From contig CM059452.1 of the NCBI GenBank assembly GCA_030390025.1, forward strand, positions 17,112,001 to 17,176,000: a stretch of 64,000 bases of DNA, in the 5' to 3' direction. The stretch comes from Squalus acanthias (Eukaryota). Both the position numbers and the translations under genes were made by a program. How positions within the stretch are numbered: position 1 is the first letter of the stretch; every line of letters begins with the position of its first letter. Below, piece by piece: positions 1 through 64,000 of this stretch. Below the pieces are notes generated by a model. That model was not told where the DNA came from and did no database searches. It saw nothing but the letters and a program-made list of their open reading frames with translations.

Positions 1-653
1 CCAATCCTGCCTATGTTCAGTTCCTTGCATATTTGAAGTGTATCTGTTTGTTTGTACATTTCACTTTAACACATTCAGGACTAGAAACCCCTCTAGCCCA
101 CAGCACATATGGCGAATTCCGTCCGATGCTTCGGAGCAATTTCCCATCTCTTCAGTTTGCTGGTTGGCAGATTGTGAGCAGCACATTCCCCAATGCTGTA
201 GTGTCATTTTATTAAACTAGCCCCAGCCTTGTGATCTTCCACCGAAACCATTGTGTTCTGTATCTCACTGTGCTTCTTTCAAACGAACGGGAGACGGCGC
301 ACTCCCAGCCCTGGTTTTCAGTCCATTGACATTTATAGGGCTGGGTTTGTACAATTTCCAGATATGTGTTCCTCATCTGTGCTGGAAATGCAGAATGGTA
401 AATCTTGCCCTATACTTAATTTATTTATCGCCTGTAACATCCTTAAGCAGATTCCATCTTTTCCCGTTGAGCTTTGAGCAAAGTTTCACAATTTATTTTC
501 ACTGTAACGTTCCCGATAGCTTCAGAATTTGTTTTTTGTACAATGTGTTTAGACCCGCATTGTTGTTCCTTGCCCTCACAATTGAGAGAAATCTCGAATC
601 CAACAATAATTATTCAGCATAGTTCAAGTTACAAAGCAGTTCCTCAAGTCAGT

Positions 654-1340
654 AAGAATGACTTGTATTTATACCGCGCGCCTTTAACTTAACTTGGGGC
701 GGGGGATTCAGGTCTAAAGAAGTAGGAAGGAGAGAGGTGAAGACAAGACCACGAATTTTAAACTTACGGCATTCGGATGAAATAAAGATCAGCGCGGTCG
801 GGGCTGGTGGTCCATTGGAACTTGGTGTAGATGGGATCGTGGTATCAGAGATTTGGATAAACTGATGTTTCTGCATGGCGGGAGATGTAAAAATGGCAAG
901 TAGAGCATTGCAGGAACCAAAGGAGCGTATAAATAAAACAAATGCAGTGGATGTTGTGTATATTGATTTTCAAAAGGCGGTTGATACAATGCCAGATAAC
1001 GGGTTTGTTGCTAAAGTAAAGGTGCGTATTATTGAAGAGAGGATAGAAACTTGGGGAAGAGCTTCACTGAAGGACATAAAGCAGGGGACAGTGGTTAATA
1101 ATGTAAAATCGCATGTCTGAGGGTTTCAGTTGCAATGGGGTTGAAGTAGGATTGCAGGCGGGTGATGTTACGGAGGCTGATGTGGACAATCATTGCGATG
1201 GAATTATATGGGGTGAAAGGATATGAGGCTCCATTATGAAGCTCATGCAGAGGCTGCGAAGTGTTTGCTTGTGACTGAGACTGTTGCCAGAGAGGCGGGT
1301 AGAATTAGTGGTCCGGGAACAGAGTTTGCGACAGGGATAA
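654..1340 (-). mobile_element. Decayed L2-like LINE fragments interrupted by a CR1 RT fragment (922-1111, +)
   Basis: Reverse complement of the L2/SINE 3' tail (gacttgtatttataccgcgcgcctttaac) and similarity to the L2 at 3681-4385. The insert encodes VDVVYIDFQKA. Confidence 0.55.
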
Positions 1341-1399
1341 ATATTAAAGGTAAAGCTAGCATATGCTATATGCTTTGATAGCCTGTCACATATATAGTG

Positions 1400-1915
1400 A
1401 GAAGAAAAAATCACTGATTACGAAAATAAATATATTTGCATTTGCAGCCTTGTTCTCAAATTGTCCCTGGTGTAATCACTGAGCCCTTCGGATGTGGCAT
1501 TAGATTAATAATTTGCAATTTTCTAATGCTTTCCTCATTTGGCAGAGAGTTCTCCATGCGATTTCTTACTTAGCGCTGATGAGCAATTCATAAAGTGCTT
1601 TGTTTATCACAGTCACTTCTCTCCCTATTTGTTTATTCTTAACCATCCTGCTGCAATATGCACACCTTGAATCATTGTCATGTCATTCTATGTGAATTAA
1701 ACCACTTCTTCAGTAGGATCACTGCCTGCAAACTTGTGATGGCCGAATGTTACATGTGAGGACTGCAAAAATCTAACCTTTAGTATTGCACAAAGAGATT
1801 CCTGAAATGTTGAGGAGGTTATTGGGAAGTTGTGGAAGGTTATGGAGAGTATTATTGTGAAGTCCCTTGGATAAGTAGAAACACTAAGAGGAGAGTTAAA
1901 AAGTGGCACGTGAGA
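1400..1915. promoter_or_regulatory. Candidate intronic enhancer (octamer cluster)
   Basis: Perfect octamer ATTTGCAT at 1434-1441, variants ATTTGCAG (1440) and ATTTGCAA (1511), ETS/PU-type TTCCTC (1531), E-boxes CATGTG (1753) and CACGTG (1907). It is a non-repeat island upstream of C1. Confidence 0.35.
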
Positions 1916-2049
1916 AATCTAAAGATAAGATTAGATTAAAGATGAAGAACGGAATCTTCTTCAGGAAGATGAATGAATGAAGGAGATGCTAACCAACGAC
2001 TTTGTCTCGGCTTTTAAAAACATGCTTTAGTGGGAGTTGAAAGGTACAA

Positions 2050-2960
2050 GGGGAGAATGCGGAGCAGCTCAATATGAAAAATATAGATAAGGAAGGAGTG
2101 CTGAAAAAATGATGGAAGTCAAAAGATGGCCTGTATCCTAGAATGTTGAGAACAGACATGCAGCAAATAGTAGATGCGCTGACCACAAACTTTCAAACAA
2201 CCTAGGATCTGAAACCTGTGACAGACGACTAATATATTATCTTTGTTCAAGAAGGGAGAGAAGTATAACTGTGTTGCAGTCAGCCAATCGCCGGAAGTGG
2301 GTCATTTTCTACAGTCAGAAATTAACATTCACTAACAGAGAAATCTTTTAATTAAAGACAGTTAGCACGGGTCTGTAAAGGGCAAGTTCTCCCTGACAGA
2401 TATACAGAGTTCTTCGAAGAACTCTGCACATTTCCAGTTCAGTTCTGGGCACCACACCTCAGGGATGATATATTAGCCTTGAAGGGGTGCAGTGCAGGTT
2501 CACCAGAATTATATCAGGGCTAAAAATGTTAAATTATGTGGACAGGCTGCACAGACTAGGCTTGTATTCCCTTGAACATAGAATATTAAGTGGTGATTTA
2601 ACTGAGGTGTTTAAGATGATTAAAGGGTTTGATGGTGTGGATAGAGAGAAAATATTTCTGGGAGTGTCAAGAACAGCGGGGCATAACCTTAAAATTAGAG
2701 CTCGACCGTTCAAGGATGAATTCCGGAAGCACTTCTTCACAAATCTGTTGCGGAAATCTGGAATTATTTCCTCCAAAAGGCTGTTGAGCTTATGTCAACT
2801 GTAAAGTGCAAAAATAACATAGATAGATTTTTGTCATGTATGGGTATTAAGGGTTACGGAACTAAGGCGTGTAGATGTAGTTAAGCTACAATTTGGCCTT
2901 GATTACATTGAAGGGCGGAATAGGCTCACGGGGCTGAATATCCTATTCATGTTCCTACGA
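2050..2960 (+). mobile_element. Decayed CR1 LINE, 3' part
   Basis: ORF 2487-2804 (RFTRIISGLKMLNYVDRLHRLGLYSLE...GHNLKI) is the CR1 ORF2 C-terminus; the CR1 3' UTR ends near 2960. Confidence 0.85.
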
Positions 2961-2966
2961 AATAAC

Positions 2967-4930
2967 GGAGCGTATAAATAAAACAAATGCAGTGGATGTT
3001 GTGTATATTGATTTTCAAAAGGCGGTTCATACAATGCCAGATAACGGGTTTGTTGATAAAGTAAAGGTGCGTATTATTGAAGAGAGGATAGAAACTTGGG
3101 GAAGAGCTTCACTAAAGGACATAAAGCAGGGGACAGTGGTTAATAATGCAAAATCGGATTGGAGGAATGTAAGCTCGAGGGTTCCTAAAGGTTCAGTATT
3201 CGAACTATATGTAATAGAATTCGAGTATAGGAGGCTCAATGTCATAATTTTAAAATGAATTCAGCAGTTCCCAGACAGTTTAGTAGATTGGGCAGGTAGA
3301 TGGCAGATGACATGCAATATGGAGAATATAAAGTGATATATTTTGAGAGGAAGAATGAGATAACATATTTATTAAATTGTAATGTTTTTAAAGGAGAAGA
3401 AGAATAGAGAGACACAGGTGTTCAGATAGACAGATCATTAAAAGTGGAAGGCTGTTAATTCAACGTACGGGATGCTAGGCTTTCTCAGCAGGGGTAGCGA
3501 ATGCTAAAGGGAAAGGAGAGAGAACCCTACATTTAAAAATCATTGTTTAGGCCTAAATTTAAGATTATGTCCCGTTTTGGTGCCTTACGTTAGGAAGGAT
3601 GTCAAGGCCATGGAGAGGGTGCAGAAGGGATTCACCGAGATAATGCCTCAGACGGGAAGCTTTAGTAATGAGAAGAACATAACAACCGCAGCAACTTGCA
3701 TTTATATAGCGCCTTTAACGTTGTAAAATGTACCAAGGCACTACACAGGGGGCTTGCTGAACAAAAATTGACGCCGAGACACATACGGGGATATTAGGAC
3801 AGATGACAAAAAGCTTGGAAAAGAGGTAGGTATTCAGGAGCATTTTAAATGAGGATAGAGAGTAGAGCGGTGCAGAGGTTTATTGAGAAAATTCCAGAGC
3901 TTAGTACCTAGGTATGGCCGCCAATGGTGATGAAATCGAAATCGGGAATGCGCAAGAGGCCAGAATTGGAGGAGCGCAGACCTCTCGGAGGGTTTTAGGG
4001 CTGGAATATCTGACAGAGATACCACAAGGATAAGATGCCAATGTAGGTCAGCGAGTACGTGCTGCGAGTTAAGTTACAGACAGCAAAGTTCTGGATCAGC
4101 TCAAGATTACGAAGGGTGACTGGTGGGAGGCCAGACAGGATCGCGTTGGAATATTCAACTCTAGAGGTGACAGAGGCATGGATGAGGGTTTCAGCAGCCG
4201 ATAGGCTGAAGCAGGGGCAGACTCGAGCAATGAAACGGAGGCAGAAATAGGAGCACTTGGTGACGGCGAGGATATGGGGTCGAAAGCTCAGCTCCGATTG
4301 AAGTTGGACATGGAAGTTGCGAACAGTCTGATTCAGCCTGAGACAGTGGCCATGGAGGAGAATGGAGACGGTGGTCAAGGAACAAAGTGAAACTTGGGCT
4401 CTTTTCATGAGAACAAACTGTAAGAGGCAGTAAAATTATGAAGCATTTGATAAGCTAAATGGAAATAAACTACGTGCATTGGTCGGTAACTAAAGGGTAT
4501 AATTTCAAAATCTTCAGCCAAAGAACGAAAAGAGAGATAAGGAGAGCTATTTTATTTTAGAGAGTGTTGCTAGAACACGGGACGTCCTACCACAAACAGA
4601 ATCAGCACATTATTTTAAAAAGGAGGTAGACAAACATTTGAAAATCGAAGTATGGGGAAAGGACAGGGAAATAGTGCTTAAGAATAAAATTTCTGCTGCG
4701 CCGCTCCTTAACGGGAACTGCGCAATCCCAGCCGCGATTCTCCATTCACCATAGTGAATTGATATAAAATACAGGCTGGGAATGGGCAATTGCTCCATGT
4801 GCGCTCCCGGCGTCCGCCACCAGGGGCGCAGCGGTGTTTCTACTCCTTAGTGGATTGCTCTTGCTCAGAGCCGGCAGTGGCGCCCTGATCTGAATGAATC
4901 CTTCAGTGCTGTAAATGCTAGGATTCTATC
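2967..4930 (+). mobile_element. Decayed CR1 LINE split by an L2 (3681-4385, -) and a small foldback element (~4690-4840)
   Basis: RT motifs DVVYIDFQKA and VSSRVPKGSV. CR1 sequence resumes at ~4386 and ends with tail gctgtaaatgctaggattctat. Confidence 0.8.
3681..4385 (-). mobile_element. L2-clade LINE 3' fragment
   Basis: ORF 3995-4408 (AAETLIHASVTSRVEYSNAILSGLP...LELIQN) is typical of the L2 ORF2 C-terminus; minus-strand tail TTAAAGGCGCTATATAAATGCAAGTTG. Confidence 0.85.
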
Positions 4931-5624
4931 GGTCCCTCAACTAGCATTACCAAACCTCACTGCTGTCTCTGATCCCTGAGTTACGAAATCAAACTGCTCC
5001 AAAAGCAGGAACATTAAAAGAGGTTATTGGTAACAATAATCGATATACATTTAATATCTGACGCCAAATCGAGAGTACAGATGTTTTCGGCAAGGTGCAT
5101 TGATCATCCTTCACTCCGAAATTAACAAGTGATCAGAATATTATTTGAATGCTCATTCATTACCAGATCCGCTTTATCCTAACACGCCCACTGTAATGTC
5201 GCCACAATTCCTCCCAGCTTCAATACACCACAGCCACACAGCAATAGTAAATTGTAGTTTGTTAAACACAGAGTCGCTGGGAAAGTGGCAACGCCAGTTG
5301 ATGTAATTCCTTATCAGGCTGTGGCCTTGGACTTTGTCCTTTCCCGTAATAAAACAATGCAACTCGTAAAACAATAATATATTGTTGAATGTGAATGGAT
5401 CGGTAACATTTCAGATGAGGTTAATTTTAATAATAAACTCTTATATGTCACCAATATGTGTTAAACATTGCCGAGCCCGTGGCTGCGAGCCAATCACATT
5501 ATCTTAATCAATAGATGGACCCTAGTTTTCAAAATATTTCAGGTGGTGTCAAATTTCACAGCGATGTTAAGGGAAGTAAAACAAACGACAATTATCCACA
5601 GACAATACGTTCAATACATAAAAT

Positions 5625-5820
5625 AAGAAAGACTTGAATTTCTATCGCGCCTTTTACGTCATCAGGACGTCCCAAAGCGCTCTATAGCCAACGACATATT
5701 TTTGAAGTGTAGTCACTGTTGCAATGTAGTAAACGCGGCAGCCAATTTGTGCACAGCACGATTCCTAAAACAGCAATGTGATAATGCGTTGGTTGAGGGA
5801 TAAATATTGGCCAGGACACG
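5625..5820 (-). mobile_element. Deu-domain (SacSINE1-like) SINE 3' fragment
   Basis: Minus-strand tail ...AAAGGCGCGATAGAAATTCAAGTCTTTCTT, similar to the SINE at 15923-16357. Confidence 0.65.
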
Positions 5821-5877
5821 GTAGAAATGGTCTAATCTTCATGATAGAAGGAAGTAAGTCTTTCTTTGTAATTTTAG

Positions 5878-6198
5878 CACCACAACGTACTCCACCAATC
5901 ATCAGTCTCCTCTACTCTGCAACTGACGAACTGAGAGAAAAGGGTTTTGTGCAACTGGTTTGCCTCATCAGCGAATACCAGCCAGAAAGCATTGGAGTGA
6001 GCTGGGAGAAGAACGGAAACGCCATACAGTCTGGCTTTACCACCTCATCCCCAGCTAAAAATTCGAACGGAGACTTTAGCTCCACGAGCCTCCTTCAAGT
6101 CCCCCTGCAGGAATGGGCCAGCGGTTCAGTGTACAGCTGTCAAGTGTCCCACTCTCCAACCAGCAGTAACCAGCGGAAAGAAATTAGATCAACATCAG
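5878..6198 (+). CDS. IgNAR: IgNAR heavy chain constant exon C1
   Basis: Acceptor ...ctttgtaattttag|, donor G|GTGAGC; 321 nt, phase 1/1. Encodes xPQRTPPIISLLYSATDELREKGFVQLVCLISEYQPESIGVSW...YSCQVSHSPTSSNQRKEIRSTS, a C1-set Ig fold (C..W..C) that closely matches shark IgNAR C1 as recalled. Confidence 0.96.
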
Positions 6199-6403
6199 GT
6201 GAGCAAATGTAACCAATTCATAAGCTTGCACTGGTGAAACTTTCTCACTTTCTTTATCAGTATTGGATTAATTGGGATGTTATTGGATAATCTAACGATA
6301 AGGATTAAACTTCCCTGAACTGGTCCTGAGTGAGATCCGTGCCAGTTTAAGGGCAGTGAAATGCTACCTTCAAAATATTGGGATTTGTTTCAGCGGCAAT
6401 GGC

Positions 6404-6493
6404 CGAGGTAACTGAAGGTGATCTTTCAAAGAGCCGGCACAGGCACGGTGGGCCGAATGGCCTCCTTCTGTGCTGTATCATTCTCTCATTCTA
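6404..6493 (+). mobile_element. Very short 5'-truncated CR1 3' end with TSD
   Basis: CR1 3' UTR (gccggcacaggcacggtgggccgaatggcctccttctgtgctgta, tail cattctatg) flanked by the direct repeat TGTTTCAGCGGCAATGGC at 6386-6403 and 6494-6511. Confidence 0.85.
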
Positions 6494-6993
6494 TGTTTCA
6501 GCGGCAATGGCTGAAGTCCCTGAAGGCGCTCGCTGAATGGCGGATGTTGCAAAAAGCAGTTATAAGAAGTCTTGAAACATACACGAATATTGTGCTGCGG
6601 TCACCGAACACATCGAGCATAATATCGATGATATTACAAACAATTTATAACGGATTGTGATAGACCCTATTGAATTCATTCACCAAATCAATCCGGGCGA
6701 AACAGAACAGAAAGACAGAGCGTAGGGTAGAGTTTACACAAAGAGGATCAAACATTAACAGTGCGGTTCTATTACTAGTTACACTTGTGAGAATTTATTG
6801 TATTTGCTGCTGGATATCGGCACAAAAATGAAACGGGTGAGAGGGGGANNNNNNNNNNNNNNNNNNNNNNNNNNNNNNNNNNNNNNNNNNNNNNNNNNNN
6901 NNNNNNNNNNNNNNNNNNNNNNNNNNNNNNNNNNNNNNNNNNNNNNNNNNNNNNNNNNNNNNNNNNNNNNNNNNNNNNNNNNNNNNNNNNNNN

Positions 6994-7291
6994 GACAGAT
7001 GGAGAGAGTCAGCGAAACAAAGACAGAGCGAGAGAAACAAAGAGAGTGAGATAGAGAGTGACAGAGCGACAGATGGAGAGAGAGGGAGACAGACAGAGAG
7101 AGAGAGACAGAGAGAGAGACAGAGGGAGAGAGAGAGACAGAGTGAGAGAGAGAGTGAGAGAGAGACAGACAGACAGCCAGAGACAGAGAGAGTGAGAGAC
7201 AGACAGAGAGAGAGAGACAAAGGGACAGAGAGAGAGAGTCAGCGAAACAAAGACAGAGCGAGAGAGATAGAGAGAGTGAGATAGTGAGTGA
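6994..7291 (+). repeat. (GA/GACA)n low-complexity tract
   Basis: Directly visible; bounded by N gaps at 6849-6993 and 7292-7499. Confidence 0.95.
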
Positions 7292-7681
7292 NNNNNNNNN
7301 NNNNNNNNNNNNNNNNNNNNNNNNNNNNNNNNNNNNNNNNNNNNNNNNNNNNNNNNNNNNNNNNNNNNNNNNNNNNNNNNNNNNNNNNNNNNNNNNNNNN
7401 NNNNNNNNNNNNNNNNNNNNNNNNNNNNNNNNNNNNNNNNNNNNNNNNNNNNNNNNNNNNNNNNNNNNNNNNNNNNNNNNNNNNNNNNNNNNNNNNNNNT
7501 GTCACTAGATTAAACTGACAGATACGATCACAAAACCCTGCAACAAAAAGCTGATCTTTCTTTTAAAGATATTCTTTAAAAAGACCTGGGTAAGGACCAG
7601 GGATATATGACTAAGTAGAGAGCACTTTCAGGGATCTCCCAGACACGATGGACCGAATTCCTTCTACCCTGTGGAATTAAT

Positions 7682-7784
7682 TCATTCTCTCTCTCGCTGC
7701 CTCCCTCTCTATATCTATCTTTGTCTCTGTCTCTCTGTCCCCCTCTATCACACTTCCTATCTCTCAATGTCTGCCTCGGACTCA

Positions 7785-7815
<31 letters not shown>

Positions 7816-8091
7816 CTCCTCGATGTATCTCTGTCTCTCACGCTGTCTCTATGTCTCTCTTTCTCTCTCTCTCTTCCTCTCACCCTTTCTCTGTCTGACT
7901 CTGTCTTTTTGTCTCTCTCGCTCTCTTTATATATCCGTCTCTGTCTGTTCTTCTCTCTCTGCCTGTCTGTCTCTCTGTCTGTCTGTCTCTCTGTCTGTCT
8001 CTCTATCTCTGTTTCTCCCTATCTCTCTGTCTCTCTGTTTTTCTCTTTCTATGTATTTCTCTCCCTCTCTTTATGTCTCTGTCGCTCTCTC
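7682..8091 (+). repeat. (CT/CTGT)n low-complexity tract
   Basis: Directly visible. Confidence 0.95.
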
Positions 8092-8302
8092 AGTTTTGAT
8101 GAGTTTTACAAAGTTATGATGCGACTCAACATAGGTGGAAAAACCAAAATAATGTTTTAAAATTAATAATAATCAGTGAGAGACATGAGCACATCTTGCC
8201 ATGCTTTCGATTATCACTGAAATTAAAATCCATGTTAAAGGTCCGAAATCGTCAATACTGAAACGTTGCCCCGATTCTGAACCTCTGGTTTCTCACTGAC
8301 AG

Positions 8303-8605
8303 AGCTCGCAGTTTTCCTCAGAGATCCTTCCGTGGAAGAAATTTGGATCAATAAAACTGCCACCCTGGTGTGTGAAGTGGTCTCTACAGTTCCCACGGAG
8401 GTTGCGATCTCTTGGACAGTGGATGGAAAGATGAGGACTGAAGGAGTTCTGACCGAACCAGCTACAAAATATGGAACCCAGTACCTGACGATCGGCCGCT
8501 TGACCAGCAGCGTGGAAGAGTGGGAGAGCGGGGTTGAATACTCGTGTACCGCACAGGACGGTCAATCTTCGACTGCGGTATCACAACGAACAGGAAAGGC
8601 AAAAG
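8303..8605 (+). CDS. IgNAR: IgNAR constant exon C2
   Basis: Acceptor ttctcactgacag|, donor G|GTGGGT; 303 nt, phase 1/1. Encodes ELAVFLRDPSVEEIWINKTATLVCEV...SW...LTSSVEEWESGVEYSC...KAK. Confidence 0.95.
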
Positions 8606-8680
8606 GTGGGTAAAAATCTACAGACTTGTTTCCGAGTGGCAGTGGATGGGAGACTAACACTGGGTGAACTTCTGTTACAG

Positions 8681-8998
8681 TCGAGCCAGTGAAGCCAAAG
8701 CTCCGCCTCCTGCCTCCATCGCCAGAGGAGATTCAAAGTACGAGCGCCGCTACTCTGACCTGTTTGATAAGAGGATTCTACCCGGACAACATCACTGTCT
8801 CCTGGGAGAAGGACGGAGCTGCTTTGAGCGCGAACGTCACCAGTTCCCCCACTGCTCTTGAACAGGACCAGACCTTCAGCACAAGGAGCCTCTTCACTTT
8901 ACCTTCAGCGGAATGGAAGAGAGGATCAACATACACCTGTGCCGCCTCACATCCACCTTCACAATCCACCGTGAAGGGGGACATCAGCAGCCCGAAAG
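8681..8998 (+). CDS. IgNAR: IgNAR constant exon C3
   Basis: Follows a 75-nt intron; acceptor ttctgttacag|, donor G|GTAGGG; 318 nt, phase 1/1. Encodes VEPVKPKLRLLPPSPEEIQSTSAATLTCLIRGFYPD...YTCAASHPPSQSTVK...SPK. Confidence 0.96.
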
Positions 8999-10525
8999 GT
9001 AGGGACAGTACCTCAAAATGCATTCACACAATCAGCGTTTTGTACTTACATCTAAAGCCAACATTGAACAATGCAGGCCCTAGTGGTCAGATCACTCCAG
9101 GTTACAGGTATAACAAACTCTAGGGACATCAATTAATGCGCCCTTAACTCACAGGCGGCGAGTAGACGATAAAGTGATCAGTGCGCAATATGTGCGCCGC
9201 CACAAGCTATGTGAGGACCAATGGTAAGAAGAGCACAGGATCAGGATTTGCTAACTTCACTGCATGTTACCCTGGTGACCGTGGGCTGTCTTTAAACAGC
9301 AATATGCAGTGGCTAAAGACACAGAGTGTCCCACACTATGTGGGGATTAGACTTTGAATGGTGTTTGCTTCACTCTGCACTTCCTGATTTAAGGCTAGCA
9401 CAACACTGAGTGGTTGCAGGCAGTGAATTAAAAGACAAAAGCAGCCAGTTATCAGGTGGCGCAACCAATTGATGTGAGTAACTTTGTACATTTGAAGTAT
9501 TCAAATCTCTGCACCGCCAGCGTTAGATGTCACAGGAGGAGATAAATAATGTCTTCATGTTCTGAACCCAATTATTTGATCTTCAGTTTTTGATGATTAC
9601 ATTCTCCGCTTCTGTGATTACTTTTCCATCTCCATTTATTTTTATTCAATCAAATCAAAATGTGAGCACAATAATCATCCCAGCACCTCCGTGCGAGGGA
9701 CGGAGAGGCATTCAAACTTCCCTGGATCTTAGGTTGGAACCCCGTTTTCTGCTGAGTTCGTTGATCTCACTTGGTGGCGTCCCGGGCCTTATAATCGGTC
9801 TCAGTGTCGCATGATTCGTTAAATAGCAAAGCCCCTGGTTCCGCTCCTGATCTATGGTAACTGCGCCTGGGATCAATCTGGTGACGACAAGATAGGAGTT
9901 GTCTTCGATGCCCTCGCGGTACAACAGCCTGCTGATACTCATTGTGAACGATGACTCACGCTGCATATTCCATTGGCTGAGGTACCAGAGGGCGACTAAC
10001 AGATCTCATACAGCAGTGAGGAAAGCAAAGGATACAATAGGGCCAATACTGCTGTTAGGCGCAGTCACAGACACTTAATACTCGAGATCCTCCGATTGCT
10101 AAGCAGCTGTTTACTGTAATTCGCGAGCCATGTGCACTAAGAAGCCCCTGTGTTCCGTCGCCGGTCTTTGCTGAGTTAACTGATCTCAACTAGTGGCTTT
10201 TTGGAAGTTGCAGTGGCCTAGGCACATCCGGGTCACTGAGGAGACACCCGTTCTTTTCTCTTCCTCCTGTCTGAGGAGGGCTGGTGGAAGTCGGCGTGTT
10301 GGCACCTGTGCTGAGCGCACGACTGGACGGGGCTCTTTCTGCGGATCCACTAAGAATGGCCGCTTGAGAGAGATACTCAAGGCGACGTTCCTCAGTGGGG
10401 CCTGTACCGGATAACAATAAAACCAGGCATTTAATGAGTACCTTTAAGCGCCTTGTGCCGCTTCACAGAGTTGTAAGGAAAGCGACAGGAAATGAATGTA
10501 AAGTTGCCCATTGTCTTTATTTTAG

Positions 10526-10573
10526 AAGACTGCGGTGAAGATTTCAGTGTTGAAATTAGCCCATTTCCTACAC
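10526..10573 (+). CDS. Candidate IgNAR Cys-containing spacer micro-exon (EDCGEDFSVEISPFPT); read-through to TGA at 10615-10617 gives an alternative tail
   Basis: Strong acceptor ttgtctttattttag|, weaker donor CAC|GTGAAT; 48 nt, phase 1/1. The peptide resembles the C4 N-terminus VDCHEADISVKILNPPF. No transcript evidence is available. Confidence 0.55.
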
Positions 10574-11182
10574 GTGAATATTCTGCTGTTGATTGCTTCA
10601 AATTAGCTCCGTGTTGAAACTCAGTTTACTGTTTAAACTTGTGAAGATGATTGATTTTATTACACTCAGTCATCTGACATTCTCATTACTTCTCACCCTC
10701 CTAACATTTTGATTTACTGCCAAAGGATGGTAATCTTGGGTAATGAAGATATCGCCAAACCCCTTCAAAAGGAGTGATCTTGTAACATACAGTGTGAAAT
10801 ATGTCCCACTGTTTTATGAAGGGGTGGTAACTGAACGCATTTCAATCAGGTATCCCAGTAGAAAAGTACATGTTCATAATGAGAGTCTGGGAGGGGAGAC
10901 AATGGAAGTGATTATAAACAGTCCGGCAACAGTTTCTACAACACTCCCCTACAGAGCATTGGCATCATTGGGAGAAATGGACGAATTTTACTGTAAGATT
11001 AGGAAACAAAGTTACAATGTTGGGCTTGTGCAATTGACACACCACTTTGGTTCACTCTGGGGGTGTTGGGAATTTCAGAGTTGACGTCCTGGGGAATATA
11101 ATGAAGGCGGCTGCTATCATTTTTAGACAAAAATGAGAAGTCGCACAACACCAGGTTATAGTCCAACAGATTTATTTAAAAT

Positions 11183-11218
11183 TACAAGCTTTCGGAGCTG
11201 TCGCCCCTTCCTCAGGTA
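11183..11218 (-). ncRNA. Minimal hammerhead ribozyme motif, antisense copy
   Basis: Exact reverse complement of 11973-12008 in the left PLE arm. Confidence 0.75.
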
Positions 11219-11972
11219 GAGTAGCTGTGAGAGAATCTCCCAGAATTCACAATATAAACACAGAAGAAATGTATTCAAATCTTTCCCTACATCAAAGACA
11301 CACTAAGAGCACAGCCAAGACAATGAGATGTGTCCCAGGGGGTCCAACGTGTCAAAACACCTGCTGGCTGCATATCCTCTGCAGTTGACTTTGGTTCTTG
11401 TGTTAGTTTTCTGTTAAAAAAAGGCTGGAAAGACCGGCCATGATGTCAAGTCACGTTCTGTATCGTGACATGAACCCGATATCGCGATTGAGGCCATCCT
11501 CATGAGTGCGGAACTTGGCTATCAGTTTCTGCTCTATGATTTTGCGCTGTCATGAATCCCGAAGGCCGCCTTGGAGAACGCTTACCCGCAGATCCGAGGC
11601 TGAATGCCGGTAAGCGTTCTCCAAGGCGGCCTTCGGGATACACGACAGCGCAAAATCATAGAGCAGAAACTGATAGCCAAGTTCAGCACTCATGAGGATG
11701 GCCTCAATCGCGATATCGGGTTCATGTCACGATACAGAACGTGACTTGACATCATGGTCGGTCTTTCCAGCCTTTTTTTTTAAACTAACACAAGAACCAA
11801 AGTCAACTGCAGAGGATATGCAGCCAGCAGGTGTTTTGACACGTTGGAACCCCTGGGACACATCTCATTGTCTTGGCTGTGCTCTTAGTGTATCTTTGAT
11901 GTAGGGAAAGATTTGAATACATTTTTTCTGTGTTTATATTGTGAATTCTGGGAGATTCTCTCACAGCTACTC

Positions 11973-12008
11973 TACCTGAGGAAGGGGCGACAGCTCCGAA
12001 AGCTTGTA
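11973..12008 (+). ncRNA. Minimal type I hammerhead ribozyme motif (PLE-associated)
   Basis: TAC-CTGAGGA-A-GGGGC-GACA-GCTCC-GAAA-GCTT-GTA: CUGANGA box, stem II, GAAA box, palindromic AGCU in place of stem III, UH site, and short stem I TAC/GTA. Confidence 0.75.
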
Positions 12009-12998
12009 ATTTGAAATAAATCTGTTGGACTATAACCTGGTGTTGTGCGACTTCTCATTTTTGTCCACCCCAGTACAACGCCGGCATCTCCACATCATGA
12101 TCATTTTTAGAGTAATACATTGAGCTTTTAGTCATTCTTTTAGTTTTTTTGTCATGCATAAATAAAGGAACGATTTGTACATCCAGAGGACCATTTTACT
12201 TTAAAACTGAAGGCATGTTTTCCAATTTCTGGTAGTAATTCGCTTTCAGTTGACAAGGTACGGATACTAGATAAGACTTTCCCACTGTCACTAATGTCAA
12301 TATCGAGCACTTCCGATCAGGTATCTCATGGTAAAACTATAGACTGTCTCACTTTACACTCTTCAAACAATGGTGTCTTGAACCTCAACCTTCACAAGAG
12401 CGCTCCTTCCTAGCCCTGACTGGCAGTTCCTATATTATTTCTAAACACATTCCACTCTCTAAGTGAAACAGCGAAATCGGTCTCAAATGATGCAGAACAT
12501 CTGCAGATTGATGCAGATGCTGATGGCACGTTTCCGTTTATTGGTCGGACCTGGACAAGCTTATTTCAGACCCAACCTTTAGGACTGGAATACAGAGGAC
12601 TTTTAGTCACTTTAGATGAGCTGTATTGGAACCCGCCACATACAGACCACAGGCGCAGCGTTTGGCCTCCAGCATCAGTCAGTCTGATGGGTGAAGATTT
12701 GCAACACGGGAGCGGGGACTATTAGCCCCCATTTAATCCCAGGCAGGGCAATGCTCGAGCTGTGGAATAAATGATCGGAAATTTTATCGAGGACATCATC
12801 CAAAGAAGCCAGAGGGACGAAATCAACGAGAGCAGAAGGGAGGTGTACCATCTTATTAGCTAAGCAAAAATAACCTGAGAAAAGTCATAACTTACTACAG
12901 TAAGTGGAATTTTTTAACATCTCTGTGAGTGTGTTGCATTTGTTGTTACCCGTGGTTTCAACATGACAGTTTGAAATAACCACTCGCTCTTTTTCCAG

Positions 12999-13319
12999 TT
13001 GATTGTCATGAGGCAGACATTTCTGTCAAGATACTGAACCCTCCCTTTGAAGAGATTTGGACCCAACGGACAGCGACCATTGTTTGTGAAGTTGTTTACA
13101 GCGATTTAGAGAACGTCAGCGTGTCCTGGCAAGTGGATGGGAGTCGGAGAACGGATGGAGTCGAGACTCTGACTCCTGAGTGGAGTGGAAGTAAATCCGC
13201 CATCGTTAGCAAACTGAAAGTCACCAGGGCAGAGTGGGAGAGTGGTGTTGAATATCTCTGCTTCGTAGAAGACAGTGAATTGCCAACACCAGTGAAAATC
13301 TCCACCAGAAAAGTAAAGG
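12999..13319 (+). CDS. IgNAR: IgNAR constant exon C4
   Basis: Acceptor ctctttttccag|, donor G|GTAAGC; 321 nt, phase 1/1. Encodes VDCHEADISVKILNPPFEEIWTQRTATIVCEVVYSDLENVSVSWQVDG...EYLCFVEDSELPTPVK; the extra N-terminal Cys is the interchain-linker Cys. Confidence 0.96.
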
Positions 13320-13738
13320 GTAAGCACAGATAATACTCGTCCAGAGACTGATTCGGTGACCAATGGTCGGAACGAATCATCCGGTGTCTACATTAAATGC
13401 TCATATAGTCAATGAAATATAGTCTGGGATCACCTGCCTTTCACCACACGGGTAAAGACTAGCATGAAAAATATAAACGGTTTGTAATTGTTGCGTCCCA
13501 ACAGTGTCAGTGATTTTTAAACATGTGATTGTCTCCAACTCTTTGCAAACTAACATCAGACCACAATAAAAAAACAAGTTAAGAAGACACCCCTGACCAC
13601 GCAGAGAAATGTGTAAACTCTCACAGATAGGAAACAAGTTCAAATGCCCAAGTGTGTACTATTATTAACAGAGGGGAATGGGAAATGAAGATCGGACAAC
13701 AGAGAGACTCAGTTTAACAAATATTCTTCTCTTTGCAG

Positions 13739-14121
13739 TTGGTGAAATGTATCCTCCTAAAGTCTACGTCCTGCCTCCATCGGCGGACGAGATTGACACT
13801 GAGAATACGGCTACCCTGGTGTGTCTAGCCACCGGATTTTACCCTGCCGAGATTTACATCGCTTGGATGGCCAATGACACCCTTTTGGATTCAGCTTACC
13901 CGAGCCAACCGGACACCGAGAAGACAAACGGTTCCAGCTCCATTGGCAGCAGGCTGAGACTGACCGCGGCGGAGTGGAACAGCGGCACCACTTACTCCTG
14001 TTTAGTGGGACACCCGTCCCTCAAAATGAATTTAATCAGAAGTATAAATAAATCTCACGGTAAACCTACTTTAGTGAATATTTCACTTGTTCTAACCGAC
14101 AGTTTTAAATCGTGTACATAA
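13739..14121 (+). CDS. IgNAR: IgNAR constant exon C5 plus secretory tailpiece
   Basis: Acceptor ttcttctctttgcag|. Encodes VGEMYPPKVYVLPPSADEIDTENTATLVCLATGFYP...YSCLVGHPSL...KSH. Internal donor CACG|GTAAAC at 14059/14060 serves TM splicing. Tail GKPTLVNISLVLTDSFKSCT* has an NIS sequon and penultimate Cys, as in IgM/IgA-type tails. Confidence 0.97.
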
Positions 14122-14448
14122 CCCCCCGTGGTTGAGTAACTGATTCCTATCGAAGTGTTACCGCTGTTCTGTTCTTTACTGTTTGAGCATCTGAATCAGC
14201 GAATCTCGCATTTATCCAACCTCACTGTCACCCTCCAGATCAGAGAGCAATTCTTGAGATATTTTGCTAATATATGAAACTATATCAGTCAATGAGGGAT
14301 AAATATGGTTAGAATCAGAAAACCGTGAATAACCTAAGTACCATTTAAAAGAAGTTGCAACATTGTTTTAGATCCATTGAAGGGTTCAGTGACGTTATTG
14401 GACAAATAGGAAATGGCGTTTTAGTCTGTATGTGGCTCCGCTAATTAC

Positions 14449-14454
14449 AATAAA
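14449..14454 (+). promoter_or_regulatory. Polyadenylation signal of the secretory IgNAR transcript
   Basis: First AATAAA after the tail stop codon, followed about 30 nt later by GU/U-rich tttgtttttgtgcgtgttattt. Confidence 0.75.
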
Positions 14455-14759
14455 TGCAGAATGAAAACCTTCTGTCTTCCAGAATCTTTGTTTTTGTGCG
14501 TGTTATTTCCGCAATGATGATTTACAACTTGATCCAGATATATATGGTGTCCTTGTCTAATCTTGGACCTGTGCAGCACTTTTCCATTCCCTCACTTTTT
14601 AGAGACATTACGGGTGATTTGAATCAGACTGTACTAATCCTCACCATTCTTGGCAGCTTCCGGAACTCCTGTGATTTACAATTGGCCAATGAGCTATCTA
14701 CTTGTAGAACGGAGTGAATAAAGGTGGGCGAACATCCAGTCACCCTTTAGAACGCCAAT

Positions 14760-15842
14760 TAATGGCCAAGACTGGTGATTGCCTGGTGTCACGCTTACTT
14801 ATCTAGTGGTAGCCAGAGAATCTCCTGCAAGGGCTTCTCTTCTGGCTCCCTCACCGTTACCTCTGGAGTCTCCAGAGGATCTATCCTTGGTGCCCTCCTC
14901 TTTCTCATCTACATGCAGCCACTCGGTGACATCATCCGAAATCAGATTCCACATGTACGCTGAAGACACCCAGCTCTTCCTCACCATCACCTCTCTCAAT
15001 CCTTGCACTGCCTCTGATTTGTGACGCTGTTTGTCCGGCATCTCGAATTGGATGAGCAGAAATTTCCTCTAATTAAATATTGGGAAGACCGGAGCCATGT
15101 TCTTCGAACCGCGCCACAAACTCCATTTCCCAGCCACCAACTCCATCCTACTCCCATTTACTACAATTTTATGAGGCTGAGCCAGACTGTTTGTATCCTT
15201 GGCATCATAACTGACCCTGATCTGAACTTCCGACCATATATCCACTCCGTCACCATGACCACCTACTTCCACCTCAGTAATAGCGCCTGTCTGTGTCCCG
15301 TGTCGCAGCTCACCTACTGCTCAAACACTGTGTGACGTCCAGACTCGACTATTCCAATGTTCTCCTGGCTGGCCTCCCATCTTTTACCCTCTGTAAGCTT
15401 GAGCTCATCTAAAACTATGCTGCCCATAGCCTAAATCGCAACAAGTCCAATTCAGACATCACCCATCTGCTCGCTGACCTACATTGTCTCCTGGTCCGTC
15501 AACGCGTCAGTGGTAGAATTCTTATCCTTGTTTTCACATCCCTCCATGGCCTCGCCCCTCCGTATCTCTGTAAGCTCCGCCAGTCCTAATATCCTCAGAT
15601 ATCCTTGTGTTCCTCCAATTCTGGCCTTTTGTGGATCCCTGACATCCATCACATACCATTGGCATGCGCGCCTTCAGCTGCCTCCTCACAGCCTACCTCT
15701 TTGACCAAGCTTTTGGTCATCTGCTATAACATCTCCTTATTTGGCTTGGTGTCAAATGATGTTTGATGACGCTCCTGTGAAGCGCCTTGGGACGATTTGC
15801 ACCGTTAAAGATGCTCTATCAATGCAACTTGATGTTGTTGTA
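14760..15842 (+). mobile_element. Decayed L2-clade LINE, 3' part
   Basis: RT motifs GVSRGSILGALLFLIYMQPL and HMYAEDTQL; tail gttaaagatgctctatcaatgcaacttgatgttgttgt. Confidence 0.88.
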
Positions 15843-15922
15843 TTGGACTATCAATCTGCAGTTTCCAATGGTTTCATTTCCAAGGTATGTCTGGACTTTG
15901 GAAGTATCCTGTTATCAATTTA

Positions 15923-16357
15923 GTGTCAGCTTGGTTCATTGGCAGCTGCCTGGCTTCTGAATCAGAAGGTTCTGAGTTCAAGCTCCTCTCCAGGACTTCG
16001 ACCCACAATCATGGCTGACAATCCAGTGCAACGATCACGGGGTTGCTCCATTGTCAAAGGTGCGCAGTTCCGGAAGGGAAACTTCTCCCAGGCCTCGTCT
16101 AACTGTTCAGTTGGATGTTAAAGATCCAATGGGAGTACTGAAGGAGCAGCGAGCTCTCCTGGAGTCTGACCCTATGTTCTGTTACTTGTTAGACTAACTT
16201 CCCATTTACCTCAGTACTGCTTTTCGGGCCTTGCTCTGTGTAAATTGTCTGTGGAGTTGTTGATCAAACACTTTAAACAGTAACTATTTGGCTGTGAAGC
16301 TTTTGGGACCTCCTGAAGCCCTGAAAGGCGATCTATGAAGTGGAATCTGCCTTCTTA
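15923..16357 (+). mobile_element. tRNA-derived Deu-type SINE (SacSINE1-like), decayed
   Basis: A/B-box-like head (tcagcttggttcattggcag...gaaggttctgagttcaagc), central domain, and L2-like tail (tttgggacctcctgaag...aaaggcgatctatg). Confidence 0.65.
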
Positions 16358-16699
16358 TCATGATCAGTTAAATGACAGGTCAGGGAGAAGCACAGATTCG
16401 GCCTGCTTATCCAATGGGAAGCTGAGCCGCATAGACCAAGAATATTCTAAGCGGATCTAAGTGAGTCAGCTGATCCGATCCTGACCTCAATGGTGGCGCT
16501 GCATTTTCTTCCCAAGGGTAAAATAAGCCGTTATTTAGTGTGTTCTCTTGCAACTACATAAGCATAGGCCCGTGCACATAGAACCCCCACATTCTGAACT
16601 CTTGTGGAATCAATAACACAGCGTATCATATGGTGGCTCGAATATTCAGCAATATAACCACAGTATGTGCATTTTTCCCGTGCTTTATGGCGATGGGAG

Positions 16700-17436
16700 T
16701 CTACCAGCAATTTGCGGGGGGTTATAACAGCAAACTGTCAGCGTTCGCCGGCAGCACCGCTCTGAAACTGACCGTAGAATCAGGATTTAGCACATGCGCA
16801 TCTAAACGTGGAAATGCTGAAGTTGTGGTCAGTCATTCACTGCTCGGACACTGGCTGCGCTGAAGAGCTCCCCAAAGCAAGCAATTCGTGTAATCAGTGA
16901 AACTGACAAAAATGATGACCTTTTCCACGGTAATATCGCATTTACGCACCACATTAAATGTTAAACCTTTTTGGAATATGTGTAACTGGGGGTTTAATAG
17001 ATTATTGACTGCTAAACAGCCGTTCTGACCCTGAAAAAGTATTTTTTTTTACATTTGTGGAGTGTCACATTTCTACATTATGATAAAAATGACACGTTTT
17101 TAAAAACGTTTTAAAAATTTAAAGATTTGTCATGATATTTCAGCTTCTACCTTATCCCCATCTGAGACTGCCAATCTTTATTTCGGTCTCTGTAACATAT
17201 TTACAAAAATCCGGATAAAAGCAGCTTCTCATTTCCTGTTTGCTGACTGTGAGATTTCTTCAATGTGATTGGCTGCTCAGACACATTGTTGACGTCACTG
17301 CTACAGCGTTTCACTTGTGATCCGCTATTCACGACACTGCAATCAAATGCAGGGCGAAAAAGGCAAACTTCTCACAGCTTTCTTCGGAGCTAACAGCGAA
17401 CACATTGGCTTCGCTGCTGACCGCAATTTACGGGCC
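16700..17436. mobile_element. Decayed MITE-like non-autonomous element
   Basis: Right end CCGCAATTTACGGGCC resembles the TIR of 32939-33683; GC-rich ends and an AT-rich centre. The left TIR is degenerate. Confidence 0.4.
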
Positions 17437-18232
17437 ATTAATAACAATCGATAAAGCAGAGAATTGTAGAAGTGATATATCTCGTCAGTAATCCGAAACC
17501 TAACAGTATGGGAGCGCCAGCATCGTGAGTCACAACTAGATGTAATGACAGTGAGGCGGGTCTAACGCTCTGTGTAGATGATAGTGTAAAATAGTGCCAC
17601 GTCAACCGATGGAAATCCTATCACAAAACTTGTGTGTATTTGCGAGTAACCTTTTATTACTAAATATCAATGTGTTTCCACAGTCCATCATAAACTGCGC
17701 TGATCAGCCACAGTTGAATCTATAGCCCGAAATGTGACACGGTCCCCATTTTACGGACGGTCTCTTATATCAGTTTAGCAGGTGAACCGCAAGGGATTTA
17801 ATCCTATAATCACTCCACTCTTCTGTTTAGAGTGGCGTCGAGTTTCACTATTTTAAATAGATTTTCATTAATTTTTGTTGTTATCAGCTGCCAAAAGAAA
17901 AAAAATACATTAATCAAACGCGCTTGTCAGCGTCATGAAGCTTTAAGGTAAAAAGGTTGGTTATATGTGCGGTATAAACTCAATCCTCCGTCCTGTGTAC
18001 TCTGTCTGACCGCGACTGTCACCACACAACAAGCATCTCCTCAGTCTCCTGAAAATCACTTTCATCCACATCGAGCTGGTTAATGAATGAACTACATGTT
18101 CACGTTCTATAAGTTCAACTTCTGACGCACCATGTCCGAGCGTCTGCCGGTTTCGTGCTATTACATCGCCTTTGTGTCTATTCTGTTTTCAACATGAACA
18201 CATTTATAACAATATCCATCTATTGATTCCAG

Positions 18233-18390
18233 AAACTCCACCAATAAGAGAAGATCCAGATGACCACGAGGTCGAGGAAGGAGGATTAGAAAACTTAGAT
18301 GAGGATGCCGGCACTACAGCAACAGTGATCGCTCTCGTGATCCTGTTTATTCTCAGTATCCTGTACAGCACATTTGTAACCGTCATTAAG
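18233..18390 (+). CDS. IgNAR: IgNAR transmembrane exon TM1
   Basis: Acceptor ttgattccag|, phase-0 donor AAG|GTAATG. Acidic spacer ETPPIREDPDDHEVEEGGLENLDED, then TM helix TVIALVILFILSILYSTFVTVIK with the antigen-receptor F..S..YST..T (CART) motif. Confidence 0.93.
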
Positions 18391-19254
18391 GTAATGCCGA
18401 CCTTCAATAGCACAGTGACACTGTAAAAATTCATTTGAAACTTGAGTTTATTCTTTAGATATAGTTAAGGTGCTAATGATGAACTAAATACTCCAATATC
18501 AGCATTAATCCTATCGTCCCCACAGTATCAGATTGTACTTCATTATTCGTTCCCATGTGATTAACTGTCACATTTAATAAGCCTGCTGAATATGATGACT
18601 TAACAGAGGAAGGCATGCATATGAGTATTAATGGGACATATAAGAGCATATATATATATATTTCAAAAATGGAATGTATTACTTTGCTCCTAGATTGTGG
18701 GTCGGTAGAAGCACAGTGAAAAGGACAGCGATTTATCAAATGATTACGAGTAATAACCCATACATTTTTAGCGACATGGTGATAAACAAGTTTCCTGGGA
18801 ATAGTGAGCATAACAGGTTTGAGGGAGAGAGAGAGAGAGAAATATTCTGCACGTAAACCTGGATCACTGTGAAGATACGAGGAAAGCAATAACTACGGAA
18901 GGATGGGCGAACATTTCAGTTGGTAAATCGATGAACAAATAGTGCAATTTATTCAAGAAGCTGATCAGCGCACACAAAAGTACACAATCCGCAAAATAGA
19001 AATTCTAATTGAATGAGTAAATTATGTTGAAAGAGAACAGTTAGGGCCAGGATTAAACCAAAGCGGGAAGGTTATGTCAAGGCGAAGAAAATGGTAAGTT
19101 TGACAGCTGGGAGTATTGTAAAAAACATAGTGACAAGACATAATGAAATTAAAAAATGCAACGTTCGGTACGAAACAATTATAGGGACATGAAGGATAAC
19201 ATCAAATGTTTTACAGGTACATAAAGAGAAAGAGAACGTGCAGATGAGGTTGTT

Positions 19255-21685
19255 GCATAGGAACATGGGAAGGCCATTCAGCTGCACGGGCCTGATCCGC
19301 CGCTCAGTTAGACCATGGCTGATCTGTAACGTACCTAATGATAAACACCTTGGTTTCACGTCTTGTAATAAAATTACCTAACATAAATCTATCAATCTCA
19401 GTTTTGAAATGTTCAATTGACCCCCAGCCTCAACAGCTTTTTGGGGTAGAAAGTTCCAGATTTCCCGTACCCTTTGTGTGGTGAAGTGCTTCCTGACATC
19501 GCCCTGAACGGACCAGCTCTGATGTTATCTTCATTCCACCTTGTTCTGGTGTCGCCCGTCAGTGGAATTAGTTTCTCTCTATCTACCCTTTAAATCCCTT
19601 TACTCACCAGAAACACCTAAATCACCCCTTAATCTTCTCTATCCAACGGAACACAACGTTAATCTAAGGAACATGCCCTTCTAATTTTAACCCTTTTAGT
19701 ACCGGTATCATTCTGGTGAATCTGCTCTGCACCCTCTCCACGGCCAATATATCCTCCTGAGCTGCGGTGCTCAGAACTGACCGCTGGAACCGGAGCTTTA
19801 GACAACTACAGCATAACTTCCACCCCTTTGTATGCCAGCCCCACTGAGATAAAGGCTAATATTTAGAAAGACACGGATTATTCAAGGTTGGCCAGCACTG
19901 ATTTGTCAAGGGAAGGTCGTGTCTGACAAACTTGATTGAATTTTTTGAGGAGGTAACAAGGAGGGTGGATGAGGGTAGTACGGTTAATGTTGTGTATATG
20001 GACTTTAGCAAGGCTTTTGATAAGGTTTCACATGGCAGACTGGCCACGAAGTGAAAAGCCCATGGGATCCAGGGCAAAGAGTCAAGTTGGATTCAAAACT
20101 GGCTCGGAGGCAGGAAACAGAGGGTAATGATTGATGGGTGCTTGTTGTGATTGGAAGGCTGTTTCCAGTGGGGTTCCGCAGCGCTCAGTACTAGGTCACT
20201 TGCTTTTTCTGGTATATATCAATGATCGAGACTTGAATATAGGGGGTATGATTAAGAAGTTTTCAGATGATACTAAAATCGGTTGTGTGGTTGATACTGA
20301 AGAAGGAAGCTGTAGACTGCAGGAAGATATGAATAAATTGGTCAGGTGAGCAGAACAGCGGCAAATGGAATTCAATCCGGCGAAGTGTGAATTAATGCAT
20401 TTGGGGAGGGCTAACAAGGAAAGGGAATACACATTAAATGGTAGGACATTGAGTAATGTAGAGGAACAAAGGGACCTTGGAGAGCATGTCCACAGATCAC
20501 TGAAGGTAGCAGGACAGGTTGATAAGGTGGTGAAGAAGGCATACGGAATGCTTGCCTTTATTAGCCGTGGCATAGAATACAAGCGCAGGGGGTTTATGAT
20601 TCAACTGTATGAAACATTAGTTAGACCTCAGCTAGAGTACTGCGTGCTGTTCTGGTCACCACATTACAGGAAAGATGTGATTGCACGAGAGAGGGTACAG
20701 AGGAGATTTACAAGGATGTTGCCGGGAATAGAGAATCTTAGCTATGAGGAAAGACTGGATAGGCTGGGTCTGTTTTCCTTGGAACAAAGGAGGCTGAGGG
20801 GAGACGTTATTGAGTTGTATAATACGATGAGGTGTATAGATAAAGTGGATAGAAAGGACCTAATTACCGTAGCAGAGGGATCAAAAACCAGAGGGCACAG
20901 ATTGAAAGTAATTTGTGGAAGGTTTAGAGGGGATTTGAGAGGAAATTTCTTCACCCAGAAGGTTGTGCGGATCTGGAACTCACTGCCTGAAAGGGTGGTA
21001 GAGGCAGGAACCCTAACCACATTTAAAAAGTACTTGGATGTGCAATTGGGATGCTCTAACCTGCAGGGCAACGGACCAAGAGCTGGGAAGTGGGATTAGG
21101 CTGGATAGCTCTTTGTTGGCCGGCGCGGACACGATGGGCCGAAATGGCCTCCTTCCGTGCTGTAACTTTCTATGATTCTATGATTTCATTAGTGCATTTA
21201 ATTATCTTTTGTGCCTGTCCACTAGCTTTCAGTGATCTCTGTAATTGGATCCCTGAACCTCTCTGCTCCTCCGCAGTTCCCAACTTCTCGCCATTTACAA
21301 TAAAACTCTGATCTAATTTCCTTAGCTTCAAACTGGATGACCTCACACTTTCCAACACGGAACTTCATCTGCCATAGTTTTCCCCACTCATTGAAGCAAT
21401 CAAATTCCCTTTGCAACTTTCTGTTCCCACCGACACTACTTACTCTGCCACCTATAATAGTGCGTCAGCCATCTTGGATATACGGCTCTCGAATCCGTCA
21501 TCTAAGTCGTTGAAAAATATAGTGAAACACTGCGGTCGCAATGCAAATCCCTGGGGGACACCACTCGCCACAATCTGCCAAATGGAGCACATTCCCATTA
21601 TTCCTACTCCCTGTCTCTGACCTCCTTTCCCATTCCCCATCCAAGTCAATAGGTTGCCTCCAATTCTATGCACTCTCATTTTCAT
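19255..21685 (-). mobile_element. Older minus-strand CR1 split by a younger plus-strand CR1
   Basis: Minus-strand CR1 3' end at 19255-19855 and RT part at 21186-21685 (ASGVPQGFALRPQCF, WQMKFRVGKCEVI). Confidence 0.8.
19856..21185 (+). mobile_element. 5'-truncated CR1 LINE
   Basis: ORFs 20131-20349 (SGVPQRSVLG...FSDDTK) and 20365-21099 (ends LQGNGPRAGKWD*); tail (TTCTATGA)n. Confidence 0.93.
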
Positions 21686-23214
21686 TTAAAGAAGATTGAG
21701 GTTCGACAATAATGGAGGATAAGGACAACGAAAAACAAAAACCAAAGTATATGTTGCTACAGCTTTCAAATGAAAATGGACAACACATAACCTAAAGCTA
21801 CTTGGAGCACTATTTATTAGAAATTGCATTTAATGCCAAAACAACACGACCAAAGATGAACTATTGGAATTGAAACCAGTCAAAATCTACAGACGAAGAC
21901 GGGTTTACCCGAACGCATTAAAATATCTAGATCTGTGCACTGGCTATTTATTAGTTACAGCTTCCCGAGGATCGCTGGATGCAGGAGTCATTTCAGGGAA
22001 GAGAGAGACAGTAACCGTTGCACTTTTAGTCAAAAATACATCTAACTAATGGCCAGTGAGGAACTTTGAGCAAGGACATTGAGCACTGGGAAAGGATAAG
22101 CTGATTAAGAAGAGTCACCAAGGCTTTATGAATCTAACCTGATAGAGTTTTCTCTTAGAGCCACTGCAGTGGCCGACATGGAGAGTTTGTGAATGTCAGA
22201 AACATGGATTTCCATGAGACAATAATTAATATTTCCGACAGATATTACTGAAAAGGTTAAAGCACGTGGAACTGACAACAACCTCGTGTGATTGATAGGA
22301 ACATGGATTTATTTGTAGGAGTTAGAAAATTGGGATAGATAAGGGCATTTCTAACTCTTACAAAGCAAACCAATTCGAAATTTGTGGAATCATGAGCGCC
22401 ATCTCTGGGGAATCTGGAGGAACCCGACCACCAATAATCTAGCACGGCATAATAATTTTATTGTTAGATATTTAATATATGAAAAATCGTACGATTTTCT
22501 GCAGTTCCTGTATGAGCTATTTTTAAATGTTCAATTTCGATGCCCACCTTAATAACTGAAACTACCTATGTAAACTGGGGAGGCTGAAATGACACCCTTC
22601 AGTCATTGGATATTCTATATGTCTCGTCTCTCACGGATACTCAGCCTAAACTGCAGATAAACACCAAACAATCATAGATCTCTGCTCCTCAAATTGTTGT
22701 TAGTTCGTTTCAATCTAACTATGAATAATATGACATAATATCAAAGTATTATAGAAACCCAAGGAAAGTCTGTATGCATTAGAATGGAGACTGGAATGTA
22801 TTAGCGGGCTTTTGTCCAATTATCCCTGTCGTTTAGAATAGATGCTTAACTCATAGATTACATTTCAGTTTAACTTCTTCTGTGCAATGCGATTGCAGTG
22901 TAACAACTGCATACAGAGAGAGATATCAAATTAGGAACAATTACGCCAAAAAATGTGAATTGTANNNNNNNNNNNNNNNNNNNNNNNNNNNNNNNNNNNN
23001 NNNNNNNNNNNNNNNNNNNNNNNNNNNNNNNNNNNNNNNNNNNNNNNNNNNNNNNNNNNNNNNNNNNNNNNNNNNNNNNNNNNNNNNNNNNNNNNNNNNN
23101 NNNNNNNNNNNNNNNNNNNNNNNNNNNNNNNNNNNNNNNNNNNNNNNNNNNNNNNNNNNNNNNNNNNNNNNNNNNNNNNNNNNNNNNNNNNNNTTTTAAT
23201 TGATAATTTGTCAT

Positions 23215-23366
23215 TTAATCTCTCCTGCCTTCCACCCTATCACAGGCCTTTCCTTTGTGCTTTCCTCCCCTCCTCCCTTTCCCTGTCCCAGACTTGCTTA
23301 AAAATCAGTTACTTCTCCAATTTTGCCAGTTCTGACTATGGGTCATCGACCTGAAACGTTAACTTT
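23215..23366 (+). mobile_element. PLE-type pLTR remnant with degenerate hammerhead motif (23328-23364)
   Basis: AGTT-CTGACTA-TG-GGTC-ATC-GACC-T-GAAA-CGTT-AACT, preceded by a pyrimidine-rich tract next to the N gap 22965-23193. Confidence 0.55.
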
Positions 23367-23886
23367 GTAGGTTTTGCAATTGAGCTATAATACTGCTATG
23401 TAAAATCAAAGTATTATCTGAAACTTAGGACACAGTGCATGACGTTAAAATAGGAAATGAATGCACTTACTCATAATGTGAGAAGTATACATCTAAACAC
23501 TTCACCGGAAGATTAAGGTGCAGGTGGGATTATATACAAGATTACTGGGAATGCAAACCAACGGAGTACAATAGACTGTGAACAGGCCAGCATATTGCAA
23601 AAGAAGATATATGCATTAAGCATTGTGGATAGATGTATGACTGATCCTGTTCACTGCAACAACGTGTGAGGTTGACACTTTGCGTCTAAGAATGGTAGTT
23701 GGGAATAATGTGCAAATGGCGAAGTTCTGGGGAGACATACATGAAAAGCAATGTCGTTGTCCACGTCAATATGTCACTGAAAGCTAACGGGTGATGAAAA
23801 GGACTAATGGGTTTCCGGGTTTCAGATCAAGAGGTACGGAATAAACAGCAAGTTAAACAAAGAGCCAATCACACCTCTTTTGGAAT

Positions 23887-26399
23887 GGCCCGGATTTTCC
23901 GTGGCCGCGGTGCGTACACGGCCGTAAGTGTCTCACAAGTTCCGAGTTTACGCATGGGCTGCGCATGCGCGGAAACCCGGGACTTGCGATCTGCCAGGAA
24001 TCTTTTTGGCAGATCTTCCGCATCCCCGGGAAATGGACATTCGCTGTCGGAGATTTGAGTCATTTGTCCATCTCTTGCCCAGCGAATTCCCATGAAACTC
24101 TTACACCTGGTAAAAACAGGCAAAAGGCATTGTTTTCCCAGCGTAAGGGTGAAAAAATATACTAAAATAACGTTTTAAAATCAATTTAACATTCAAAAAC
24201 CTGTAAAATAAATATGTGTTGAGTCATAGAGTCATAGAGTCATAACGACACAGAAGGAGGCCATTACTTCCATCGAGTCGGTGCCGGCTCTCCGTAGAGC
24301 AATAAAGTCAGTCCCATGCCCCCGCTCTATCCCCGTAGCCCTGCAAGTATATATCCCTCAAGTGCCTATCCAGTCTCCCCTTCAAAACATTGAGTGCCTC
24401 CGATTCTAGCACTTCATTCGGCAGCGAGTTCCAGGTCCTCATCACTCGCTGCATAAAAAAGATTTTCCTCACCTTCACCCTGTATCTCTTGCCCAAAACC
24501 ATAAATCTGTGTCCCCTAGTCCTTGTACTATCAACTTTTGGGAACAGCCTTTCCCCGTCTAACCTATCCAAAACCGTCATAATCTTGTACACCTCTATCA
24601 AATCACCCCTCAACCTGCTTTGCTCTAATGAAAACAAATCCAGCATCTCCAACCTGACCTTGTAGCTAAGATCCCCCATCCCCGGAACCATTCTGGTAAA
24701 TCTCCTCTGTTCCCTCTCAAGGGCCTTCATAACCTTCCAAAAGTGTGGTTACCAGAGCTGGACGCAATACTCCATTTGCGGCCTAACCAGCGCTTTAAAA
24801 AGGTCCAGCATAACGTCTCTACTTTTGTACTCAATACCTCTATTTGCTAAGCACTCTCTCAATATGTCCCGGCAGCTTGAGGGACCTATGCACATTAACT
24901 CCCCAGTCCTTCTGTCCCTGCACACTCTTTAAAACTGTGCCATTAAGTGTATATTGCCTCTCCCTTCTGTCAAAATGCATCACCTCACACTTCTCTGTAT
25001 TACATTCCGTCTGCCATTGTCTGCCCATTCTGCTAGCCTTTCTATATCCTGTTGCAGTCGATTGGTGTCATCCTCACTGTTAGCCACACCCCCAGATTTG
25101 ATGTCATCGGAAAAATTAGAAATGCTACTCTGTATTCCAATATCCAGGTCATTTATATGTTTCAAGAAAATCAGTGGCCCCAGCACTGATCCTTGGGGAA
25201 CACCACTGTCTAACATCCTCCAGTCTAAAAAACAGCCATTTACCACAACTCGCTGTTTTCTGTCCTTAAGCCAATTCCTTATCCAAGCTGCCACTGACCC
25301 ACCTATTTCATGAGCCTTAATTTTTTTAACCAGCCTTCTATGTGATACTTTGTCAAATGCATTCCTAAAATCCATGTAGACAACATCCATTGCATTCCCT
25401 TCATCAATCCTCCCTGTTACTTCCTATTTTTGGCAACTTTAAAAATGTTAACATTTATTTTTCGAAAAAATAATTTAAAAAAATGTTGAATTATATTGTA
25501 TTTTAATAAATTTTAAACCCACGGTTTACGGTTCGAGGCTTCAAGCGTGGAAATGCCTCCGATCACAAATAAAATGCCCGCCTTCCTGGTGGTCCGGGAC
25601 TTACGCATACGCGTGGTCCTGGGCCTCTCTGCGTACCCGCGGGTAGAGGCCCCCGTATCCAGGGGCGCATCCGAAACCCAAGCGTGCCTGGGATCACGTG
25701 GGCTTGCCCAACGAATTAAAGAAGGACATCCCCATTCATGCTTTTGAGATAGTATATGTACGGAATCCCCATAGGCATGAATGGGAAAACCCGATTAAGT
25801 ACATGTACTCATCAAATAAATAATAATAAATTACATATTTAAAATTAATTAAAATGCCTTTCAATTCAATATTTGAAACAATAATTAAATTTTCTGAAAA
25901 ATAAATGTAACAGTTTTAAAGGGGTTAAAAATTACCTTACCTCATTGTGCAGGTTTTTTAATGTACAAATAATTGAAATTTTTTTTTTTGTTTATTCAAA
26001 CTCTTAAGTTGGTAAAAACAGGCCTTACGCGCGAAAACCTGAAAGTTGCGCGGCCCTTACAGGCACGTACGCCCATTTTAATGATTTATTTTTATTTCAA
26101 CGTTGTGTACATGCATTTTTGCGTGATTCCTATTAAGCTTCTGGAAACTCCGTACGTAAATGGAATCCCCGCAAGCATAATGGGAATCCCCTTTCTGATT
26201 TGTTGGGCCGGGCCCACGTGATCCCGTGGGCGCTTGCGAGCCGAATGCGCTCCTGGGATACCTGGGCCTCTACGCAGTCTTAGGCCTAGAGACCCAGGTG
26301 CGGGTGTCTTCCTGGATTCAGGACCATCAGGTAGATGCGAGATTTATTGCGTTTCGGAGGAATCCGCCCGCGCGAAGCCTCCGACGGCAAATTCAGCCC
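23887..26399. mobile_element. MITE-like/foldback element(s) interrupted by a CR1
   Basis: Ends GGCCCGGATTTTCCG and CGGCAAATTCAGCCC match at 11/15 when inverted. Internal imperfect inverted repeat ~25620-25720 vs ~26197-26300 around an AT-rich spacer. Confidence 0.5.
24222..25425 (-). mobile_element. 5'-truncated CR1 LINE
   Basis: ORFs 24980-25390 (DVVYMDF...SGVPQGSVLGP...FSDD) and 24308-24730 (ends LQGYGDRAGAWD*); tail (GTCATAGA)n on +. Confidence 0.93.
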
Positions 26400-26769
26400 C
26401 TGCTCAGTTTTTAGGAAACTTACAGGGACAATCCTAGGTTTGCTAGGAGTCCAGCGACAATTCACATGGATGGTCACATTTTTCAGATTATTGTATAATT
26501 ATTGCTGTCTATATAATCATTGCTAACACATGATTCCCTTGTCATTGATACATTCGCGGAGACACGCGACTAGTGAGGCTGCCTGGTCTTAGGGGTGAGG
26601 CCATGCATTTCTGGAGGATAACTGTTCAAACCCAGAAACCACCTCACATTTCAGAGCAATAGTCCATCATCCTGTCTATTATTGCACACTTTGACTATTC
26701 AGTCTGATTGGGCATCATCTGTCTCACTCTGTTACTCACTGGGTTATCATTCTATTGTTTCCATTGCAG

Positions 26770-26817
26770 GTGAACTCGCGACCGCTTGGCCAGAAGGCAC
26801 TTCCGGTTTATAATTAG
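26770..26817 (+). CDS. IgNAR: Probable IgNAR TM2 exon, cytoplasmic tail VNSRPLGQKALPVYN*
   Basis: Polypyrimidine acceptor ttctattgtttccattgcag|GTG in phase 0 gives a K-V-N junction analogous to the K-V-K of membrane IgM. It lies in non-repeat sequence. Confidence 0.65.
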   Translation: MNSRPLGQKALPVYN

Positions 26818-29109
26818 GGTGTGTTACGAGAATCTCCGTCGGAGGCTGACGTGACTGGATTGCCTCACTCGCTCATCGTTATCGGCTGGTGCACGGCACC
26901 ATTTCATCTCGTATTCCTATATAGTCTCAAGCAAAGCATAAAAACTGTTAGCTTTCTTTTCTTTCATGAGCTAATTTCTTATTCTTGAAACGTTAAGTGT
27001 CATTGTTGAATAGAATTCCGCGTGACTTTAGCAAAACAGTGAACCGCGAATAGTTGAATGTCCAGGAGGGACAGATTGTAATTTACTGTAACTGGAGAAA
27101 ATTTGATGATTCGATGTAATATTGTATTTAATTGCCGCACCTTGGATACAGGCTCAATTTATTCAGACATTAGTGAGTGGCGCCCTCTCCGAATATTCAA
27201 TAGCACAGAACCAGACGACCTTCCGAATTATTAAGCATTTTGTTTAACATCTTTCAATATAATGTAACTTTAAATTTGTTAATATTTATGATTGATCTGC
27301 CAACCAATTAGCAAGAATGACTTCACCTTTGTCAATTCAATGCTCCCCTATAGGATTGGCTGATTGGTCGCTCCCTTGCATTTGGGCCAATCAGGCGGTG
27401 GGTTCAAGTGCCACTCCAGCACCACATCCCAGAATATAGTTTGATACCACTCAATGCAGCACTGGGGGAGTACTGGATTACCACACATGCCCCGTCAATC
27501 GGCTGAATCGATAAAACCAGGCCGTGTTTGCCGGTGCAGAGCTGCCGAATTATACACTGGCCAACATCCTCACTTTCAGGAAAACAACAAATACAAACCA
27601 TCATTTTAACTTGTCTTTCATCACATTTGGGAGATCTTACTGTGTATGAATTGCCTAAATAACAGCAGTGAGCGGGGTTTGCTGGAGTATTCGGCTTCCC
27701 AACAAAGTAACCACATTGTCCCTTTCAAGGCCGACTCTCAGTGCATAATTCCCCAAGGAATATATTGGTTATTGCTGCGCACTGTGTGTATCATTATTTA
27801 CAGCCTGCCGTGAGCGTCTGTGTCCCGCCAGTCTGTGACTGGGGGAAGTTGCTCCAAAAGCCAAGTGACTGATATTTACTCCAACAATGGTTCCGCCGCC
27901 GCACGAGCTGCAGCAGAATCGCGCGGATCGTATTAAAGACCTCGGATGAAATGTCCCAGCTGAAATTTCTAGGCTCCAATTGTGAACTTGGATTTTAAAA
28001 ATCGATTACTAAATGTTTTGATGGATTATGGAGGATTTAGTCATTGTAGAATTAATTGGATCTGAAAGTAATTGTGGCACAGGTTGGATGTTAGAAAGGC
28101 CCGTGACAAGGCATAAAGAGTAGATGAGATGTGTGTTTTATAGCGGAAGGGGCTGGTAGGGCAAACACACAGCACTGAAACACCCCACCCTTGTTATATC
28201 ACATGACAGAAAACTGAGATCACTGGGCTTTCAGCAGGGTCTGGTGGAGAAAGGCTGATTGTGTCGCTATTAGTTAGCAGAATCTTGAAACAGCAGGAGT
28301 GTTTCCTATGTCGGCCATTTGTTAAATATATAATCACGGTGTCGCTGGGAATAGTATCCAGTAAAACTTTCCTGAGTTCGTAGACACACAGCATTGTGTG
28401 TAAATCTTCCCCGTAGATCTTGCATTAGTTAAGGCCCTTAGACCGTACAGAGGGTCCAGGCATTCCCTCTGGGCAAAAAGTGTATTGAAGCAATCTGAAT
28501 ATAACATGGTTGAACAGATTGGACACAAGATCTACCAGCAAAAGTTACCATTCCTCTACTCGCTGTTTATGTTGACAGCTCAATTGTGACAGTTAAGATT
28601 CCCTCTGTTTGGCATTTTTTGTAGAATCGTTAACAGCTCGTTGCTGAATGTGTTGACGATTTGGTTAGAGATACGTAACAGAGGAAATCTTCACCAAGGT
28701 TTATCTGATATCTGAAACCCAGTGGAAACTAAATACCGCCGTGAATGCCCAACAGCGAGAATTATATCTGGAAAGGTGTGCCAGGTCTGACGCTTTGTTA
28801 CAAACCCTGGTTAAGAATTCCTCTGCTAGTGTGTTGCAATGAGATCATGCTGCGTTCAAATCAGATTCCGTGAGGTCATATTTCTGGCCAAGTCTTTAAC
28901 ATATTTTAAAAGGATCCGCTAACTACTTGGCAAGAAATATCGAGCAGAGAGAACCTACATCAGAGCCTGTGCAACGTCACTGTCCATAGCAAGAGATGGA
29001 TTCTCCCCTGTATCTAATTTCAGCTACAAACGATGGAATCCGAAGTCGTCAGCAATTACATTGCAAATGGAGGGAAACTGTGATAGTAAGATCAATTTGT
29101 TTTAATGTG

Positions 29110-29245
29110 ACATAGGGACATTAGGAAAAGGAATAGGCAATTCAGCCACTCGATACTGCTCCGCCATTCAATTAGATCCTGGCTGATCTGTCCCTTAACT
29201 CCAGCTCCCCGCCTATGCTCCATATCCCTTGATACCCTTTCCTGA
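29110..29245 (-). mobile_element. CR1 3'-end fragment
   Basis: Reverse complement of the CR1 3' UTR (ctgctccgccattcaat...ggctgatc). Confidence 0.75.
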
Positions 29246-29438
29246 CATGACTGTATTTGCAGTGATTTGCCTAAATAAAGTGTCAGAAACAATTGGAACT
29301 TGTGTCCGTTCCCTAAACGTGTGGAAATTAAATGATCTCATCAATAGATTTTTGTTCAGCTTTGTTTGAATGCTAATGCTGGTTTGCTTTTTTTATTAAG
29401 TTACTTTTAGTCTCTGTCAACGCAAAGTTTCAGAATAT

Positions 29439-29444
29439 AATAAA
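29439..29444 (+). promoter_or_regulatory. Candidate poly(A) signal of the membrane-form transcript
   Basis: AATAAA with U-rich upstream and GU-rich downstream sequence. Other AATAAA copies are at 29274 and 29565, so the site used is uncertain. Confidence 0.3.
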
Positions 29445-29619
29445 AAATAATCTGTTCCATGCTGTTCGTCAATGTTTTTACTAAAAGTTCTGGGTTTAAA
29501 TCCAACACTTATTTTTGTTTAGGTATTTCAGTTTGCGCCAATGATTAAGTTAGTAAAACTCACCAATAAACTAAATAAAAGCTACACCTTAAACAAGTAA
29601 AATAATGTACGGATGAAAA

Positions 29620-30690
29620 CAAAGAGTAGGGATTAACGGGTCTTTTTCAGGATGGCAGGCTGTGACTAGTGGGGTACCGCAGGATCGGTGCTTGGGCCCC
29701 AGCTATTCACAAAGTATATCAATGATTTGGATGAGGGGACAAAATGTAACAATTCCAAATTTGCTAATGACACATAGCTATGTGGCAGTGTCAGTTGTGA
29801 AAAGGATGTGAAGAGGCTTCAAGAAGATCTCGACAGACTCAGTGAGTGGGTAAGAACATGGCAGATGGATTATAATGTGGATACATGTGAAGTTATCCAC
29901 TTTGGTAGAAAAAACAGAAAGGCAGAATATTTCCTAAATGGTGAAAGATTGGGGAATGCAGATGCTCAAAGGGTACCTGGGTGTCCTTGTACATGAGTCA
30001 CTGAAAGTGAATGTGCAGGTGCAGCAAGCCATTAGGAAGGCAAATGGTATGCTAGCCTTCATTACAAGAGGATTTGAGTACAGGAGTAAAGAAGTATTAC
30101 TCCAATTATATAGGGCCTTGGTGAGACCACACCTGGAGTACTGTGCATAATGTTGGTCTCCTTACCTAAGGAAGGATATACTTCCGTAGAGGTAGTGCAA
30201 GGAATGTTAACGAGATTGATTCCTGGGATGGCGGGACTGTCGTATGAGAAGAGGTTGAGTAAACTAGGCCTGTATTCACTTGAATTCAGAAGAATGAGAG
30301 GGGATCTATGTGAAGCATACACAATTATTACAGGACTTGATAGGGTGAATGCAGGGAGACTGTTTCCCTTAGCTGGGGAGTCTAGAACCAGGGGCCAAAG
30401 CCTCAGGATAAAGGGTAGGCCCTTCAGGACTGAGATGAGAAGAAATTTTTTCACACTGAGGGTGGTGAATCTTTGGAATTCTCGACCCCAGAGAGCTGTG
30501 GAGGCTCAGTCATTGGGTATATTTAAAACAGAAGTCGATAGATTTCTGATTGTAAGGCCATCAAGGGATATGGCGATAAGGCCGGTGAATGGAATTGAGG
30601 CAGAAGATCAGCGATGATCGCATTGAATGGCGGTGCAGGCTCGAAGGGCCGAATGGCCGACTCCTGCTCCTATTTCTTGTGATCTTATGT
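29620..30690 (+). mobile_element. 5'-truncated CR1 LINE
   Basis: Frameshifted ORF2 pieces (WQMDYNVDTCEVIHFG, LVRPHLEYC, LGLYSLEFRRMRGD) and the CR1 3' UTR. Confidence 0.92.
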
Positions 30691-31357
30691 AAATTGAGTC
30701 TAGAAACCGGCGCCCTGAATCCCATTAATTCACGACCGATATTGAATGGACTGGAGCATCTATAGGTTTGGGTGTGTTCCTGGAATATGGGAATAACCCG
30801 GACAATTAACAGTTCTAATCATTAAGCGGTATGATCATTAATACAAGGTTCATACATTCTAGGACATTGAGTATTCAGTCTTAGCATTAATGTTCTGGTC
30901 ATTATTTGGATGAATTGATTCATTCATTAATAACGCAGAAATCCAAACATCAATTTACCGAAGTGAAGCTTTCAATTCAATGCAGCTAAATTGAGTGAAT
31001 CCGTTCTGTGGTTAACTGCGGAGAACTAAAGGCTTGTTGTGATATTCCGCTGCACAGGTTTAGCGACTTTCTGTGGCTCTCCTCTGTTCCATGGCTTGAA
31101 ATTTAAGCCGATTGATTTAAACCGGTTGAGCCGCCATTGAAAGAATATTCTAGTGATGTCAAACCAAAGTATTGCTGCACTAATATCACAATCGGCAATT
31201 TCCAGTGACACATCCTTAAAATGACCAGAAGGACACAAAGTCTAAACATTACTTGGTCTTATTCATTGGCTAATTCTGCAGACCTTCCCAAGATGCCCCC
31301 TTATCCCAGTTTTACAGCATGCGGTAACACGTTCATTTTAGATGTATTACGCATTTT

Positions 31358-31475
31358 ACAACAACAAGTAGCATTTATATAGCGCCTTTAACCTAGTAAA
31401 ACGTCTCACATGCTTCACATGAGTCTGATGAAACAACATCAGACACCGAGCCACATAAGGGGATTGTGGGATATG
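31358..31475 (-). mobile_element. L2 3'-end fragment
   Basis: caacaacaagtagcatttatatagcgcctttaac is the reverse complement of the L2 tail also seen at 3681. Confidence 0.7.
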
Positions 31476-32938
31476 ATGCCGATTAGATAATGGCTAATAA
31501 TTCATTCAACAGCTCACTAATATTGGAGCAAATCCCGCTTTGCAAGGTAACTTCGCGGAACCTCTGAAGTCACGGCAATTCTGCCAGATGATGCTCCCAA
31601 GAAATTCCCTGCATAACGTGTGTTGAACATTTTGCAGGAACTTTGCATGTGTGCTATATTGGCGGAGGCACTGTCCTTTTAAACATAAATAGGTTAACAT
31701 GTTATCTAAAATTGGAATTTCAAGCACATTGAGAAATCACCGGGATGTTGCTTTCCCACAGAATAAATTAAGGCCCAGGAAATCAAAGAAGCCTGTAAAA
31801 TTAAGTCTAATAGCCTGACGAGGATGTAACTCAAATGAAGTGGCGCAATTGCGTGCGTGTGACATGGTTTCGCTCCGCCTTCTTAAAAACCTACAAAGAA
31901 GTTAACCTTTTCCACTGACAGCTGTTTAAATTCAACAAGCAACAACTTTAGTATTACTGAATGAAATTTAAAGATATTGGACATTATTAAATTTAAGTTT
32001 CTTAATTTTAAGTTAATATTTCCCCACAGTGACAGACGGAAAATGATGATTTAATAAATTAACTCCTTGGGCTCTTAAGCAGAGCCACAATGGATTATCT
32101 GCTTTCTTGTGTGTTATGGAATTTATCTTGTAAAGTAATTGCAGCACTTCTGTCTCTAATGTTCAAACACTGTGTAAACCACCTAGCCTGGGAATCGTTT
32201 CTGAAATTGAATTGATAAGATAAATGTATAGAAATGAAATTGAACATTGACAAAACCTATCAGTCCAGTAGTACAGATGTTTGGATTTTGGGAGGATTTT
32301 GAAATGATATATTGGGTTACCAAGTGAGATGGTTTGATCTATGTTTTTAATGGACAGTAAAGTTCCTCCAGGGCTCATGAATGAGATATGAATGGTAATT
32401 GATGGGATGTATAAAATGGACAGAGGAAGTGATTAGGGTGTGAGATAGAAACAGGAAAATTACACCACCAAATGGGAATTTTCCAGACTTTTTAGTGAAA
32501 GTCAGGAAAATGTTGTTACGAATAGTAAATTGATAGCTTTCTCTTGGAGACATTTGTGACCCTGCCTATAATGAACCTTTTAAGTAAACTGAATTTGATA
32601 TACCGGCCACTAACCAAGACATCAGAACCCTGTGGTGGAAAATGAGCAAAGACAATCTTTTGATAAGATCGCCGCAAAGCTCGGGAATGTCTTGTATCGG
32701 ATGGCACGTGCGGCATGCTATTGTGATACTGGTATGACAGTGTAAATATGATTTGTTACGTATGAAGCAATTAGCATCCGGGAATGCATGGTGAATCTGC
32801 ACTGAAGAACGGATCTCAAACATGCTCAGTTACTTGACTACAGTACGACATGAAATGGTTAATGCAGCTCAGGAGAGTGAGACAACTTTTAAAGCATTGA
32901 CACACTCCATCGAGAAACTATCTAATTATTGAAACAAT

Positions 32939-33683
32939 GGCCCAAAAATTAGTCCCGGGACGCGAGAGTACGCACTGTGTACTCTCGCGCGTATTCTGTC
33001 ACCAATTGCCGGTTTTCTGCATGCACTGCGCATGCGCTGAAAACCGGCACTTGGTTTTTGGAAAAGGGTGCGGTTCCTCGGTGCACCGCGTGCGCGCTAC
33101 AGGCTGCGCGCACGCTGTGCACTTAGTGCTTTGGACGCGCAGGTAAGGACGGAAGATTTTAGAAATGAAAAAAGGAGGAGTAAGACCCACTTTTAACAAG
33201 GTAAGTAGTGAATTAAGTATTATTTTGAATTTTTTTTAACAGGTATATCTTTTTTAGAGAATTTAAAGACAGGTAAGTTTATTTTTATAACTTTTTAAAA
33301 GATTTTAAATTCTTTCAAAAATGGAATTTTTTATTTAAAATAGTTAATTTATTTAACTATACTTATTTTATTAATGTGATGGGTTTTTTTTAAATTTCAT
33401 TGAGGTTTAGCTGTTATTTTGGGGGTGTGTAAGATTCATAGCTTTCACAGCACGTATGTGTAACTTATTAATGGAAGCTGGTGTGCTGCCATTGGCTCTA
33501 ACTGAGTCACGTGATCCCACAGCTCGCACGAATTCACTACGCCGGTGGGATACGCAAGCACTGCCCAGCTGATGTCCAGAACATCAAGTTCGTGCGAGCT
33601 GGATCTGAAAAAGCCAACGCAGAGTGAGAGATCGCGGGGAAGCCTTACCCCCGCGTCAACACTCAGTCTTTAATTTCTGGGCC
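32939..33683. mobile_element. MITE-like non-autonomous DNA transposon (PIF/Harbinger-like ends)
   Basis: TIRs GGCCCAAAAATTA and TAATTTCTGGGCC (12/13), flanked by AAT on both sides (3-bp TSD); internal hairpins and an AT-rich core. Confidence 0.65.
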
Positions 33684-35670
33684 AATCAGAATAGAGTTAA
33701 ACACACTGGTACCTGTTAGCGGGATTGAGATTGAAGTTGAAGCAGAAAGTTACATTGAATTTGTATTGGGACAATGGAGGGCTATGGAGTATTCATGTTT
33801 AGCAAGAATTATCCACAAGATGGATACGAATAAAGAGATCTGGAGAATCTTTTAAGTCCATGACTTGTTGATTAGATGTTAAATTGTAGAGTCGCTTCAA
33901 ATGATTGTTAGACTGAATTATAACTTGTAACTGTAATAATTGTGATTTGTAGGTAACAGAGCGTGGGAAAAACCAGTACAAATCCAGTATGAGTTGGTTT
34001 TGGTGGTGCCTCCTGTGTCACTACTACCGCAACTACCATGCTTTACGGATTTAACAGGGCCTGTCCCATCAACCAACACGTTTTACTCAATATCAAAATC
34101 TATGCTCAAGTGAAACTGACAGTAATTGAGATACTTATGTATCAGCTGCACTATTATGTGACACAATTCTGATAATACATTCTCCTGTTGCCTGAGGGTT
34201 TCAGTGAGCTCGTGATGCGACTGAACCCCTCCCGAAAGACGTTTTATGATTTGGAGCAAGACAACTCGAGAATAGATATTGGAATTGACAGCATAGGGGA
34301 CAACTTACACTGGTGGGAAATTGGGTTTAATATATCATCACACCCTTAAAGACTTATTATTTCACACGCTCTTGTAGTTCTCCAACTTGTAATGATAGTG
34401 TATTTGATATCTGTAACCCATGCAGTAAGACTTTGATACAAAGGCCAATTGTGTACTCATGCCTATGAGAAACGAGCACCAACAAATTAATTGAGCACAA
34501 CAAAAGAGAAGATCAGAAGAAACAGAGAAGAACGCAGGCGGGGTAAGATAAGGGCCACATCTTATGATTCAGCAATAGGATCACGGTCGGAGGTGAAATG
34601 ATAGACTGGGACACGCTGGAAGGAAAGGCATATCAGTACGGCCCTCATGATAGTTGAGGAGACCCTGGAGTTTCCCTCAGCCATGACAATAGTAAAGGAT
34701 CGCCCCTGTAAGTGGCACAGTTAGAACCCAGGCTTATAATGAAAAGGGGGATAAAACCACCTTTGAGAAGCGCTCCGTTCCCCTCAATGAGAGGACTCCG
34801 ATTTGCAGCAATTCTTGTGAGAGAATAGATTGAAATCATCGAGTAATCAATGTTTCAAACATTTCATCCTCGAGTTGGGGACTGTACGAAAGATTAGTAT
34901 TTAGAGACCCCATATAGTAGATGAGAATCATATATGTATAAATTCAAGTGTCGTGATTGACCAACTAATCTTACCTATGATTCCGTGTGGGTAAGCATAT
35001 GTTAAAGTCTATTCGAATATAGCCACCAGGACTGTCAAAAGTAGTTTTGCCTAAGCTCTGATAACAAAGCCATAAGCAAATAGTGAAGGTTAAATTGCTA
35101 AATAAGATATTGTAATACTAAGCTTAATTAGAGTTCGTTTACCAATGTTTATACGAGGGAAGCTAGGAATGAAAGAGATAAGGTAAATTCCAATGTGTTG
35201 AAGAACTATAAGCAAGATAACACTGAACAGGGTGAGGTTGTGGGAAAATTACTGAGCCAGGAGGGGCCAAGATGCTACCCTTAGTCCAAGTGACAATGGT
35301 ATTTTGACCATTAGAACCAATTAAAAAAGGCGATTTTCTTAAAGCTAGAGCGGCGAGGTGGCGGACCTGCGAGGGAACAGAGGCGGCGTGCGGCGGTACT
35401 TAAGGTGAGCTTCGAGGCGGCAGACAAATCCAGGTTCCGGGAGAGGGAAGCAAAAAATATTCGTAGTGTGACGTCACCAAAAAGCAGGTAAGTGATTGGT
35501 TGGTGAGTGTTTTCTTTCTCAATTTTTCTAAACTTAAATTTTGTGGCTTCTACGTTCTCTTTGTGTAGCGGGGACTACGGTTAAGTAAGGCACTTAAGTA
35601 TATCACTTAATTCCAGTGTAATTGGTGGGATCCATTTAATTTAATTAATTAATTAATTAAAGGGTAAGTC

Positions 35671-36621
35671 ATGGCAGGACAGCTCGGTGCTGTGACATGC
35701 TCTTCCTGCGCTATGTGGGAAATCAGGGACACTTCCTGTGTCCCTGACAACCATGTGTGTGGGAAATGTATCCAGCTGCAGCTACTGACAGACCGCATTG
35801 CGACACTGGAGCTGTGGATGGATGCATACTGGAGCATTCGCGATGCTGAGAACATCGTCGATATCACGTTTAGGGAGTTGGTCACACCGCAGGTAAAGGG
35901 TGTACAGGCAGGAAGGTAATGGGTGACCACCAGGCAGAGTAATAGGCGCAGGCAGGTAGTGCATGGGTCACCTGTGGCCATCCCCCTCTCAATCAGATAT
36001 ACCGCTTTGGATATTGTTGAGGGAGATGGCTTATCAGGGGAAGACAGCAGCAGCCAACTTCCTAGCACCATAGGTGGTTCTGCTGCACAGGATGGGAGGA
36101 AAATGAGTGGGAGAGCTATCGTGATAGGGGATTCTATTGTAAGGGGAATAGATAGGCGTTTCTGCGGCAGCAAACGAGACTCCAGGATGGCATGTTGCCT
36201 CCCTGGTGCAAGGGTCAAGGATGTCTCAGAGCGGCTACAGAGCATTTTGGAAGGGGAGGGTGAACAGCCAGTTGTCGTCTTACATATAGGTACCAACGAT
36301 TTTCGTAAAAAACGGGATGAGGTCCTAAAAGCAGAATATAGGGAGTTAGGAGGTAAATTAAAAAATAGGACCTCAAAGGTGGTAATCTCAGGATTGCTAC
36401 CAGTGCCACGTGCTAGTCAGAATAGAAATAGAAGGATATTTCAAATGAATACGTGGCTAGAGGAATGGTGCAAGGGAGAGGGATTCAAATTCCTCGGGCA
36501 TTGGAACCGGTTCTGGGGGAGGTGGGAACAGTACAAACCGAACGGGCTACACCAGGGCAGGGCCGGGACCGATGTCCTAGGGGGTGTGTTTGCTAGTGCT
36601 CTAGGGGAGGGTTTAAACTAA
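35671..36621 (+). pseudogene. CR1 ORF1 (zinc finger/leucine zipper + SGNH esterase) with one in-frame stop
   Basis: CSSC...CGKC zinc finger; stop at 35917-35919; the same frame continues to the esterase blocks VIGDS, HIGTND and NGLH. Confidence 0.9.
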
Positions 36622-39605
36622 AATGGCAGGGGGTTGGGAACCTGAGCAGGGAGTCAGAGGAAAGGGAAACAAGGATAAAAGCAAAAGATAGGAAGGAGAA
36701 AAACAAAAGTTGCAGTCAGAGAAAACAACGGTTTAAATCAAACATGGCCACAGTAAATACTAATTCTAATAGGTCTAAGAGCGTTAAAAAAACAAGCCTG
36801 AAGGCTTTGTGTCTTAATACAAGGAGCATTCGAACAAGGTGGACGAATTAGCTGCGCAAATAGAGGTAAACGAATATGATTTGATTGGGATTACCGAAAC
36901 ATGGCTCCAGGGTGGCCTAGGCTGGGAACTTAATATCCAAGGGTACTCAATATTCAGGAAAGATAGGCAAAAAGGAAAGGGAGGTGGGGTAGCATTGCTC
37001 GTTAAAGAGGGGATTAACACAATTGAAAGGAAGGGTATTAGCTCTGATGATGTGGAATCTGTATGGGTTTAAATGAGAAATAACAAGGGGCAGAAAACGT
37101 TAGTGGGAGTGATATATAGACCTCCAAACAGTAATGCGGAGGTTGGGGATGGCATTAAAAGGGAAATTAGAGAAGCGTGCAATAAGGGCACAGCAGTCAT
37201 CATGGGTGACTTAAATCTACATATAGATTGGGCTAACCAAATGAGTAACAATACTATGGAGGAGGAATTCCTGGAGTGTTTACGGGACGGTTTCCTGGAC
37301 CAATATGTCGAGGAACCAACCAGAGATCAGGCCATCTTAGACTGGGTATTATGCAATGAGAAAGGATTAATTAGCAATCTTGTTGTGCGAGGCCCCTTGG
37401 GTCGGAGCGATCATAATATGATAGAATTCTTCATTAGGATGGAGAGTGAAGTAGGTGACTCAGAGACTAGGGTCCTGAATTTAAATAAAGGAAACTACGA
37501 TGGTATGAGGTGCGAGTTGGGTAGGATTGATTGGGGAATGTCACTCAAAGGGTTGACGGTGGAGAGGCAATGGCAAACATTCAAACACCGCATGGACGAC
37601 CTACAGAATTTGTTAAACCCAGTTTGGAATAAGAATAAAACAAAAAGGGTAACGGAACCATGGCTAACAAGGGAAATTAGGGATAGCATAAGATCCAAGG
37701 AGAGGGAAATATAAATTGGCCAGAAAAAGCAGTAACCCTGTGGATTGGGAGCAGTTTAAGATTCAACAAAGGAGGAAAAAGGGATTAATTAAGAAGGGGA
37801 AAATAGAATACGAGAGTAAGCTTGCAGGGAACATAAAAACTGACTGTAAAAGCTTTTATAGATATGTGAAGAGAAAACTATTAGTGAAATCAAGCATAGC
37901 TCCCTTGCAGTCAGAATCAGGGGAACTTATAATGGGGAACAAAGAAATGTCAGACCAATGAAATACATATTTTGGTTCTGTCTTCACAAAGGAGGACACA
38001 AATAACCTCCCAGAGATTGTTGGGGAACATAGGGTCTGATGAAAGGGTGGAACTGAAAGAAATCAGTATTTGTAGGGAAATGGTGTTAGGGAAATTGAAC
38101 GGATTGAAGGCCGATAAATCCCCAGGGCCTGATAATCTACATCCTAGGGTACTTAAGGAAGTGGCCCTAGAAATATTAGATGCATAGCTGATCATCTTCC
38201 AACATTCGTTGGAATCTGGAACAGAACCCATGGTTTGGAGGGTAGCTAATGTTACCCCACTATTCAAAAAGGGTGGTAGAGAGAAAACGGGGAATTACAG
38301 ACCGGTAAACCTGACATCGGTAGTGGGGAAAATGCTAGAGTCTATTATAAAATATGTAATAGCTGAGCACTTGAAAAACAGTGACAGGATCGGACAAATT
38401 CAACATGGATTTACAAAAGGTAAATCATGCTTGACTAATCTATTGGAATTTTTTGAGGATGTAACTGGTAAAATAGATAAGGGAGAACCGGTGGATGTGG
38501 TGTATTTGGTCTTCCAAAAGGCTTTTGATAAGGTCCCGCATAAGAGATTAGCGTGCAAAGTGAAGGCACATGGGATTGGGGGCAAGGTATTGACTTGGAT
38601 GGAGAACTGGTTGGCAAACAGAAAGCAAAGAGTTGCAATAAACGGGTCTTTTTCCGAGTGGCAGGATGTGACTAGTGGGCTACCGCAGGGAACGGTCCTT
38701 GGACCCCAGCTATTCACAACATATATTAATGTTCTAGACAAGGGAACTAGATGTAATATCTCCAAGTTTGTAGACGACACAAAACTGGGTGGGCGTATGT
38801 GCTGCGAGGAGGATGCCGAGAAACTCCAGGATGATTTGGACAGTTTGGGTGATTGGGCAGAAGCGTGGCAGATGCAATATAACGTGGATAAATGCGAGGT
38901 TATCCACTTTGGTGTCAAAAACAGAAAGGCAGATTATTATCTGAATGGCAATAGATTGGGAGAAGGGGAAGTGCAACGAGACCTGGGTGTCCTTGTGCAC
39001 CAGTCGCTGAACGTAAGCATGCAGGTGCAGCAGGCGGTTAAGAAGGCAAATGGTATCTGGCCTTCATAGCGAGGGGGTTTGAGTACAGGAATAACGATGT
39101 CTTGCTGCAGTTGTACAGGTCCTTGGTGAGACCACACCTTGAGTACTGTGTGCAGTTTTTGTCGCCTTATCTGAGGAAGGATGTTCTTGCCATGGAAGGA
39201 GTTCAGCGAAGATTCACAAGGCTGATACCTGGGATGGCAGGAATGACGTATGAAGAAAGATTGGGTCGATTGGGCTTATACTCGCTGGAGTTTAGAAGAA
39301 TGAGAGGGCATATCATTGAAACTTATAAAATTCGGACAGGACAGGACAAACTAGATGCAGGAAGGATGTTCCCGATGGTCGGGGAGTCCAGAACCAGGGG
39401 TCACAGTCTAAGGATAAGGGGTAAGACATTTAGGACAGAAATGAGGAGGAATTTCTTCACCCAGAGAGTGGTGAACCTGTGGAATTCTCTGCCACAGAAG
39501 GCAGTAGAGGCCAATTCATAAAATAGATTCAAGAAGGAGTTGGATATATTTCTTAAGGCTAAAGGGATCAAGGGTTATAGGGATTAAGCAGGGACAGGGT
39601 ACTGA
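36622..39605 (+). pseudogene. CR1 ORF2 (APE endonuclease + reverse transcriptase), disrupted
   Basis: ITETW, GVIYRPP, MGDLN, LDWV and SDH (APE); NYRPV, QHGF, PQGTVLGP and FVDDTK (RT). Several stops and frameshifts. Confidence 0.93.
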
Positions 39606-40009
39606 ATTTGGATGATCAGCCATGATCGCATTGAATGGCGGAGCAGGCTAGAGGCGCCGAATGGCCTACTCCTGCTCCTATCTTCTATGATTCTATGATT
39701 CTATGAAAGACCATATATGAACACTGGCCAAACCAAGTTTTGATAAGAAATGGGTTAAAACCTTGATACTCGATAAACAACTTTACACAGACATTACTGC
39801 GAGAACAAAGGAACAGACTGAAGACTACGTCATCTGTGTCCGAGAGGTTCGAGAGACCAAGGGCTGCGAGTTACTCGTTAAACTATCGCCTGTTGTTCAG
39901 TCTATAACATTGTAAGCTTAATAAACTTCTGATCTATTGCGCAAACATACAGGTCGCCGCCTATTGGTATCTTGTCCAAGAACTCAGAGATCATTAACAT
40001 CTTGCAGAA

Positions 40010-41006
40010 GTGTGCAGAGGGGTCCCCAAGCGTTGTTATTGGGACCACTGCTTTTCTTGTTATATATTAGTGGACTGGATTTGGATATAGCGAATACAAT
40101 TTGGAGTCTTGCAGATGATACACAACTTGGCAACGTAGTAAATAGTGGGCATGATAGTTGCAGACATCAGGAGGACATAAACAGACTGGTGAAATGAGCA
40201 GACACATGACAGATGCAATTTAATGCTGAAAGTGTGAAGTGGTGCACTTAAGGAGAAACAACAGAGAGAGGAAGTATAAACTAAATTATACTGGTTTGAC
40301 GGATTGCAGGAATGGGGGACAAATCTTTGAAGGTGGCAGGGTAAGTTGACAAGGCGGTTAAGAAAGTGTAAGGGATAATTGGCTTTGTAAATAGTGGCTT
40401 TGATTGAAAAAAAATAAGTCATGCTAAACCTTTAGAAATCTCTGGTTAGTCCTCAGCGGGCGTAATGTGTACAACTCTGGACCCCACACGATCGGAAGGA
40501 TGCCAAGGCCCTGCAGAGGGTACAGAGGAGATTTAATAGGATGATGACATGGATGAGGAAGCTCAATTATGCGGACAGATTGCAGAATCTGGGATTGTTC
40601 TCCTTAAACCACTGGAGGTTAAGAGGAGATATAATAGATATTCAAAATGATGAGGGTTTTTGATAGAGCAAGATGGGAGAAACTATTTCCTGTGGCTAGT
40701 GGGTCGGGAATCGAAGGTCATAGATTTAAAATAATTGGCAAAAGAACTGAGCAGACATGTCCTCACACAGAGGGTTGTTAAGATCTGGAACGCACTGCCT
40801 GAAAGGGTGGTGGAATCAGATTCCATGGGAACTTTTAAAAGGCAATTGGACCTGTACTTGGAGAGGACTAATTTGCAGGTTTATGGGTAAAAAGCTGGGA
40901 AGTGGGATTAAATTAGACAGCACTTTTCACTGAGCCAGCGCAGGCGTGAGGCGGAGCAGGGCTTTCATTGTGCTGTAAGAGTCTATCCTTCTATGATTCT
41001 ATTCTA
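40010..41006 (+). mobile_element. Decayed 5'-truncated CR1 LINE
   Basis: GPQALLLGPLLFLLYI...LADDTQL; CR1 3' end and ctatgattctattcta tail. Confidence 0.88.
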
Positions 41007-41214
41007 CCCCGAACACCCCTTTATCTTCTAATATAATTATAAAATATTTCTCTGCTCATCTTGCTAACCCTCGCAAGTTTCTTTCCCTCATCCCTTTTTG
41101 CAGCTCTTACCATCTGTTATGTTTTACCTTTGTTGTTCTTTATACCGATCCCAGTCCCCTTGATTTGCATTATTCTCTGCATCTTTATGGGCTCTCCGCA
41201 GAATTGATTCGGGT

Positions 41215-41900
41215 CCCTGGGAAAAGAACGGGTGAGTGGGATGAGTTTGGGTTTGATACGGGAATATGAGGAGAAAGTGGGGCCGTGAAATTAGTGCGGA
41301 ATTGATACAGGCCTGCGAGAAGAAAGCGGGTCATTGGGAGAAGTTTGGGTTTGATAGAGGGTAATAGTGAGAGAGTGAGGCAATGGAATTAATTTTGGAT
41401 TGATGCATGACAATGGAGACAGCGGAAAGTGGGACTATTTTTGGATCTTTACAGGGCTATGGGGAGAGCGACATAATGGGAATCGTTTAAGAATGCAGCA
41501 GGGCTATGGGGGAGATAGCGGGTAGTAGAATTCGAATTAGCTTGAGACAAGACCATGGGGGAAGAGCGTAGCTGTGGTATTAGTATTGGATTACAGCATT
41601 GGGAGAGAAAGAGGCAATGGGCTTAGTTTTGGATTGAAAGAGGGCTATGGAAAAGGCACAGCAGTGGGATTGGTTAATGATTCATAAAGACTATGGGGCG
41701 AGAGCTGGTCAGTGGTATTAATTGAGGATTGATGTCGGGATATAGGGAGAGAGTGGGCAGTGCGATTCGTGCTGACTTGATACAGGGCTATGGCGACAGA
41801 GTAACGCAGTGAGGTTAATTTAAAAAATCCTACTGGGCTATGGGGAGAGAGAGAAGGGTGGTGGGATTAGGATGGGATATTTGCAGCGCTATCAAGAAAG
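41215..41900 (+). repeat. Degenerate edge monomers of the 49-bp satellite
   Basis: ~49-bp periodic cagggctatggggagag...gtgggatt units, highly diverged. Confidence 0.8.
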
Positions 41901-44900
41901 CGGGGTAGTGGGATTGTTTTAGGAATGGAGCAGGGCTAGGAGGAGAGAGCGGTGCAGTAGAATTCGTTTGGAAATGGAGTAGGGCTATGAGGAGAGAGCG
42001 GGGCAGTGGGATTGATTTAGGAATGGAGCAGGGATAGGAGGAGAGAGCGGGGCAATGGGATGGTTTGGGAATGGAGCCCGGCTAGGAGGAGAGAGCGGGG
42101 CAGTGGTATTTGTTTAGGATTGGCGCAGTACTGGGAGGAGAAAGCGGGGCAGTGGGATTGGTTTGGCAATGAAGCAGGGCTAGGAGGAGAGAGCGGGGCA
42201 GTGGGATTGGTTTGGGAATGGAGCAGGGCTAGGAGGAGAGAGCGGGGCAGTGTGATTGGTTTAGGAATGGAGCAGGGATAGCAGGTATATGCGGAGCAGT
42301 GGGATTGGTTTAGGAATGGATAAGTGCTAGGATGAGATAGAGGGGCAGTGGGATTGGTTTAGGAATGGAGCATGGCTAGGAGTCGATAGCGGGGCAGTGA
42401 GATAGGTTTTGGAATGGAGCAGGGCTACGAGGACAGAGTGGGAAAGTGGGATTTATTTAGGATGGAGTAAGGCTAGGAGGAGAGAGCGGGGCAGTGGGAT
42501 TGGTTTAGGAATGGAGCAGGGCTAGGAGGAGTGAGCGGAAAAGTGGGATTAGTTTAGGATGGGGTAAGGCTAGGAGGAGAGAGTGGGACAGTGGGATTGG
42601 TTTAGGAATGGAGCAGGGAGGGGGGAGAGAGCGGGGCAGTGGGATTGGTTTAGGAATGGAGCAGGACTAGGAGGAGAGAGCGGGGCAGTGGATAGGTTTA
42701 GGAATGGAGCAGGGCTATTAGGAGAGGGCGGGCAGGGGGATTGGTTTAGGAATGGAGCAGATCTATGAGTAGAGAGCGGGGAAGTGGGATTGGTGTAGGA
42801 ATGGAACAGTCCAGGAGGAGAGAGCGGGGCAGTGGGATTTATTTTGGAATGGAGCAGGGCTAGGAGGATGTAGCTGGGCAGTGGGATTGGTTTAGGAATG
42901 GAGCAGGGCTAGGAGGAGAGAGCGTGGCAGTGGGATTGGTTTAAGAATTGAGCAGGGCATGGAGGAGAGAGCTGGGCAGTGGTATTAGTTTAGGAATGGA
43001 GCTGGGCTAGTTGGAGAGAGTGGGGAAGTGGGATTGGTTGGGGAATGGAGCAGGGCTAGGAGGAGAGAGCGGGGCAGTGGGATTGTTGTAGCAATGGAGC
43101 AGGGCTAGGAGGAGAGAGCGGGTCAGTGGGATTAGTTTAGGAATGGAGCAGGGCTATGAGAAGTGAGCGGGGCAGTGGGATTTGTTGGGGCATGGAGCAG
43201 GGCTGGAGGCGACAGCGGGACAGTGGGTTTGGTTTAGGAATGGAGCAGGTCTAGGCGGAGAGAGCGGGGCAGTGGCATTGGTTTGGGAATGGAGCAGGGC
43301 TAGGAGGATAGAGCAGGGCATTGGGATTGGTTTAGAAATGGAGCAGGGCTTGGAGGAGAGAGCGGGCAGTGGGATTGTTTTGGAAATTCATCAGGGCTAG
43401 GTGGAGGGAGCGGGACAGTGGGATTGGTTCAGGAATGGGTCAGGGCTAGGAGGAGACAGCGGGGTAGAGGCATTGATTTAGGAATGGAGGAGGGCTAGGA
43501 GGATAGAGCCTTCCAGTGGGATTGATTTAGGAATGTAGCAGGGGTAGGAGGAGAGAGCGGGGCAGTGGGATTGGTTGGGGAATGGAGCAGGGCTAGGAGG
43601 AGAGAGAGGGGCAGTGGGATTAGTTTAGGAATGGAGCAGAGCTAGGATCAGAGAGCGGGGCAGTGGGATTGTTGTAGGAATGGAGAAGGGCTAGGAGGAG
43701 AGAGCGGTGTAGTGATATTGATTTAGGAATGGAGCTAACCACTATGCCACCAGGGCTAGGAGGAGTGAGCCGGATAGTGGGCATGGTTTAAGAATGGAGC
43801 AGGGCTGGGAGGAGAGAGCGGACAGTGTGATTGAGTTAGGAATCGAGCAGGGCTAGGAGGGGAGAGCGTGGCAGTGGGATTGGATTAGGAATGGAGCAGG
43901 GCTAGGAGCCGAGAGCTGGGCAGTGGGATTGGATTGGGAATGGAGCAGGGCTAGAAGGAGAGAGCGGGGCAGAGGGATTTGTTTAGGAAAGCTGCAGGGC
44001 TAGGAGGAGAGAGCTGGGCAGTGGGATTGGTTTAGGAAAGCTGCAGGGCTAGGAGGAGAGAGCGGGGCAGTGGGATTGGTTTAGTAATGGAGAAGTGCTA
44101 GGAGGAGGGAGCGGGAAAGTGGGATATGTTTAGGAATGGAGCAGGGCTAGGAGGAGCGAGTGGGACAGTGGGATTGGTTGAGGAATGGAGAAGGGCTAGG
44201 AGGAGAGAGCGTGGCAGTGGGATTGGTTGAGGAGTGGAGCAGGGCTAGGAGGAGAGAGCGGGGCAGTGGGATTGGTTGAGGAATGGAGCAGGGCTAGGAG
44301 GAGACAGACGGGCAGTGCGATTGGATTAGGAATGGAGCAGGGCTAAGAGGATATAGCGGGGAATGTGCGATTTGTTGGGGAATGGAGCAGGACTAGGAGG
44401 AAAGAGTGGGGCAGTGGGATTGGTTGACGAATGCAGCACGGCTAGGAGGAGAGAGCGGGGCAGTGGGATAAGTTGGGGAATGGAGCAGGGCTAGGAGGAG
44501 AGAGCGGGGCTGTGGGACATGTTGGGGAATGGAGCAGGGCTAGGAGGAGAGAGCGTGCAATGGGATTTGTTGGGGAATGGAGCAGGGCTAGGAGGAGAGA
44601 GCTTTGCAGTGGGATTAGTTTAGGAATGGTGCAGGGCTTGGAGGAGAGAGCGGGGCAGTTTTATTTGTTGGGGAATGGAGCAGGGCTAGGAGGCGACAGC
44701 CGGACAGAGGGCTTGGTTTGTGAATGGAGCAGGGCTAGGAGGATAAAGCGGGGCAGTGGGATTAGTTTAGGAATGGAGCAGGGCTAGGAGGAGAGAGCGG
44801 GGCAGTGGTATTTGTTGGGGAATTGATCAGGGCTAGGAGAAGAGACGGGGCAGTGGGATTCTTTTGGGAATGGAGCAGGGCTAGGAAGAGAACGGGGCAG

Positions 44901-47900
44901 TGGGATTGATTTTGGAATGGCGCAGTACTAAGAGGTGAGAGCGGGGCAGTGGGATTGGTTTGGGAATGGAGCAGGGCTAGCTGGAGAGAGGGGGTCAGTG
45001 GGATTGGTTTAGGAATGGAACAGGGCTAGAAGGAGAGAGCGGGTCCGTGGGATTGGTTTAGGAATGGAACAGGGCGAGGAGCAGAGGGCGGGGAAGCGGG
45101 ATTGGTTTAGTAATGGAGCAGGGCTCGGAGGAGAGAGCGGGGCAGGGATTGGTTTTGGATTGGAGCAGGGCTAGGAGAAGAGAGCGGGGCAGTCGGATTG
45201 GTTTTGGAATGGAGCAGGGCTAGGAGAAGAGAGCGGGGCAGTGTGACTGGTATAGGAATGGAGCAGGGCTAGGAGCAGAGAGCGGGACAGTGGGATTAGT
45301 TTAGGAATGGAGCAGTGCTATATGGAGAGAGCTGGGTAGTGGGATTGGTTGGGGAAGTGAGCCAGTCTGGGAGGAGAGCGCGGGTCTGTGGGTTTGGTTG
45401 GGGTGTCAAGCAGGGCTTGGAGGTGAGAGCGGGGCAGTGGGATTGGTTTAGGAATGGAGCAGGGCTAGGAGGATATAGCGGGGCATGTGGGATTGGTTGC
45501 GAAATTGAGCAGGACTAGGAGGAGAGTGTGGGGTAGTGGGATTGGTTGAAGAATGCAGCACGGCTAGGAGGAGAGACCGGGGCAGTGGGACATGTTGGGG
45601 AATGGAGCAGGGCAAGGAGGAGAGAGCGGGGCAGTGGGATTGGTTGGGGAGTCGAGCAGGGCTAGGAGGAGAGAGCGGGACAGTGGAATTGGTTTAGGAA
45701 TGGAGCAAGCTTAGGAGGAGAGAGTGGGGCAGTGGGATTGGTTTGGGAATGTTGTAGGGCTGGGAGGAGAGAGCGGGGCAGTGCGATTCTTTTGGGAATG
45801 GAGCAGGGCTGGTTAGAGAGTGGGGCAGTGGGATTGGATTAGGAATGGAGAGGGGCTAGGAGGAGAGAGCGGGGCAGTGGGATTGGATTAGGAATGGACC
45901 AGGGCTTAGTAGAGAGAGCGGGGAATTGGAATTAGTTTAGGAATGGAGCAGGTCTAAGAGGAGAGAGCGGGGCAGTTGGATTTTTGGGGGAATGCAGCAC
46001 GGCTAGGAGGAGAGAGCGTGCAATGGGATTTGTTGGGGAATGGAGCAGGGCTAGGAGGAGAGAGCGGGGAAGTGGGATTGGTTTGGGAATGTTGTAGGGC
46101 TGGGAGGAGAGAGCGGGGCAGTGCGATTCTTTTGGGAATGGAGCAGGGCTGGTTAGAGAGTGGGGCAGTGGGATTGGATTAGGAATGGAGAGGGGCTAGG
46201 AGGAGAGAGCGGGGCAGTGGGATTGGATTAGGAATGGACCAGGGCTTAGTAGAGAGAGCGGGGAATTGGAATTAGTTTAGGAATGGAGCAGGTCTAAGAG
46301 GAGAGAGCGGGGCAGTTGGATTTTTGGGGGAATGCAGCACGGCTAGGAGGAGGGAGCGTGCAATGGGATTTGTTGGGGAATGGAGCAGGGCGAGGAGGAG
46401 AGAGCGTTGCAGTGGGATTGGTTTAGGAATGGAGCAGGGGTCGGAGGAGAGAGCGGGGCAGTGCGATTCTTTTGGGAATGGAGCAGGGCTGGTTAGAGAG
46501 TGGGGCAGTGGGATTGGCTTAGGAATGGAGAGGGGCTAGGAGGAGAGAGCGGGGCAGTGGGATTGGATTAGGAATGGATCAGGGCTAAGTAGAGAGAGCG
46601 GGGAATTGAAATTAGTTTAGGAATGGAGCAGGTCTAAGGGGAGAGAGCGGGGCAGTTGGATTTTTGGGGGAATGGAACAGGGCTTGGAGGAGAGAGCGTG
46701 GCAGTTGGATTGGTTGGGGAGTCGAGCAGGGCTAGGAGGAGAGAGCGGGAAAGTGGGATTGGTGTAGGAATGGAGCAAGCTTAGGAGGAGAGAGTGAGGC
46801 AGTGGGATTGGTTTGGGAATGTTGCAGGGCTGGGAGGAGAGAGCGGGGCAGTGCGATTCTTTTGTGAATGGAGCAGGGCTGAGTAGAGAGTGGGGCAGTG
46901 GGATTGGTTTAGGAATGGAGAGGGGCTAGGAGGAGAGAGCGGGGCAGTGGGATTGGATTAGGAATGGACCAGGGCTTAGTAGAGTGAGCGGGGAATTGGA
47001 ATTAGTTTAGGAATGGAGCATGTCTAAGAGGAGAGAGCGGGGCAGTTGGATTTTTGGGGGAATGGAGCACGGCTAGGAGGAGCTAGCGTGCAAAGGCATT
47101 TGTTGGGGAATGGAGCAGGGCTAGGAGGAGAGAGCGGGGCAGTGGGATTAGATTAGGAATGGAGCAGGGCTAGGAGGAGAGAGCGGGGAAATGTGATTGC
47201 TTTAGGAATGGAGCAGGGCTGGGAGGAGAGAGCGGGCAGTGTGATTGGTTTAGGAATGGAGCAGGTCTAGGAGGGGTGAGCGTGGCAGTGGGATTGGATT
47301 AGGAATGGAGCAGGGCTGGGAGGAGAGAGCGGGGCAGTGGGATTGGTTTAGGAATGGAGCAGGGCAAGGAGGAGAGAGCGGGGCACTGGGATGGGTTGAG
47401 GAATAGAGCAGGGCTAGGATGAGAGAGCGTGGCAGTGGGATTGCTTTAGGAATGGAGCAGGGCTTGGAGGAGAGAGCTGGGCAGTGGGATTGGATTTGGA
47501 ATGGAGCAGGGCTAGGAGGAGAGAGCTGGGCAGTCGGATTGGTTGAGGAATGGAGCAGGGCTGGGTGGTGAGTGCGGGGCAGTGGGATTGTATGCGGAAT
47601 GGAGCAGGGCTCGGAGGAGAGAGCGGGGCAGTGAGATTGGTTTAGGAATGGAGCAGGGCTAGGAGGAGAGAGCGGGTCCGTGGGATTGGTTTAGGAATGG
47701 AGCAGGGCTCGGAGGAGAGAGCGGGGCAATGGGATTGGTTTAGGAAAGGAGAAGGGCTAGAAGGAGAGAGCGGGTCCGTGGGATTGGTTTAGGAATGGAA
47801 CAGGGACAGGAGCAGAGGGCGGGGAAGCGGGATTGGTTTAGTAATGGAGCAGGGCTCGGAGGAGAGAGCGGGGCAGTGCGATTCTTTTGGGAACGGAGCA

Positions 47901-50900
47901 CGGCTGGGTAGAGAGTGGGGCAGTGGGATTGGTTCAGGAATGGAGCAGGGCTAGGAGGAGAGAGCGGGGCAGTGGGATCGGTTGGCGAATGGAGCAGGGC
48001 AAAGGAGAGAGCGGGGCAGTGGAATAGCTTTAGGAATGGAGCAGGGCTAGGAGGAGAGAGCGGGCAGTGGGATTAGTTTAGGAATGGTGCAGGGCTAGGA
48101 GGAGAGAGCGGGGCAGTGTGATTGGTTTAGGAATGGAGCAGGGCAAGGAAGAGAGAGCGGGGCAGTGAGATTGGTTTAGGAATGGAGCAGGGCTAGGAGG
48201 AGAGAGCGGGGCAGTGGGATTAGTTTAGGAATGGTGCAGGGCAAGGAGAAGAGAGCGGTGCAGTGGGATGGGTTGAGGAATAGAGCAGGGCTAGGAGGTG
48301 AGAGTTGGGCAGTGGGATTGGATTGGGAATGGAGCAGGGCTATGAGGAGAGAGCGAGGCAGTGCGATTGGTTGAGGAATGGAGCAGGGCTAGGAGGGGAG
48401 AGCGGGGCAGTGGTATTGGATTAGGAATGGACCAGGGCTTAGTATGAGTGAGCGGGGAATTGGATTAGGTTTAGGAATGGAGCATGTCTAAGAGGAGAGA
48501 GCGGGGCAGTTGGATTTTTGGGGAATGGAGCACGGCTAGGAGGAGCTAGCGTGCAAAGGCATTTGTTGGGGAATGGAGGCAGGGCTAGGAGAGGTGAGAG
48601 CGGGGCAGTGGGATTAGATTAGGAATGGAGCAGGGCTAGGAGGAGAGAGCGGTGGAAATGGGATTGCTTTAGGAATGGAGCAGGGCTGGGGATTAGAGGA
48701 GCGGGCAGTGTGATTGGTTTAGGAATGGTGCAGGTCTAGGAGGTGGTGAGCGTGGCAGTGGGATTGGATTAGGAATGGAGCAGGCTAGGAGGAGAGAGCG
48801 GGGAAATGGGATTGGCTTAGGAATGGAGCAGGGCTAGGAGGAGAGAGCGGGTCCGTGGATTGGTTTAGGAATGGAGCAGGGCTCGGAGGAGAGAGCGGGG
48901 CAATGGGATTGGTTTAGGAAAGGAGAAGGGCTAGAAGGAGAGAGCGGGTCCGTGGGATTGGTTTAGGAATGGAACAGGGACAGGAGCAGAGGGCGGGGAA
49001 GCGGGATTGGTTTAGTAATGGAGCAGGGCTCGGAGGAGAGAGCGGGGCAGTGCGATTCTTTTGGGAACGGAGCACGGCTGGGTAGAGAGTGGGGCAGTGG
49101 GATTGGTTCAGGAATGGAGCAGGGCTAGGAGGAGAGAGCGGGGCAGTGGGATCGGTTGGCGAATGGAGCAGGGCAAAGGAGAGAGCGGGGCAGTGGAATA
49201 GCTTTAGGAATGGAGCAGGGCTAGGAGGAGAGAGCGGGCAGTGGGATTAGTTTAGGAATGGTGCAGGGCTAGGAGGGGTGAGCGTGGCAGTGGGATTGGA
49301 TTAGGAATGGAGCAGGGCTGGGAGGAGAGAGCGGGGCAGTGGGATTGGTTTAGGAATGGAGCAGGGCAAGGAGGAGAGAGCGGGGCAGTGGGATGGGTTG
49401 AGGAATAGAGCAGGGCTAGGATGAGAGAGCGTGGCAGTGGGATTGCTTTAGGAATGGAGCAGGGCTTGGAGGAGAGAGCTGGGCAGTGGGATTGGATTTG
49501 GAATGGAGCAGGGCTAGGAGGAGAGAGCTGGGCAGTCGGATTGGTTGAGGAATGGAGCAGGGCTGGGTGGTGAGTGCGGGGCAGTGGGATTGTATGTGGA
49601 ATGGAGCAGGGCTAGGAGGAGAGAGCGGGGCAGTGAGATTGGTTTAGGAATGGAGCAGGGCTAGGAGGAGAGAGCGGGTCCGTGGGATTGGTTTAGGAAT
49701 GGAGCAGGGCTCGGAGGAGAGAGCGGGGCAATGGGATTGGTTTAGGAAAGGAGAAGGGCTAGAAGGAGAGAGCGGGTCCGTGGGATTGGTTTAGGAATGG
49801 AACAGGGACAGGAGCAGAGGGCGGGGAAGCGGGATTGGTTTAGTAATGGAGCAGGGCTCGGAGGAGAGAGCGGGGCAGTGCGATTCTTTTGGGAACGGAG
49901 CACGGCTGGGTAGAGAGTGGGGCAGTGGGATTGGTTCAGGAATGGAGCAGGGCTAGGAGGAGAGAGCGGGGCAGTGGGATCGGTTGGCGAATGGAGCAGG
50001 GCAAAGGAGAGAGCGGGGCAGTGGAATAGCTTTAGGAATGGAGCAGGGCTAGGAGGAGAGAGCGGGCAGTGGGATTAGTTTAGGAATGGTGCAGGGCTAG
50101 GAGGAGAGAGCGGGGCAGTGTGATTGGTTTAGGAATGGAGCAGGGCAAGGAAGAGAGAGCGGGGCAGTGAGATTGGTTTAGGAATGGAGCAGGGCTAGGA
50201 GGAGAGAGCGGGGCAGTGGGATTAGTTTAGGAATGGTGCAGGGCAAGGAGGAGAGAGCGGTGCAGTGGGATGGGTTGAGGAATAGAGCAGGGCTAGGAGG
50301 TGAGAGTTGGGCAGTGGGATTGGATTGGGAATGGAGCAGGGCTATGAGGAGAGAGCGAGGCAGTGCGATTGGTTGAGGAATGGAGCAGGGCTGGGTAGAG
50401 AGTGGGGCAGTGGGATTGGGTTAGGAATGGAGAGGGGCTAGGAGGAGAGAGCAGGGCAGTGGTTTTGGATTAGGAATGGACCAGGGCTAAGTAGAGAGAG
50501 CGGGGAATTGAAATTAGTTTAGGAATGGAGCAGGTCTAAGAGCAGAGAGCGGGGCAGTTGGATTTTTGGGGGAATTGATAAGGGCTAGGAGGAGAGAGCG
50601 GGCAGAGTGATTGGTTGGGGAGTCGAGCAGGGCTTGGAGGAGAGAGCGGGACAGTGGGATTGGTTTAGGAATGGAGCAGGGCTGGGAGGAGAGAGCGGGG
50701 TTGTGCGATTCTTTTGGGAATGGAGCAGGGCTGGAGAGAGAGTGGGGCAGTGGGTTTGGTTTAGGAATGGAGAGGGGCTAGGAGGAGAGAGCGGGGCAGT
50801 GGGATTGGATTAGGAATGGACCAGGGCTTAGTAGAGAGAGCGGGGAATTGGAATTAGTTTAGGAATGGAGCAGGTCTAAGAGGAGAGAGCGGGGCAGTTG

Positions 50901-53900
50901 GATTTTTGGGGGAATGGAGCAGGGCTAGGAGGAGAGAGCTTTGCAGTGGGATTGGTTTAGGAATGGAGCAGGGGTAGGAGGAGAGAGCAGGGCAGTGGGA
51001 TTGGCTGGGGAATGGAGCAGGGCTAGGAGGTGATACTGGGGCAGTGGGATTGGTTTCGGAAATGAGCAGGGCTAGGAGGAGAGAGCTGGGCAGAGGGATT
51101 GGTTTAGATATGGAGCAGGGCTAGGAGTAGAGAGCGGGGCAGTGGGATCGGTTGGGGAATGGAGCAGGGCTTGCAGGAGAGAGCGGGACAGTGGGATTGT
51201 TGGGGAATCGAGCAGGGCTCTGATAAGAGAGCGGGGCAGTGGAATTGCTTTAGGAATGGAGCAGTGGTAGTAGGAGTGAGCCGGTCCGTGGGATTAGTTT
51301 AGGAATGTAGCAGGGCTAGTAGGAGAGAGCGGGGCAGTGGGATTAGTTTAGGAATGGAGCAGGGCTGGGAGGAGTGAGCGGGAAATGTGATTGGTTTAGG
51401 AATGGAGCAGGTCTAGGAGGGGTGAGCGTGGCAGTGGGATTGGATTAGGAATGGAACAGGGCTAGGAGGAGAGAGCGGGGTAGTGGGATTGGTTTAGGAA
51501 TGCAGCAGGGCAAGGAGGAGAGAGCGGGGCAGTGGGATGGGTTGAGGAATAGAGCAGGGCTAGGATGAGAGAGCGGGGCAGTGGGATTGGTTTAGGAATG
51601 GAGCAGGGCTTGGAGGAGAGAGCTGGGCAGTGGGATTGGATTTGGAATGGAGCAGGGCTAGGAGGAGAGAGCGTGACAGAGGGATTTGTTTCGGAAAGGT
51701 GCAGGGCTAGGGTGAGAGAGCGGGAAAGTGGGATAGGTTTAGGAATGGAGCAGGGCTTGGAGGAGAGAGCGGGGCAGTGGGATTAGTTTAGGAATGGAGC
51801 AGGGCTAGGAGGAGAGAGCGGGGAAATGTGATTGGTTTAGGAATGGAGCAGGTCTAGGAAGGGTGAGCGTGGCAGTGGGATTGGATTAGGAATGGAGCAG
51901 GGCTAGGAGGAGAGAGCGGGGTAGTGGGTTTGGTTTAGGAATGGAGCAGGGCTAGGAGGAGAGAGCGGGGCAGTGGGATGGGTTGAGGAATAGAGCAGGG
52001 CTAGGATGAGAGAGCGTGGCAGTGGGATTGGTTTAGGAATGGAGCAGGGCTTGGAGGAGAGAGCTGGGCAGTGGGATTGGATTTGGAATGGAGCAGGGCT
52101 AGGAGGAGAGAGCGGGGCAGAGGGATTTGTTTAGGAAAGGTGCAGGGCTAGGTGAGAGAGCGGGAAAGTGGGATAGGTTTAGGAATGGAGCAGGGCTAGG
52201 AGGTGAGAGCGTGCAATGGGATTTGTTGGGGAATGGAGCAGGGCTAGGAGGAGAGAGCTTTGCAGTGGGATTAGTTTAGGAATTGTGCAGGGCTTGGAGG
52301 AGAGAGTGGGGAAGTGGAATTATTTTAGGAATAGAGCAGGGCTAGGAGGAGAGAGCGGGGCAGTTGGATTTTTAGGGGAATGGAGCAGGGCTAGGAGTAG
52401 AGTGCGGGGCAGTTTGATTGTTTGGGGAATGGAGCAGGCTAGCTGGAGAGAGGGGGTCAGTGGGATTGGTTTAGGAATGGAACAGGGCTAGAAGGAGAGA
52501 GCGGGTCCGTGGGATTGGTTTAGGAATGGAACAGGGCGAGGAGCAGAGGGCGGGGAAGCGGGATTGGTTTAGTAATGGAGCAGGGCTCGGAGGAGAGAGC
52601 GGGGCAGGGATTGGTTTTGGATTGGAGCAGGGCTAGGAGAAGAGAGCGGGGCAGTCGGATTGGTTTTGGAATGGAGCAGGGCTAGGAGAAGAGAGCGGGG
52701 CAGTGTGACTGGTATAGGAATGGAGCAGGGCTAGGAGCAGAGAGCGGGACACTGGGATTGGTTTAGGAAAGGAGCAAGCTTAGGAGGAGAGAGTGGGGCA
52801 GTGGGATTGGTTTGGGAATGTTGCCGGGCTAGGAGGAGAGAGCGGGTCAGTGCGATTCTTTTGGGAATGGAGCACGGCTGGGTAGAGAGTGGGCAGTGGA
52901 TTGGTTTAGGAATGGAGCAGGGCTTAGAGGAGAGAGCGGGGCAGATGGACATTTGGGGGAATGGAGCAGGGCAAAGGAGAGAGCGGGGCAGTGCGATTCT
53001 TTTGGGAATGGAGCACGGCTGGGTAGAGAGTGGGGCAGTGGGATTGGTTTAGGAATGGAGCAGGGCTTAGAGGAGAGAGCGGGGCAGATGGACATTTGGG
53101 GGAATGGAGCAGGGCAAAGGAGAGAGCGGGGCAGTGGAATAGCTTTAGGAATGGAGCAGTGGTAGGAGGAGTGAGACGGGCCTTGGGATTGGTTTAGGAA
53201 TGTCGCAGGGCTAGGAGGAGAGAGCGGGGCAGTGGGATTAGTTTAGGAATGGAGCAGTGCTATATGGAGAGAGCGGGGTAGTGGGATTGGTTGGGGAAGT
53301 GAGCCAGTCTGGGAGGAGAGCGCGGGTCTGTGGGTTTGGTTGGGGTGTCAAGCAGGGCTTGGAGGTGAGAGCGGGGCAGTGGGATTGGTTTAGGAATGGA
53401 GCAGGGCTAGGAGGATATAGCGGGGCATGTGGGATTGGTTGCGAAATTGAGCAGGACTAGGAGGAGAGTGTGGGGTAGTGGGATTGGTTGAAGAATGCAG
53501 CACGGCTAGGAGGAGAGACCGGGGCAGTGGGACATGTTGGGGAATGGAGCAGGGCAAGGAGGAGAGAGCGGGGCAGTGGGACATGTTGGGGAGTCGAGCA
53601 GGGCTAGGAGGAGAGAGCGGGACAGTGGAATTGGTTTAGGAATGGAGCAAGCTTAGGAGGAGAGAGTGGGGCAGTGGGATTGGTTTGGGAATGTTGTAGG
53701 GCTGGGAGGAGAGAGCGGGGCAGTGCGATTCTTTTGGGAATGGAGCAGGGCTGGTTAGAGAGTGGGGCAGTGGGATTGGATTAGGAATGGAGAGGGGCTA
53801 GGAGGAGAGAGTGGGGCAGTGGGATTGGATTAGGAATGGACCAGGGCTTAGTAGAGAGAGCGGGGAATTGGAATTAGTTTAGGAATGGAGCAGGTCTAAG

Positions 53901-56900
53901 AGGAGAGAGCGGGGCAGTTGGATTTTTGGGGGAATGCAGCACGGCTAGGAGGAGAGAGCGTGCAATGGGATTTGTTGGGGAATGGAGCAGGGCTAGGAGG
54001 AGAGAGCGTTGCAGTGGGATTGGTTTAGGAATGGAGCAGGGGTCGGAGGAGAGAGCGGGGCAGTGGGATTGGATTAGGAATGGATCAGGGCTAAGTAGAG
54101 AGAGCGGGGAATTGAAATTAGTTTAGGAATGGAGCAGGTCTAAGGGGAGAGAGCGGGGCAGTTGGATTTTTGGGGGAATGGAACAGGGCTGGGAGGAGAG
54201 AGCGTGGCAGTTGGATTGGTTGGGTAGTCGAGCAGGGCTAGGAGGAGAGAGCGGGACAGTGGGATTAGTGTAGGAATGGAGCAAGCTTAGGAGGAGAGAG
54301 TGAGGCAGTGGGATTGGTTTGGGAATGTTGCAGGGCTGGGAGGAGAGAGCGGGGCAGTGCGATTCTTTTGTGAATGGAGCAGGGCTGAGTAGAGAGTGGG
54401 GCAGTGGGATTGGTTTAGGAATGGAGCAGGGCTAGGAGGAGAGAGCGGGGCAGTGGGATTGGCTTAGGAATTGGAGCAGGGCTAGTAGGAGAGAGCGGGG
54501 CAGTGGATTGGTTAGGAATGGAGCAGTCTAGGAGGAGAGAGCGGGGCAGTTGGATTCTTTAGGAATGGAGCAGGTAGGAGAGAGAGCGTGCCAAGGGATT
54601 GTTTGGGAATGGTGCAGGGCTAGGAGGAGAGAGCGGGGCAGTGGGATTATTTAGGAATGGAGCAGTGGTAGGAGGAGTGAGCCCGGGCCGTGGATTGTTT
54701 AGGAATGTAGCAGGGCTAGGAGGAGAGAGCGGGGCAGTGGATTGGTAGGATGGAGCAGGGCTAGGAGGAAGGAGAGCGGGGCAGTGGATTGCTTAGGAAT
54801 GGAGCAGGGTCTAGGAGGAGAGAGCGGGCAGTGGATTGTTTTGGGAATGGAGCAGGGCTAGGAGGAGGAGCGTGGCAGTGGGATTGGTTTAGGAATGGAG
54901 CAGGGCTGGGAGGAGAGAGCGGGGTAGTGGGATTGGATTAGGAATGGAGCAGGGCTAGGAGGAGAGAGCGGGGCAGTGGGATTGGTTGAGGAATGGAGCA
55001 GGGCTGGGTGGTGAGTGCGGGGCTGTGGGATTGTATGTGGAATGGAGCGGGGCCAAGAGGAGACAGACGGGCAGTGGGATTGGATTAGGAAAGGAGAAGG
55101 GCTAGAAGGAGAGAGCGGGTCCGTGGGATTGGTTTAGGAATGGAACAGGGACAGGAGCAGAGGGCGGGGAAGCGGGATTGGTTTAGTAATGGAGCAGGGC
55201 TCGGAGGAGAGAGCGGGGCAGTCCGATTCTTTTGGGAACGGAGCACGGCTGGGTAGAGAGTGGGGCAGTGGGATTGGTTCAGGAATGGAGCAGGGCTAGG
55301 AGGAGACAGCGGGGCAGTGGGATCGGTTGGCGAATGGAGCAGGGCAAAGGAGAGAGCGGGGCAGTGGAATAGCTTTAGGAATGGAGCAGGGCTAGGAGGA
55401 GAGAGCGGGGCAGTGTGATTGGTTTAGGAATGGAGCAGGGCTAGGAGGAGAGAGCGGGGCAGTGTGATTGGTTTAGGAATGGAGCAGGGCTAGGAAGAGA
55501 GAGCGGGGCAGTGGGATTAGTTTAGGAATGGTGCAGGGCTAGGAGGAGAGAGCGGGGCAGTGTGATTGGTTTAGGAATGGAGCAGGGCAAGGAAGAGAGA
55601 GCGGAGCAGTGAGATTGGTTTAGGAATGGAGCAGGGCTAGGAGGAGAGAGCGGGGCAGTGGGATTAGTTTAGGAATGGTGCAGGGCAAGGAGGAGAGAGC
55701 GGGGCAGTGCGATTCTTTTGGGAACGGAGCACGGCTGGGTAGAGAGTGGGGCAGTGGGATTGGTTCAGGAATGGAGCAGGGCTAGGAGGAGACAGCGGGG
55801 CAGTGGGATCGGTTGGCGAATGGAGCAGGGCAAAGGAGCTAGCGGGGCAGTGGAATAGCTTTAGGAATGGAGCAGGGCTAGGAGGAGAGAGCGGGGCAGT
55901 GGGATTAGTTTAGGAATGGAGCAGGGTAGGAGGATGAGAGCGGGGCAGTGGATTGGTTTAGGAATGGAGCAGGGCAGGGAGGAGAGAGCGGGGCGTGGGA
56001 TTGGTTTAGGAATGGAGCAGGGCTAGGAGGAGAGAGCGGGGCAGTGGGAATGGTTTAGAATGGAGCAGGCTAGGAGGAGAGAGCGGGGCAGTGGGATAGG
56101 TTTAGGAATGAGCAGGGCTAGGAGGAGAGAGCGGGCAGTGGGATTGGTTTAGGAATGGAGCAGAGGCTAGGAGGAGAGAGCGGGGCAGTGGGATTGGTTT
56201 AGGAATGGAGCAGGGCTAGGAGGAGAGAGTCGGGGCCAGTGGGATTGGTTTAGGAATGAAGCAGTCCAGGAGGAGAGAGCGGGCAGTGCGAATTGTTTAG
56301 GAAGGAGCAGGGCTCGGAGGGAGAGGCGGGGCAGTGGGGATTGGTTTAGGAATGGAGCAGGGCTAGGAGGAGAGAGCGGGGCAGTGGGATTGGTTTAGGA
56401 ATGGAGCAGGGGCTAGGAGGAGGAGAGCGGGGCAGTGGGATTGGTTGAGGGAATGGAGCAGGGCAAGGAGAGAAGCGGGCAGTGGGATTGGTTGAGGAAT
56501 GGAGCAGGCTGGGATGGAAGAGCGGGCAGTGGGCTTGGTTTTAGGAATGGAGACAGTGCTGGGAGGAGAGAGCGGGCAGTGGGAAAGGTTTAAGAATGGA
56601 GCAGGGCTGGCCAAGGAGAGAGTGGGCAGGGTCTTGGTTTGGAATGAAGCAGGGCTATGAGGAGAGAAGCGGGGCAGTGGGATTGGTTTAGGATGGAGCA
56701 GGGCTAGAGGAGAAGCGGGGCAGTGGGATTGGTTTTAGGAAATGGACCAAGGGCTAGGTTGAGAGAGCGCCAGGCGAGTGGAATTAGTTTTAGGAATGGA
56801 GGCAGGCTAAGAGAGTGAGCGGGCAGTTTGGATTTTGTTGGGAATGGAGCAGGATTGGGATGGCGACAGCCGACAGTGGGATGTTTTATGGAATTGAGCA

Positions 56901-59900
56901 GGGCTTGGAGGAGAGAGCGGGACAGTGGGATTGGTTTAGGAATGGAGCAAGCTTAGGAGGAGAGAGTGGGGCAGGGGGATTGGTTTGGGAATGTTGCAGG
57001 GCTGGGAGGAGAGAGCGGGGTTGTGCGATTCTTTTGGGAATGGAGCAGGGCTGGAGAGAGAGTGGGGCAGTGGGTTTGGTTTAGGAATGGAGAGGGGCTA
57101 GGAGGAGAGAGCGGGGCAGTGGGATTGGATTAGGAATGGACCAGGGCTTAGTAGAGAGAGCGGGGAATTGGAATTAGTTTAGGAATGGAGCAGGTCTAAG
57201 AGGAGAGAGCGGGGCAGTTGGATTTTTGGGGGAATGGAGCAGGGCTAGGAGGAGAGAGCTTTGCATTGGGATTGGTTTAGGAATGGAGCAGGGGTAGGAG
57301 GAGAGAGCAGGGCAGTGGGATTGGCTGGGGAATGGAGCAGGGCTAGGAGGTGATACTGGGGCAGTGGGATTGGTTTCGGAAATGAGCAGGGCTAGGAGGA
57401 GAGAGCTGGGCAGAGGGATTGGTTTAGAAATGGAGCAGGGCTAGGAGTAGAGAGCGGGGCAGTGGGATCGGTTGGGAATGGAGCAGGGCTTGAGGAGAGA
57501 GCGGGGCAGTGGGATTGTTAGGGGAATCGAGCAGGGCTAGATAAGAGAGCGGGGCAGTGGATTGCTTCAGAATGGAGCAGTGTAGTAGGTGTGAGCCGGT
57601 CCGTGGATTAGTTTTAGGAATGTAGCAGGGCTAGTAGGAGAGAGCGGGGCAGTGGGATTAGTTTAGGAATGGAGCAGGGCTGGAGGAGAGAGCGGGGAAA
57701 TGTGATTGGTTTAGGAATGGAGCAGGTCTAGGAGGGAGAGAGCGTGGCAGTGGGATTGGATTAGGAATGGAGCAGGGCTAGGAGGAGAGAGCGGGGCTAG
57801 TGGGATTGGTTTAGGAATGGAGCAGGAGCAAGGAGGAGAGAGCGGGGCAGTGGGATGGGTTGGAGAATAGAGCAGGCTAGGATGAGTGAGCGGGGCAGTG
57901 GGATTGGTTAGGAATGGAGCAGGGCTTGGAGGAGAGAGCTGGGCAGTGGGATTGGATTTGGAATGGAGCAGGGCTAGGAGGAGAGAGCGTGGCAGAGGGA
58001 TTTGTTTAGGAAAGGTGCAGGGCTAGGGTGAGAGAGCGGGAAAGTGGGATAGGTTTAGGAATGGAGCAGGGCTAGGAGGAGAGAGCGGGGCAGTGGGATT
58101 AGTTTAGGAATGGAGCAGGGCTAGGAGGAGAGCGCGGGGTAATGGGATTGGTTTAGGAATGGCACGGGGCTAGGAGGAGAGAGCGGGGCAGTGGGATTGC
58201 TTTAGGAATGGAGCAGGGCTGGGAGGAGAGAGCGGGAAATGTGATTGGTTTAGGAATGGAGCAGGTCTAGGAGGGGTGAGCGTGGCAGTGGGATTGGATT
58301 AGGAATGGAGCAGGGCTAGGAGGAGAGAGCGGGGCAGAGGGATTTGTTTATGAAAGGTGCAGGGCTAGGTGAGAGAGCGGGAAAGTGGGATAGGTTTAGG
58401 AATGGAGCAGGGCTAGGAGGAGAGAGCGGGGTAGTCGGATTGGTTAAGGAATTGAGCAGACCTAGGATCAGAGAGCGGGGCAGTGGGATTGTTGAAGGAA
58501 TGGTGCAGGGCTAGGAGGAGAGACCGGTAGAGTGGTTTTGGTTTCGGAATGGAGCAGGGTTAGGAGTAGAGGGCGGGAGAGTGGGATTGGTTTAGGAATG
58601 GAGCAGGGCTAGGAGTAGAGAGCGGGATAGTGGGTTTGGTTCCGAAATGGAGCAGGGCTAGGAGTAGAGAGCGGGAGAGTGGGATTGGTTTAGGAATGGA
58701 GCAGGGCTAGGAGGAGAGAGCGGGACAGTGGGATTGGTTTAGGAATGGAGCAGGGCTAGGAGTAGAGAACGGGAGAGTGGGATTTGTTTAGGAATGGAGC
58801 AGGGCTAGGAGGAGAGGGTGTGGCAGTGGGATTGGTTTGGGAATGGATCAGGGCTAGGAGGAGAGAGCGGGGCAGTGGGATTGGTTGATGAATGGAGCAG
58901 GGCTAGGAGGAGAGAGCGGGGCAGTGGGATTAGTTTAGGAATGGAGAAGGGCTAGGAGGAGAGAGCGGGGCAGTGGGATTAGTTTAGGAATAGAGTAGGG
59001 CTAGGAGGAGAGAGCGGGGCAGTGCGATTAGTTTAGGAATGGAGAAGGGCTAGGAGGAGAGAGCGGGGCAGTGGGATTAGTTTAGGAATAGAGTAGATCT
59101 CGGAGGAGAGAGCGGGGCAGTGGGATTAGTTTAGGAATGGAGAAGGGCTAGGAGGAGAGAGCGGGGCCGTGGGATTAGTTTAGGAATGGAGAAGGGCTAG
59201 GAGGAGAGAGCGGGGCAGTGGGATTAGTTTAGGAATAGAGTAGGGCTAGGAGGAGAGAGCGGGGCAGTGGGATTTTTTGGGGAATGGAGCAGGGCTAGGA
59301 GGAGAGAGCGGGGCAGTGGGATTTTTTGGGGAATGGAGCAGGGCTAGGAGGAGAGAGCGGGGCAGTGGGATTGGTTTAGGAATGGAGCAGGGCTAGGAGG
59401 AGAGAGTGGGGCAGTGGGATTGGTTTAGGAATGGAGCAGGGATAGGAGGAGAGAGCGGGGCAGTGGAATTGGTTGAGGAATGGAGCAGGGTTAGGACGAG
59501 AGAGCGGGGCAGTGGGATTTGTTTAGGAATGGGGCAGTACTAGGACGAGAGAGCGGGCCAGTGGGATTGGTTCGGGAATGGAGCAGGGCTAGGTGGAGAG
59601 AGCGGTTAAGTGAGATAGGTTTAGGAATAGAACAGGGCTAGGAGAAGTATAAAGCAGGCAGTGGGATTGGTTTAGGAATGGAGCAGGGCTAGGAGGAGAG
59701 AGCGGGACAGTGGGATTGGTTTAGGAATGGAACAGGGCTAGGATGAGAGAGCGGGGCAGTGGGATTCGTTGGCGAATGGAGCAGGGGTAGGAGGAGAGAG
59801 CGGTGCAGTGTGATTGGATTGGAAATGGTGCCGGGCTAGGAGGAGAGAGCGGGACATTGGGATTGGTTTGGGAATTAAGCAGTGCTAGGAGGAGACAGCG

Positions 59901-62900
59901 GGGCATTGGCTTGGTTTGGGAATGAAGCAGTGCTAGGAGGAGAGAGCGGGGCAGTGGGATTGGTTTAGGAATGGAGCAGGGGTAGGAGGAGAGAGCGGGG
60001 CAGTGGGATTAGTTTAGGAATGGAGCAGGGCTAGGAGGAGAGAGCGGTGCAGTGGGATTGGTTTAGGAATGGAGCAGGGCTAGGAGGAGAGAGCGGGGCA
60101 GTGGGATTAGTTTAGGAATGGAGCAGGGTAGGAGGAGAGAGCGGGGCAGTGGGATTGGTTTAGGAATGGAGCAGAGCTAGGAGGAGAGAGCGGGGCAGTG
60201 GGATTGGTTTAGGAATGGAGCAGGGCTAGGAGGGGAGAGCGGGGCAGTGGGATTGGATTGGGAATGGAGCAGGGCTAGGAGGAGAGAGCGGGGCAGTGGG
60301 ATTGGTTGAGGAATGGAGCAGGGCTAGGAGGAGAGAGCGGGGCAGTGGGATTGGTTTTGGAATGGAGCAGGGCTAGGTTGAGAGAGCGGGGCAGTGGAAT
60401 TAGTTTAGGAATGGAGCAGGGCTAGGAGGAGAGAGCGGGGCAGTGGGATTGTTTAGGAATGGAGCAGGGCTAGGAGGAGAGAGCGGGGCAGTGGGATTGG
60501 TTTAGGAATGGAGCAGGGCTAGGAGGAGAGAGCGGGCAGTGGGATTGGTTTAGGAATGGAGCAGGCTAGGAGGAGAGAGCGGGCATCGTGGGATTGGTTT
60601 AGGAATGGAGCAGGGCTAGGAGGAGAGAGCGGGCAGTGGGATTGGTTTAGGAATGGAGCAGGCTAGGAGGAGAGAGCGGGGCAGTGGGATTGGTTTAGGA
60701 ATGGAGCAGGCTAGGAGGAGAGAGCGGGGCAGTGGGATTGGTTAGGAATGGAGCAGGGCTAGAGGAGAGAGCGGGGCAGTGGGATTGGTTTAGGAATGGA
60801 GCAGGGCTAGGAGGAGAGAGCGGGCAGTGGGATTGGTTTAGGAATGGAGCAGGGCTAGGAGGAGAGAGCGGGGCAGTGGGATTGGTTTAGGAATGGAGCA
60901 GGGCTAGGAGGAGAGAGCGGGGCAGTGGGATTGGTTTCGGAATGGAGCAGGCTAGGAGGAGAGAGCGGGGCAGTGGGATTGGTTTAGGAATGTAGCAGGG
61001 CTAGGAGGAGAGAGCGGGGCAGTGGGATTGTTTTGGGAATGGAGCAGGGCTAGGAGAGAGCGGGGCAGTGGGATTGGTTTAGGAATGGAGCAGGGCTAGG
61101 AGGAGAGAGCGGGGCAGTGGGATTGGTTTAGGAATGGAGCAGGGCTAGGAGGGAGAGCGAGGCAGTGGGATTGGTTTAGGAATGGAGCAGGGCTAGGAGG
61201 AGAGAGCGGGGCAGTGGGATTGGTTGAGGAATGGAGCAGGGCTAGGAGGAGAGAGAGGGCAGTGGGATTGGTTTAGGAATGGAGCAGGGCTAGGATGAGA
61301 GAGCGGGGCAGTGGATTAGTTTAGGAATGGAGCAGGGCTAGGAGGAGAGAGCGGGGCAGTGGGATTGGTTTGGGAATGGAGCAGGGCTAGGAGGAGAGAG
61401 CGGGGCAGTGGGATTCTTTTGGGAATGGAGCAGGGCTAGGAGAAGGAGGTGGGCAATGGGATTGGTTTGGGAATGGAGCAGGGCTAGGAGGAGAGAGCGG
61501 GAGAGTGGGATTGGTTTAGGAATGGAGCAGGGCTAGGAGTAGAGAGCGGGAGAGTGGGATTGGTTTCGGAATGGAGCAGGGCTAGGAGTAGAGAGCGGGA
61601 GAGTGGGATTGGTTTAGGAATGGAGCAAGGCTAGGAGTAGAGAACGGGAGAGTGGGATTTGTTTAGGAATGGAGCAGTGCTTCCAGGATAGAGCGTGGCA
61701 GTGGGATTGATTTGGAAATGGAGCAGGGCTAGGAGGAGAGAGCGGGCCAGTGGGATTGGTTTGGCAATGGAGCAGGGCTAGGTGGAGAGAGCGGTTCAGT
61801 GAGATAGGTTTAGGAATAGAACAGGGCTAGGAGGAGAGAGTGGGTCAGTGGGATTGGTTTAGGAATGGAAGAGGGCTCGGAGTAGAGAGCGGGGAAGTGG
61901 GATTGGTTTAGGAATGGAGCAGGGCTAGGAGGAGAGAGCGGGGCAGTGGGATTGGTTCAGGAATGGAGCAGGGCTAGGAGGAGAGAGCGGGACAGTGGGA
62001 TTGGTTCAGGAATGGAGCAGGGCTAGGAGGAGAGAGCGGGGCAGTGGGATTGGTTGAGGAATGGAGCAGGGCGCGGAGGAGAGAGCGGGGCAGTGGGAGT
62101 GGTTGGGGAATGGAGCAGGGTTAGGACGAGAGAGCGGGGCAGTGGGATTTGTTTAGGAATGGGGCAGTACTAGGACGAGAGAGCGGGCCAGTGGGATTTG
62201 TTCGGGAATGGAGCAGGGCTAGGTGGAGAGAGCGGTTCAGTGAGATAGGTTTAGGAATAGAACAGGGCTAGGAGGAGAGAGCGGGCCAGTGGGATTGGTT
62301 TAGGAATGGAACAGGGCTCGGAGTAGAGAGCGGGGCAGTGGGATTGGTTTTGGAATGGAGCAGGGCTCGGAGGAGTATAAAGCAGGCAGTAGGACTGGTT
62401 TAGGAATGGAGCAGGGCTAGGAGGAGAGAGCGGGGCAGTGGGATTGGTTTAGGAATGGAGCAGGGCTAGGAGGAGAGAGCGGTGCAGTGGGATTAGTTTA
62501 GGAATGGAGCAGGGCTAGGAGGAGAGAGCGGGCAGTGGGATTGGTTTAGGAATGGAGCAGGTCTAGGAGGAGAGAGCGGGGCAGTGGGATTGGTTTAGGA
62601 ATGGAGCAGGGCTAGGAGTAGAGAGCGGGGCAGTGGGATTGGTTTAGGAATGGAGCAGGGCTAGGAGGAGAGACGGCGCAGTGGGATTGTTTAGGAATGG
62701 AGCAGGGCTAGGAGGAGAGAGCGGGGCAGTGGGATTGTTTAGGAATGGAGCAGGGCTAGGAGGAGAGAGCGGGGCAGTGGGATGGTTTAGGAATGGAGCA
62801 GGGCTAGGAGGAGAGAGCGGGCAGTGGATTGGTTTAGGAATGGAGCAGGGCTAGGAGGAGAGAGCGGGTCAGTGGGATTGGTTTAGGAATGGAGCAGGGC

Positions 62901-64000
62901 TCGGAGTAGAGAGCGGGGAAGTGGGATTGGTTTAGGAATGGAGCAGGGCTCGGAGGAGAGAGCGGGGCAGTGGGATTGGTTTAGGAATGGAGCAGGGCTC
63001 GGAGTCGAGAGCGGGGAAGTGGATTGGTTTAGGAATGGAACAGGGCTCGGAGTAGAGAGCGGGGAAGTGGGATTGGTTGAGGAATGGAGCAGGGCTAGGA
63101 GGGGAGAGCGGGGCAGTGGGATTGGATTGGGAATGGAGCAGGGCTAGGAGGAGAGAGCGGGGGCAGTGGGATTGGTTGAGGAATGGTGCAGGGCTAGGAG
63201 GAGAGAGATGGGCAGTGGGATTGGTTTTGGAATGGACCAGGGCTAGGTTGAGAGAGCGGGGCAGTGGAATTAGTTTAGGAATGGAGCAGGGCTAAGAGGA
63301 TAGAGCAGGGCAGTGGGATTGGTTTGGGAATTGATCAGGCTAGGAGGAGAGAGCGGGGCCGTGGGATTCTTTTGGGAATGGAGCAGGCTAGGAGAAGGAG
63401 TGGGGCAGTGGGATTGTTTGGGAATGGAGCAGGGCTAGGAGGAGAGAGCGGGCAGTGGATTGTTTAGGAATGGAGCAGGGCTAGGAGGAGAGAGGGGGCA
63501 GTGGGATTGGATTAGGAATGGAGCAGGGCTAGGAGTAGAGAGCGGGGCAGTGGGATTGGTTTAGGAATTGGAGCAGGGCTAGGAGGAGAGAGCGGGGCAG
63601 TGGGATTGGTTGGGAATGGAGCAGGGCTAGGAGGAGAGCGGGGCAGTGGGATTGTTTAGGAATGGAGCAGGGCTAGGAGGAGAGAGCGGGGCAGTGGGAT
63701 TGTTGGGCAATGGAGCAGGCTAGGAGGAGAGAGCGGGGCAGTGGGATTGGTTTAGGGAATGGAGCAGGGCTAGGATGAGAGAGCGGGGCAGTGGATTGGT
63801 TTAGGAATGGAGCAGGGCTAGGAGGAGAGAGCTGGGCAGTGGGATTGGATTGGAATGGAGCAAGGGCTAGGAGGAGAGAGCGGGTCATTGGGATTGGTTT
63901 AGAAAAGGAGCAGTTCTAGGAGAAGAGAGCGGGGCAGTGGGATTGTTTGGTGAATGGAGCATGGCTAGAAGGAGAGAGCGGGGCAGTGGGATTGGTTGGG
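41901..64000 (+). repeat. G-rich 49-bp tandem satellite (~450 units, runs off the window end)
   Basis: Consensus GGAATGGAGCAGGGCTAGGAGGAGAGAGCGGGGCAGTGGGATTGGTTTA repeated head-to-tail for 22 kb. Confidence 0.98.

Follow-up and report, generated by a model that had tools for sequence, protein, structure and literature searches.

Head-to-head ends of a Penelope-like element in the C3-C4 intron of a shark IgNAR gene: a probable product of two-strand priming, likely without host function

The 64,000-nucleotide stretch of Squalus acanthias DNA studied here (the window) raises the question of what a long, nearly perfect inverted repeat is doing between two constant-domain exons of an antibody gene, how it was formed, and whether it matters to its host. 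Our study identifies the repeat as a 972-bp insertion (11128-12099) in which the 3' end of a Penelope-like element (PLE) is present twice in head-to-head orientation, the two copies being about 97% complementary, and we regard its identity as an insertion of endonuclease-bearing PLE ends as practically certain. The complete reading, in which 5'-truncated ends of a young PLE were placed in the C3-C4 intron by priming from two strands on RNA of one source and serve no function in the host, is in our judgement probable. The exons on either side of the intron match two solved IgNAR constant domains (4q9c and 2mkl), and the reading frames of C1 to C5 are open; a V-like exon and a J-like segment, recognised by their motifs, lie 2.6-4 kb before the window. 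The hairpin is about 15 kb from the V exon, 2.1 kb from the intron donor and 0.9 kb from the acceptor. The host features are as follows:

8681..8998, plus strand: IgNAR C3 exon (match to 4q9c, E 1.5e-48)
8999..12998, plus strand: IgNAR C3-C4 intron, GT..AG, 4000 nt
12999..13319, plus strand: IgNAR C4 exon (match to 2mkl, E 2.4e-47)

The alignment of the two arms (11126-11590 with 11605-12065), at 96.8%, spans 465 columns and includes 11 mismatches and a single gap of 4 nt, which bears out the near-perfect inverted arms described in an initial annotation of this DNA; eight of the mismatches fall in the arm body, two in the poly-T/A tract and one at the centre. Uninterrupted pairing ends at 11586/11609 and leaves the 22-nt loop that had been described, while beyond a single C-C mismatch three extra pairs can form and 14 nt remain; these three pairs are likely the microhomology by which the arms were joined. 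The right arm extends 34-36 nt past the left one, and this one-sided tail (12064/6-12099), absent from the initial annotation, ends on the first ATG of the element ORF (12097-12099). A search of the same genome with the left flank returned the window and four other IgNAR loci, two of them near-identical and perhaps one locus assembled twice. All four paralogues carry one copy of the repeat running directly into the right flank (exact in two of them, with one and two changes in the others), so 11128-12099 is an insertion with a target-site duplication (TSD), and the claimed 12-bp TSD is confirmed by this comparison with empty sites. The insertion comprises:

11116..11127, no strand: left copy of the TSD, 12 bp, present as the single copy at the empty site in 4/4 paralogues
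11128..11608, minus strand: left arm, a 5'-truncated PLE 3' end antisense to IgNAR and without the tail; it is the longer arm at the centre, and the loop comes from it
11183..11218, minus strand: mirror hammerhead, antisense to the IgNAR transcript
11451..11606, minus strand: left-arm copy of the ORF end, seven codons longer, with one internal stop
11587..11608, no strand: centre loop, 22 nt (14 nt with the three further pairs past the C-C mismatch)
11609..12099, plus strand: right arm, a 5'-truncated PLE 3' end sense to IgNAR, with the tail
11610..11744, plus strand: the terminal 44 codons of the PLE ORF with their stop codon, from the end of the GIY-YIG endonuclease region
11973..12008, plus strand: minimal type I hammerhead with a 5-bp stem II, a 3-bp stem I and a 4-nt palindrome replacing stem III (C3 = 11976, predicted cut after 12005)
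12015..12020, plus strand: AATAAA hexamer in the sense arm, a candidate signal
12064..12099, plus strand: one-sided tail, 34-36 nt, its first 2 nt ambiguous with the TSD
12100..12111, no strand: right copy of the TSD, 12 bp

The parent family is young and abundant. The best 40 of 2940 first-look candidates scored in a genome search with the right arm have 96-98% identity, and in a search with a stretch of the reverse transcriptase (RT) the best-scoring 40 of 1100 candidates were all listed at 100% identity. Two of the four long copies examined (L076 and L077) contain an 892-aa ORF with RT and GIY-YIG regions between partial pLTRs; Pfam recognizes RVT_1 in it (E 2.3e-8) and, in its C-terminal piece only, GIY-YIG with 22.6 bits, exactly the cutoff. 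The plus-strand remnant in the window is identical to the C-terminus of this full-length element at 43/44 residues, in agreement with the GIY-YIG remnant that had been proposed, and the minus frame does run through the loop as claimed, reading HSASDLRVSVLQGG and then a stop. In L075, L076 and L077 a 5' partial pLTR is joined to the ORF start in partial-tandem arrangement, and in the full-length copies the tail of this pLTR ends on the first ATG. A CX4CX2C linker motif precedes the GIY-YIG motif (in the frame of L002); this motif defines the Neptune/Nematis type and is absent from Penelope/Poseidon according to the part of PMC8557442 that treats it. As read from the sequence, the linker motif, taken alone, points to a family of Neptune/Nematis type. 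A Poseidon-type label, which would place the family in the Penelope/Poseidon clade, was dropped on account of the same motif.

The layout is a published PLE signature, an inverted truncated copy with about 35 nt of tail on one side only. The legend of Fig. 2 in PMC8557442 describes the insertion unit of EN+ PLEs as an inverted 5'-truncated copy with a one-sided 30-40 bp tail and a TSD, and Pen2a_Av is an example among the elements that PMC3846280 presents. The window insertion shares with the units described there the head-to-head arms, the single tail, the TSD, the hammerhead in the pLTR and the pLTR ending at the ORF start; it differs from them in having only 44-51 terminal ORF codons and a TSD of 12 bp. 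The insertion is therefore real, ordinary and of a known kind, and the view that a PLE with inverted pLTR segments has inserted into an IgNAR intron is supported. What does not hold is the impression of a special locus, since the inverted layout is the norm of the family: among 76 distinct copies taken from the best-scoring candidates mentioned above (40 from the right-arm search, window included, and 36 further ones from the RT search), a non-random sample, 50 have a head-to-head inverted partner and 26 have no inverted arm, not even a short one when short arms were sought in those 26. The tail is on exactly one outer end in 46 of the 50 inverted copies (two have none and two run off the fetched locus), a TSD of 11-15 bp was found in 40/48 of them, and the centre junction has an overlap of 1-6 nt, measured from BLAST ends, in 36/50. 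Individual copies differ in where their arms start and in their centres, with arm-start offsets that reach more than 1 kb; because the centres differ, the hairpin is not a mobile unit in itself. A MITE or a fold-back DNA transposon that moves as one unit was ruled out, as neither centres nor terminal repeats are fixed.

Counts from this young and abundant family bear on how PLEs acquire their inverted ends and one-sided tail; what our study adds is the family tail count, the test for a shared source, the comparison with empty sites and the ribozyme masking described below. First, the position of the tail: the arm that carries it is the shorter one in 27 pairs (the window insertion among them), the longer one in 15, and one of two equal arms in 2. 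Second, the source of the arms: of 811 family-polymorphic non-CpG sites compared between the two arms of the same insertion, 15 differ, against 11626 of 30156 such sites (39%) between insertions, and because source variants are common to both arms we conclude that the arms have one source. Later gene conversion is a minor contributor, because private changes in the 42 insertions are mostly confined to one arm (91 on one arm versus 16 on both). As far as sequence can tell, shared variants would be expected equally from one RNA, from two RNAs of one master locus, or from a fold-back. Third, the outer ends: the bases with which the RNA would continue match into the TSD for at least 1 nt at 33/38 tail ends and 34/38 short ends (4/42 insertions were dropped for want of an anchor or TSD), where we estimate the chance expectation at roughly a third; the matches have mean lengths of 2.6 and 1.9 nt, respectively, and reach 8 nt, and the shuffle control for them, to which we give no weight, is partly circular in that the boundaries are themselves defined by homology. 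The TSDs of four copies (L031, L038, L039 and L051) share their first 8 nt with the RNA segment that directly follows the tail. Such 8-nt matches suggest that pairing with the RNA may help to choose the insertion site. Counting against pairing between RNA and target at the start sites, the initiation site of a Poseidon element is reported as non-homologous to the cut DNA in the relevant part of PMC11167929.

The account that we favour, with somewhat better than even confidence and on evidence read entirely from finished insertions, is two-sided priming from both nicked target strands. The element protein would nick the two target strands 12 nt apart. Each 3'-OH would form a few base pairs with the RNA, at one or other of two start sites that are separated by about 35-40 nt; the start site at the ATG of the ORF would yield the tail, and the second would lie upstream of it. 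Both cDNAs would halt early and be joined at their 3' ends through short complementarity of a few bases, and fill-in would then produce the hairpin and the TSD. LINE-1 twin priming offers a parallel, in that cDNA synthesis on the RNA is primed by both nicked strands of the target and microhomology joins the products; there, however, the second primer starts internally and the two pieces do not overlap, whereas in the PLE model both cDNAs start near the 3' end and overlap over their full length, which is why a hairpin results. Two-sided priming is also consistent with experiments on a PLE of Anolis, whose protein, in the results reported in PMC11167929, cleaves and extends both strands, uses two start sites that bound the tail, and was modelled as a dimer. 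An in vitro system in which this account, with RNA of one source and short pairing between target and RNA, could be put to the test already exists. In the literature covered, largely freely accessible papers, we found no printed twin-priming model for the inverted ends of PLEs.

The main alternative, which we consider unlikely, is a self-priming fold-back, in which the cDNA (or an antisense template) copies itself and an endonuclease trims the hairpin ends, leaving the tail on one side. It would explain equally well that the arms share source variants, and a 3-bp fold-back closing a 14-nt loop is one way to draw the centre; moreover, self-priming is proposed in the Discussion of PMC3846280, and PMC8557442, in the corresponding passage, attributes the tail to resolution by the endonuclease. 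However, a copy cannot hold a tail that is missing from its template, yet in 27/42 pairs it is the shorter arm that has one, and a trim of fixed geometry would always place it on the same arm. Simple fold-back is thus disfavoured because the shorter arm often holds bases that its supposed template is without, and the tail placement counted here speaks against both the self-priming and the endonuclease resolution invoked in those two papers, as far as their cited passages go. The homology between target and RNA at both outer ends and the arm-start offsets of more than 1 kb are further points against it.

Returning to two-sided priming, the closest experimental reference is the Anolis carolinensis Poseidon element PAc (PMC11167929, to the extent described in its main results). 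The shark family shares with it the RT and C-terminal GIY-YIG, two end positions that bound the tail, an AT-rich target, and a hammerhead near the ORF start. Unlike PAc, it has the CX4CX2C linker motif of the Neptune/Nematis type, its hammerhead precedes the ATG by about 90 nt instead of overlapping it, and its ends show the short target-RNA homology that the same part of the PAc paper reports as absent. Inverted insertions are not discussed in that part of the PAc paper.

Our RNA evidence on IgNAR consists of contigs only, from eight runs presumed to be RNA, and most of them stem from other copies and paralogues. The initial annotation had placed the hairpin between a micro-exon and C4; instead, C3 is joined directly to C4 across the 4000-nt intron in contigs of 4/4 runs, no micro-exon was seen among the 15 of 69 contig joints displayed (a rare isoform may exist), and a simple acceptor-donor scan upstream of the insert gave no micro-exon candidate. 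The literature covered yielded no usable account of IgNAR splice forms or switch regions. At 21 exon and intron sites where the RNA contigs differ from the window, their letters match the paralogue L101 (G000:C29, about 16.72-16.73 Mb) at all 21, L102 at 16, and L099 and L100 at 14 each; this comparison lists differing sites only and is silent for or against transcription of the window locus. L101 carries a LINE-type RT fragment in its C3-C4 intron (window-equivalent 9838) and, as assembled, a frameshift in C3; L102 has a frameshift in C2.

If the hairpin did act on IgNAR, this would be through double-stranded RNA that is edited or diced so as to alter splicing or output, or through cruciform or hairpin DNA attacked by AID or nucleases, and we judge such an effect quite improbable. 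ADAR acts on long RNA duplexes, and the long dsRNA that had been anticipated from the IgNAR pre-mRNA is indeed predicted by folding (a duplex of about 460 bp, -894 kcal/mol); processing of the hairpin by ADAR or Dicer is plausible if the intron is transcribed. The open C1-C5 frames and the V-like and J-like segments upstream also favour an effect, as does the report that inverted repeats with a 12-bp spacer break in yeast (PMC8053094, in the part concerned with spacers); the same part reports that fragility drops steeply, without vanishing, at spacers of at least 9 bp, and the centre here has 14-22 nt with mismatches. Against an effect, the insertion is absent from 4/4 paralogues, it is distant from the splice sites and from V, and the arms of the family drift through ordinary C>T/G>A changes (108 of 149, with A>G plus T>C accounting for 10). 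We found no excess of A-to-G changes in the family arms and no cluster of them in the window that would mark a genomic editing scar; any editing would be a passive property common to many family copies. The density of AID hotspots (WRCY/RGYW) is no higher in the insert than in the rest of the intron (53 versus 56 per kb), while AGCT alone is at 6.2 versus 2.7 per kb, with few counts. From the sequence, attack by AID on a cruciform at the hairpin remains a weak proposal. Because the insertion is absent from 4/4 paralogues and its arms are about 1.8% apart, the data are consistent with a neutral insertion after the paralogue duplications, and it is very probable that it has no selected host role.

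The hammerheads proposed in the initial annotation require a separate judgement. Rfam gave no hammerhead among its seven matches at E<=10, and its miRNA matches, which are below gathering scores, reflect the hairpin; a hammerhead descriptor did find both cores (11973-12008 on the plus strand and 11183-11218 on the minus strand), so that the part of the claim that stands is one core in each arm. The descriptor gave 128 matches in 476,956 bases of loci chosen for this family and none in one shuffle. In 21 aligned motifs of 31 distinct ones the core is invariant (21/21), variation is found at N7 and in loop 2, and the palindrome of 4 nt retains its self-complementarity (21/21; one of the ten left out breaks it), with a GC-to-CG swap in a second family. 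It is important to note that pairing of stems I and II is demanded by the descriptor, so their 100% pairing is not independent, and that most two-sided stem changes come from three related sequences. The metazoan PLE minimal hammerheads shown in PMC4209133 share the core boxes, the extra base before stem II, the G10.1-C11.1 pair and the palindrome in place of stem III, and hammerhead pairs on opposite strands 100-700 bp apart are noted there as well; the shark candidate, with a stem I of 3 bp and a stem II of 5 bp, is shorter than the Schistosoma example given there.

The part of the claim that does not stand is that of twin ribozymes acting together, the cores being on opposite strands. That the two would dimerise and cut the IgNAR pre-mRNA is very improbable, even though the motif is a true minimal hammerhead whose palindrome is conserved and such motifs are thought to work as dimers, the monomers showing no cleavage in vitro (PMC4209133, in the passages on their activity). 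IgNAR sense RNA carries only the right core, which is predicted to be paired with the left arm, and a cis dimer is therefore unavailable. In folding of the lone arm, stem II has a probability of 0.98 and stem I of 0.01; in the full hairpin the probability of stem II falls below 1e-17 and that of pairing between the sense core and the left arm is about 1. Even unmasked, a single minimal hammerhead would be expected to stay inactive on the evidence of those passages, and the Anolis hammerhead required the element protein (PMC11167929, in its ribozyme results). One of nine tandem dimers tested did cleave, in a different layout, according to the available part of bioRxiv 10.64898/2026.07.22.740005. 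Whichever strand is transcribed, the antisense arm would come first, pair with the sense arm and mask both the hammerhead and the AATAAA, and the intron would then be spliced out as a long duplex. This predicts that PLE hammerheads in head-to-head insertions are silent in host transcripts.

A broader proposal, which we put forward as speculative and rather improbable, is that self-masking head-to-head PLEs are tolerated in introns from which lone sense copies are purged, and are a main source of intronic long dsRNA in sharks. If true, the antisense arm made first on either host strand would zip up the ribozyme and the putative poly(A) signal; and with about two thirds of a family thousands strong in head-to-head form, such insertions would be the shark equivalent of Alu pairs, here within an antibody gene.

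That the hairpin is an artefact of assembly or read fold-back is extremely improbable, for although long palindromes are error-prone to assemble and its presence was judged from an assembly, 11 mismatches and a gap distinguish the arms, only one of them has the tail, the TSD agrees with the empty sites, and the geometry is common to 49/75 other family copies.

Other features of the locus were also observed. A 1.14-kb stretch (9195-10332), containing a 37-nt degenerate direct repeat, is present in four IgNAR loci and missing from one paralogue (L025/L102); it has 13 matches, seven of them to its final 150 bases, and is not a high-copy repeat. On either side of the insertion (10734-11081 and 12162-12722) there are open frames of 116, 83 and 101 aa, which may be chance or an old remnant. 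Pfam gave no match for the short ORF remnant of the window or for five flanking open frames, and the 116-aa frame (10734-11081), which is also open in the paralogues L099 and L100, yielded 156 candidates and no match among longer proteins. A further fragment resembling this PLE end lies upstream of the V exon (L103:3754-4044). One RNA contig omits about 48 nt (window-equivalent 11170-11217) between a pair of short CAG repeats, a segment that includes most of the hammerhead, and probably derives from a deleted copy elsewhere in the genome. Finally, the last third of the window, from about 41800 to 64000, is occupied by a long, degenerate, satellite-like array.
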